A stretch of DNA of 64,000 bases from Schizochytrium sp. TIO01 (GCA_004764695.1 SMSO01000007.1:620001-684000), one strand, 5' to 3'; counted from the first letter of the stretch, positions 1 to 64,000 are shown. The notes: generated by a model from the letters alone, not told the origin. Numbers and translations are program-made.

Positions 1-1734
1 TAATTACCCAAATCATTTTAGACGTATATTTTGTATATATAGGGGATTTAATTTTAAAAAAAAAAAATAAGAAAATAAAAAGGAAAGGAAAGGGAAGGGA
101 AGTTAAGTTAAGTTACAGTTCAACCCGAAAATAGTCAATATCATAATATTAGAATAGAACAACTGTAGTTTATAATGTCCAAAAGATCATGCATCAAAGT
201 AATATTGCTACATTTTCTTGCACATGTCTCCCCTTATATCATATTCAATAACTGAACTATTTTAACTACGCGTAGGTTTGATCTTTTATTCTAAAAACTG
301 GAATAACGAGTAGAACACAAGATTGGCGAGATGAGATGCATAACAGCATAACACACAGAAATACTCTCTAGTAGCTAAGAGTACGTACAAGCAACGAGAA
401 TACTTAATAAGAACTCTATGAATAGAAAAATGCCCATCAATCCAGCTTTCTTCAACATGTACCTAGATTCATCCCTAGTGCAAGAAATCATTCCAAAAGA
501 CAGAAGGTGCGATACATTCTTATATTATGTAACATCGATGTAACGCAAATTGTTGGCGTTTTAAATGTGCATTAACGCAAACGAAAGTCTCTTTCAATTG
601 GTGATAAAGCTCAACAATTCATTATGATGAGAGGAGGAGCTGACTCTTTAGGTGAGGCAAAGCAGTCTTAGGTTTTTAGCAACTTTAATTCGCTGCCTAT
701 GCAGTTTTTCATGGCGTAGAAATGATTTATTCCCTAACTTCTCAATGCTGTTTTGGGACTTCGAAGGGGTGTTACGACTCAATTATCTCTCTTGTTTGTT
801 TCCGTAATCAACATCTTTGTATTATCAATTTAACAAAACACTGATTGCAGGAGAAAAGAAAAGCGAGCTCGGGCATTTTTTAATCATCATAGAGATAGCT
901 CGGAATTCCAGGCTTGATCCATCGAAGATGCAACCCACAGCCCAAAGAAGAACCTTCATCGATTGCTTTTTTCCAAACTGATGTCCAGATAAGCACGTTC
1001 ATTACATCCAGTCCACGCAAACATCCCATCAGCAAAATTGCCCTTGGCCTTTGAAAAATATATATATTGCATTCTGATAACTTGATTTACTTTACCTGCT
1101 TTAAAATAACAGAGAATGTCTAATTTCTATCTAATTCCAATCAAAAGGTTGCGAACGCTGCAGCATTTCCAATGCTGCACTATTGTTCTGCGGTCCTTTC
1201 AGATGGTGAAAGCTACTCGCCCGTAGCTGAGTGATTAGGTACCCAATGTATTTGCTTGTATCCTATTCTATTCACATTCGAGATTACAGCTTTTATATAC
1301 ATACCAGTGTAATTTTTGGACAGAATGACTTAAGTTCAAAATAATAGAACATCCAAGCCATGGTAGTCGCATCGCCATGACGCCAACTAATTGACAAATC
1401 ATAGACTTTCATGTAATAACAGGTACTACACTGAACAAAAGTAGTTTCCTTAAATTGCAAAAACTAAACGTCAACTCACGCCTACTACAACTCTTTTCCT
1501 TTTTTTGGTACCAACCTTTTTTTAAATTAAGTATTAATAACTATAACCCACTTAGTTCCTTTTAACAGCATCTACTAATGAAGAAAAAAGAAGAAAAACT
1601 TACTGAAGATAGCTAAGCAGGGTAAAATGGTTGTGACAATAAATATGAAGTAAACCTCACCCAATTGTGGTCTGTGGAACCACAGGCTTGCTAGTCTATT
1701 TTTATAATAGCCCTGTTGGAAGAAAGAGTGAGAG

Positions 1735-1810
1735 AAAGGAAGGAAAGGAAGCAAGGAAGGAAAGGAAGCAAGGAAGCAAGGAAGCAAGGAAGCAAGGAAG
1801 CAAGGAAGAA
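1735..1810. repeat. Purine-rich low-complexity tract: GGAA units, then (GCAAGGAA)n
   Basis: Visible directly: aaggaaggaaaggaagcaaggaaggaaaggaagcaaggaagcaaggaagc... Confidence 0.9.
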
Positions 1811-4691
1811 GGCAGGGGTTTTAAGAGAGGGACGTGACGTGACGTTTTGGACGAACTTTGGTACAAATTCCCAAGCATGAGAAACTTGAGCCCAAACTTC
1901 AAGCCGAGAGGGACATCATTTATTGAGTGCTCTCTCCTTTTTCTTTTATTCTTTTCAATCTTAAAATTTGAGGAAATAATCAATACACCACAATAACAAT
2001 TAGATCTGAAGCGAGGCAGCTGCTGTCATGGAGATGAATCCACGTTCTCGCGTTCAATTAAAAGGCAAGCTCGTTATATCAAATATGAGCTTAACTTACA
2101 TAGTCTGTTTTAGTAGCTAAGCTGTTGCTACCTTATGAAACAGTATTCAGACATACGAATAGCTGGTCTTCAACAGAGTAGTCTACCAGTATGTGTAAGG
2201 CTGAAACAGCTAGTAGTGATGCACCTGCTTTGCGATGATAAAGGAACTATGTAGCAGAAATTAGTAGGTGCGTACTTAGTAGCCTAAAATAAAGAACTTC
2301 CTACTACCCCTAAATTGCTATTTATACAAAGAGGTGCGAGAAGCAGAAAGAACTAATAATGGCAAACTACGCCGCCGAGAAGTGCTTTTCAAAAGTTGCA
2401 TCCATATTTTGATCTACTTTGTTTGATTAACTGTAGAACAATACCTAATATCGATTTTAGATGATAAAATTCTAGATCTGAATGTTGATAAAATTGGCCC
2501 TTGCCTTTAAAGCAGGGTGCTCAGGGAAAATGCGTGGCAAGGAATCAATAATAATTACTTTCCATTGCAATAAATTCATTCCACGTTTTGCTTTCTTTAT
2601 TTATTTTACATCTAGGATTATGCAACATAACAAAAGTCTCTGCAAAACTCCAGTCAATAAAAAGAAATTCAAGCAGGTTCTCTTCCCAAACAAAGATGAA
2701 TAAAAAGAGTAATCACTTAGTAATATAGTGTACCCTAATAAACTACTTTTTCAATTTGTGGTCGTGGTGTTTGCCCGCTTCCTCTAGCCATGCGCGATTT
2801 GCAATCTTTAATGCACTCACGGCCATTAGGTACCTACCTCCAAATAAGAAATTATCAATTACGATGCTCCTAGGTCATATTAATTTCATGAAGTTGTCTG
2901 TGAGTGAATATGTTTCTCTTAATTGTGTGCCCCTTGTGGGTGAGACCTTTAAGCCTAACCAACGAGACGGAATTTGTAGTTTTGTGAAGAAAACCATCTA
3001 CGAGTCCGGTCGACTTGTAGACTAAGTTGGCTGTAGTGACAAGGTAGTTAGTTACCTCATGGCTTCTCACAACAAATATTACTATTTTTTTCATACGTTC
3101 AAAATGCGATAGCGACCGAGGGATGTGCGTTAAAGAAATCAGAGCATGCATCCTCAAATCGATTTAGTCAATATACTATTGCCTTGATAGTAGTATAATA
3201 TAATATATATTATATTATATACATGCTGGTACCACATAGTTGAGTTAGTAGCTCCTTTTTTCTTCTTTTTCTTTTTTTTCTCTTCGTTGGCATTTCTAAT
3301 GGTGTGATTACAACAGTTGGTTATTTTTTCTTTTTTGCGTTGTTGGTGGCATCCAATTCATTTATTTAATGCGATTAGGCCCTTAAGTTACCTCTAAATA
3401 ATAAAACATTAAAATAAAACATTAACTAATGGGATTATCTGACTAGGGATAGTACTAGTGACATACTCCAAAGTAAACAAAATTTATTTAAAGTATAAAC
3501 CTTGATAATGAGAGTACACACGAACAATGAGCCTTATATATTATCTTTTGGATTTCTGTAATTTTCTGTCTTTTCTTTTTTGTTTTATTGCCCCTCCACC
3601 CTATAGTACTAAATATTTGGAGGCTAATATCATGCTCAAAGTATTTCTATTTTGAAATAAATGCGAACTTGAAAATTAGAATGATAAAGCACCATTGGAT
3701 ACTCCTATTGAAGTGTTTTCTACTGATTGGTGGTAGTGTGCACACGAGCAGATCTGGCGTGCTGTGGAAACTGAACTGCCTCTCACCACTCAGACACCGG
3801 CTGCTCCTGAGTTTTTGGGCTTTTGCACAAACACCTATTTTTTAATTTCAAAATTGATCTCAAAAAGTAGTTTCCGGTTCCATTTTGCAAAAGCGTTATC
3901 AAAACCTAAAGTTTCGAGAAACTTTCTCGGGTTCAACTCAAAGAAGTTGGGCATTACATTGGTTTTTGAACCAGGCATTGTGCGATGTTTAACAATTATT
4001 TCGGTTGCACGACGCACTTGGACCGAAGAATAAAGTTAAAAGGCTTAAGGGGGGCGAGGATAGAAGGCCCACCTCAAGTTTATGGTTTGTTTCTGTTATT
4101 GTCTGTTTCTTATCATCTTCCTTTGATTTTCTTTTCTTTATTGAAGTTGTACGTACTATCATTTTCAGACCAACATACTTGAGCCCGGTACCTACCACAT
4201 AACTCACAAGCCGTTCACGAAGTTCACGCAAGGCCATCACTCTGTATATATAAATTTATAAACACAATATTTACAATGTGCAAACAAATTAATCAAAAGA
4301 GTATCTAATGGCCGAGATGTGCTCTCCCTCTGCTCCGATGAAAATACCCGAGCAAAGCTAGCTAGCTAGTTATTTGATCTAGGTATCTAAAATTTACAAT
4401 AACCGATATTTGGGTTAGTGGAACAACCCTTTCTCCATTTTGAGGCAATGAAAGTGAGCTTCCAGCATCCAAGTTGAGAAGAGCAAAAGGCAAAGGACGC
4501 AACAAAGGAAGTTTACCTAATTGGAAGGTTGTAGCAGTCAAGCGTTTTAATGTATATGTTTCAAACAACGAAGGTTTCTCTATTTTCTTTTCAAATAACA
4601 AGAAATAAGGTTAGAAACTTCAATCGTTTTATCTCCGAAAGAAAACGTAAAATTGCTTTTTGGTTTTTTCCTTTAAAGTATGTTGAAGATG

Positions 4692-4840
4692 TCCGAGCGC
4701 AGCCTCTTCTTCGTAGCCTTTCATAATTTGGAGTGTCCGAGAAATTAGCTAGTTTTTTTTTCGTCTTCCGAGTGCAGTCTTCTTCATGGCTTTTCATAAT
4801 TTGGAGTGTCCGAGAAGTTAGCTAGTACTTTTTCCGTCTC
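4692..4840. repeat. Two-copy tandem duplication, period ~73-75 bp
   Basis: ttcataatttggagtgtccgagaa(a/g)ttagctagt starts at 4720 and 4793. The flanks also match (tccgagcgcagc / tccgagtgcagt). Confidence 0.9.
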
Positions 4841-7800
4841 AAGTTTCTTTTAGAGGAACAGAATCAATCTTCTGCCTCGCTGTCTCACGAACTTTTGAGG
4901 GATGTTGGCTTTAATAAAATGCCTCACCAAAAGTGTTCGCCTTCTCTCCATTTATAAACCATCAAAGTGAATCTGCTTGATTGACATATTTCAAAGGGTC
5001 TAATGGCCATGGTCTACATGAAACATGCATGATCAACTTAGAATCACTCCGCTCGTTCACATGGTTTTCTTCAAAGCGACACTCGATTCGCATACATACT
5101 TTTCTTCTTTCTTTCTTCAGCTTGAAATAACGACCCCGCGATGGGATTAAGTTGGTACCTGCCTACCTATACTACTTCATGTGGCAAAAGGTTGGCGAGG
5201 AGTCACACCTCAGGTAACTTGAGCTCCCCATAATGAGTAGCTAGTTTGAGTCTTTCCTCGAAAGAAAAGATGTTAACTCAATACATCCATCGGCCCAGGA
5301 GGATAATTAAAGCCCCCCCCCCCCCGCCCCCGAGTAACACTCATACGTAGAAGGAACCTACAGTAGTAGGTAGTATGCATTTAGCACTAGCATTTCAAGG
5401 AGTCAGAGAACTGCAAAACTTCACATTCAGAGGTCGGTACTACCTCATGCAAGTCATATCATGATTCGTGGTCTACACTGTAGATGATTCAAGTAAATCT
5501 GTTTTTGCACTTGGCTCCCACAACCTGTGCTTCAAATAAATCTTTATTTAGTGGGGTTCCAAAACTATTTGCAGATATCTGAGACATACAAGACCAGGGC
5601 CAAGAACGCCAGCATTGCTCAGCACCAGGTTTAGCCAACGAGCTTCTCCTGGCTAGGTACATACTTTCCTATAAATGATTTTGACAAGGTGGTGAAGAAA
5701 CAGAGCGTGCGCCTTGCGCAAACGCCAGGAGGGAAAATAGTTTTTAAAACTTCCTATCTAGCTCCTCTTTCCTTATCAACACTTTGTTTTGAATTATTAT
5801 GAGTTTAACTTTTTTTCTTCTTTGAAAGATAATTTTACATTTTAAATAAATGATAAAATGTATTGTCTTAGAAACCTCAGAACGTTTTTGTAGGCTTGAA
5901 TAAAAGAAATAAATATAGAATACCGGGAACACAGTCTGCACTGTGCTGGCATGATTTCTTGGATGGAGCTGGAGCGAGTGTAAAGAATAGCAATGTGTCG
6001 AGTTTTCCTAGTTGGCTGATATGTACAATAAAGATCTACCCTTCACCGCTAAAGGCTCAAGCATGCGAAAGTGGCTATTATGGACGACACTCAATCCAAC
6101 GAACCGGTCTCAATTTAGTTCCTCACTCCTAGTTCCTTTTCTTTTTTTCTTTTCTTTTTTTAAATTTATTTTTTAAATGACCATTGATTGATTAAAATTT
6201 TGAACATTTAACAAAGTTACTTTTTGATTTTAACTTTTTCAGATTCTATTTGCTCGGACTCTATATTTCTACATGATTAAGACAAGGACACGCATCTTCA
6301 ACAATAAAGAGATAACTTATCTATTTATATCCCATCCTCCAACATATAGCAAGGTGCAAAGCTACTCTTACGAGCTAGATCAACTCAAGGTATACAATTG
6401 TATTGCTCTAGAATTAGCTGGATTAAATCCCGTACCACCGTTCCAACTATGAGCTGTACGAATCTTTTGAATTTAAGTATATGGCAATCTTGCAGACCCA
6501 CTTTCTTTTAACTTTGGGAAAACGTAGGTTGTAGGGAGACGCCCCTGTCATTATTGATTTCTCTCTGAAGTCCAATACAGAGTTGTTATTCTTGACTCCC
6601 CCTAATTGAACTACCTGCCATATAATCCATGTTTATTTCATTTTCACTAAATGTGCCTATCTACCTTCTATGTGCAAGCAAACATTCATTTTCTAACTCA
6701 TGCAATCTGCTTCTCTTTCTTTCTTTTTTGTTGGTCTTTCTTTGATAAAAATTGTTGCCCGATAAGTTTTCTTAGGTTTCTATCCTCAATCTCCGAGTGA
6801 AAAGGTATTCCTTGGAACATCCTAACTCTTTCGAAGTTACGACGAGAAAAGGTCTACTTGGAGTGCTTGGAAGCATTGGTTTGCGACACCAAGAACATCT
6901 GAAGGAGAGAGAGAAGATAGTTCTGCCATTCCATTTCGCTTGAACCCAGGTTTGCTCGCTTTCCTGCGTGCTTCTTGAAGCTGCTTCTTGCGCCGCGGAA
7001 TCAATCATCAAAGCTTGATCTAACCATGGTGTTAAAAGAAGAAGCAGGCAGATCTCGCTGAGCAATTGAAAGAACGATGACGATCGGATCTCGCACTGGC
7101 TGGACGTGTGCATAAATGGTGGGCAGCGCTTGGACCACCGTGATGGTGGCGCAAGTTGAACGATGCGGGACGTCGCAGAAGCCTGCGTAAACGAGGCAAC
7201 AGGAACAGTAGCACTCTCACTCAGAGGCAATGTATTTCAAGATAAACTTTTCCTTTCTTTTCTTTTCTTTTCTTTTCTCTTTTTTTTTTTTGGTTAAAGT
7301 GAGCCTCTGGGGAAAAGCTAAAACACCCACTCAACAAGCTATATAGTCCCTACACTAGTACCAAATTACTTTCGAAGTAATGGACCACACACAACGCAAA
7401 AACGGTTGCCATCACTTTCGTTCGTACTAACTCAACTCATGTGAGTAGTAATTAAAGTTTCTAAACCTGTCTTGCCAATCTTCAGTAGGTGTCTATCTAT
7501 GAATTCATTCACTTTATTTCAGAATGAAATTCTATTCTAGGTAGTACCTACAAGCAAGCCGTGATCAAGCAAACGCCACAGCGCTAGCTTGATGAAAATC
7601 GAGATGCTTGATGAAATTTGAGATTTTATTTTCATTCTTTTTTTATCTTTTTCTTTAACAACCCCATCAAACTTACACGTACTCTATACTTTGATCCATT
7701 CAAAGGAAGTCAGTTCAAACTGATACGCGTATTCTGTCAACTTGTTCTGTCAATCTGAGCTCTTGAGGAGGAGAGAAGAAGTGGTTCCCATACGAGGATA

Positions 7801-10800
7801 AGACCAAGAACAAAAACCATTTGGTTAAGATAAATTGTGTACTTCAGTACCTGCTCGCTCATGACACTTCTATCGTTAGAGGCTCGCTGGGATTGATAGA
7901 ACCTAGCTATATAGCCATCTGGCTAGTCTCTTAATAATTTGGTTCAAAAACGAGAACAGAAGATTTTTAATCAGTTCTCGCATAGGAGACTCTTGCAAAG
8001 GTCCATGCATTGGCGGCACTACTGTTTGTTGGCAATTGCTAGTTGGCCTTTTCCTTCTCTAGCTGGCGATGATGACCTCGCAGCTGCAAAACTGTGGCAG
8101 GTGCTCCTCCAACCCGTTCGCGAGATGCTGGAGTAGGCCCCTCCCTACCTAGCGAGGGACCGTATCGTATGGAACCTCTTCATCATGGAATATCATCAGG
8201 AAAGAAATAACCCATCTCACGATGCGATGCGATGCGATGCTATGCTGGGTACCTACTATGGGAAGTAGATGCCGAACTCGGAATTCTAAAACTCATCTCC
8301 GAGTGGTCCATGCCGACTTCCAATCTTTCAGTAGGCAACGCAGCGACGGAGGCATGCAATCGAGGACTTCGCTGGCTGGCTGGCTGGCTGGCAGCCCAAG
8401 CAGGCGTACTCTCGGAGGACGCTACTCTTGGAGCACGCAAACACGCATTGGGCTCTGCTCTGGCCTGGTCCGGCCTATACCCGATGTCGCCTGTTGGCGC
8501 GATGAAGCTGCGTTTCATAGGTCGCGAATGAGCCCTACAAAAGGGACACAGGCGTACTTCTACATTTGACCACGGAATACCCCTTTTTCTTATTTCACAC
8601 ACATTTGGAAGTAGTCGATACAGAGCCTCTTCTTCCACGCTTGAATGCAGTTGCTCCCTATTAATTAACTATATACCTTTTTACTCTGCGTTTACTGATT
8701 TCAGTCTCCGAAACAAACTCGTATATTTTATAGAACTAACGAGATCAAACTGCGATTATTTCCGAATTATATGTATCTGTATGATGATGTTGTTTGATTT
8801 TAAATTTAAAAATTTGAATTGGCAGTTTTGCATTTATTGTTATATGAACTTTCAAAATTCTTGACGTGTTTTGTTTAGTTGGTTTTTTTGGTCGACATTA
8901 TTACTATGTGCATTACCGTCCGCCGGTGCCAGACCGATTAATCGGGAACGTATGAAGCCATATTGATTTCTTGTCTTCTTTGTGACGATAAAAAATCAGG
9001 TTTCCTGATATTCTTTTTTTTTAAAGCATATTACCACTTGCTTGCACGTGCGTTATTTAGAAAAACACTCTTCAAGATCTCCTTTTTGCTTTTTATATTT
9101 TCCCTAATTCAAATATGTTTTACTCTGCTCAACTTTCTTTTAAACTGCTCCTCTTTCCTTTATCAGGATACCATCGAAGCAATCTACCCGCTTACTATCT
9201 TTCGATTCAAACTTGCCTGCTTGTAGGGTGTGGAGGTGTCTAGCAACCATGGAAGCACAAAGCATGAAAACTCCAAGCTGAGATATCATTAGAATCGTCG
9301 GAAGTATGCGCTTTAGATCTTTTTTATTTTGCTTTTTATCCCATTATTCATTCACTGTATAACAGAATGTATTTTGCTGCGAAAGTAACTCATTTTACAA
9401 TATTTTTTTAATTACCTCCCAAACCACTTTTTTTTTTTCTTTAATGCCGCACACTGAATCGTTTACGAACTTCTATATTTTTTTAATCCTTGAAATTATT
9501 ATATTATTGATAGATGGGAGGATTCTTACGAAAAACAAACGCAGATGGATAGTTTGTTCAATCGCATCATTAGCGAAAAAGCCCGCAAGCCTTTTCGAGA
9601 GCTTTCTATGGGCCCAATCAGGAAGGGATGAATGCAGTGTACAGAGGACTGGGACCCCAGTCAGGAAGCGCATCAATACAGATCGCGTAACTACTGGCCT
9701 ACAAAACTGACATTATAGGATCTTCATCCTTTTAAATTGTCCAAGAGGGTTTTTATTTATTTATTAATCACGATTTCCGAGAAGTAATTTCTTATAAACC
9801 ACCTAGTTCATCTCGAAGTTTCTACAAACGCTTCTTGTCTATTGGGTGAACTTCATTTCGTTTTTTTTTTTAATGGAATCTGTAAAAAGAAAAACAGATG
9901 TTCCTCATCTAAGAAATTCAAGGATTTAAAAAAATACTGGAAATATATCACATTAAATTAAAATAACAAAGGAGGTCCTTTTTAATCAGTTGACCCCCTC
10001 GTTGAATCACTTCAATATTGACTAGCCAGCGTACTGTTTTCTGCTTTTAACGTTGTTGCCTTTTCTAAAACTTTTTAACAACTTCTAACACTTAATTTTC
10101 TTATGACAATTTAACATTAGAAAATATTATAATACTTGAAGGGGAAAAAATTACAATGTTTATGAAGAGGAAGGAAACGTTTCATTGAAAAATACTTTCG
10201 AAAGTACCCAGTTCCAGTACATTAATTTCTATATGTAGGCAAACTTGCCTACTTTCTTTCGCACGTGGCTCCATCTGCGGCCTCCTCTACTACGCTGAAA
10301 ATCTAGTCTTGAAAGGTTGTAGCGGCTGTACACAAGAGTGACAAGAAGTTTAAATGAAGACGATGGAACGATTGGTTCGAATTACTTGAGCACACGTCCA
10401 ACAAAGCACTCCCACCTACCATCCTATTCACGTGAAGCTGAGTACCTAATGGGAATCATTCACAGTAGTCTTCTTATCGTTTTTGAAGCTTCATTAACTT
10501 ATGCCATTTTTTGTTTATGCAACTCACCTATATTGCCGAAGTTATTGTCTGATGACAGCATCATTTATTCCGCACAACCAAGTACAAGGTCCTCTATCGA
10601 GGATTATGCCTTCACCACCACACACAGCGCCCTCAGATTCGATACTCAGGCTCTAATCCTCCCTGTTGCCAGCCTCTCCTTCCTACGCTTTGTTGTTGGT
10701 TTTTATTCTTTCGGAATTTATGTCACTCATATCAACAGAGAAACTTCACTGAAGAAGAACAAGGAGCACAAGAAGAAAGCTTCTGCTGAAGGTGTGGAAT

Positions 10801-12175
10801 GTACTACTAACTCCACAAATATAGATGCTCTGTTGTGGTTCATGCTTTTACAGGGCAATGAAATATATATATATATATGCAAACATTCACAGCTGGAATT
10901 CTTGAATCATTCAACGTCCGACAGTCATAGGGCGTAATTATAAGCGGGCAAAATGCCCTACAAAGGGTAAAAAATTGCTTCATCAATTTTTCTGAGAAGG
11001 ATTAATTTGATGCTCAAAGAAAGAGTGGCCTGTGTTGCGATTACTTTTTAAATACTACGAGAGAAAATAGTCAGACAGGTTCAATAATTAGGTTCAGACG
11101 AAGAACGGAAAATAAGCACAGCTTCTGTCCCTAGTTTTGTTATTATTATTCATGGTTTTACTGCGAGGTTTATTTTATTTCTTTTCAGAACTAGTCGTAC
11201 CGATCTGCTCACTACATAAATATTTCTTTTTTCAGATACTAATGGATGAAAATATGCGAAAACCCGATTTTGTTGTATTTTTTAAGTAAATGCATTTATA
11301 TCTTTTCTTTTCTTACCTTGAAGGCAATTTATACTTTTAAATTAATTTAAGTTTTATTTTAAAATATTAAAAACGTTTTAAATTATATTAGTAGTTTGTA
11401 TTGCTTTGATCGACATCTTTTTTCTTCTCTTTTGCTGCTCTGTCTTTTGAGGCGAGCGTGAATGGCCCTCTTTTTCATTTAATTTAAAATTAAAAAAAAA
11501 AAAAACTACCTAGGTTCTACTCCTTTGCAAATTGCCGCCATTGTTTGAACAGTTTTACTTTGATTTACCTTAGAGTATTTTTTGTCGTAGTTTTACTTCC
11601 GTTGCTGTTTTCTTCGCTTATCTACTAGTATTCTATATTTGGCTATCTGATCTTCAGACAAAACTAATACATACTATTAGTTTTATTATATTCCCTTTTA
11701 TCGTATTTTCTTTGTAAAATCGCTTCCAGAAAGGTATGTCTCATTTTTATACTCAAATGGAAAATGGTATTTTAATGAATTATTCATTCCTTTCGCAAAA
11801 AAGAAGGTATAGATACTATACTAATATATTATCTCCTCTCTCTTTATTTTCTTTTAAAGAAGACGATATTTTTATTGTTAAAAATTAAATACTATTTTTA
11901 TGAAAGCAATATTAAACCAGTAATTTCGCGAGGAAGGTTCAAAGAGAAGCTGAAGGAAAACCATCCACTCACTCGTCCAACATGCACCAAAACAACTCGA
12001 AACTTGTATTGGCGTCACCCCCCGATCTCTGATGAGGTTGTGCGAACCATCAAGTGAAATAGTGGTCGCCAAAACAGCGAACAGGTACTTTTAACAAGAA
12101 GGAAGGACCTTGCTTATTTTACCACCTTGTTTCCTTTCTTTTGCTCTTTGTTAACGTCCCTCAGTATAACACTGC

Positions 12176-12176
<1 letters not shown>

Positions 12177-12230
<54 letters not shown>
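12177..12230. repeat. (TTGA)n microsatellite, ~13 units
   Basis: Perfect tetranucleotide array. Confidence 0.97.
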
Positions 12231-13044
12231 TGTTCCTTCTTTCTATATCTGACTGGCTTTGGATAGAAAGGAGACCAATCCTTTCATAGAAAGGATAGAG
12301 GGAGGTTCTTTGCCCCTTTCAGCATAGTGCCTCCTTTTTTATCAAGAATGTAAAGGCGCCGGAGGACATCCTGGACAAACTCGGTTTCTCTCTCAGTCTT
12401 CGTCATCTTGACCTTCTTCTTTGTCCATTCGATGTGATGCCAATTTGTAATGATCTTCTAACTCCAATACTAAAGAATAATTCCGAAGGTCCCCCATTCT
12501 ATACCTCTCTAGTTAATTGTCTTTGGTCCCTTATTATGTATGTTTTATTTTGTTTCATTTTTCAATAATAAGTTAGAAGAAATTAGCAATAAATTATATA
12601 CCATAGCCTTTCAAAAATCGGGAGTGGGGAACCACGAATATGATGGATAGCATCAATCGAGAAGTTTTTCTTATTTAATTGATAAAAGATCAGCCAACTT
12701 TAAAAAAAAAAAAAAAAAAAAAAAAAACATATATTCCAATTCGAAAAATAAAAATAAAAAGTACTTATCTATTAAAGGTTTACTTGATAGTGTCATCAAT
12801 AACTTGGCTAAGAATAGGTAACTACTAGATGCAGACTAATGCTTTTTCTCACGGTAACTTTTTTGCTGGGTGGCACGAGAAGCATCTACTAGTTCCTTTC
12901 TTATAACATATTTCTCTCTGTTTAATAACTTCCTCACACTTCTTCCTCCTTCAATTTCTTCCTTTTTTTATTTCTCTGATTTCTTTCCTTCTTCATCCTT
13001 TCTCTCTTGTGGCTGTTCGATATTTTTTGTAAACATTCTCTGTC

Positions 13045-13275
13045 GCTGCTTGCTTTTGCTTGCTTTTTCTTGCTTTTTCTTGCTTTTTGCTTGCTTTTTG
13101 CTTGCTTTTGCTCGCTTGCTTATTTACTTACTTACTTGGAGACTTACTTATTTACTTACTTACTTACCTACTACATACTTACTTACTTACTTACTTACTT
13201 ACCTACTTACTTACTTACCTACTCAGAGACTTACTTACTTCCTTACCTACCTACTTACATTTACCTAATTACTTA
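13045..13275. repeat. Compound microsatellite: GCTT/GCTTTTT tract then imperfect (CTTA/CCTA)n
   Basis: Visible directly; it explains the spurious LLTY-repeat ORFs at 12870-13458. Confidence 0.9.
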
Positions 13276-13979
13276 GTTAGACTCAGGACTTTGAACAGAG
13301 CGAGTGTCTCTTGCGCTCGCTCCGCCTCCCGCGTGCAAAAACTTATTGGTCGATCAATCGTCGATCATCCAAGTGGCGTTCGCTCCCCTTGCGCAGGTTG
13401 GAAACACTGGCGCGGGAGACGAGACAAGCTGACGAGATTGGAGGCAGTAGACCAATAGCGAACGGAGGCGAGCAACAGCCAAGCGAGCGGTACGCTGAGC
13501 TGGTTGCGTCGTGTTGAGCTGGGAAAGCTCCTCTCCATCTTGTGGAGCCATAAATATCAATACATACAGACAGTATTTGGAGTGGAGTGGCCGCGTACCA
13601 CACCGCGTCTTGTGAGCTGTCTGCCGTGGCTTGTGGAACCCCAGAACAGGACTCAAACAGAACCGTATAAGAGGGACGAAACAACTGATTCACTGTCTTT
13701 TCTTCTCTTTGGTGGCCTTCTGGTTTTGACGAAAAATAAATTAAAATAACGCGGGACAAGCATATCTACAAATCTTCATCAGCAAGCAATGCGACCAAAG
13801 CTCCTCGTTTGATATTCGTAAGTATTTCAAGATTCAATCTAAGTAAGCACTGCTTAGACAGCTGAAGAAATACAACAGATCAACACAAAGCCCAGGACAG
13901 TCGTTTTCAAGGAAGCAAGAGCATTTCTGCTTCTCAAGAGTGTAGGGCAGCCAGCTTTCTCTTTCTGGGCACAAAGAGA

Positions 13980-16670
13980 ATGCAGGGACATGGTTCAAGG
14001 GCTCGTACGACTGGACTCTCGTCGTCATCTTCAAGGGCAAGCACAGGGCTATCGTCAACCACAACTTCAATTACAAATTCATCATCGTCCTCATCATCAA
14101 CTAACAATTCTTCATCTGGAGTAAAGGTAGAAACTTCTCAAGTGTCACAAATAAATGAAGAAGGCCCAGTTCTTCAGATCGAGACCCCTGCTTGGCAACC
14201 ATCCGATGTTTTCGCTCCAAATAACATTCTCCATATCAAAGAGAAACGACCCTTGGGAGCAACTCGTGGGAACACAACTGTCCCTCAAGCACCAGAACTC
14301 ACAGTTCGAATTCTAGCTCAAGGTGTTGGTTGTGAGAAGAATTTGGCAGTTCGTGCTACATTATGGAGCTGTGGACCTATCTCGCAACAAGCCCGCTTTC
14401 TTGCTAAAAAGGGCTTGTCCAAACTCACTCCCAAAAATGGTGAACATTTTCGCACTCTTCGAGGTAAGACCACCATTGAATGTCAGCAAAATATTGCCCT
14501 CTTTGGCAGTGTCACAGAGGATGGTTATCGCACAGCTGTCTTACGTTGTGTTTTCTCACGTGCTGCACGGATTCCCTGTAAACGGAATTACATTACACTC
14601 AAACTAGAGTGTGTCCGTGTAATCGCACAGCAAGATAGTTCTCCAAATCAAAACTCCCTCAGTAGTCGAGGAACAACAAATACACCATCTGCCCGGCAGG
14701 AAAGCCCCCGTACTAGGGTGCGGGGAGGGCTCCCACCAACCCCACCTAGATCAGCAACAAGACCACCAAACGGAGATGCAGACGCCGCAACCTTAAACGG
14801 AGGAGCGCTTATAAGTGCTTCTTCCTCCTCCTCCTCCTCTTCTTCCTCTGTGCCCGTTCAACGAGGCCCTTCTCAACAGTTTCAACAACTCTCCAACACA
14901 ACGCAGCCAGTCTCTTCCCATGTACATCCTGCACGGGTTGAGTTGAGTGAGGAAGAGGAAGATGATGACGAAGATGATGACGAAGAGGAAGAGGAAGATG
15001 AGGAGAGCGAACACTCCAGCGATCCCCGGGGTTCTTCCCTTTCCCAAGACTCCCTTGCCAAATCCTCGGCAAGTAGTAAAACCACCACAGCGGAGATCGT
15101 TCATGTCGCTGAGGTTCCTGAAATTCTCACCTGTCGCATTTCAATCTCAGAAAAGGCCATGTGCCCTCGTGCATGCGATGCGCGTCGCAAGCAGGACCCC
15201 ACACGCGCCCGCATGCAACATCAATTGCAAGAACAACAGCAACAACAGGGATATGTTGCACAAGTGGTGCAGCAGCAGCAGCAGCAACAACAACAACAAC
15301 AACGACAGCAAAATCTAATTTTGCAACATCTTGGTCTACCTGGCACAAGCCAGGTTGTTCAGCCTTCAAGAAACACCGGCGCTACTGGTGCCTCTGCAAT
15401 GAGCTCACAAGGCCTCGATATGGCTTTCCTGCAAAGGATGCAAGCTGCTGCGGCTGCGGCTGCGGCTGCCACAGGAGCTACACCACAGTATTATCCTTCA
15501 TTACACACGGAACCTGCTTTACAAGCTTCCTCCGGCATTAACTCTTTAGAGCAACCTCAAGTAAAGCAAGAGATTCAGCAATATCTTCAGTATCTCAGTG
15601 GTCACACCAATGGCAATAATGAGATCCATCACATTAACAGAGATAATCATACTGAGTGGCTCCAGCAACTTTATGCCGCAAATAGCTCTTCCTCCATCAT
15701 TCCACAACAGCATCTTCAACAGCCTTATGGAAACGAGGACCATCTTCTTCGAACTCTGCATGCAACAGCTGCAGCTGCAGTGGACCCAACAACAAGAGAT
15801 ATCATTCTGCAAGAATTATGTGCAAGACTACAGAACAACCCAGAAGCCATGGCTGGATTTCTTGCTTCTTCTCTCCCTGCATCCTCATCCTCATCAGCTT
15901 CGTCTCAGCTTCCCCCTCTCTTATCACAACAACAGAGACAGCGACAACTGCAGTTATTGCAGCACAATCAAGGAGATATTCCCCCCTTTTCTCGAACTGA
16001 TGCCCCACATCTCTTGTCTTCTCAGCAGATGAATTCCTCGAGCTCAAATCTCACAACAGAGCAACCCTTATTCTCCACAAGAGAGGATAGCTGGCCATTA
16101 CCCTTTCCAAATCGAGAAAGAGCATCTTCACTGGTACAGTCTGCAGCGTCGTCAACTTCATCACCTCTGCAAAACCTGCTGCCGCAAAACTCACCAGTGA
16201 ACCCCACAAACGTCGCAGCTTCGTTATTCTCTTCTCAAAACGCTCGCTCCGCTTTAGGCTCGTCTTCTTCGTCGTCGTCATCAGCCTCGTCATCTCCGGT
16301 GCTTGAGGCCTTGGCATCAGCGCCCTCCACACGGATTCCATTTGGCAACACGCAAAATTCTTCGCTAGCAGGAAACCCTGCATTACGACTGTACCATTCA
16401 GACGCCAACCAATACACCCAGACAGGTGCTTTACAGCAGTTGATGATGTCCCAGGATAACGAGCAACAGCTTGGCCAGCAACAGGTCCAAAGCTTCCAGG
16501 CAACGCCTGATTTCCAAAACCTTTGGTCCAGGCGATCAACCATCCACCAGCAGCAACAGCAACAGAATATGTTTAATACTAGCAACAGCAGCAGCGGTAA
16601 CAATGGTGGTCTTCACAACCGGAACAATGATTACAACAACACATTTCCCCGCGCACCCCACCAACGCTGA
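13980..16670 (+). CDS. 896-aa Ser/Gln-rich protein of unknown function, with a globular N-terminal region and long polyQ/polyS/acidic tracts; possibly a transcriptional regulator
   Basis: 2.7-kb uninterrupted ATG-initiated ORF, GC-richer than its flanks, with low-complexity tracts kept in frame. No family motif recognised. Confidence 0.85.
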   Translation: MQGHGSRARTTGLSSSSSRASTGLSSTTTSITNSSSSSSSTNNSSSGVKVETSQVSQINEEGPVLQIETPAWQPSDVFAPNNILHIKEKRPLGATRGNTTVPQAPELTVRILAQGVGCEKNLAVRATLWSCGPISQQARFLAKKGLSKLTPKNGEHFRTLRGKTTIECQQNIALFGSVTEDGYRTAVLRCVFSRAARIPCKRNYITLKLECVRVIAQQDSSPNQNSLSSRGTTNTPSARQESPRTRVRGGLPPTPPRSATRPPNGDADAATLNGGALISASSSSSSSSSSVPVQRGPSQQFQQLSNTTQPVSSHVHPARVELSEEEEDDDEDDDEEEEEDEESEHSSDPRGSSLSQDSLAKSSASSKTTTAEIVHVAEVPEILTCRISISEKAMCPRACDARRKQDPTRARMQHQLQEQQQQQGYVAQVVQQQQQQQQQQQRQQNLILQHLGLPGTSQVVQPSRNTGATGASAMSSQGLDMAFLQRMQAAAAAAAAATGATPQYYPSLHTEPALQASSGINSLEQPQVKQEIQQYLQYLSGHTNGNNEIHHINRDNHTEWLQQLYAANSSSSIIPQQHLQQPYGNEDHLLRTLHATAAAAVDPTTRDIILQELCARLQNNPEAMAGFLASSLPASSSSSASSQLPPLLSQQQRQRQLQLLQHNQGDIPPFSRTDAPHLLSSQQMNSSSSNLTTEQPLFSTREDSWPLPFPNRERASSLVQSAASSTSSPLQNLLPQNSPVNPTNVAASLFSSQNARSALGSSSSSSSSASSSPVLEALASAPSTRIPFGNTQNSSLAGNPALRLYHSDANQYTQTGALQQLMMSQDNEQQLGQQQVQSFQATPDFQNLWSRRSTIHQQQQQQNMFNTSNSSSGNNGGLHNRNNDYNNTFPRAPHQR

Positions 16671-17600
16671 TAATACAAAACGCATCTATTATATTAATGC
16701 GCAAAAATTCGTCAATCCTGCTTCTGTGTTTGATGCAAACACAACCGATGTTGATATAATTTGTCTTGGCTGTGAAAAGCAAGCATTCGCTACTTTTGTA
16801 CAAATGCTTTCTTTTTCTATTCTCAACCCTCCTTAAGAAATGATTCAGCCTTGAGGCATTGTTTTATCAAGGTCATGAAGGATAACATGATCACCATTCT
16901 CCTGTATGCTTTTCGTTCATCTATTCATGATATTTGCAAAATTGAAACTTGTTATGGTAATTCCGTTTTTAGACTCTTTTTTAAACATGGCTTCCTTTCC
17001 TTCCTCTTGTCTAATCGCCGTCCAAACTGAAATTTATTATCTACCACTTCGTCTCACGTTAGCCAGTACGACTAGATCCTAGAATCAGTGCGCCAAGGTA
17101 GCTAGCTATCACTACTTTCTTTCCAGTTTGCAATAGTTTACATCTCTGGAAAAATACGATTCAAAGCGGAGAGGTTGTAAATTCGCAGGCCAGCTTTTCT
17201 CCTTGAGATTATATTTTGAGAATGTATACCTCCTTTACTACTTGGATGTAAACTTATAGATTTATTTCTCTCCAATGAAATAATAGAAACAGCACCATAA
17301 ACCATGCTCTACTGCCACCTAATACCTAATGGTAGGTTTACACAGAATGGAAACCCAACATATATAGAACAACTTAAACTTTAAATTCAGTTTGAACAGA
17401 TACGTCAAGTGGTCTTGAGCCCAGCTCCCAGTTTCCTCAATCTCTCATACACATCACTCTGATAGCAGCGAAGGTCTGCACTTATGAAAAGGTTAGAACT
17501 TACAAGACCTCCACACGGTAGTGTCTATTCCATATTAATGATAGGCCTATATATTATAGTTATTCAGATCTTGGTTAAAAAATAGAGGTTCGATAAGAAA

Positions 17601-18246
17601 ATGGCATGGCCAAGGAACCACCAATCTCCAAACACTGCATGTGAAGCAAACCTTCAATACAAGCCAGCAAAGCACTTCAACCAGAAGTTTGGAATTCAGC
17701 GAGTGTCCTTCGGGGGCCTTCCCGGAGGCAATTGCATGTACGCAAGTGGCAACGTTGAGCATCCCTATGACTGAGGTTTCTTCCGGCGCCCGCGAGCTAT
17801 GCAGCACTGGCCGAACAATTATCTACGCCAGAGTGTCCTCCCGCCAAGAGAAGAGAAAGCTCCAAACGCCAGATTGCCAGACGTCCCCGCCGCCTACAAA
17901 GACATCGGTAGAGGGATTGACTTGAAAGGCCGGACTTGAAAGACCCTACTGGACACATATGACAACGGCGGATCTCGCCGAGCTGTGGTCAGGTACCGCG
18001 ATTGACTTCTACAAATCGCTGTCGACCTCCTTAAGGATCTTGTTTTCTAAAAAAATGCACAACTCGCGGCCAAGATGCACACGCCGGGGACTTCGACACC
18101 TTCAAAAAACTTGCCATCACCGTATTTGGACCGTCGCATTACGGAAAAGTAGCAGCGCAAAATAGACGGCAATGACCCAACGGGAAGAAGAGAGCGCGCG
18201 TGGAGGCACACAAGACGACCAAGAAGGAGTATCTAGTTTGTGCTAA
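17601..18246 (+). pseudogene. tnpA: IS607 TnpA pseudogene (MerR-like HTH + serine recombinase)
   Basis: From ATG 17601: ...YKPAKHFNQKFGIQRVSFGGLPGGNCMY (HTH remnant). Then IIYARVSSRQEK (catalytic Ser codon 17836-38), KRQI, KDIGRGIDLKGRT*KTLLD...AVVRYRD*L (DIGSG and RDRL motifs, from 17898) and LAITVFGPSHYGKVAAQNRR (C-terminal helix). Several frameshifts and stops. Confidence 0.9.
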
Positions 18247-19430
18247 AAAGGTTCGTGTCTATCCAACGAGAAATGGTTGGCGTCGCCAGAAATGCTTACA
18301 ACATTGGTGTTGCCTTTCAGTATGATTAGTCCAAAGGTAAGGACGAAGTCATGGCCCTGCATCAAGATACATGCTTCAGGAAGGGCCCTAACACAAACTA
18401 AGTCCTGAATGACGAAGGAGGTAATCCTAAAATGTTCGGCGATAGCAATGGAGAAAAGAAAGGATTGTGTCTTAAAGAAGGCTTACGCGCGCCTGGTTGG
18501 GTCTTCGAAGTACCACAAGCTGAGCGTAATTCAGGATTCGTTGATTTTTTCAAAACTTTCGATACTGACCAAGCCCAAAATGACAAAACAGCCGCCACCA
18601 AAAAAAAGGCACTCGCTCTTTTAACTGCAAAACGGGATAAAGCCCAGAGGTTGGGTCGCGCGATTTTTTCTCAAAAGCTTTCGTACCTTTATGGAAAAGT
18701 TTCCCGACCAAGCAATTAATTCAAACGAATCGCCTGGGTCATGTTCGCCTCTGCTTTTTGCATGAATGAAAGGTACGGTCTGAAGAGGAGGCACCCGATG
18801 TGCACCATAGTACCTTTGTCTTGGACCCAGGAGTACGCTCATGGCAGACTATATGACGACGCTGATGGCCAAGCCATTGAAGGAGAGACAAAAAGGAATA
18901 AAAAACATACTCTTTCTCTGTCACTGTGCTAACATAAATTATGTCGTCCAAGGAAAACTGGCTCAAAAGAAAAGAGATAACCTGCCTCAAGACGTGCATA
19001 CCTATGACACTCCTCAAAATTAAGAACAAGACCACCGAGATTCACCGCAAGCTTGGACGTTGCTTCCATATGGAAACTACCGTGCTATCATGTTGCCTAG
19101 ATTTGAAACCACTTGGGTGGTGAACAAGTTAACAAGTTAACGCGATGGGTTAAAAGCAAGTCAATTCGAATAATATTCGTTGAGACCTCTTCAGCTTCTT
19201 CCCGTCCAGCGCTCATCCACAAAGCCGGGGTTTTCCACTGATGTAAACTTGTGATTTGCCGAGAGGGTTATGCTTCAAAAACATGCAATAAACGCGGGTA
19301 TCTACAAGCTTAGAAACCGATTGTTTTCAAATGCCCAAAATGCAAACACGTAGCCGATCGACACCGGAGGCATGCTTTCGCGCTACCTACCCAAGGACAT
19401 GATTGTAAAAAAAATACGATCAAAAACTAA
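18176..19430 (+). pseudogene. tnpB: Fanzor2 / IS607 TnpB RNA-guided endonuclease pseudogene
   Basis: Motifs in collinear order across frames: KKVRVYPT (18245), GVARNAYN, WVFEVPQAERNSGFVDFFK, TNRLGHVRLC, RuvC-I FVLDPGVRSWQT (D 18824-26), KIKNKTTEIHRKLG, NYRAIMLPRFET (P 19096), LIHKA, KLVICREGYASKTCNKRG (E 19263-65), VFKCPKCKHVADR (19323-61), SRYL. Many stops, frameshifts and short deletions. Confidence 0.92.
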
Positions 19431-19540
19431 CCTGCGATTGGGACTTAGACCTAACCCCCCAAGCACCGTATTAGGAAATGCGGGTTTTGCAAATGTTACA
19501 AGTTATGTACTAAGCGTCTGGTAATAATACAACACTTTGG
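19430..19540 (+). ncRNA. Putative omegaRNA (right-end RNA) scaffold of the Fanzor2 element plus flank-derived guide
   Basis: Lies directly after the nuclease ORF. Hairpins ttggg-acttaga-cctaa (19438-54) and ccgtatt-agga-aatgcgg (19466-83). ttagac (19445-50) can pair with gtctgg (19516-21) as a pseudoknot. Structure judged by eye. Confidence 0.5.
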
Positions 19541-22500
19541 AGTAGTCTATTCTGGCAGTGAGCATCTACCTGCTCATAGGGGAGTGAGTATCTCGTCGAG
19601 TAAAATGTACCTATCTACTAGTAGTAGACAGGCAGGTATGTATGTATGCAGCACATCTGCTATGGTGACGTGAGCTTTAAAAAACACGCGGGGGGAGAGA
19701 GGGCATAGGAGAAAACAGGCGAAAATCTGGGGGGGGGGGGGATCTACTTCTCCTCCCCAAAACATTGTGTTGGCGAATTTTCTGATTTGCAATTTATAAG
19801 ATGAATAGCTTTAACTGTGGGATGTGACATGACATTTAGCTTTAAATCTAAAACTCTTTATGAATTGTGTTACTGGTTTGATCAAGAACATACAGTGATG
19901 ACACTCATCTACTTCCACTGTAAATATTCAATTCTACTACCACTGGGTCTCCTCACAAGGTATATACAATAGTGTTTTATAGTGGCACATTAAACTGGAT
20001 TGTATTTGTACATTTAAAATCGCATCGAAACCAATACCAAACTGTTCTCAACAATTTGCGAACCTTGACAAACCTACCTTGGTTTCTGCGCTTGGACAAC
20101 CGAAATGACGCCATATTAAACAAGTGAATGAAAGGCATTTTGAATAGAAAAGTATTTCCTGTTTTTCAGATATTGGGTTTAAAGACTTACTTGCCTCATA
20201 AATGAATCATCAATCAAGGAAAGCAAGCCACTTTGAGCATATTCTCAAAGCTTTTGGGGACGAAGTAGGAGAAATGGTATCAAGTAAATTTCTCGATAAC
20301 AGCTAGTACAGAATATTTATTTAACCCATCCAAAATATCATTTTGATGTTTCTGGTTTTGTTGTTTTAATACTTGTCAGTATTTTGATTAAAGAAACACC
20401 CCCGAGAATATTGATTCCTCTATAAATGGTCAGTTGATTCACAGCAGCTTCTGAAATTCAGTTGATATGAATACGATGTAGTCCTAGCCTCATTCTGAGC
20501 TTTATCTACAATTTAAGTAGCTGGAGCATCACCAGTATAGATCCTCGCATAGAGTTCGCATAGAGTTCGGAAGATGAAAGATCACATTTAGAAAACATTA
20601 AAATAAGATGAACTAAGGCTTGTCTGCAACGTTCTTGTGAATATTTTGGAGTCCGCAGACTAGCTGTAAGTGAAATATATAGAATGAAAGTTTGGAGGCC
20701 TATATGTATTGGCCTATCTTGTGGATGTGCTGATTGAATATCAACCGCAAAGTCTAAAAAGTCCACAATTTGAGAAGTGCGACTATTTTGCGTGTGAGCT
20801 CTACATAGCAAAATTTTCAGTTATGTGAAGTAAACTGAGATAGACCTCAGTGGTTTTGCTCGAACATCGCATGTTTGAGTAGACTAGCCTGGGTTTAAGA
20901 GGCCAGAATACCACATGTTTGACTCTTGGTTGGTTTAGAACAGAACGTTATTCTAAAACGTTCCAAATAATCTCCATACGAACTCATAATCGTTCTAAGC
21001 GCGAGGTTTTTGCTCAGTTGGAGAAGAGACTTTTGTCAGCATGGAGCCCAGCCCAGGTATGCAGCCCACCTACGAGTACCTCACTGTCTTGTAGCAGGCA
21101 TAATTCTAAATGGCCTACAACAAGTGATGATTATTTGACCTTTCAAAGTTCTATTGGGCCTATCTTCTGTTTCATTTTTAAGTTATTTCATGCATTCATC
21201 CAAATGATAAGTAAATTAGGCCTGATTCTTAGCTTTTTATTATATACTTTATCTTAATCAAAATAAGAGACCTCTGACTAGTAGCAATGAAGATGAAGTG
21301 GGAGTGACTACTCACATTCCTATGCCTGCCCCTCCTTCCCATATTACCCTCATTTTGGTTTTTCAGGCATAGCTCTCTAGCCCTAGGCAGAAAGCTAGGT
21401 CCACCTACCACCCACTCACTACTGGGTAGCCTATGGGGTCTCCACATCCCCGCTGCCTAGTAGAACCTCTACCTCCTACCATAGCACTGTTTCCTCTGCA
21501 TCTCTCCCCTTCGCGTGATCAACAGACGCGGCTTTGAGGTCGGAGTCCGGTGCACCATCGATTTTTTCCCGGCCCTCTCGAGGCCCCCCCCTTCCCCACT
21601 GCGAAAGTTGCCATGGACTCCCCCCTCTGCTCCGCACCTTATGGGGCCGCCTCCCTCACAGCCCTCCCCAGTGACGCGCCCCTCACATGCCACTGCAATG
21701 GAGAAAAGGACGACTCTCCTCCCAGCCCCACTGCCCTCTCTGAGGGACAGTGGGAAAGGGAGGTGTCGCAGCGAAGACTCGGGGGCGCTCGTACAAGACC
21801 GACAGGGCGACACTGGGTCGGTTGCGAAGAGGCTGCGCCGAGTCCGGCAAATCGGAAAGGAGGGAGGCAGACCCGGAATCAAGGGAGGGCCGCGCGCCTT
21901 ATTATTAGAGGGACGAGGAGGCGGCCGGCGGCGGAGAGGAACGCCTGGAACAGGTGGAACACGTAGAACTCCCGGAACGGATAGAACGCACGAGGCTGGA
22001 AACGAGACACGGAGTAGTCGTGGACTACGTCTGACTTACTAAGTCAATTGATCTTCTGGGCGGGCACTGCCGTCTTCCTTCCTGAGGCCCACCCACCCTC
22101 AATTGCTTGCTTGCTTGCTTGCTTGCTTGGTTCTTCTCTGCTGGACTGGGTTGCACGTAGGTACAGGAGGCGGATCAGCACACAGCCAATAGAGCTGACT
22201 CGCCAGCGTCAACAGCAAAAGGGTTGTCTGCTCTTCATCGTTCGTGCTTGTTTGGCATATATATATAATCATCTCCTTCCCTCTCTCTGCTAACTAATTA
22301 GGTTGGAACTCGTTGCAGGTTTTGTTGCTAGTTCTGCAGCAAAACAGGCTAAGGACTAGCGGAGGATATTGGAGTGCTACTCGGAGGAGGAGTCAGGGAG
22401 CGAGACTAAGCACCTGCTCACAACAACAAACTACCACACCATCACAACGAGAACAGCAACTAGTACCTCTACTTCGACGATAGAAAGGAGCAGGTCGATC

Positions 22501-22553
22501 AAAATATCTAGGAGACTGCTGCATAAGCAGCAGCAAATCACAAAACTCGCCGC

Positions 22554-24260
22554 ATGAACGTAGTGCAGGCGACAGTTGGTCAAGTGCACCAGAGTTTAGC
22601 AGCTGCAGGCCAGGGCGAACACGATCCCCACGGCTCAAGTGGAAGAGGTCTCATGCAGGGTAACTTGCCCCAAGATGTGAACGGAAACGTGGTTCTACAC
22701 AACTCCAACGGCAGCTCCGCTGTCAGCAATAACGCCAACAATGGCCAGGACCATCGGCGCTTTGGGCGCAGGTGCTCTTTCCCTAACTGTGAGAAAGCAT
22801 CGCAGGGACCCACGCACTACTGCGTCTCCCACGGAGGTGGCAAGAAGTGCAGTAGGCCTAATTGCGACAAGGTTGACAAGGGTGGCGGATACTGCGTCTC
22901 CCACGGAGGAGGCAAGCGATGCCAGGCTCCGGACTGTGACAGAGCTGCCAAAGGGCCCACGGCACTCTGTATCGCCCACGGAGGAGGCTCCAGGTGCAAG
23001 GTGAACAGATGCGCAAAGCTCGATGCAGGACGTGGCTTTTGTATTGCTCATGGAGGAGGCAAGCGCTGTAGCGCAGAGAACTGCAACAAGAGTGCCCAGG
23101 GTGGTACTGATATGTGCAAGGCTCACGGAGGAGGACGCAGATGTAAGACTGATGGATGCTCGAAGAGGGATATGGGCGGCGGTCTTTGCATTGCTCACGG
23201 AGGTGGCAAGAGATGCGATGAAGAAGGTTGCGAGAAGAGCGCTCAGGGAGGTACCACGCGGTGCGTTCGCCACGGAGGTGGCAAGAGGTGCCGTGAACCA
23301 GATTGCACCAAGTCTGCAGCAGGATCCACGAACTACTGTATTCGTCATGGAGGAGGTCGTCGATGCAAAGAAGCGGGGTGCAGTAAGCATGCAACTGGAG
23401 GTGGCTATTGCGCAGAGCACGGAGGAGGGCGCCGATGCACCATATCAGGATGCCTAAATAACGCACTCTATGGAGGTGCCAAAGGTCTTTGCTACGCTCA
23501 CGGCGGCGGCAAGCGATGCCGTGAACCTAATTGCAACAAAAGTCCTCGCGTGCCCACAGAATTCTGTGTCTCGCATGGAGGTGGAATCCGATGCAAAGCA
23601 GATAACTGTACGTCCTTGGCGCGTGCTGGGGGGCTTTGTGGCACACATGGAGGCCGGAAGCGCTGTCGTTCAGAGAACTGTGACAAGTTCGCCAAGTATG
23701 GAGGCCTTTGTAAAGCCCACGGCGGTGGCAAACGCTGTCGCCACCCTGGATGCGTTCGCTATGAGAAGATCAATGGCTTTTGCCAGCTTCACACGAACTT
23801 GGCATCATCGAGTATGCCACCTAACACTGCACCGAAGTGTGATGACCCTGGGTGCGATCGCCCCGCTCTCGATAATGACGATTTCTGCCGAATTCACAGT
23901 AGTCGTGTCCTCCAACAGGCTCCTCCTCCGCCGCCGATGAACAACATGGTAATGCAAAACGATATGAACAACGCTCATTTGGACTATGGAGAAGCAGAAG
24001 ATGATGAAATTGATAACAAGCTCCGCGAGCTTCAGCGTCAAATGAGCATTCTGCAGGCGCAACGCGAGGAGAAGATCAAGCGCCGCCGGTTGAGCGCACC
24101 CCACAACGGTGTAGCACAAGTCCCACAAGCGTCTCATGGATGGGGTCAGCACCAATTTGCAACGCAATCTGGTGCCCCCCCTCAAGCTGTCTTCCAGCAA
24201 AATCAAATCCCTGATGGTTACCAGTACTCGAACCAGTCCGGCTCTGGATCTGGTATCTGA
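22554..24260 (+). CDS. 568-aa protein with 14 tandem + 1 separate WRKY19-like zinc fingers and a C-terminal coiled-coil/Q-rich tail
   Basis: Repeat unit C-x4-C-x9/10-C-x2-H-GGG, e.g. KRCSAENCNKSAQGGTDMCKAHGGG. There is no WRKYGQK motif, so this is not a true WRKY domain protein. Confidence 0.93.
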   Translation: MNVVQATVGQVHQSLAAAGQGEHDPHGSSGRGLMQGNLPQDVNGNVVLHNSNGSSAVSNNANNGQDHRRFGRRCSFPNCEKASQGPTHYCVSHGGGKKCSRPNCDKVDKGGGYCVSHGGGKRCQAPDCDRAAKGPTALCIAHGGGSRCKVNRCAKLDAGRGFCIAHGGGKRCSAENCNKSAQGGTDMCKAHGGGRRCKTDGCSKRDMGGGLCIAHGGGKRCDEEGCEKSAQGGTTRCVRHGGGKRCREPDCTKSAAGSTNYCIRHGGGRRCKEAGCSKHATGGGYCAEHGGGRRCTISGCLNNALYGGAKGLCYAHGGGKRCREPNCNKSPRVPTEFCVSHGGGIRCKADNCTSLARAGGLCGTHGGRKRCRSENCDKFAKYGGLCKAHGGGKRCRHPGCVRYEKINGFCQLHTNLASSSMPPNTAPKCDDPGCDRPALDNDDFCRIHSSRVLQQAPPPPPMNNMVMQNDMNNAHLDYGEAEDDEIDNKLRELQRQMSILQAQREEKIKRRRLSAPHNGVAQVPQASHGWGQHQFATQSGAPPQAVFQQNQIPDGYQYSNQSGSGSGI

Positions 24261-26939
24261 GTAACTGAACCAGCTCAAACAAAGACCGAATCTGGCTCAT
24301 CTCCCAATCAATTGTGATTCAAGCGGGGAATGTGACAACAAGGATTATATCAAGTGCTTAGAGGCTAGCAAGTATATATTAACGCTGCCTGTTTAGAGCC
24401 TTGTTCTCACCCGCCCTAGGTACTTGATTACTTCTTTTTTTTAATATACAATGTGTTTCATTCTCATTAATGTTTCATAGAAGCCTTCAGGTTGTATATA
24501 TATCTCTTGTTGGATTTTTTGAAATAGCTTTGCAATCTTTTTCTCCTCCTTTTTACTTTTATTGTCATTATATGTATGTATATATTGTCCCCATCGTAGA
24601 AGAATGCATTGAAGGCATCCCGACGATATCTCTAGGATGATCAACCAAACACTTCTGAGAATTACCTTTTCACAATCACATTCTCCCTTGCTGAATTGTA
24701 ATTGTTCTGACCAGTAAGAACTAGACTGGCAAGAATCTTGCAAGCTGGTGCAGATAACCAGTTGAGACTTCTTAAGTGTTAAAAAGTGATGTTCAGAGCC
24801 TTGATCACAGATGAAAGCTCAAGGGAAGGCAGAAAGTTTCGCTTTAGAAGATAGTACTATTTTGATCTAATATTAAAACCATCATGAACTTTGGTTCTAG
24901 ATATATACTTCATCGCGATTTGTGGATATCCCAAGCAGATGAATTTTCGTGCAATTCAATCATCAACAAGATTCACTTCGGACATCATCGAGCAGCAATT
25001 TATTGAGTGACTAATGAGAACAGCAACCACTCTCCTTTCGCGTCTTGTCATCCATCACTTGAAGCTGCTTTACATTTATTTACTTATATGTGTCCGACGG
25101 TCCTAGATCTTACGCATGACTGTAGAAATTGTTGCTGTTAAATATACTTTCTCCTCTGAATGTTGATCCTAGTGGAAATAACTATAGATGGCAATGCAAA
25201 CTTGTGGTGTTTAGGGTTTCAGAATTAGGCCCTAGTTAACGGCCTGCATGCCCACAAAACAAAAAACACAAGGGTAACGAATTCATTTCACATCCGTTAA
25301 ATACAGAATTGATATAAGATCAGCGACTTTTTCTCCTCGACCTTTAGTTTAGGTTTCGCGCGCCAATAGTGATCGATGAAAAACATCATTGTTATGAATA
25401 ATTATTTTGCAGGTATCAAATTTCCCGGATTCAACTTTAATTCCCTTATTGAGATAGAGGGAGTGCTAGGACTTTTACCAAAGTCTTGCACGCATGAAAT
25501 GTATTGGTAGTATCAACTCTGTAATATAAGACCTCACACGTCTCAGCTCATCTCTATCAGTTGCCACACTTCAATGATCGCCATGCATGCACCCATAGAG
25601 AACATTGTGAATTTGGGTTTTAACTTGAATCTCATTCTTATCACTTATTGCAGTGGACCTTTTCGAAATTTTGCTAGGGTGCATTGCAGAATAGTTTGTA
25701 CTGTGAAGCGTGCAGCGGTAGTCTGACAAGGATGGCGAACTCAGGAGAAAGAGAAAGAGGATGATAACTGAGTTATAGAGGTTTCGGGTCCGGATACAGG
25801 CAGGAATGAATGTATAATGTCAGGAGAGGTTCAATTAGGTTAGGCAGTAGCTGTATATACTTCAATAGGTGATTTGAAATTATGAAGGGGAGCAAGCTCA
25901 GCATGCTTCATTCTGAGCTTGTATCCATACAAAATACAGTGTCAACTTATTAGGCAAAGGTCATTCCACCGCGACTATTTCACACTTGATTCCTACACAT
26001 GGCGAGGAGTGACACTTAAATCCAATCACAATCAGACACCGTTATTTGCAGTGGCATTGCATAAAATGTTGTCAAGAATTCATCTTAATTTAGATAGTCC
26101 AAAAAGTTTATATAACTACTTTCTTTAAAGATCGTTCTTAAAACATAGCAAGAGGAGAGTTTGCTCTTGCCGTGCATGTCCTTTTAGTGTTGCTCAGCAG
26201 ATCAGAAGATGGTCATCGAGAGAAGACAACCAAGCGTACGCAGCAACAATACCAAAGCACAGCCACGACTAAGGCAAAGCTCAGTGAAAGTAATGCATAT
26301 CTGCTTTCAAAAGACAGAAGCTTCATGTTGTGTGGACACCAACAGCAGAACTGAGAACATGAAAAACAAAACAAAGAGACACACACACAAAAATACGAAG
26401 AGGAGTGGTGAGATGACCACGATGTAAATGAAATTAGTGCAACCTCCTCTTTGATGTGATAGAGAATACATGAAATGCATCGTGTAGAGAGCAAAAGCAA
26501 ACATGCATAACATTGCAGCACCAGTCTCCGTATACACTAAATAGCATATGGAATAATCATCCTCACACGCGGATACAGAAACAAACAAAGACAACTTCAA
26601 TCGTGACAAAATCTTGAACATATATGAAATCCCTCTAAAACAAAGCATCAGTCACAAACCATGACTTTTTTGCTATACAGCGCGAAAACCAAATGCGCTT
26701 GAGTGGACATGATCTTGATTTCTTACAAATGAGACAACGCGACACAACAAACGCTCGTTGTTCATTCAAGAGTAAGTGAGGAAGTAGGTTCCTCATGTCG
26801 TAAAAATGGCAAAGTAAACAAACAAAAACAAACGACCGAAAGACACGAAACCCACCAACAGAGAAAGAAGCCAGGCTCATTGGCGAAAAATCTAACGAGT
26901 CTTTCTACAATTGGAGCAGAACAAGCATTGATGGATATC

Positions 26940-29204
26940 TCACATCAGAGAACAACAGCTATCTCCGTTGGCCATAGCAGTGATGGAAGCTCGTGTTGGC
27001 ATGCGTGACGAGGCCTTGCGAGATAAGCCCTTGTGCTGTTTCTTCTCAGGTTGCATAATGTCATCAACAAAGCTAACTACATCCGCATTCAAAAACAAAG
27101 TGGCAACGATATCATTCTGGTGCTCCACCTGATCCACGAAATCGTCAAATTCAATGACATCCTCAGGTGTTAGTTTAATACGACGCAGGGTGTTGGCATT
27201 GACATCTTCCTCGAAGTCCATCATCTCACTTTGTGATGCAGCATAGATTTGACCTTTTTCAGGGACCCAAGGCACAGGATGAGTGCCTTCCCGGATACGC
27301 CGCAAGTCTAGACCTTGCCAAAAGGTGAATGTGCGCGGGTTAAGGACCTCCTGCACACCACGCTTTGTGCCTAAGCGGGTCTCGACATTTCGGTCGAGAA
27401 GGGCAGAGATAAGAACCCGCGCACTTGGTGGGACACTGCGAGGATATTTAATTTGTGCACTTCGAGTACCTTGATTACGTGTCTGTAAACCAGTGTGTTT
27501 TGTCGAGAAAGGATTGAAAGCTGTCAAGAGCTCGAAAACGCAGGTTCCATACGACCACCAATCTGCGTCCACACCGTAGCGGTGGTTGTTGATTACTTCC
27601 GGGGACCAGTAGCCCTCGGTTCCTGCCCGTCCCTTGACTAGATTGTGCGCTGAAATGTTAGCCGCTAGACCAAAGTCACTGATTTTCACATGGCCGTCGC
27701 TGTCAAGAAGAATATTGCGAGGTTTCAAGTCACGCATAATAAATCCCAAAGAGTGAATGTGGCCCAAGCCAACTGCAATCTCTGCAGCATAAAACTTGGC
27801 TCGCTTTTCACTAAATGGGCCTGTGCGCAGATGAAACTTCAAGTCTCCTCCAATGGCAAGGGGCAGTACTAGATGGTAGGCTTCCTTAGTCTGGAAGGCG
27901 TACCGAAGTTTCATACAGTATGGTGAAGGGTGCCGAGCTAAGGTCTCTAACGCAAGCCGTTCTGCAACTACCTGACTCTTGCTATTCTTAGCTTTAATCT
28001 TGCGTTTACTCATGAGCTTCATAGCAAGCATGCGCCCAGTTTGACTGACTACGCACCCATGTACAGTGCCAAAAGCACCCTGCCCAAGGACGCGGTGGTA
28101 TTCAATTTGTCGCTCCGAGATTGGCTGCATAGCAAACGTTTTAAAACGCGCGTATTGTGCGAAACCAACTTTGTGTTGAAGAAGTCGATCGTAAATTGGA
28201 GTACATAGATTCATCACGAGTTGATCTAGAGCCTCGTTGAGATCCACAGATCGCTTTTTGTGAAGGCGAGTAAGCACCCCAGTGCGGGCAGCCACCATGC
28301 GCGTACTTGTTCCAGCAGTATGACCTGTACGTGGAACACCAGTTGTCATACGGGTTCCAGGCTTATTAGCGTCGTAGGTCGCGACCTCCGTTTCCGCATC
28401 CATACCCTGAAGGAAGCCAGATTCTGACGCAAGAAGCGATGGAACTGCCACAAGCTCAGCAGGGTTGCCCTGAGTATCGACCGAAGGGCTAACCCCATTT
28501 GCATCAGCAGCGATAGAGTCGGGTACCCCGGTACCTTTTGCTTCGAGATCCAAGTCTGTCTCATCCACACCATCATCCCCGCCTTTTGCTTCAGTATCAT
28601 CTGTTTCGTGTGCATTATCAGCGTCACTGAAAACGGAGTCAGCCTCATCCCCAGTCGCAAGCTCCGAGGTGTCATCATGCTCGTCACGAGAAAGATCAAG
28701 ATCCTTCCCAGTGCTCGTAGAAAAGGAAGCCTGCCCACCATTTGCGACTGCCATAGCTTGCTCAATAGTAAACTGAGTACCCTTTTGAGAGCTCCTATGT
28801 AAAAACTCACGCACCAAAGAGTCTTGCTCAAGATCATACTCGCGGAGTAGGCGCAAGACTTGTATAAAAGATGCGACTCCGGAAGGGTCCTGGCGCTTGA
28901 GATCGTAGACTTTACCAACAAAGTGGAGAAATTTAGCTTCTGGGCGATCGCCAGGCGGAGCTCCAGTCTCGGTTTCTAAAATGCGCTGATCCAAGTCAGC
29001 GAATTTGTCGAGAAACCATTGGCCCAGTGGCTCAGAGACAAGTGTGACACAGTTGATATCGTTTGTTTCGATAAATACCTCTGGATTGAACGAACGCCCG
29101 AGAGGGGTGATTCTCTTGCTAGGTCTAGGAGAGGTGTCCAAAATGGCCTTTTGATATTTGGCGTCTTGAATTACATGCGCCACGTCGTCAAATGTGATAT
29201 CCAT
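26940..29204 (-). CDS. G-protein-coupled receptor kinase (GRK)-like AGC kinase, 754 aa, with RGS-homology region and C-terminal CaaX
   Basis: Kinase motifs LGQGAFG, AMK, GGDLKFHL, RDLKPRNILLD, DFG, GRAGTEGYWSPE. GRK-type N-terminal helix FDDVAHVIQDAKY, RGS-like LVSEPLGQWFLDKF, C-terminus ...SCCSLM*. Confidence 0.9.
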   Translation of the reverse strand: MDITFDDVAHVIQDAKYQKAILDTSPRPSKRITPLGRSFNPEVFIETNDINCVTLVSEPLGQWFLDKFADLDQRILETETGAPPGDRPEAKFLHFVGKVYDLKRQDPSGVASFIQVLRLLREYDLEQDSLVREFLHRSSQKGTQFTIEQAMAVANGGQASFSTSTGKDLDLSRDEHDDTSELATGDEADSVFSDADNAHETDDTEAKGGDDGVDETDLDLEAKGTGVPDSIAADANGVSPSVDTQGNPAELVAVPSLLASESGFLQGMDAETEVATYDANKPGTRMTTGVPRTGHTAGTSTRMVAARTGVLTRLHKKRSVDLNEALDQLVMNLCTPIYDRLLQHKVGFAQYARFKTFAMQPISERQIEYHRVLGQGAFGTVHGCVVSQTGRMLAMKLMSKRKIKAKNSKSQVVAERLALETLARHPSPYCMKLRYAFQTKEAYHLVLPLAIGGDLKFHLRTGPFSEKRAKFYAAEIAVGLGHIHSLGFIMRDLKPRNILLDSDGHVKISDFGLAANISAHNLVKGRAGTEGYWSPEVINNHRYGVDADWWSYGTCVFELLTAFNPFSTKHTGLQTRNQGTRSAQIKYPRSVPPSARVLISALLDRNVETRLGTKRGVQEVLNPRTFTFWQGLDLRRIREGTHPVPWVPEKGQIYAASQSEMMDFEEDVNANTLRRIKLTPEDVIEFDDFVDQVEHQNDIVATLFLNADVVSFVDDIMQPEKKQHKGLSRKASSRMPTRASITAMANGDSCCSLM

Positions 29205-32200
29205 AGTAAGAAAAGTAGATGCAAAAGTCTACTTTAACGATACAACAATGGGGCCGAAAGCGACTGATTTTAGAAGGCTACAAGAGGAAATACAGAGACA
29301 GATAGAATGAAGAAACGAGAGAGCAAAACTGTCGGGAAGCGAGCAACCTCGCAACAAGGCAGACCAGAGAGAGGAGAGGAAGGACCCAAGGAATGGAAGA
29401 AAGAACTGAGGGCCTGAGGAGTTGACAAAATGGGCAGGTGAGCAGGGGGGAGACGGATAGAGAACTTACACAGTCAACCAGTCAAAGGAAAGAAAAGAAT
29501 GGATGGATGGACCCCTTGTCGTCCCTATTTAATCTCAATCGCTCACTCGCTCGCTGGCTCGTTCGCTGGCCCACCAGTCTTCAAGTAAGTCAAGTCTCGT
29601 TCTTCCGCAATGAACCAGGCCACTTGGTTTCCCTCCTCGTCTCCAAGAGCCTTCCCTCAAGCGGGCTCTGCGCACTACGAGAGGTCTGCACAGCCTCCAA
29701 GCTCGCCGCGCTTTCACGCTTTGTCGTCGGTGTTCAAAAAAATTCAATTGTTTCTTTCTTTTCTCCTTTTTAAAAACTTGTTTCATTCAAGTTCTTTCTT
29801 CCCTCTTCCCTTCCTCTTTCCTTTCTTTCTCTTGGGGTCTGAGGAATTACTTTATGATGATAGTGTAACTTTGAATGGAGTTATGAAGAACAGGAGGTAG
29901 TCGTAATGTCTCATAGCTATTACTTGCGATAGAAGGAGTAGTACTTAGTTGAATTGTTAGAAGTTCATTAGGAATGATACTATAAATTTTGTAGTAGCAC
30001 AATAGGTAGGTACGTACTACATCTATATAGGGTAAAAACTTGTTTATCACTTTTTAAACTAGTCAATTGTACTATTTATGTTATTTATTGTTTAAATATA
30101 TATACCCCTACCGTGGCATATTTTTAATTAAAAATAAAATAAAAAATTAAACAAGTCATGGAGAAAGTTGATGGACTATTTTCTGTGTTCAACTCTTCGA
30201 ATTTGATTTTTCTTTAATATGGAATCAACTTCAACCAGAACCTAAAATAGCGTCGATGTTACTTGTTGCTAGTCTAACTTTCAAGCAGCAGGACCTGCCA
30301 AAGCTTGCACTGGCTGTGAATTCAATTCATTCGAGAAATTGGAGCATAAACTGACTGAAGCAGAGCGACTGAGTGGCACGAGTGAAGCAAGAATCCGGGA
30401 GTAGAAACCTAAAAGTTGGAAGTTGTAATAAAAGAAAATTAACTTCGAAAGCCATTTTACTATGATAGATAACAGGTAGGTGGTACCTACCGAGGTAGGT
30501 ACCTAGGTGTAGTCACCATACTTTCCATAAATAAATAATTCACCACATATGTGTATCATGATGCATTATTTCTTGATTTTTTCAAGTGTGTGCGATTTTT
30601 GAAAAGGACAAAGTGAAGAAGTGGAATTTGTTAACTTCGCTAGGTGCAAAAGACACCTATGTACCTAGCTAGTGGTATTAGGTAGGAAAAGCACAGATCC
30701 AGGTCTTGAATGTATGTATACCTACCTAGGCATTTATTTGCTAGCTTTATTATCCTCTTCTCGGTGCCAGCCTCGAAATTATGAAGACGCTAAATACCTT
30801 GACCAAGCGTTTTTTCTTTCTAATTTTTTACCTTATCATATGATACAAGATAGAAGGTACGCATGCGCGAAGACAAAGATAGTCATCATAGTCTGTAGCG
30901 AAATCGAAGAGGTGGTAATATGAGTATTGAAAGCAAACCAAATGAAGAGCTCTATGTAGGTGCCTGCCTACCTACCTAGTATCTGTGCCAGGTGGAGACC
31001 ACCATTTCTATTTTGTAATGTTAACCAGATTAGCTTACGATGACCAATTACGAATTGAGGCAATTCTATGACGGTAAATGAAATATTTCTTCATTCATCA
31101 ATTCATTATGAATAAATAAAAGCAAAGCCCATAACAATTGAGTAAATCCCCCGTTTCCGGCGTTGGTCTCGTCGATTCTTCTTTTCTCAGCGCTTTTATT
31201 GGGGCTTCAAGTTGTTTGATCGGCCCAGTAACAACTTCTTTTTTGTTTTTTTTGTTTGAATTAAAATTAAAACTAAACTAAACTAAGTCTAATACTGTCT
31301 ATACTAGTTACAAATAGGAGGATTGCTACAGCGCACACCCTGAATAGTAGCAGTACCTAGTCTACGTAATCGGTGTGAGAACATTTAGCAAAAAAGAAAA
31401 CCTTCGAAGAATGACCATGCATGCTGGTTCAGATCGCTAATTGAAAAAAGCATCAGAGCAGCTTTATGACAAATATGATATACATTTAAAATACTAGCAT
31501 ACTACAGGGCTAAACCGGATAGATAATTATGAGTAAGCTCGCAAACCAGCTTCAAATATTGAAAGCAGTGGTGTACCTCCCAGGCTCCCTCCCGTCTTGT
31601 GTATTTCCTGACCTGGAGAAAGTGTATACTTGAAAGCTGCTTAAGACTGCATACCTAGCATTTTTTAACAGTAGTCCTACTCCTAGGTGGACCATTTCTA
31701 ACATTTTTATTCAGAACTTTTATTTTAAATGTGCTCACCTTCTCGTGATGTCTTCCTAATTCGATTGTGAACACGTGCCGCTGCCCTAGACTCCTGAGTA
31801 ACTTGCCTTAGGCAGTGCCGATTGTAAACTTAGATGGTGCAGACAGACTCGTTGCAGGAATTATCTCAGTTTTTGAACTTAGTCGGAGAATTGCGAATTA
31901 TTTATTCTTTCAATTCTAACACTATTCTTTCCTCATCCCGTGTCCATAGGAAGAGAAAACACCATGCCATTCTTAGTCCCCTGGTAGGTCTTTTTTTCTT
32001 TTTTACTTATATGTTGTTATTATTGTATGACTAGTGGTAATTGAAATATTTATCATGCATAAGTTTTACGAAAGCATTGAAAATCCTTCAGCGTTCTTTT
32101 AGGCTTGCTAAACCCGGGAAGCATTGCTCCCTACTTAAGGTGGTTACCTACCTACCTACTTCTATTTCCCCAAAGTTGGGGAAAGACGTACGGGTAGACC

Positions 32201-35196
32201 GACTGGGCAGGGTTGTTGTAAACTTCTAAATACTCAGTGCCAGTGAGCATTTACTACTACGATAGTTATTTTAAACTAAGGGACTTGACTTGAATGAAGC
32301 CCATCAAAATTTCATTCTACTACCTAGATAGAGTCTCGCTGCAAGATACCTCAATTTCAAGTAGATATATGCTTTACTGCCATTGCTTTGATTATCTGGA
32401 CAGCAGCTAAAAACTCAAGCCAAGGCTACCGAGCTGAGTGCCTGTCTGCACAGGAACAAGTAAGTCATATTGATTTGACTCCAGGTAGTTATTCTTCCAT
32501 GATATATCTGCTTTGATTAGTCGTCTTAATATTGTGTGCTTGTCCATATCAAAAGTGAAGACGACATGTAGGACGGTTGCAAAAAAAGGCACGTTTCCTG
32601 TACTTTTTTCCTGCCATAATTAAGAGCTTGCCAAGAACCACAAACATTGGAGTAACAGTCCACCGTTGATGTCTTGCGGTGGGGAACGATCACCTGAGGA
32701 ACAGAACTTTTAGGCGCGACGTACCCTGGTGACAAAAAGGTAGGTAGCCTCCCGAGGTATCTATGCACTTTTGAGTTCAAGCTGGTCCTCAAACTAGAAA
32801 GGACCGCTTCTGCATGTTAGGCAGAGTTTTCTCAGGCTCAGACTGATTGCAAAGCAACTTCAGCGCTTTGTGTTCTCAAAGCATCCAAGTACCCCCAACT
32901 GCGCCTATGCTTGACTCGTGTTCAGAGCGCACTATCCAGGTACCTGATTCGAACTTTGATTGAATGAATCAGCGTCATAAACGAATCAAAAGTAGCCCAC
33001 CTTTTAAAAGTGATAAAATCGTGTAAGTATACCTTCTTTCGAAGAAACAGTGCCTACTGTTGAACTTGAAGAGTGAGAGTAGTACGGGGACCTCTAAAGA
33101 GCCATGTGATAATCAAATATCAGCAGATAAGCAAGCAGAAACGCTCAACACAAATGAAGCTGGACTTCTGGCGGACTTCGCCTCACCTTCTGAAGTCACT
33201 TTCCAACAGAATTGAATCAATTTTATAAATCTATTCATCTGGTCTTTTATTAATGATAGCTTCGTGTAATAGTTAAGTCTATTCTTACTAGGCTTACTAC
33301 TCTTTTCTCTTAGTTTTTTTTTTTTTATTAAATGTAATTACAATAAAATAGGCGTAATAATCCGAGTTATGTAATTATAAAAGCAAAAGAGAAACGTTTA
33401 TTTTACCCACTGACAGCGCGGAGGAAAGTTGTACAACCCAGTTTGCCTATAAAAGACTTGCCGATAGAATAAAATAATAAACGGAAAGCCTGTAGGGTAT
33501 TTATTGGACAGGCCAGAATCTATGAGGTATACATAATCATGTTGCCCATAGCTATCGTTCGGACTAAACCACCTCAAACCATAAAAGACACAAGCGCCTG
33601 TCTCTGTCTTTTGAGAGATTGACTCTTCAAAAATCCTCCTTATGCGACATAGAAACGACCAATTCCAGTGCTACTCTAGCTAGTATACATACCTCTACAC
33701 TTATGAATGTAAATGCTAGTAGTACGAAAATATGTATTGCTTTTTTTGTGCGTGTGCTTTCTTTTCATTTAGTTTTCTTAAAGTTGTGCACAAATTAGGT
33801 AGGGATTTGTTATTCATTGAACGCTTTTGGAATTCTACTAGAAGTCGTATGCGGCCCATCATAGGAGCTATACTAATTAGCTAGCTGCTGTAACTAACTG
33901 TGCACATGAAGAATATAAAAGATAATAAGTGAGGAATCATGAGCGCGTGAAACCCGAATGCTATAGATTCCAAAAAATCAATAATGTGGTCAATACCTCC
34001 ACAGCAAAATTGAAGCACCAGCAGCAAATTTCAATTCTTCAGCTTTTCAAGGCCAGGCTAATAGCTGCTGGTATTCATTCATTTGGGCTTTTTTATTTAC
34101 TAAGAGAAACATTTCCAGTCACAATTGTAATACTGCAGAATCTTAAGCGTCATCGTTGGATTTATAAAGGAACACCGTTTCGAGGCTAGGTTCTAAAGTA
34201 GGCAAGGAACATGAATGCATTTGCATACCTATTGGAACTAAACTGTTCGAGCTCTAAAATATCAATAAAGATCATCCAATCCAAGACCCAGCACAAAAAA
34301 TTAGTTTGTGTGCCTAGTCTTTCGTAGGCCTCATGTACTTGTTTCTTACGATTTTACATTCCCTTACTCCCCGCTTTGCTAGCTTGAGGAAACGAAACAA
34401 CTTCTGACCATCCTATACATGCAGCCAAGTTAATGTTGAGCAAGTGCTTTAGTCTAGGATGCCTTTATAAAAAAATAAAAAATTAAAAAAAAAGTTGAGA
34501 ATTAAAATCAACCGCTTGTCGACTCCGTAGATACTTTCTGAATATCACTTTTTAAAACTGGTTACAGCTACAATTGAAACGGAGCTTCAAATTATGACGC
34601 TTGCATTCCTAATGACATCGTGAGCAGTGCGTCAAAAACTTTGAAATTAACATCTTCATTTATACCGTATTAACAAGATATCCCTCTAAATTGCTGAAGC
34701 CTTCGACAAAGCAAGATTAATTTTTATTCTTGCGCACCTTCGCAAAATTCATATGAACTTGGTATATCCTTATGGTAAACTTTATACAAAGCTTGCCAAA
34801 CTAGCATCCCGGGAAAGCGAACTATAGAAATAGTCTATTATAATAAAAGTAGTTTTTACATTGGTTTCAGTCCATGCTTTATTCTCTTGCTAAAGCTTTG
34901 GAGCATAGCGCTCGACTTGTGTGTGGTTTTACTCTGCAGCGAGAGTAACCAACGCGCAGATGTTCTTGAAGAAGTGTATCGTTCATATGATTTTGTTTTT
35001 AATAGACTCGAAGGAGGATTCAGAAAGTCCCAAAAAGATATATGAGCAATGGTGATAGACAAGCCCTTGAAGCTGACACATTTGCCAAGAATCTGTACAC
35101 TCAAATGTAGTAATATCCTGTATCTAAATATCTAATTTATTCTTGCTAAATTTTCCTAGGCCTCTTTTCGCCGTCTGGTAAAGTTCAATCACGTGG

Positions 35197-37854
35197 TCAC
35201 CTGTGAGACACCTTTCGTCGCATTGAGTTAACATATTTCGCAATTTTCTCTGTCTCATACAAGCTCGTATCAGCAGCATCAACATGGAAAATAGCAGCTA
35301 CCCGATCCGAAGAGAAGATAATGTCAAGTAGTTCCTGTTGTGTGCTAGTAGGGCGCATTTCAGCTAGAGCTGGTTGTAGAGGATGACTCTGAACAATGCA
35401 TTTAATTTGTTTCTCAATCAGTTGGATAATACCATCCAATAGCTTGGCTCTCCTGTCACGACTCTCCGAGGTATATCCAAAAGAAACTGATGCGCGTTGG
35501 AGCGGCGCTAAATCTATTATCTCGAGTGCACCTCCATTTGGCACACGTAACCTCGCAACAAAGTGTGGCATAAGTTTATTATCTAGAATACTCATCGCTG
35601 TTGATGATTGGACCTTTTTCAACGCCGCCTCCCAGTTGTCCTCGGCATCTGAGACACCAGAACAATGAACCCAAGGACAAAGTTCTCGAATCTCAGATCC
35701 ATCATACATTCGAAAGCACATTTCGACTTCACCTTTGTCTGGAGAAGTGCACATTATCGTTTCAACGAAAGCTCTGAATAGATTAAAACTTGTTTGTGAT
35801 TTGCCAGAATTTGGAGGGCCCAAACAAATGATGCTAACGCTCTGCCCAGTCTCAAACGCATGCATGTGATCTTGAAAAGGACTTGTGTTTGAGATCGGCG
35901 CCTCATGAAATGCAGGACCGTCAAAAACAAAATCAAAGCAATCGTATGTATCTTCTCGTTGTCCACGTGTAACGCTCAAGTGACCAGAGCTATTGCGAAA
36001 GACAGTTGCGCGAGCTTGCAATCCTTGCTGTCTGGTATGCTTTGGGGCGATATGTATTCGACAAAAGAAGTTTATTACAGGACCTTCACTCCCACCTTGG
36101 CTAGTCTGATTTGGTGATAATTGACTTACACAGTCAAGGTCAACTTCTTCAAGATCATCTTCTCCTAGCTTGCATTTTTCATAAACTATTGCTGAATTAA
36201 TTCTCTCGATACATTTCACCCCTCCATCAGGGTGTGGGTTCTCAAGGGGCAAGCTAGCAGAAGCATTCAAGACATTCTCTGAGCTTAGATCAAAGTCTTG
36301 CAATTCCCCATCCTCTAAATTCACAGTTACAAGAGTGTCGAAGACATTTTTATGTGGGCTTCGTATTTCAGCACCTGACGATTGATCTGATTGACCTTGT
36401 TTTCGCTCTGCCAAAGGTTGTTGTTCATTCGTGTTCTCATCAGATATCTTCAACGAGCCTGAATGATTTGCACTTTCAGTCAAAACAGTTAGCTCCTGGT
36501 AACTGATATTACTTTCGCTAGGCAGAGAATCTCTTGTAAGACAGCTCACATTTGCCTGTGAAGATGAAGACCCGAGCTTTGATTCTGGGCTTTCAACATC
36601 AGAAAATATTTCAAGGTCACCCTCAATTAGTACAGGGGAGATTGGAACTCCCTCCTTATCTCGAAAACTGGGATTTTCTTGCTGGTCTCGCGCTTCTGTG
36701 GTATTCAATTTTTCCATGGACCTCCCGCTGGTGGGACGAGTCCACGAGGATTCCCCTGTCTCTTGATTGACATAAAAGCAACAGTTTGATGATGGATCAA
36801 TTGTGATTTTCCACAATGAATTTGCAGGCATGTTGCTTTGTAAAAGAGTAACACACTGTTCTGAACCATTTTGCGCAGCGTAGTCAAGTGCAGTGTTTTT
36901 ACTGTCATCTTTTGCGTTTACTTTTGCTTTATAAAATAGTAAGAGAGCAACAAGGGCGACATTGCCCTCAGCTGCTGCATAATGTAAAGGTGTAACGTGA
37001 TGATTATCAAGAATATCTGGGTCGGCCCCAGCTTCCAAAAGTCTTTGTGCAACTTTGACTGAGACAGAGGTCCTATAACAAGCAAAGTGCAAAGGTGCGA
37101 ATCCATAACAATTTTTGGCATTGACTTGGCAACCTCGACGCAGAAAGCCTCTAACCAGTGCTAGTTTGCTAAATTCAACAGCTTTGATTAGAAGAGTGTT
37201 CTCCTCAGAGTCCCGAACGTGAGGATCTGCGTGACGCATCGCGTCTTCAATAAGCTCATCAAGCTCAACTTCCCCCGTTTGATAGACTGGAATCAGACTA
37301 AATAACACATTTGAGCACTCATGCGGATCGGTCAACTTGGTCTTTATATCTCTTTTTGGTGGCGTTTGCTCTTGAATTTTGATTGTAGAAGTCAAAGACC
37401 CGACATTTGGCACGATCTCCTTTCGATATTGCTCAATGACTAAACTCGGGGATAGTGGTGGTTCTTGTTGCAAAATTTTACCCGCTGTTTGGACAGGCTG
37501 AGGTCGACACATTGTGTAGTGCTGTACGTCATCTGTTTCGTTGACTTTCGTTTGAAACTCTTCGACTAAAATTGAATTTCCATCTTCCTGGGCGCTAAAG
37601 TCTGTTTCTGGTGCTTCTGGAGAGCTCCTCTGACAGTCTACATCAGCACCTTGTTCATTATGAGCAATCTCTTTGTGACAGTGAAGGTCGTGGTTGTTCA
37701 TCTCCTCCACCTGGAAAACATTGTTAGAGCTTCGTCGTGCTGCCTCTCCATCTATAGAAATATCCTCCTCATATTTTGCAAGTTTCTGCCCAGCTTTTTT
37801 ATCACCGTGTTGAGCAATCAAAGCATCTCCCCGACTACTTGCTGCTGCTCCCAT
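35197..37854 (-). CDS. Ankyrin-repeat + WW + C-terminal degenerate kinesin motor-like protein (~885 aa)
   Basis: First ATG at 37854 gives MGAAAS. Ankyrin motifs NTLLIKAV, APLHFAC, TPLHYAA, TALDYAA. WW domain WKITIDPSSNCCFYVNQETGESSWTRP. Kinesin-like FCRI, FDFVFD, GPPNSGKS, IIDLA. Confidence 0.88.
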   Translation of the reverse strand: MGAAASSRGDALIAQHGDKKAGQKLAKYEEDISIDGEAARRSSNNVFQVEEMNNHDLHCHKEIAHNEQGADVDCQRSSPEAPETDFSAQEDGNSILVEEFQTKVNETDDVQHYTMCRPQPVQTAGKILQQEPPLSPSLVIEQYRKEIVPNVGSLTSTIKIQEQTPPKRDIKTKLTDPHECSNVLFSLIPVYQTGEVELDELIEDAMRHADPHVRDSEENTLLIKAVEFSKLALVRGFLRRGCQVNAKNCYGFAPLHFACYRTSVSVKVAQRLLEAGADPDILDNHHVTPLHYAAAEGNVALVALLLFYKAKVNAKDDSKNTALDYAAQNGSEQCVTLLQSNMPANSLWKITIDPSSNCCFYVNQETGESSWTRPTSGRSMEKLNTTEARDQQENPSFRDKEGVPISPVLIEGDLEIFSDVESPESKLGSSSSQANVSCLTRDSLPSESNISYQELTVLTESANHSGSLKISDENTNEQQPLAERKQGQSDQSSGAEIRSPHKNVFDTLVTVNLEDGELQDFDLSSENVLNASASLPLENPHPDGGVKCIERINSAIVYEKCKLGEDDLEEVDLDCVSQLSPNQTSQGGSEGPVINFFCRIHIAPKHTRQQGLQARATVFRNSSGHLSVTRGQREDTYDCFDFVFDGPAFHEAPISNTSPFQDHMHAFETGQSVSIICLGPPNSGKSQTSFNLFRAFVETIMCTSPDKGEVEMCFRMYDGSEIRELCPWVHCSGVSDAEDNWEAALKKVQSSTAMSILDNKLMPHFVARLRVPNGGALEIIDLAPLQRASVSFGYTSESRDRRAKLLDGIIQLIEKQIKCIVQSHPLQPALAEMRPTSTQQELLDIIFSSDRVAAIFHVDAADTSLYETEKIAKYVNSMRRKVSHR

Positions 37855-38872
37855 ACTGAAGCACACGGCGAAGCATCAGACGAAACTTTTTTGTGCAAGC
37901 ATGTGCGTCGTTCTAACTTTGATGGTGTAGAAAACCCAGACGAAACTTTGTTCTTCGTTCTTTTAAGCCATGAACGCGCGTACCTGCAGGTATCTCAGAC
38001 TCTATCATCAAGACAGTTCTCAACGGCACCTTACTAACTTTTTTTCCTTTTTCATTTTCTCTCAAAAGAGATCACTTTGAGATGAAAAAGCAAGGTACAA
38101 AATATAAGGTGCAAAAGCAGAATGGAAAGGTGTGTACTTTGACAACCTGGTTGAGTCAGCACTGATTGGAAGGTACTTCAAGAAAACAATAGTCTCCGCT
38201 AAAAGTGTCTCAGGACCTTTTACTTCTGCAAGCACAATCAATCACTTTATCTAGAATCCACAGAGGTATAATTTTAAATTTGAGAAAACTTCGGCTATGA
38301 GAACTTTAAATACCTTTGCATTGTCGAAGTGTTTCAGACCCATCTGTATTTGCATCTCAATAGTCATGTTCCCTATTCCAATCTTGAGTAGCTCTGGAAT
38401 CCTATATTTATGGTCTTCTTGCTAGCGTGTTATGGCATTCGTTTGGATGAGTGTAGGCAAGCATTCACTCTATATTGTAAATGAAACAAGTGAATAGTAC
38501 AGTAAAACTCGTCAGATTACACTACGATTTGATCCTATGAATCTGAAAATATAGTACACAAAAGTAAAAATTGTTAAAATCTTCTACTGTTGTCGTTTTC
38601 ATGTATTCAGTACCTTACATTAAGATATGTAGCTCTGAATGTGGTTTGAATATTATCTTAAGGTTACGAAAAGAGCTGATAATAATCTATCAAGGATTAA
38701 CTTTATTCTGTTGCCATGATGCACTTTAAATAGGAGACGAAGTATTTGCAATTATCACATTGTTGAATTCATCTGCGAAACCTAAATCCCTCGCTTACCA
38801 AAGGAACGCAGTCAGGTAAGAGCTCCAGGTCATTTCTATTTTGGTTCGTTCATTCAGAGATAATTTATAGGC

Positions 38873-41800
38873 TTAACCCTCTACTTCGTCATCAAGAATA
38901 GTCTCCACGCGCAAAGAACCATCCACATTTCGACGCTTCAGATTGCCTGTAGTGAAAGCGCTCAGAGTACCTGATGCCTGGCAAAGACCCTTTGTTGTAA
39001 GAATCAAAGCCTCAAGGATTTTACGGAGTTTGGGCACGACAGACACAAGTGACAAATCCTTGTTTGATTTTCCTGAGTCACATATGCTTTGCAGCTGTCG
39101 GGTACTCTGCTGCAATCCACGAAAGATACGTACAATTTTGTTTTGATTCTCTTCTTGGCTGAAAAAGCGAGTCAAGAAAGGCATCGCAATCTTCATGAAG
39201 CGCTCAATAATAGCTCGACCCTGCCTTACGGACATAACCAAAAGAGCTTTCTTTGTTGGACATAAGCGCGTCAAGAGAATAGCCTTGCGAATTAGGTTAA
39301 CAATTACCTCTGCTTCATCCAAAGTATCGCTCACAGTCTTTTTAGGTTTTCGCCGTAGTGCAATCGAAGCGTCGTCAGCTGACACACTGGTGCTTTCCAA
39401 ATGGCTCAAATCGTCATGAGCCGTAGTATTCTTATCCTCATCATCCTCACCTTCGTCATCATCCTCATCAGCATTCTCATCTCCATCGTCGCCATCATCT
39501 TCACTTTCATCGCCAGAACGCCTCCGACGTTTTGGTGCTTTACCGTTTTTAGATCGCCCAGCTTTGGCTGCAGTGCGCTTACCAGAAGCTTTGCGCTGCG
39601 TTGGCATGTGACTTTGAAAATCAAGCTCGTCAAGTGCTCTTAATAAAGCACGCAGGACAGGCTCATAAAAATATGGCAGAGTGCCAATACTGAGAGTTGC
39701 GAACGTCTCACCATTGGCACCAGGGGCCTCCGCTACACTAGTCATATCATTAATGAGGTCCTCCATGCGAGACAAGGGGTACCTGTCAAATCGCAGGTGC
39801 AACTCCAAAAGCCGACCGATCGTCGTCTTTGTAAGATTCTGACCTGTAGGACTTTTGTGAAGTAATATAGCACATTGCTTAGAAATTTTTTCTTCCAGTG
39901 TATATCTTGACCTCACAAAAGGAACAAGGTCCACTAAAAGTTCAACCAGATACAATTTTGTCTCGGTTCCAGTCATACTATCACAAGCTAATAAATTTTC
40001 TAATAGTGTCAACGCCTCAGAAAGAGGCTCATCAAAGGAACCAGAATTTGATTTGCTGTCATCATCACCATCGTCGTCGGCTATACTCTCACTTTCGTCA
40101 ACCTCAACTGAGCTATAAGATGCCAAAACACGCTCCGTACAGGAGCGAAATGAGCGATCAGTTTTGGATAATGGACAGCGTGCTATTTCGTGTACGACAC
40201 GGCAATTAGTGAGAATACAGCTTACCAGGACAGGCTCAGTAAGGTTGTTAGCCTCGTTCTTCACTTGTGAAAACTGAATTTTCGCCAATAAGAACAATGG
40301 TTGCATAAGATTCCGCAATGACTCGAGGAGTTCTTCAGGTGAAGTCTCTAGCTGGCTACCTTGGCCTAACTTCGACAATGGTGTAGATTTTCGACCTCTT
40401 AAACTACGTTTCGGATTCAGTGCCAATTTTACAGTCTCAAAAAGCGACTGTAGGAGAGCTTTAACAGCATAAGGATGGCTCTCTAGAGTAGAATGACTTA
40501 ACAAGCTAAAGACTTGCATTCGGAAAGGTCGATAGTTGTTGCGCAAACTTTCTTCAAAGTCCTTTGGCACAACTGCTTCATCATTGTTATGCATCGTAGA
40601 GCTCCGTCTCTTACTGCCAGTCCCAGTCCCAGTCCCTTGAGGGCTACCTGAAGATGATAAACCCATCGTCAATACTGGGGTTTCATTGCGTTGAATTGGA
40701 AGCATAGAAAAGACGCTCCCGCTCTTGCTTTGTCGAAGTAGTGTGACCAGCAAATTATGCATATCTACGAGAAGGTCGAACCTTGCAAATATTTTCCGCA
40801 CCACCTCAGGATCTTCCATGTCCAGAACAGACCCATTAATAAGCTCCCGTGTCCAGTTAATTGTATGGTAAATACTTAAGCAGATTGCGCCTTGCATCTT
40901 GTCAGCGTCTTCTTCATGATCAGCTTGTTCGAAAAAGACTAACGCTGTTTCTTTTGGCGTTAGAAGCATTGGTGCTCCTAAAAGAGCACTCATCCCATCA
41001 CGCTTTCCTGCCACATCGGCAAGAGCAAGCGCTCCACGAAGCATAGATGCTAGGAAAATATATCGTTCCTGGATTTTAGGATCATTCATACCCTTGGCTA
41101 GGTTTGGCAAGAAGTTAATTGCGACTGCGTTGCTTCCTTTGTTCTCATCGAACAAAGGTGTAGCGTCTACCTCTCCAAAACACTGAAATCGAAAGCTCTT
41201 GTCCTTCGATGACGAAATTGAAGAAGATGATGAAGAAGCGGCCTTCTTTGAAGTTTCAGGAAAGTTCGTGCAAAAGCGTTCCATAAACTCAATGTTGAGC
41301 TCCTCGACCATGTAAAAGGCCACAGACTTGTTCATCTGACGAAGTGACCCTTGAGGGCTATCTACCATCGCACCAAGCTCCTCGCAAAAGGTTGCCATTG
41401 TTCGCGCGTTACTGCGGGAACTTGACAAAGCAAGGTCGAATACATCTTTACACTCAGAATCAACCCGACCTGAAGCCATGCTATTTTGTGAAGCCCCTGC
41501 CTGACCTGACTCATCATCACCTACCTTGTCTCCGTTTGCACCACCGCCTTCCTCGTCATCATCATCGTCAAAAAGATTGAACGTAGGAGCAAGCTCGGGT
41601 GCTATTTGCTCTGGAGAAGACTCTCGTGCGTGAGCATTGATAAGTTGGACAGCGCCGATGGCCCCTGCCATGCGTGATGCCTCTGTTGGATTTGTGAGAA
41701 GCTTGCGTAAAAGCACATGGAACCAAGCCGCTCCACCAGCGTCGGAATTACTGCGATGGACGACAAAACTACTCAATATATTGAAGACCATGCGACAATG

Positions 41801-43510
41801 TCGCAGCTGCATTTGAGGGGCACTATGAATAAGCGTCTTAATAAACTCAATGAATGGCTCCAACGCATGTACGTAACGCCGTTTGCGGGTTAAGTCCATC
41901 ATACATTCAAGCCCTCCTTCTAATTCAACAGATTCTTCAGTCGATACACCGCAATGCATGACCAATGCCACGACTAGCTCTTGACGATAATAAGGCTCTT
42001 TAAACTCTTGAAAGAGACTCACGTATAAAGCCTTTCCCACTTCACGCAATCGTCGAATACTGAAACCATCGTGACGTTGACGCAGAGAAAGTCCATCTTC
42101 ACTCAAAAGAGTTCCGGCAAGGTCTAGAAAATGCTTGAACTGGGTGTCAAGAACATCCCGATGACCTCGCACACTTGCGCGAATCAGGTCCATCGTTATC
42201 GCATTAGTCTTTACAACGTGTTGGCGAATAAGAGTTGTGACTTTGCGTTTGTATAGGCTATGCGAGCGGAGACCAACAAGAATCCACACATCAATGACAC
42301 ATAAACCAGCTGATCCAGGAAATTTTGTGGCTGAAGAAACAGCGCCGTCGACTGTGTCAAGGTAAGTTTTACAGAGGTCTTTACGAGCAATCAGACACCG
42401 CATAAGAACTTGCAGAATAGCCAAGATGTTGTTTGCTCGCAACGCTGTAGAGTGTGTGGCGTTGCCTTTCTTCGCGGGAGGACCAGAGTCTTGGCTCGCA
42501 GATGGCTCTTCTTGGACAATATCATCATGACAAATTTGTATGAATCGTTCACGAAGATCGCTCATGACTTGTGTTTTGTGTCGTTTTGATTCCTGATCAG
42601 TCTCTGGCCCAAAAGACTCGAGTAGAAACTGAATTGCCACTGGAAGATCCCCAAATTCTGCAGATCCCAAAATTTGCAACACTGTTGAACGTAGTTCACC
42701 CATATCAGCTTCAGAAACACGCAGGTTGCTCAAGGTTTCAATGATTGGAACTGTAAGCTCTCGCTCTTCCTCAAGTATTTGCTTGAGGTGCTGTACTGCT
42801 AGACCATGTTGCGCGTCCTCAAGAATTTCAGGAATGATGTTAATGATTTCGCAAGGAAGACGTTTGGACTCTGGGCACACCTGACACACCGAGCTTAAAC
42901 ACTCCATCAAATTACTGGCCAGCTCCTCACCATCCTCAATAAAATTCAGAAAACGCAACTGGTACAAAAGAAGCCGGGGAAGGTCTTGTTGCAGTTTTTC
43001 AACTTCCATTGCTTCTTCATCTGCTGCATGCTCAACTACCCATTGTAGCAGAGAACGCATTACATGCGATTGTGTTTCGTGGACACTTAGAAAGATTTTA
43101 AGAATGCAATCTCCGTTGTTAAGAGGTTCCAGCAGTGAACTAAGTGCTTTCCTGCCGTCTCGCATGACGTAATCTTCAAGTCCTTCAATGAGCTCGTCCG
43201 CAAGTGATGGAGAGCGAGCAAGACTGCGCTGTAAATTCGCAAGGCACCTATTTGCTGTAAAACCATCTGTAATCTGAACGGAGTTGCATTCAGTGTTGAG
43301 ATGGATTCCTGCCTTGTGAAGAGCCTGAACCAAGGGCAATGAAGGGGTAGAAGAAGAAATGCTAGGAAACGGAGAATCCTCAACCTCGGAACCCACTTTC
43401 TTGCTAGCTCTTCCGGTTTCCTTCGTTCTTGTCCCTTGCGGTTGGCCCACATTTTCCTTCTCGCTCGGGTTGTTTACCTCGTTTTGCTCATCTTGCGAAG
43501 GAGATGACAT
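38873..43510 (-). CDS. FANCD2: Fanconi anemia group D2 protein homolog, 1545 aa
   Basis: Helical solenoid. C-terminal LQQSTRQLQSICDSGKSNKDLSLVSVVPKLRKILE...AFTTGNLKRRNVDG matches the conserved FANCD2 C-terminus. LPRLLLYQLRFL, DLPVAIQFLL and YRQELVVALVMH also fit. VLLRKLL resembles the monoubiquitinated-Lys motif (K codon 41702-04). Confidence 0.9.
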   Translation of the reverse strand: MSSPSQDEQNEVNNPSEKENVGQPQGTRTKETGRASKKVGSEVEDSPFPSISSSTPSLPLVQALHKAGIHLNTECNSVQITDGFTANRCLANLQRSLARSPSLADELIEGLEDYVMRDGRKALSSLLEPLNNGDCILKIFLSVHETQSHVMRSLLQWVVEHAADEEAMEVEKLQQDLPRLLLYQLRFLNFIEDGEELASNLMECLSSVCQVCPESKRLPCEIINIIPEILEDAQHGLAVQHLKQILEEERELTVPIIETLSNLRVSEADMGELRSTVLQILGSAEFGDLPVAIQFLLESFGPETDQESKRHKTQVMSDLRERFIQICHDDIVQEEPSASQDSGPPAKKGNATHSTALRANNILAILQVLMRCLIARKDLCKTYLDTVDGAVSSATKFPGSAGLCVIDVWILVGLRSHSLYKRKVTTLIRQHVVKTNAITMDLIRASVRGHRDVLDTQFKHFLDLAGTLLSEDGLSLRQRHDGFSIRRLREVGKALYVSLFQEFKEPYYRQELVVALVMHCGVSTEESVELEGGLECMMDLTRKRRYVHALEPFIEFIKTLIHSAPQMQLRHCRMVFNILSSFVVHRSNSDAGGAAWFHVLLRKLLTNPTEASRMAGAIGAVQLINAHARESSPEQIAPELAPTFNLFDDDDDEEGGGANGDKVGDDESGQAGASQNSMASGRVDSECKDVFDLALSSSRSNARTMATFCEELGAMVDSPQGSLRQMNKSVAFYMVEELNIEFMERFCTNFPETSKKAASSSSSSISSSKDKSFRFQCFGEVDATPLFDENKGSNAVAINFLPNLAKGMNDPKIQERYIFLASMLRGALALADVAGKRDGMSALLGAPMLLTPKETALVFFEQADHEEDADKMQGAICLSIYHTINWTRELINGSVLDMEDPEVVRKIFARFDLLVDMHNLLVTLLRQSKSGSVFSMLPIQRNETPVLTMGLSSSGSPQGTGTGTGSKRRSSTMHNNDEAVVPKDFEESLRNNYRPFRMQVFSLLSHSTLESHPYAVKALLQSLFETVKLALNPKRSLRGRKSTPLSKLGQGSQLETSPEELLESLRNLMQPLFLLAKIQFSQVKNEANNLTEPVLVSCILTNCRVVHEIARCPLSKTDRSFRSCTERVLASYSSVEVDESESIADDDGDDDSKSNSGSFDEPLSEALTLLENLLACDSMTGTETKLYLVELLVDLVPFVRSRYTLEEKISKQCAILLHKSPTGQNLTKTTIGRLLELHLRFDRYPLSRMEDLINDMTSVAEAPGANGETFATLSIGTLPYFYEPVLRALLRALDELDFQSHMPTQRKASGKRTAAKAGRSKNGKAPKRRRRSGDESEDDGDDGDENADEDDDEGEDDEDKNTTAHDDLSHLESTSVSADDASIALRRKPKKTVSDTLDEAEVIVNLIRKAILLTRLCPTKKALLVMSVRQGRAIIERFMKIAMPFLTRFFSQEENQNKIVRIFRGLQQSTRQLQSICDSGKSNKDLSLVSVVPKLRKILEALILTTKGLCQASGTLSAFTTGNLKRRNVDGSLRVETILDDEVEG

Positions 43511-43652
43511 CTTCCCCTATTCCCTCAAGCTCCAACCGCGATTGAGGCAGGTTTAGAGACCTCAGCCTTGCAAAGGCTGACTATTTCTCGACCTTCCGCT
43601 TTCTCTTGCTCTCGCGCTTGCTCCTGCTCTCAGTGTTTGCTTCTTTGTTTTA

Positions 43653-43729
43653 TTGTTTGTTTGTTTGTTTGTTTGTTTGTTTGTTTGTTTGTTTGTTTGT
43701 TTGTTTGTTTGTTTGTTTGTTTGTTTGTT
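43653..43729. repeat. (TTGT)n microsatellite, ~19 units, upstream of FANCD2
   Basis: Perfect array. Confidence 0.97.
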
Positions 43730-43787
43730 GCAGCCAAATTATTCTGGGCCGGTGAACCTCTCAACTCACCCCTCAGCTTGCTGTGTG

Positions 43788-43791
<4 letters not shown>

Positions 43792-43824
<33 letters not shown>
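43792..43824. repeat. (TA)n microsatellite
   Basis: Perfect array. Confidence 0.95.
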
Positions 43825-43827
<3 letters not shown>

Positions 43828-46433
43828 CTCTTCTGCAGATGGCTGTCTGCTCAGTTTCTGTGCTCGACGTTCTGCGTTTTCTTCCTTCACGCACCCGGTT
43901 TGTGCCTTGCCAGTGGTGGAGGCGCTCTCAGGGGCTTTGTGACTTCGAAGTTCAAGTTATATTGCTTTGTTTCATGTCTAACGATTTTGCCTAGTAGCAA
44001 ACAGTAGAATGCAGTACTTAGTGATCCTGATAGGAGAGGCGGTAGTTAGTTTCCCTTGAAGAACGCGAGAGCGGTTAGAGTACCACTTGAAGCCTGCGCG
44101 TAGGTACACTACGAATGGCTGTAAAGCTTCTTCTTTCTAGCTCTAGAGAGGTACCAATGAATAATGTGACCTTGATAGAAGGATAGAAAGAAGTCGAAAT
44201 CTCCAACTTGAGTTTAGTATGAATCTGGCTGAAGATTTGACCACCAACCTCAACTCAATATACGATTAAGATCTCATCTTCTATACATTCATCTTATGTA
44301 TCCGTATGGTCACAGTAGCAATGACTCATTCGGTGAAAGGAGAGGCGTCAGGTCTTTTCTTTTCTTTTCTTTTCTTATTAAAAATAGATGTTCTCTACAC
44401 TCAGAGAAAAGGTTATAAAATGCAACAAATTTTGAATTTTATTGCACTGTATGTCTTTGAGCGACTCTTTAACGCGCAGTCAGAGACAGCTATTAACGGT
44501 TTTGAATACCTATGTTGTAGTAACCCTCACTAGTCCTCCTCTTTCACTCACACTAGTTAAAAGCAACTCCTTAATAAAAAAAAGCACGGGTTAAAGTCAA
44601 GCCAGAGCAATCACTTATTGATCTTTGTCAATATAATTGTCATGTTTTTACTTGAATCTTTTATCTAGCTACAGGGAAGTAAAAAGGTTGAATAGCCCCT
44701 AACAGCGAGTTGTCATCTTTCCTGAGCTTTTTTCATCGGATAGAGCAACTTGGTTCTCCCATACTCATAATATTATGCCAGGGCCCGCAAGACTGTGTAG
44801 ACAAATGCTGCTCAATTCAAAAACTTAAAGGTTCAAGAACACACTATATGGGATCCTTTAATTCATTGGGGAAATTAGATTATGAGAGTGCTCACCAAAA
44901 TACGCTTTTTAAACAGCAGCCCACCAAATACAGTTGAATGAATACAGAGAAAAGACTCTTGCCATATATTCTATGGGTGCACTCATGCTCCAAGAACCAA
45001 GGTTGCTGTTTGCGCTAAATTTGGCTGTTCTATTCTGAATCTATGCAGATGAATCTTGTACTGATGACCTCTGCTCGAAAGAGTTCTCTTGTTTTCTTCA
45101 TCCCTCAACTTGATCCAAATTTGGTATCGTTGGACGAATTGACCTTGGGATGCTGAAATACTAATGAATGACCTGCATTGCACATCGAAGTTCAAAAGTT
45201 TCAAACTTATTTTCTAATCTTTCCTCATTGAGGGAATGAATATAAGAGTATCCCCAAGTAATGATTGTTCGTGAGCCCACTGGTTTGGCAGACTCATAAA
45301 CAAAGTTTTCCATGCTTCATTTTTAAAAAATGGAGAGACTGCATCACTTGAAACTGGATTTTTCGTGGCAAGTTTTTTTTTAAATAGAGTATTTCTAGTG
45401 AGGACCTCTCGTGAGGAGGACTGTTGAAAAAAATATATGCGTATGAAAAATAGGTTCTAGTTTCTGCAACTTAATCAAATGATTAATTACATTAGGTAAA
45501 TCAAATACCCCGAGGAACATTTCTAATCTTTCCCTTTCGGTTGGATTATTGCTATCACATTGAAGTCCCAGAGCAATTACTTTCCCTCCCTCGGCCCTCA
45601 TTACATTATCCTTTCTATATTGGCCCACACGGCCTTTAGCTCAAAAGCTTTAAATCACGAATTTTGATGTCTGGTCGAAAGTGACTCAAATATGTTGCAC
45701 TTTAGAATAAACCTACTTACTACGTCTTTAATGAATATATTCATGTTCAAATAGGTGTTTAATGGGGTCTCGTGACCATCTGCTGTTGACCTTTGAAACT
45801 GCATACAGCTCTATTAAATCTTCCTCCTTCAACTTTAGCTCTCTATAGCACGCTGGCTGCTTCAGATCTTGTCAATCCTTCGAAATTTTAATAGTAAATG
45901 AACACTTGGTATTGACAACTTGATCAATCTGACAAAGTGAATAATACCTAGTGGGTTAATACGTATCACTCCCCCTCGTCAGAATGTACTTAAGTGTCCT
46001 TTCAAGTTTCGCCGTGACTTGCGTAGAATGACTCAAGTAGAATTGAGCGGGGACCTACCACCTACTACTAATTAGTCCCTAAGTACTCTTTCCTACAACT
46101 ATATACTACCCCGGCTATTAATCGATGAGCAATTCGAAAAACAAAACGAGGTTTGCCAACCCGCATCATTGTTTACCCTACTATCATATACATTCCCGTC
46201 TAGACCTTGCGCAATCGTTTGTAGTGTGTTGAATTCTAGGATTTGTGTCGCTACGCAATCATACGCTGGAATTTCTAAAAGCAGATACGAACCCTCAGGT
46301 AGAAGAGGATAGATAACTCAACTTCAGCTTAGCAGACCTTTTAGGTCAAGTATAACGCAAATCGTGTCAGATCTGCTGAGCCGCAAGTAAAGCAAGTCAA
46401 CTAGATAGATAGAACAATAGACAGACAGGCCCC

Positions 46434-48005
46434 ATGGGCCTGGTATGGTCTTGCTATGAGGCAGCCGTCCACGTGGACGCAATCTTTATTGTATCTTCAC
46501 TTGCTAATCTAGCTGCTGGATATAACCTTGCCATTGCTGGACATACGCTCTATCTTCTTGAAAGCGAAGGCGAAGAACTTAGCGAAGTAGAGACCTCAAT
46601 GGTCGCATCTGCCGCTTTTGTTGGTGCTGTGATGGGCCAAATTGTGATGGGTTATATGGGCGAGCGTGTTGGTATTGTACGTGGATTAGTAATAACCTTT
46701 CTTATCTTGATCTGTGGATGCCTCATCGGTGCATTCCTGTGTTGGACTCCCAATTTATTGTTCAAGTTGGCTATCTCTCGATTCATTGTGGGATTTGGTG
46801 CTGGTGGTGTCTATCCCTTAGCTGCAATTGCCTCCTCCAATGATTCTTTAGCACGTGCGCGCCACCCGTCTAACTCAGGTGAAACAGCAACCGAGCATGC
46901 TAGCAGTAGTGGTGGTGATCGCTTTAGTGGACGGCGTGTCATGCTGACGTTCTCTTTCCAAGGTGTTGGCCAGCTCCTTGCACCTCTTTGGGTTCTAATG
47001 TTAGATTGGCTTTTGCCTCATGCCAAACCTCTTGCCTGGCGTGTGGCCCTACTAACAGGCTCAATTCCTGCCGGATTTGCTCTTGGACGCATGCGTCGCG
47101 TCCTTGAGCAAGTTGTCACCGGCTCTGATGATAACTACAGCGTAGACAGCGGAGATACCGGCGATGAACAAATGAGTGTTCATGAAGATGACGAGAATGT
47201 TCGGGTCATTCGCGATCATAATTTTGGGAGCCGTTGGTCGAGATCCAACTTGTATAAACTTTTGGGAACTGGAGGGACCTGGTTCTTGTTTGACGTACTT
47301 TTCTATGGTAATATTGTGTTTAGCCCTTTCATTCTAAACCTTGTCTTCCATGCCAGTGAAGCGGAGGTAGCAGGACTGACTACAATTGTAAGCGCTATTG
47401 CGCTTCCGGGTTTATACCTAGCAAGTTACTATTCAGATCGTTTGGGTCGAAAGCAAATGCAAGTGTTTGGTTTTGCAATGCTGACGGTCCTTTTCCTAGC
47501 CCTCGCAGGTTTACTTAATATGGGTGAATCTAGTGCCAAGCCTTTTATCTTTGTTTTGTACTGCGCAACATTTTTCTTCTACAACTTTGGCCCAAATGCA
47601 ACCACTTTTTGTCTTCCAGCAGAGACATTTGACCCTGAGGTTCGTTCATTTTTTCATGGTTTGTCAGCAGCCATGGGTAAAGCGGGTGCTTTTTTGGGTG
47701 CCTTATTTTTCAAGTTTGTTATGGATACGACCTCACTTACATTCGTGATGCTATGCTCTTCTGCTGTTGCAGCAATTGCGATTGCTCTCACTATTGCATG
47801 TGTGAATGTTCGTCGCCCAGCCTTTGAAGAAGCCAGTACCAGGCCGAGCGGCATGGAAGCTGAGCTTCCGGTACGAATTCCTGCCCAGGATGATAGCCAT
47901 TCTCAGAGTGATCGACCAGATATTGAATATGTGGATCTTGATAGCACACACCGTAGACGCACACTTGATCGCCATAGCACCAGCGAAGACCTGTTGCACA
48001 TTTAA
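46434..48005 (+). CDS. MFS phosphate:H+ symporter family transporter (PHO84/PHT1-like), 523 aa
   Basis: Multiple hydrophobic helices. Motifs RFIVGFGAGGVYPLAA, FSFQGVG, LLGTGGTWFLFDVLFYG, FFYNFGPNATTFCLPAETF, HGLSAAMGKAGA. Confidence 0.9.
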   Translation: MGLVWSCYEAAVHVDAIFIVSSLANLAAGYNLAIAGHTLYLLESEGEELSEVETSMVASAAFVGAVMGQIVMGYMGERVGIVRGLVITFLILICGCLIGAFLCWTPNLLFKLAISRFIVGFGAGGVYPLAAIASSNDSLARARHPSNSGETATEHASSSGGDRFSGRRVMLTFSFQGVGQLLAPLWVLMLDWLLPHAKPLAWRVALLTGSIPAGFALGRMRRVLEQVVTGSDDNYSVDSGDTGDEQMSVHEDDENVRVIRDHNFGSRWSRSNLYKLLGTGGTWFLFDVLFYGNIVFSPFILNLVFHASEAEVAGLTTIVSAIALPGLYLASYYSDRLGRKQMQVFGFAMLTVLFLALAGLLNMGESSAKPFIFVLYCATFFFYNFGPNATTFCLPAETFDPEVRSFFHGLSAAMGKAGAFLGALFFKFVMDTTSLTFVMLCSSAVAAIAIALTIACVNVRRPAFEEASTRPSGMEAELPVRIPAQDDSHSQSDRPDIEYVDLDSTHRRRTLDRHSTSEDLLHI

Positions 48006-48742
48006 TGACCGTGCCAAAATTCAACTTTGCATCATGTTGTATTATTTCTGCTGCATGCCTGCATCATGCTCATCTTAGTCATATGTCACAACAGTTAGGA
48101 GCTGTTTCTTCACACCACTTTCTTCTGTTTTGTTGAGCCTGAAATTCCGTGTTCTCAACCACATTCCAAAAGGAGAAATTTGATAGCATATCTGGCAGAC
48201 AAAACTATGTAAGAGCTATCCCAGGTATAATATTATTTTAGGTAGTCAAATTATCACAAAAACTTAAAGTTCATCAATTAAAGGATAATCTCCATTTTCG
48301 AGAGGCATATATTAGACTTAATAGTTAAGTACATAAGATTTACCTCTTGTGTATTGACATTGCCTATAAATAATTAAAAGTTTGTATAATGTATGTCCCT
48401 TAGTAGAAACAAAAAAATAGACAATGCTACCTACCTCTAGATAGGAACAATTTGTCTCAAAAGTCTTTAGTGCTATTATTAGTTTTTCTATCACTGACAG
48501 AAAAACCGAACCTGTGAAGTAAAGATTCTCATAAAGTAAGTATATAGCGAATCTAAAATTTTCTAATCGCACCTGTGACACTTTCCTTTTGTCAAATGAC
48601 ATCACTTGTGAAGAGAATTTCTACACTCATAGAAATTATGATGAGAGCGCGAAGACATGAAGAGTTCTTTGCGCCTTTGGGATTTAGAGGCCAACCCAGC
48701 ATAAAGTTACGGCACCTAGTTATGAGATTTACATGTACACAT

Positions 48743-51700
48743 CTAAGACCTCACTGATTCTTGGAGGGAAGAGAGCTCCACCCTGCACTGCTCATGAGCA
48801 GAGCCTTTTGGTAAACCTGCAAGAGCTAACCGATAATGGCGAATGGCCAACTCCCGTGTGAGGCGGCGATTTGTTGCCCCAAGGGCCGCAAGAGACGCAT
48901 CTGTAGACTGGCCTGCAACCCACGCAAACTGAGCGCCCAAGTGATAATGTACAGCAGCAGCTTTTTCATATGCAACAGGATGTGTCTGCTGGAGATTTTC
49001 GTATCTAGATAGCGCATTCCGGAGTCGCATTACTGATTCTTGAGCACAATGCACTGCAAACCGCCTTCCAAGAAGTCCAAGTGCATCGATGTTTCCCAGA
49101 CAGTACTTACGAGCCCAAACCCCTCGAATCATATCATTCATAGCAAGCTCAAGCTCGATAGCAGCGTTTCCTGCAGCTAACTGGCGTGCTTGTTGGAGAT
49201 ACTCTGTGCCCTTCTGAATGAACGATTCTTGCTCTTTGAGCCGATCTGCGCAGCGATGCACTTGTACATCTTCAAGTGTAGCGCTTCCATCTGAAAATTT
49301 TGATGACAAACTTCCCTCCTCAGGTTTCTGTGCTTGAGCCAACCCGAGGCTCCGAAAGAGGTGATTTAGATTAAGTAGCAAAGCAATAGCGTTCCCGCGG
49401 GCATTTGACTGAGCAAATCTTTCTACACCTGCTTCGAAGGCGTCCTTCGCAGCTTCCCAGGCCTGAACTTGCAAAAGAAGCTTTCCAAGTTCATTACAAG
49501 TGTTGCCGAGCTTCCAGTCTGTTTCCTGAAGTAATACAGAGTCTCCTTCTGACTCGGCGTGAGCAGCCATGTATACAAGTACAGCTGCTCGTACCAACAG
49601 TTCTGCTGCACAAATATTCAGAGAATGTTCTTCAGTATGGAGTGCAGGCGCACTAAAAACTTGGGCGGGAGTTGCCTCCAAAGCTGAACGAGCTCTGTCA
49701 CGTAGGCGCACGCATGCAAGAACATCGTTGCGAAGATTATTTGAGTATTCTACCCACTGGATTGTTGATCGAGGACCGGGCCCTCGATTTGAGCTTCGTA
49801 AGGCACGCTTGCTCAAGTCCATCAGGATATCTCCTAGGAAAGAAAAACCCTGTACAATATCTGCTGATGTGTGCGTTGAAACCCAATTAGGGAACCACCG
49901 GTCAAATGTGTCTTTTCCTGAAAGTCCTTGAGCAAGGGTACGAATAGCCTCTTCGCTCTTGCCTAAAGACAAGTGAGCACGGGCAGCAACGAGGTAGCAA
50001 CCAAAGACAGTCTCTTGTAGTTTTGCGCAGAGGTCTTTCATAGACTGCTTCATACTTTCATTTGGTAGTGACTCTGTGTCAGGGTAAGCAGCAAGGTGTG
50101 CAGCAGCTTTATGCCAGTGTTGCACTGCGGCTCGAATGATATGGACAACTCCTCGGTCAGGAGAATGATCAGAAGCTTGAGAGCTATCTCGCCTCCATGC
50201 ACGCTCTCGTGCACTCTGCTGGGCAAAAGGAACCTCATCTAAATACGTGTGGGCGACTTTATCATGAAGTGATGCTTGAAGAATATCTCTAGAAGGCCCG
50301 CCAGCCGTGGATATCTCTTCAAGAACTTCAATGCTTTTAATGAGGAGTTCTCTCTCACGCTGAAGGAGAAAGAGGTATCTGGCATGCGAAGCTTCGTCAT
50401 TAGTGGCATTGCTGTTCTCTTCAGAGGCGTTGTCACGGGAAGATGTTGACCTATCACTAGCAGTGGAGTTTGATGAATCTGCAACACCACCATAGGAAGG
50501 CGCAGTCGCAGATGAAGCACCAAAATTGAAACTAGCGTTTCCAGCACCACGGCGTTTTCGTTGTGCTTTTGGTTTGGACGGTGTCTTGTTGTTAGATCCA
50601 CAAGCGCTAGAGTTAGTGTTGCTGTTGCTACTACTATTTTTGTTGTAACTATTAGCGCTGTTCCTTTGGGTACCTGTCGATGCTGCTTGTCCAGCTTTGC
50701 TTCCGATATTAGTAGCTGGGCTTGGTTGAGAAGGCCTCTTGGTGGCGAAAAGAGAAGGTGGCGTAACATTTAGTTTTCGGCGCTTTTGAGCGTAACTCAA
50801 GGCCATACGGCACGAAAGCATGGCCATGGAATACATCCAATTCGAAGAGGCTGGTTGGCACAAGTGAACTTGGCTACTGTTCGCATTTTTGAAAAGCCAA
50901 TAAGTATGTCCATCGACAAGACGCTCTCTCAGAAATGCTAATAGTTGTGCAGCTCGGTGCTCGAGAACTTGTGGAGAGAAAGCGCAGGCAAGTTTCCTAT
51001 TATCTTCAAAAAGGACATGATGACCTTCAAGACGAGGAATGTCCTCTGTAGGATACAGCCGCCAATCGCGAACACGCCCATGTGTATGCAGACATAATGC
51101 AAACTGCTGGACACCAGCAAGGCGGTTCTCAAGATAGAAATCCAGGCACTCATTGCCACTCAGACGTTCAGAGGCATCATGCAAACGGACAGAGAGGTTA
51201 CCACTTTCGGATTCTGGATCTTGAAAAACCATTAGTTTGCTACCAACCACTACTTCAACATTGTCAAATTTCCAGCTCAGAGTACGCCTAAATGCATTCC
51301 ATGCTGACGAGTGAGATGAGCTTGAGTTATTTCCTGATGAGCTGGATCGCGAGGGATCTCCTTCCTGCGTTCCTGATCCTGACTCAGGCATGGGAGATTC
51401 AAGAGGTGGCAGAGGGGGTGCAACATTGTTGCCAGGTTGCTCTTGTTCTTGTTTTTTCATTGTCGACATAGAAGAGGTAGAACATGAACTGGTACCAGGG
51501 GGCGAGCTAGAAGGATGCAGCATAAAGGACGCCTTCTCGTCATTTTTAACATTGGGAGCATTCACGGGTTGCTTCTTGTTAGATTGTGGTGCGGAGACTG
51601 AGGCAGTTCCATCCAGGCCTTCTGCATGCAGATTTGCATGCTCTGACTGGTCTTCGTGAGAGATAGATTGGACCTCGAGCAGCCTTTCGTGAAGAAGTGC

Positions 51701-52825
51701 TTCCATTTTTTCTCGGTGTGTCAATGGCCTTTGGTTACGAGGAGAGTCACGGTCATCGCGCGGCATAGGAGAATGTTCTGTATCTTCGTGGACCAAGAAT
51801 TGCAGTGAGGTGCTGCTAGGACGAAGTTGCGCTGCCTCTCGAGTTGACATCTCTTCGCCAGACTCAACTAAAATTGCTCGTCCTACGCGATGAATAAAAA
51901 CAGAAACAGGCTGATCTGTGTACGGCATCGAGAAAAGTGCTTTCAGGGACTGTGAAGAGCCAATAACATCAGGCACTCTGCCTTTATCAAAAGCGCTATC
52001 AAGCAATGACAGAACTTCGGCATTTGCGTCAACGTTTGCGGATCCGTCATGCTGCCAAAGTCCAGCCCAAGCGGGGGGGTCTTGAGGAAGTCCTGCTGTC
52101 GCCCAATTGTTGCTCGATTCAGATGAGGAATATCTTCGCACGCGAAGATCGGTATCTAGATCTAAACGCTCGAAATGGAAAAGTTGAACAGTAGAAAGAA
52201 CTCGCTGCTCATTGTTAGCCTGCCGGACCCAGGGATCAAATGACAACTTTTGAAGCGATACTGCAGCGGCAATCGTTGAATTCGGTGCTGTACTGTTACG
52301 AAGTTTATGTGGAGAAGTCTCTGGATTAGCCGTTGACTGTTTGATATATGCTCTTTGAGATTGGTATAGTTTGGCATAGTCGTGTTGCTTGGCCACAACA
52401 GCGTTCTTTGAAGAGTGAAGACATTCGGTTTCCTGAGATTCTGATTGTTTGCTGTTACCATCACTGTTGCAAATAGTATTGTTACTACCCCCTTTGTTCT
52501 GGTGATTTTTGGTGGAGGAATCATCGGAGGGTATTGTTGATTCTATCTCACTCGCGTTGGACTGTGCTGCGTAGTTTGGTTTGTGGGTTTGTTGTGATAC
52601 GGCTTCTGCCCAGGACCGTGTTGCTGCTGTTGTTGCTGTTGAAGTTTCTAAAGTTGCTGATGTTTTCGAAGTCGCTGTAATTACTCTTGAGTTAGACTCT
52701 AACCCTCCTGATGCTCCTGACGCACTTGGTTGTCCCGATACTAAAGCTTCTTTGATAGCAGGTTGATGCCTTGGGCTTTCTTGCCCTTTGCCGTCGCTTC
52801 TTCTGGTACCATCTTTTCGTAACAT
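48743..52825 (-). CDS. EDRF1: Erythroid differentiation-related factor 1 (EDRF1)-like protein, ~1360 aa, with TPR-like C-terminus
   Basis: Motifs LKALFSMPY...VSVFIHRVGRAILVE, WKFDNVEVVVGSKLMVF, LSVRLHD, CLDFYLENRLAGV, TEDIP, DGHTYWLFK match the EDRF1 N-terminal domain as recalled. First ATG at 52825; the true 5' end is uncertain. Confidence 0.82.
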   Translation of the reverse strand: MLRKDGTRRSDGKGQESPRHQPAIKEALVSGQPSASGASGGLESNSRVITATSKTSATLETSTATTAATRSWAEAVSQQTHKPNYAAQSNASEIESTIPSDDSSTKNHQNKGGSNNTICNSDGNSKQSESQETECLHSSKNAVVAKQHDYAKLYQSQRAYIKQSTANPETSPHKLRNSTAPNSTIAAAVSLQKLSFDPWVRQANNEQRVLSTVQLFHFERLDLDTDLRVRRYSSSESSNNWATAGLPQDPPAWAGLWQHDGSANVDANAEVLSLLDSAFDKGRVPDVIGSSQSLKALFSMPYTDQPVSVFIHRVGRAILVESGEEMSTREAAQLRPSSTSLQFLVHEDTEHSPMPRDDRDSPRNQRPLTHREKMEALLHERLLEVQSISHEDQSEHANLHAEGLDGTASVSAPQSNKKQPVNAPNVKNDEKASFMLHPSSSPPGTSSCSTSSMSTMKKQEQEQPGNNVAPPLPPLESPMPESGSGTQEGDPSRSSSSGNNSSSSHSSAWNAFRRTLSWKFDNVEVVVGSKLMVFQDPESESGNLSVRLHDASERLSGNECLDFYLENRLAGVQQFALCLHTHGRVRDWRLYPTEDIPRLEGHHVLFEDNRKLACAFSPQVLEHRAAQLLAFLRERLVDGHTYWLFKNANSSQVHLCQPASSNWMYSMAMLSCRMALSYAQKRRKLNVTPPSLFATKRPSQPSPATNIGSKAGQAASTGTQRNSANSYNKNSSSNSNTNSSACGSNNKTPSKPKAQRKRRGAGNASFNFGASSATAPSYGGVADSSNSTASDRSTSSRDNASEENSNATNDEASHARYLFLLQRERELLIKSIEVLEEISTAGGPSRDILQASLHDKVAHTYLDEVPFAQQSARERAWRRDSSQASDHSPDRGVVHIIRAAVQHWHKAAAHLAAYPDTESLPNESMKQSMKDLCAKLQETVFGCYLVAARAHLSLGKSEEAIRTLAQGLSGKDTFDRWFPNWVSTHTSADIVQGFSFLGDILMDLSKRALRSSNRGPGPRSTIQWVEYSNNLRNDVLACVRLRDRARSALEATPAQVFSAPALHTEEHSLNICAAELLVRAAVLVYMAAHAESEGDSVLLQETDWKLGNTCNELGKLLLQVQAWEAAKDAFEAGVERFAQSNARGNAIALLLNLNHLFRSLGLAQAQKPEEGSLSSKFSDGSATLEDVQVHRCADRLKEQESFIQKGTEYLQQARQLAAGNAAIELELAMNDMIRGVWARKYCLGNIDALGLLGRRFAVHCAQESVMRLRNALSRYENLQQTHPVAYEKAAAVHYHLGAQFAWVAGQSTDASLAALGATNRRLTRELAIRHYRLALAGLPKGSAHEQCRVELSSLQESVRS

Positions 52826-55800
52826 CACGGCTTCGTATTTGCTAACATGCGTCTTTGTCGCCTTAAGTTTTGGCTCCTGGTCTTTCCCCCCTCGATTCTT
52901 CTCGCCGTTTTCCCCTCTTTAACTCTTGCCCTATCGTATTCGTCTCCTACGCTCTGCTTTGTGACGCACCGCCAAAGAGCACCCAACTTGAGAAGGAAAG
53001 AACTTTATAGTATCTAGCCCTAATACTGAGAAAGAGAGAACCCAACGACGAGGAGGAGTTCTCGAAGAATCGTTGATTGAGTCAGATCGGTGAGTTCTTA
53101 TACAGTTGAGTTGGTAAAGTTAGGTACCTAGTGCCGTAGCTTAACGAACGTACCAATGGCGGCTAGGCGCTTGCGAGTAGCTTGATCATCCATACTCGGA
53201 CTCAAGCGTGCGATCTCCAGTAATAACGCAAGCTGTGTACGGAAAATAACTCTAAATTGACCTAGCAGGTAGCCAACCACTTGAGCACCTTTAGAATCAT
53301 GATGATTTAAAGCAAAATACTTGGCAATCTAAGTATACTCGCCTACAACGATGCTGGCAAACCACAATACTCTAGAAGAACCAAAGGATGTAAAGGGTCT
53401 AATTATTTTAGACTGTTTTATACTAGTTTAGTCCATAAATACGTTGTTGGCCAGATATGCTGAAACGCGCTGCTCAAAACATATGTCCAATTCTTTTACT
53501 TATGTAGTGACTCAGGTTAGAGTACAGTTCTCATGCTGAAAAGAAAATCGAAGCCAGAATAAGATCTATTTTACTTTATTTTCTGAGTGGAATTGCAAAT
53601 GCCCAAAGAGAAATAGAAGTTTGCGTTTTGTTTATACTATTTGTTGAAGCGCCTTTCACTAAGATAAATCTGCATCATATCAATCGTTGCTAGCTAGCAC
53701 TTAGAGGAAGTGTGCAACTATGCAAGGATTAGTAGTAGCTAGTGGTGACTTTCACTCGGTAGATTGCTCTTCACTGAAGTTCCCACGAATTCTGAAATGG
53801 CGTTTGGATGCATGGAATTTTTCTTCATGTATTGTTTATAGAAACGCTACACATTTCAGTCCAGATTCAACAAACCAAATGATGGGGTTTGGGTACTTAG
53901 CAAACCCAGCAGATGAGAAAGGACTTCGGAACACTTAGGCAAGCGGAAATATGTACCAAGAGTTTTTATCAGCCAAAGCAGCTATACCATAATTATAATC
54001 ATATGAGGATCACATACCTAAGTATATTTACGGTTATAATTACTTCGCACCAAGTTAAGTTCATCCAGATTAACATTTCAAGAATCAATGTTTTTTTTGT
54101 TTTTTTTGTAAACTGAGAGTAAAAAACAAGCATGCTTGATTTAAGGTATTCCTGTCATTAGAAGTAAACCTTGGAGGCTAGGTTGATTGGTGTTGGTGTA
54201 GTCCTGAGAATTTGGAATGAGCTTGTCCTAGCAATTTCAAAATCTCTTAGTTGCTCTGAAATTCACAAAACGCTTGCCAGATTTCCAAGATGGAGCCGTG
54301 GTCACAAACCTCTAGACCAACTAGTAAAAGTGTTGTATTGCCCGAAACGGAAGTGAAGCGCGTTGCAAATATCAAGAGATACTACATTTAGAAATTTTCA
54401 ACTATACAACTTGCAAAATCGCACTTTCTATTGGGTGGCATTTATGAAACTGGATAATTAAGTCTGTATTCAAGAGTCTCCTTGATGCTTGCTTGACCAG
54501 CTTCCCAGAGTCTTGAGTAGAATGAACTTCGTTTTGAAAAGTATAACAGCAAAGCAGTACTGAAACTGATGATACTTACCTTTACTATCTTTACTTTGTG
54601 GGCTGTGACGTCCCTTTCCCATGTCGCACTATATAGGTGACTTATGATAACCTTTGATCCAAGTCTTTCAAATGGAGTATAGAATGGGGGAATTCCGGGT
54701 ATTTAACTTTCCTTTGATATTGAAAGAAGCCCAAACAATTATATTTTGTTTGAGCATAAGTAAATTGAAGAATTCAAAACATATCATGGTAATAGTAAGC
54801 AGATATCTATCTACCTAGTGCACCTAGGTAGTTACTTTCATGATGTGGGGTTAGAAGCATGCATATATACCTACTAAGGAGAGAATAAATTAAAACTATG
54901 CACCAAGATAATTATTTTAGCTTGAGATTTTTCCACAAGTTAGAAAAATAAGTATAAAATTGAATGAGTTCCCTTTGACTAGCGAGAGTCAATTGGTAAC
55001 TTTCATTTCGTGCTAGAATGGTATTTTCAGTGCCTGAAAAGCCCCATGTGCTTCACGAGCAAAGGAAAGTGTTCCAAGATGACCTAATCAGAAACACGCT
55101 GGTTTCTCATCACCTTGCTCGAATGTATCAAATACGAATTCGGGTATTTTAACGAAATGTCAAATAGAATGTGGTTCTTTGCTACAGCAGAGTCCTTTGC
55201 AAGAATAGTGTTTTGTATGACAATACCTGTTTTAGAAAACAAGTTTTCATGTTTAGACTATTTGAATACGGGTTACTGTGTTTTGAAACAACATTTTTTT
55301 TACAACTCTGGAAGCTATCCGAGTCCATCTTTGCAAAGGGGCTTATTGTTCGGGTTGTCGAATCGAACCTAGAGCAAGACTTATAAATCTCGAAACTGTG
55401 CTATAGCTTTAACTGTAGGATGACCTTTATCTTTTCGGTTTGCCATCCCTGTAATACGTATCGGGTAGGTACTACTAGCAGCTACATAGAGCATAATAAG
55501 GAGTTCTCCTTTCCTTCTATTACTTATTACTAGCCTAGTACCTGTTTAATTATTGTGTATTATTTGTTTTGTTATTATTGTGTTTTTTTTTAATATATAT
55601 ATATTTTTTTAAGTCCTAACTACTGTTAGATTAGAGACGCGTGGTAAGAAAGAAGAAACGTCATCAGTGTCGTCAGCCATGGGTCCTCAAAAAGGAAGAG
55701 AAAGTGCACCAGGTGTGCTTTTTTTCAGACCTACGTTTGCGCGGAAACCAATTCTAACTTCGAACTCAGCGACGATGATCATCGTCCATCACGATGGGCA

Positions 55801-56776
55801 ATCAATCGGATTTGGTTGTGATGAATGGCGCGATGAAAGAGCGAGAGATTATTGCTGGTACCAGGAGATGTTCTCGTCTTGACAGGCATCAGACGTGCAT
55901 ATTCGCGTGCTGCACCCGCTTCTCTAGAAGACCACTATGGTACGGCACAAGACTTGGTTGGTCCGTGTCTTCAGTGTGGATTCGGAGCTCTCGACTCTTA
56001 TGTTGAGTTCGACTCACTCTCAGTATTCAGAGGCTCAGTTTATGAATTCTTTAACTCAGGTAAAACAAAACATAAGTACACTAATACAAAAATAGAAAAT
56101 AATAGTAATCAACATTGCACATCACCATGTGTAATTGTAGTATCAGCTTATAGCAGCACTGGCGAGTCAACCCATCAAGGTTAAACATGCGTTACGAGCC
56201 TCTTGATACAGAAGGCTAAACACGACTTTTGAAAATGCCAGTACCAACGCTCTGCAGTTTTCAAGCGACGTTGTTGTACTGAGTTAAAATCTTTAACTTG
56301 GGTGAAAAACTCAAGTCAAATCAATCGCTCAGTACACTAATAAATAAACTGTGACAAGCACATTAGATTTGTTGTGGAATGATTGATTAATTATTTATCT
56401 ATATACAGTGACCATAATTTTTTATTTTTAAATTATTTTATTTTTCAAACTCAAACATGTAAGACCGTAGAAAGAACATCAGCGACATCCATCCGTCAAG
56501 GTGATACTAAATTGTAAAGGGTGAAGAGAACACTTCAAGCTGGATTCGAACGACCACGCACCAAAGCGTCACCCCCGCGGACTTGGTGCTCGCGATTCAC
56601 ATGTAGGACGTGTATGTGATTTATTTCATCTTTAATGCTAGACTGGTGGCTGTGTGAACTAGCCCAAAAAGCTAGATGGTTTTATTTCATCCCATTACTC
56701 TTTCAACTTTTAGTAGCCAATCGATGCGCAATGTCGAAAACAAAAGAACCAACCATATACCACTCGCACATATACG

Positions 56777-56943
56777 CATACATACATACATACATACATA
56801 CATACATACATACATACATACATACATACATACATACATACATACATACATACATACATACATACATACATACATACATACATACATACATACATACATA
56901 CATACATACATACATACATACATACATACATACATACATACAT
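56777..56943. repeat. (CATA)n microsatellite, ~41 units
   Basis: Perfect 167-bp array. Confidence 0.98.
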
Positions 56944-58994
56944 GGCACGATGATTCACTTTGTGCTACTGCGTACCTGTGTCGTGGACTCGTTGTGGCCC
57001 ATTCTCAACCTGCCCATAGCCACCCTACTTCATTTGGGCCTTTTCTCCTATCACCTCCAAAGTCCAAAGTTATTTTTTATTCGTATTCTCTTTTTCTTTT
57101 TTTCTTTTCTTTTTTTTAAATGTAAAGTAAATGAATAAATAACTAATAAATAACAAAAAAGCATATCGTCGGTGATGACGATTATGGAGAAATAAGACCG
57201 CACTAATAAGTAGGAAGTCATGATACTACGAGCGGAAGAGCATCCGCATCCTGTGGTGACGATGTTATTTAATGTTGCTTCTTGTTCGTATTGCAGATCA
57301 ACAACTCCACGTAGCTAGCTAGAGACTTAACATGTGCAACGCTTCAACATGTGCAATGCTCCAACAGAATCGTTGCACATTGAGTAATAACTCAGCAAGG
57401 CGGCGCTTGCTTGACCGACTTCTATATACCTAAGTGCTAAACGTTGTCTATTTCTGTGACGAAACCTTCCTTTTTACAGGCCTGATTTATTTGCGACCAC
57501 GAACTTATGAACTTGTGGATTGTATCTGGACTAAGTGTACGTTTCTCAGGTGCTTACTCTCTTGTGACGTTAACCATGTTAACAAACCTGTGTGAATCTG
57601 CGGCCTTTGGACTACAAGTTAGATGTCTTGATGTTTGTTTTTTGTTTGTTTTTTACCATGATCCAACTGCTAAGCCTACCGATACATAATATAGAAGAAA
57701 ATAGGTAGATAGAAACCATTCCCGGCTACAGCGATGTGCAAAGCAGTACTAGTAGGTAACTTCAAAACCTCATAACATAGGTCTTGTTTCGCTCTGGCTT
57801 TCGAAACTAGTACGCAAAAACAGGAACTCCTACTCAATAAAGTTTGCAATATCGAAAACAAGTCCCCTACCAAGCCTCTTCAAGCGCCGCGATGCCCAAA
57901 GCAACGCAGCAGAAAACATTTTTCCTAGAAAGAACATGATTTCTCTCAATAACCAGTGGGACTCACAGTGTAAGTAAGCCCCAATTACTATTTGGATAGG
58001 TAGGTATGCACCTAGTACGAATTAAGGAAAATAGGTCGATAATAGAAAAGAGCACACTGAGAATCGCCACTCTCAGTAGTCGAAGGTAATATAATTGTTT
58101 TGGCTTGAGTTTTTAGAATCGTCACGGCATCGACGTGTTATACTACTAGTCTTAGTTAGGTAACAAGGTTGGTATATCAGAGTCGCCGTGGGAAAGAAAA
58201 CATAGAACATGAAAGTAAAGTTAATAAATTAAAAAACTGCATGTTTGGTTTTAATAGCAATCTCGGTCTGTGAGTGGTAGTAACTTTCATCTATTATTAG
58301 TGGACGGAAAATAAAGATGAAAATGAAAATTATATAGATATAGATATAGATAGATAAATATTTTTTTTCAAGTGGAAATGAAAAACAATATTCAATTCAA
58401 CTAATTAATTACACATGGCAGAACTTCAACCAAACAAACCCGAATTGCAAGCCGCCGACGCCGCGTGAGGTGCGAAAGAACGTGACTGAGGCAGAACTCA
58501 CAACTCAGCTAACTAGCTAGCTCGGCAAGCTCTTTTGCAGCTGGGAGTCTCCAATCGCAAATACAGGAGAGTACGCTACTGATCTGCCTGAAGGAATAGG
58601 TCGCGACGTGACGCAGGTGCTTCAAACAGAACCTCGCTCACTCATTCTTCTTCCCTTCTCCTCTCTTTTCTCTTTTTTTTTTTCTTTTACCCTGTGGCCG
58701 GCTCGATCAGCACTTAGGCGGTGCTAGTTCTGAGTCTTTGGAGTAGTCATACCAAAGAACTAGTGTGAGCTCAGACAAGTGTCTGGTTAAATACAGCATT
58801 ATCGAAGACGCCCCGTGCCTTCTCGAGAGTTGGTACTGTCACTTGCTGTAGAACCCAAGTTCAAAAACCACACAGGTAAACCTAAAACGTTGTCCTAGCT
58901 TTTTAGATCTCCAAGTCAACCTTTGCAGGCTTTCAAAATACAGACAACTCAAGCTTCTCCCTAAATTGTTTTCTGAGTTCTTCAAATTAGCAAG

Positions 58995-59951
58995 ATGTCT
59001 ACAGTAACGAAGCAGACGATCCCGGTTGTTAACCAGACCACCTCAAACGAGACCTCATCAAACCTTCACCGACGATTTTTGCAAGGTGGTCTTGCTGCCA
59101 TGGCAGGTGCTTCTGCAAGCCACCCTTTGGACCTCATTAAGGTCCGCCTCCAGCTCCAAGGCGAAGGTGCTAGCAGCGCCAGTGTCGTCACCAGCGGCGA
59201 GAAGCTTGGTCCCATGGAGATGGGTCAGAAAATTCTGCGCAACGATGGCTTTCGTGGTCTATTTAGTGGACTTACTGCGTCTCTCGCTCGCCAAGCAGTT
59301 TACTCAAGCGTGCGATTCGGTGTTTATGATTCTGTCAAGGAAGCTTTAGGCGAGGTACCTGGTGTACACGAGCTCTCGATTTGGGAGAAGGTTGGAGCAG
59401 GCCTTGTAGCAGGAGCGGTTGGAGCAGTTGTGGCAAACCCTTGCGATGTAACATTGGTTCGGATGCAGGCTGATGGAAAGCTTCCTGCCAACGAGCGTCG
59501 CGGTTACCGAAATGTCTTTCATGGCATGACGAGCATTAGCCGCGCTGAAGGTATTCGTGCTTTGTGGAGTGGATGTGCTCCCACCGTAGCCCGTGCTATG
59601 ATTGTCACAGCTTCACAATTCGCAGCCTATGACCAAATCAAACTTGGTCTCCTCTATACAGGTCTCCCTGATACACCAGTCACACACATCACTGCAGGCT
59701 TCCTTGCTGGTTTTGTGGCAAGCTGCACATCAACCCCGGCTGACACAATCAAAACAAGAATGATGAACAGTGCCCCTGGACAATACTCTGGACCTGTGGA
59801 CTGTGTAGTGAAAACGGTCCGTCAAGAAGGACCAATGGCACTTTACAAAGGTTTTGTTCCTACCTTCGTGCGCCAAGCCCCTTACCTGGTTGTTATGTTT
59901 ATTACACTGGAACAAATGAAGCGTTTCTACCGTTACATTGACTCACAATAA
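58995..59951 (+). CDS. Mitochondrial carrier (SLC25), dicarboxylate/2-oxoglutarate-malate (DIC-like) subfamily, 318 aa
   Basis: Three PxD/ExxK/R signatures (HPLDLIKVR, NPCDVTLVRMQ, TPADTIKTR). Subfamily motifs RQAVYSSVRFGVYD, RMQADGKLP.ERRGYRNVF, RAMIVTASQFAAYDQIK. Confidence 0.93.
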   Translation: MSTVTKQTIPVVNQTTSNETSSNLHRRFLQGGLAAMAGASASHPLDLIKVRLQLQGEGASSASVVTSGEKLGPMEMGQKILRNDGFRGLFSGLTASLARQAVYSSVRFGVYDSVKEALGEVPGVHELSIWEKVGAGLVAGAVGAVVANPCDVTLVRMQADGKLPANERRGYRNVFHGMTSISRAEGIRALWSGCAPTVARAMIVTASQFAAYDQIKLGLLYTGLPDTPVTHITAGFLAGFVASCTSTPADTIKTRMMNSAPGQYSGPVDCVVKTVRQEGPMALYKGFVPTFVRQAPYLVVMFITLEQMKRFYRYIDSQ

Positions 59952-60952
59952 ATCTTATTGAGAACATATAGTTATGAGTCTCTATTGGGTCCTAGAAAGC
60001 ATCCTTGCTAATCATCTCTGACTTTGCAGCAATTCTCTGTAGCAATTAGCCAAGTCTTTTGTTAAACATACAATACCCACCTCAGGTATGCATTTGAATT
60101 GAGATCTCCAATGTGGGCTGTTTTGTACTACGTGGATGACGTCGGTTCATTTTCTTTAGCCTCCTCCCCTCGACCTATCTCTTTTCTACATATCTTTTTT
60201 TGAACTTCAGTAAAACAGTAACCGAATCATCTTTTTGACGCATTATATCCTTGCTGAGAGCACCACACAAACATTAATTTATCCTATTCTAGGAGAACAC
60301 TGACTAAGAAAAGAAAGCATGTGAGTGACCCCGCTCAGCTGATATGTAGACCTCTTCCGGAGCGCTGGTTTGATTGTACGCTGTTATTTTATTCGTATCT
60401 AATGCCCACGTCAATTGGAATGGTTACTTCTTTTCCTTGAAAAAAAACATGGGCTCTCTTTGAAGAAGGCTAACGTTGAAAACCAATTCACTTATGATCA
60501 TCCAACCACACATGTTTTACTTATATTATGCACTTTGAAAAGGTTCTGCACAGCCTGAGCCGCATCCCAAATATTTAATGATCTTTTTTAAAATATAATA
60601 GTTATATTCTATGTTATCAGATTGATAGAAGCTTAGTTCCACGATAGTTGATGTCAAAGCTTCAACAGTGCATCAAATTGAAATAAATGGTAGAGAAAAC
60701 GTAATCATTCATGCTCTCACAAATATCTTCCCCTTCACATGGAGTCCTTTTTTTGCATGATTAGCTTAAATGAAGAATAGTGTCCTTCACAAGAAGACGC
60801 TCTCTACTAAACTTTCGGGATCTCAATTTTAGCTAATGATCCAAACGAAGGGAGGAAGAAGCTCTTAATTTTGCTGCAATTATTATTTTTTCCACTCATG
60901 AACAAACTCAATCTTGTCTTTAGAAGTCACGGTTGGTCTTTAAACAATTAAG

Positions 60953-62269
60953 TCATACTTTCTCCCCCCCTTCCACAGAGTTGCTTGCTTCTTCGTCGTC
61001 AAGGTCGTCTTCGTCCACCAACGAAGAGGTACTAGATGGAACAAAGCTGGCAGCTGATACGAATCCACCTCCATCTTGAGCCCCTTCCTGCTGCTCATTC
61101 TCATATTCATCGTATGTGGAGCCCTGGAACGAGCCCCTTACACCAAGGCGACCTAGATCCCGCCGAATGTCGTGAACAAGGTCTCTCGGATTTGCAGTCT
61201 CAAGCAGTGCTCGGACGTAATCACTCGCTCCATCAAACGATGGTGGTCGATCAAACGTACCAAAATTAACGTCTGAAGTAAAAGAAGAGTGACCAGAGGC
61301 ATAGCGATATGTCTGAAAGTCCTTGTAGCTGAATGTATAGTGATGCGCAATGGCAAAGAAAAACATTTCTACACAGATGAGAAAGTCTTGCAAACCTTTT
61401 CCGTACATCTCCGCACTAATGTATGGTGTATTGCGGATCATACCAAAGTAGACTAACGCGGAAATAGCAGTCCCTTGCCAGAACGAAAAAAAGACTACTG
61501 CCTTAATACAGATGAACTTTGCAAGTGGATGAATTGGTGCTAGTTCGTTGCTCATGGCATGGTAAAACAGCACAAGGCAATAAATAGCGATCAGCTGAGA
61601 CAAATTTGTCAGTCCCAGTGACCAGAAATATGCACCATCGATTCGCCATTCGCCATCGTGGTATACACCAACAGCTTTCGTAATAAGCACTACCAAGACA
61701 TTGGTAATTTTCCACACAACGTATTGCAATGTACCGAATTTGCATTTGAAAAGGAATTCGTGCCCCATTTTCCATGGCGGGAAGACTAAATTTAGTGGGA
61801 AAATCTGTTTCTGTTGTGGCATTTGCTCCAATCGTGTAGCAAGCATTTCCTCTGTTGGCCCGAGATATAACATGAGAAAGTAGAGAAAGCTCCAAATTAC
61901 GTAGGCTTCATAGAGACTTCGAAGTGACTCTAAATATGTGTAAAAGATCTCATTGCCAAGAGAAAGCCATGAGGTCACAGAGTACACTGGAATCATGAAG
62001 AGAATACGTACGATAAACTTTTGTAGCTCAGGAAATTCAAAGTGACGCAAATGGTTGTTGATATCCTGAGCTGTCAGAGGCAAGGCCATTAGCACAAAAA
62101 CGCCAGCGATACTCCACCCCACCATGCGTTTTGACATTCCACTGTTCACAAGGATAACTCCAACAACAATTACAGCAACAAGTACCAGCCCATACGTGAC
62201 AAATGTAATTGCGCTTGCAAGCCTTTCTGCACGCAAGTGTGCCAGGGTAAGCACTGACATAGCATCCAT
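60953..62269 (-). CDS. TMEM184: TMEM184/OSTA family membrane protein, 438 aa
   Basis: Motifs QKFIVRILFMIPVYSVTSWLSL, RSLYEAYVIWSF, CKFGTLQYV, PLAKFICIKAVVFFSFWQG, LQDFLICVEMFFFAIAHHYTFSYK. Confidence 0.93.
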   Translation of the reverse strand: MDAMSVLTLAHLRAERLASAITFVTYGLVLVAVIVVGVILVNSGMSKRMVGWSIAGVFVLMALPLTAQDINNHLRHFEFPELQKFIVRILFMIPVYSVTSWLSLGNEIFYTYLESLRSLYEAYVIWSFLYFLMLYLGPTEEMLATRLEQMPQQKQIFPLNLVFPPWKMGHEFLFKCKFGTLQYVVWKITNVLVVLITKAVGVYHDGEWRIDGAYFWSLGLTNLSQLIAIYCLVLFYHAMSNELAPIHPLAKFICIKAVVFFSFWQGTAISALVYFGMIRNTPYISAEMYGKGLQDFLICVEMFFFAIAHHYTFSYKDFQTYRYASGHSSFTSDVNFGTFDRPPSFDGASDYVRALLETANPRDLVHDIRRDLGRLGVRGSFQGSTYDEYENEQQEGAQDGGGFVSAASFVPSSTSSLVDEDDLDDEEASNSVEGGEKV

Positions 62270-64000
62270 TTTGATGCAGTTTGGTTTTATTCTTAGATCG
62301 TCGATGTCAAAACCCTTTGTGCGCAGGTTGTGGCCAACAACAATAGAATAAAGTGGTGATTCCTGTCAAACTTTCGAGTTATAGTATATTTTGACACGCT
62401 CTCGGGTACTAGGAACCGTCAGCTAGGCAGAGAGTTCCACGTACTCGTCAAACCAAGTGCGAAAGTAGAATTGAGCTACACAAGACTATAAAACAAGCAA
62501 ACTCTAACAGTGCTCCGATATTCAGGCAGTCATGCACATAAGCCACCCTCCTAAAACAGAGCAGGCAACCCCCACGACAGCCCCCGCCCGCGCGGAGCAA
62601 GACAACAAAAGAACTGCTGGCAAAGTTTTGCCTGAAAGATTTCTTGAAGCGAGTGACTGATAGATCGTCTTTAACTTCTTGACTAGAATTCTCAATCGAC
62701 TACTAGTAAGGCTACCAGTATAAATAACATTATAGATATAAGTACTTCATAGGACTAGTATCTTCACTGTGCCTCCTAGTATAGTTCTTCTCAAGTGTAC
62801 GAAAATCTTTGAGTATTAATTATTTGATCAACGCTCAGACCCGTACTGTGCAAAAGAAATCTATATTAATGTTTGATCAACTACCGTTTTTTTAAATATC
62901 CAGCCAGAACTTTGGGGACATAAACATTATCAGAATTTTTTGGTTTTTATTTGCATTTTTGTTTTTGTGGGACTTTCACTACCATTCCTATTTTAAGAGT
63001 AAGTGGGGGACCTAGGCTATTTATTGTGAAAAGGAAAGTCAAAGGCATGTATCGCATTTTTTACCTCACATTCTCATTTTATTTAAATTCAAAATTAAAC
63101 TCGAGTAAAAGCTCAAGCCAGAATAATAAACTCAATCCTATATTTTAGCAGAGAACTTGCTTTATGATGACGTTTATTTATTCTTTTATAGTCAAAGGCT
63201 CCCAAATCGCAGAATTTTTCTGAGCAGCAATCTTTTTATACAATTCTATTGGATTTTGGAGCTCTCATCAAGGATCTCAGACGTAAATTGTGTTAAATTT
63301 ATTCTGAAGTTTCTTGTAGTTTTTCTTCACTGAGTTTTAGACAAGATACCTATCGCTGATTTGTTGTTGTTTAAATCAGGGCTTGTTCTCTGTAATATTC
63401 ACGACTTCCTCTATTTCATGAGATTCTTCTTTTTGCTTTCTAATATGTAGATTTCAAAGCCATATATACGTAACTCTAGTCTAAGCAATTCATCGGTACC
63501 TCGCTGTCTTTCCAAAGTGAATTCAAATAACTTTTGTATCACATTTATGCTACATCTTGTGGATGTGGTTGCCTGCTTACTCGACCGATGTCTTTCGTAA
63601 CGTACTGCAGGCAGAAAACACAAGTCGTTTTTCCTCTTTTCCAAACAAGTACAATATAATTTCAATAAATCTAATTCCGCCTTGGTTAGTTTATGTACGA
63701 GCTAGATAGGCACCTTCTCGCGTTGCTGAGATCGCCAACTGAAGGATCGTGCGGGCAAGCCATCGCTAGGCTCTTGCTTGACATATCACTGAGGCTAAGG
63801 TGGCTTTAGGCGAGAACATCAAGATATGTAGTTGAGAAACCAATGACCCTTATATTCCAATCTTACTGATATCTGCAATAGAAAGCCTTATAGTCAAGGA
63901 AAACAGATAGCCTAGTCTCTTAACTTTTGCGTAATACACATGTTGTGTGTCCCAGTTTCTGAATCTAATCAAATTTACTCCGCAGTGGAATTCATTTCTT

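Follow-up and report, generated by a model that had tools for sequence, protein, structure and literature searches.

Remains of an IS607-type Fanzor2 transposon and its intact sister copies in a thraustochytrid nuclear genome

The window analysed here, a 64,000-nucleotide stretch of the Schizochytrium sp. TIO01 genome (SMSO01000007.1:620001-684000), almost certainly carries at ~17482-19517 an IS607-type transposon copy, now dead and without function, whose genes used to specify TnpA and a Fanzor2 RNA-guided nuclease and which arose in an old burst of copying and has since decayed neutrally. The fossil itself carries little weight; it documents an old IS607-Fanzor2 wave in a thraustochytrid genome and points to a young multi-copy family with natural intact copies in the same genome. 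This family offers a culturable eukaryotic host for the study of Fanzor2 in its own transposon, and its intact copies are further natural Fanzor2 for nuclease work, making reconstruction unnecessary.

Detection and extent of the fossil copy

A tblastn search of the window with the two proteins encoded by L014, an intact sister copy, gave collinear matches for both, with E values of 4e-29 for TnpA and 3e-55 for TnpB. The collinear TnpA and TnpB motifs listed in the initial annotation were all recovered (15/15) between 17.6 and 19.4 kb on the + strand, correctly ordered and distributed over three reading frames, and its statement that no long ORF survives in the region holds, the longest being 121 aa. 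The motif given as RDxL lies at 17997, with a stop codon in the x position; the sister copy encodes Arg there.

We also searched the window with profile HMMs made from 31 giant-virus loci only, excluding sequence of the genome itself. These gave seven Fanzor2 fragments (17926-19310) and two TnpA fragments (17560-18002), the matches ascending in DNA and profile coordinates alike, and no other match at E<1 among the 3107 fragments of the window. Collinear matches to TnpA and TnpB across 17.6-19.4 kb, on which the initial annotation had let its reading depend, were thus obtained with both tblastn and the virus-only profiles. Pfam models, likewise proposed there as a check, detected nothing relevant on the broken fossil: ten stop-to-stop pieces gave no relevant match because they are too short, and the fossil is absent from the genome-wide six-frame Pfam match lists (TNB, Resolvase). 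The features of the region are as follows.

13980-16670: upstream ORF, 896 aa, low-complexity with poly-Q and poly-S runs; no Pfam domain
~17482-19517, + strand: whole fossil IS607-Fanzor2 element, 2036 bp (living family 2205 bp); ends by alignment with old and young copies
17482-17600, + strand: left end and 5′ leader; left-end alignment
17601-18175, + strand: tnpA remnant (MerR-type HTH and serine-recombinase catalytic domain); tblastn E 4e-29
17704-18232, + strand: Fanzor2 N-terminal extension remnant, in the +1 frame over tnpA; alternative-frame tblastn and virus profile
18233-19404, + strand: Fanzor2/TnpB core remnant (HTH_OrfB, WED/REC, RuvC, Zn ribbon); tblastn E 3e-55
19405-19517, + strand: non-coding 3′ tail and right end; ends CTAAGCG
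YARVSS 17824, DIGRG 17901, RD(stop)L 17997, + strand: TnpA motifs; motif search
TVF 18119, HYG 18137, AAQNRR 18152, + strand: TnpA motifs, C-terminal set; motif search
KVRVYPT 18248, ARNAYN 18285, EVP 18507, LDPGVR 18821, + strand: TnpB motifs, first part; motif search
EIHRKL 19037, LPRFET 19093, EGYASKTC 19263, FKCPKC 19326, ADR 19353, + strand: TnpB motifs, second part; motif search
18821-18838, + strand: RuvC-I motif LDPGVR; its Asp is the equivalent of ApmFz2 D324 (triad from PMC11832414)
19263-19286, + strand: EGYASKTC; rearranged RuvC-II glutamate (ApmFz2 E467), then the first Zn-ribbon Cys
19353-19361, + strand: ADR of RuvC-III; 11-nt deletion directly after it
~19651-21053: other old repeat, 134 bp right of the fossil; at least 50 genomic copies, 68-82% identity
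22554-24260: next right-hand ORF, zinc-finger repeat protein

The alternative-frame tblastn match at 17704-18232 corresponds to residues 5-190 of the sister long ORF, and within this stretch the giant-virus Fanzor2 profile matches at 17926-18162 with E 3e-4. Six collinear virus-profile matches fall within the core remnant. At its left end the fossil begins TTATGAAAAGGTTAGAAC, the young-family counterpart being (G)TATGACAAAAACCGTTAAAA. The ends set by alignment lie a few bases from the boundaries first proposed, 17473-19521.

Decay, surroundings and alternative readings

Global alignment of the fossil with the intact copy (L014:1141-3345) gave 67.2% identity over 1998 aligned nt with 30 indels, about 23 of them frame-breaking. 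Thirteen stops stand at homologous codons, five in tnpA and eight in the TnpB core; counted over the long frame, there are ten. The HTH region of tnpA has lost 33 nt, and the 11-nt deletion after ADR (reference position 3177, window position ~19359) removes the RuvC-III catalytic Asp, the equivalent of ApmFz2 D501. What survives includes the RuvC-I Asp in LDPGVR and the Glu of EGYASKTC, together with YARVSS, DIGRG and AAQNRR; LPRFET does not contain the catalytic Glu. We found in the sequence of the fossil no argument for residual function.

A copy that is dead as a gene might nevertheless have been co-opted, for instance to supply a guide-like RNA or to regulate neighbouring genes. The 3′ tail is indeed the best-conserved part of the family, kept in at least 40 copies at 76-87% (right ends) vs. 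~67% for coding DNA, and the similarity of the fossil tail is still recognisable. Folding of this tail relative to shuffled sequences, however, gave a z of -0.71, compared with -2.82 for the 3′ 216 nt of a young copy; its main stem is disrupted, and no partner nuclease gene is left in cis. We consider co-option very unlikely. The fossil tail (19405-19517) is the decayed counterpart of a presumed omegaRNA scaffold.

On its left the dead copy borders a flank that is single-copy in the genome, with the upstream ORF ending 812 bp short of it. On the right, the description of the element as lying between two host genes holds less well, the immediate neighbour being the old repeat at ~19651-21053 and the host ORF starting only at 22554. 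This repeat contains no long ORF, and the initial 310 bp are found on their own as well, in many identically scoring copies, a pattern that an LTR or a composite element could explain. Elsewhere the window holds ordinary eukaryotic nuclear genes (FancD2, a kinase, an MFS protein and a mitochondrial carrier), and the nearest named homologue of the carrier is from the thraustochytrid Hondaea fermentalgiana (84%).

These surroundings bear on the idea that the fossil stems from an integrated giant virus, which would agree with the presence of family relatives (25-37% identity) in IMG/VR on 74 contigs of giant viruses, one of them a 344,691-bp record. Yet the homologous segment measures just 2 kb, with ends like those of the dispersed family, and copies are found on many contigs. 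The single-copy left flank, the cellular repeat on the right and the ordinary eukaryotic neighbours also argue against an endogenous viral element, as does the absence of viral hallmark genes among window ORFs of at least 300 aa, and we judge such an origin extremely improbable. Chance resemblance, or breaks introduced into an intact gene by assembly errors, can be given a negligible probability and is refuted by tblastn, the L014 alignment and the virus-only profiles: direct Pfam matches on the pieces are lacking, but the E value of 3e-55 and the collinear profile matches speak against chance, while 33% nucleotide divergence and 13 substitution-type stops cannot be indel errors.

Old, intermediate and young copies of the family

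A six-frame Pfam search of the whole genome (64 Mb, 37 contigs) returned 36 TNB and 29 Resolvase matches, many of them in long open frames. The fossil has no close relative in the genome: its best matches, at 67-68% in local alignment, are to other full-length copies of the old type. In multiple alignment the six old full-length copies are 72-76% alike and roughly equidistant. This star-like pattern fits a single old burst followed by ~0.16 substitutions per site per copy, a reading that presupposes that the old copies were alike at insertion.

The young family comprises about 20 copies of a 2.2-kb element (2205 bp in L014) on many contigs, with 94-99% identity. In nine of them both ORFs are uninterrupted, with TNB and Resolvase matches paired; intact sister copies had been envisaged in the initial annotation. 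The two-gene family which, according to the same annotation, the genome once hosted is real, but it does not belong only to the past: judging from the likeness of its copies, the IS607-Fanzor2 family is young, probably remains active and has a putative current mobility.

Other copies fall between or beside these groups. L050 (C6:719900-722600), which lies on the same contig as the window and 36 kb past its end, is a degraded copy of an intermediate lineage with 89-93% identity to the young family, and L048 and L049 are of intermediate type as well (85-91%); family activity therefore extended over a long time. Among the young copies, at least five (C5:1374200, C36:1883650, C31:5077397, C32:1870798 and C4:212566) share a TAA inside tnpA while keeping a Fanzor2 frame of 661-665 aa, and look like one or more transposase-null lineages that multiplied with the nuclease gene preserved. 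In the old lineage, many short deletion derivatives have 390-470 bp of the 5′ part joined to 375 bp of the 3′ part plus the right-end tail; they share breakpoints and occur, for example, at L036 (C7:537050-538110) and about 12 further places. They form a non-autonomous family in which both ends and the presumed omegaRNA region are kept.

The intact copy L014:1141-3345 (2205 bp) encodes a 232-aa TnpA and a long downstream ORF. In TnpA, Pfam places a Resolvase domain at residues 83-216 (E 5e-20) and a weak MerR/HTH_17 match at 28-66 (E 0.01), and in the long ORF HTH_OrfB_IS605, OrfB_IS605 and Cas12f1-like TNB, the core giving E values of 2e-13 for PF07282 and 2e-9 for PF12323. The order, tnpA followed by tnpB on the same strand, is the same in the sisters and the fossil. 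We found no terminal inverted repeats, the left 60 nt scoring 12 against the reverse complement of the right 60 nt (shuffles, mean 8.3, maximum 16), and no target site duplications in the flanks of 12 young copies. Most young copies show AG at both junctions, which would fit the core dinucleotide of a serine recombinase, and left flanks ending mostly in CAG, which hints at a candidate TAM. In one young copy, L032 (C33:4612360-4616334), AAGAAACAAAT abuts both the left end and the right end; other copies differ.

From known IS607/TnpB and Fanzor2 biology we infer the following life cycle. TnpA of a live element would excise it and paste it at a core of 2 bp, and neither inverted repeats nor target duplications would be involved. 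Transcription of the 3′ tail would yield an omegaRNA with a guide that extends into the right flank, Fanzor2 with this omegaRNA would cut sites adjoining a short motif, and the cutting may help the element to persist. In this scheme the omegaRNA, the TAM, the nuclease activity and the current mobility are all putative. Rfam gave no match on the fossil and one young copy, and RNAalifold found no consensus structure among 36 right ends of mostly dead copies, an outcome to be expected if dead copies lose their pairs at random; this result counts neither for nor against an omegaRNA. Compensatory pairs that separate the young and old lineages number only two.

The sister nuclease and its overlap with tnpA

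The assignment of the pseudogenised element to the IS607 type with a Fanzor2, as originally proposed, is borne out by the sisters. By sequence, the best solved relative of their nuclease is mimivirus L79, i.e., ApmFz2 (PDB 9b0l; phmmer E 2e-18). In the alignment with 9b0l, residues D416, E564 and D601 of the family nuclease fall on D324, E467 and D501, which form the catalytic triad of ApmFz2 (PMC11832414). Among 39 homologues E564 and D601 are invariant, and the canonical Glu position (E515 in PKFETS) varies, being occupied by Q, G, A, K or N. An invariant E564 and a variable canonical site together mark the rearranged active site by which Fanzor and pro-Fanzor proteins are characterised, with the RuvC-II glutamate displaced towards the C terminus to a place directly ahead of the Zn ribbon.

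An AlphaFold model of the sister nuclease (pLDDT 77) has residues 1-88 disordered and residues 89-190 structured. Its best fold match is to 9b0l, with a Foldseek E of 1e-18 and a Z of 22.4 over 434 residues, model 88-618 aligning to chain 53-518; the fold Z against ISDra2 TnpB was 18-19. Fold matches to TnpB and Cas12f begin only at model residue 191-193. The Fanzor2-specific N-terminal extension is described as consisting of a disordered NLS region, RuvC-R and a thumb (PMC11832414). The sequence and model comparisons thus support a predicted nuclease of Fanzor2 type with the Fanzor2-specific N-terminal domain. Complete ORFs of 601 and 617 aa with 92-94% identity to the family nuclease are found in an MMETSP transcriptome, and the long ORF is therefore transcribed in some related organism.

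The closest known system, ApmFz2 (L79, 9b0l; ISvMimi IS607), shares with the sisters the catalytic triad including the rearranged Glu and an N-terminal extension (chain 53-130) onto which model residues 88-190 align. It, too, is paired with an IS607 TnpA, and its ORF is followed by a conserved non-coding tail (PMC10530073). ApmFz2 and the sister nuclease are only ~18% identical, however, and the N-terminus measures ~190 aa in the sisters vs. 130 aa in ApmFz2. They also differ in host, a stramenopile nuclear genome for the sisters (with the window copy dead) and a giant virus for ApmFz2, and in flank motif, which is GGG for ApmFz2 and putatively CAG-like for the sisters. IS607-type Fanzor2 elements have been known since Bao and Jurka in 2013 (ISvAR158_1, ISvNY2A_1, ACa-1/2, CRv-1 and a Phytophthora Fanzor2; PMC3627910). 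Like the sisters, those elements have two genes, an IS607-type serine recombinase and a Fanzor2, and lack TIRs and TSDs, and stramenopiles were already among their hosts (PMC3627910). That 2013 description does not include a genome in which a multi-copy young family stands beside a large fossil record, and the searchable papers and supplements make no mention of thraustochytrids.

Bacterial IS607 TnpB proteins of the pro-Fanzor or TnpB2 clade, e.g., ISXfa1, share the gene pair of the sisters and their rearranged RuvC glutamate (PMC11832414; PMC10711439). Bacterial TnpB is without the N-terminal extension that overlaps tnpA in the sisters, because its solved structures match the model only from residue 191-193 on. 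Fanzor1 (SpuFz1, 8gkh) is likewise a eukaryotic TnpB-derived RNA-guided nuclease, but its fold match to the sister model is much weaker (Foldseek E 1e-5 vs. 1e-18 for 9b0l), and it accompanies other transposon superfamilies, not IS607 (PMC3627910).

The most interesting by-product of the fossil analysis is dual coding over tnpA. The analysis confirms that the Fanzor2-specific N-terminal domain is read in the +1 frame over tnpA, in giant-virus relatives too. We see roughly even chances for the wider reading, in which this domain has no DNA of its own upstream of the TnpB core but shares almost all of tnpA, so that one stretch gives two proteins, in a nested and previously undescribed arrangement kept both in giant viruses and in the nuclear transposon of a thraustochytrid; no description of the overlap was found in the literature searched, which is absence of evidence only. 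If true and new, the overlap would tie the origin of a eukaryote-specific Fanzor2 domain to a transposase gene, and if true it would constrain the evolution and expression of both genes.

In L014 (1247-1953) tnpA is nested within the Fanzor2 open frame, and residues 89-190, which make up the structured N-terminal domain, are encoded wholly inside it, in the +1 frame. We identified 74 distinct giant-virus loci with family relatives in IMG/VR, 47 of which have a TnpA match, and in about 40 of these 47 the Fanzor2 frame is open across 430-725 nt of tnpA, always in +1. When each of 32 TnpA genes was recoded synonymously 2000 times, the +1 frame was open in none of the recodings. At three Trp positions of the second frame, TGG is present in 29/32, 26/32 and 27/32 elements, which forces a G into the wobble position of TnpA Leu or Val codons; at these sites the 32 elements have TTG (10) or CTG (19), GTG (26) and GTG (22), whereas G occupies only 14% of TnpA wobble positions overall. 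Wobble identity is 0.40 in TnpA vs. 0.32 in the non-overlapping core. Among variants shared within the young family, 10 of 20 are synonymous in tnpA vs. 25% expected, and synonymous changes in the Fanzor2 frame are not enriched. The young-family variants thus reflect selection on tnpA, with a second-frame signal that is not clear, while the signal across lineages is strong.
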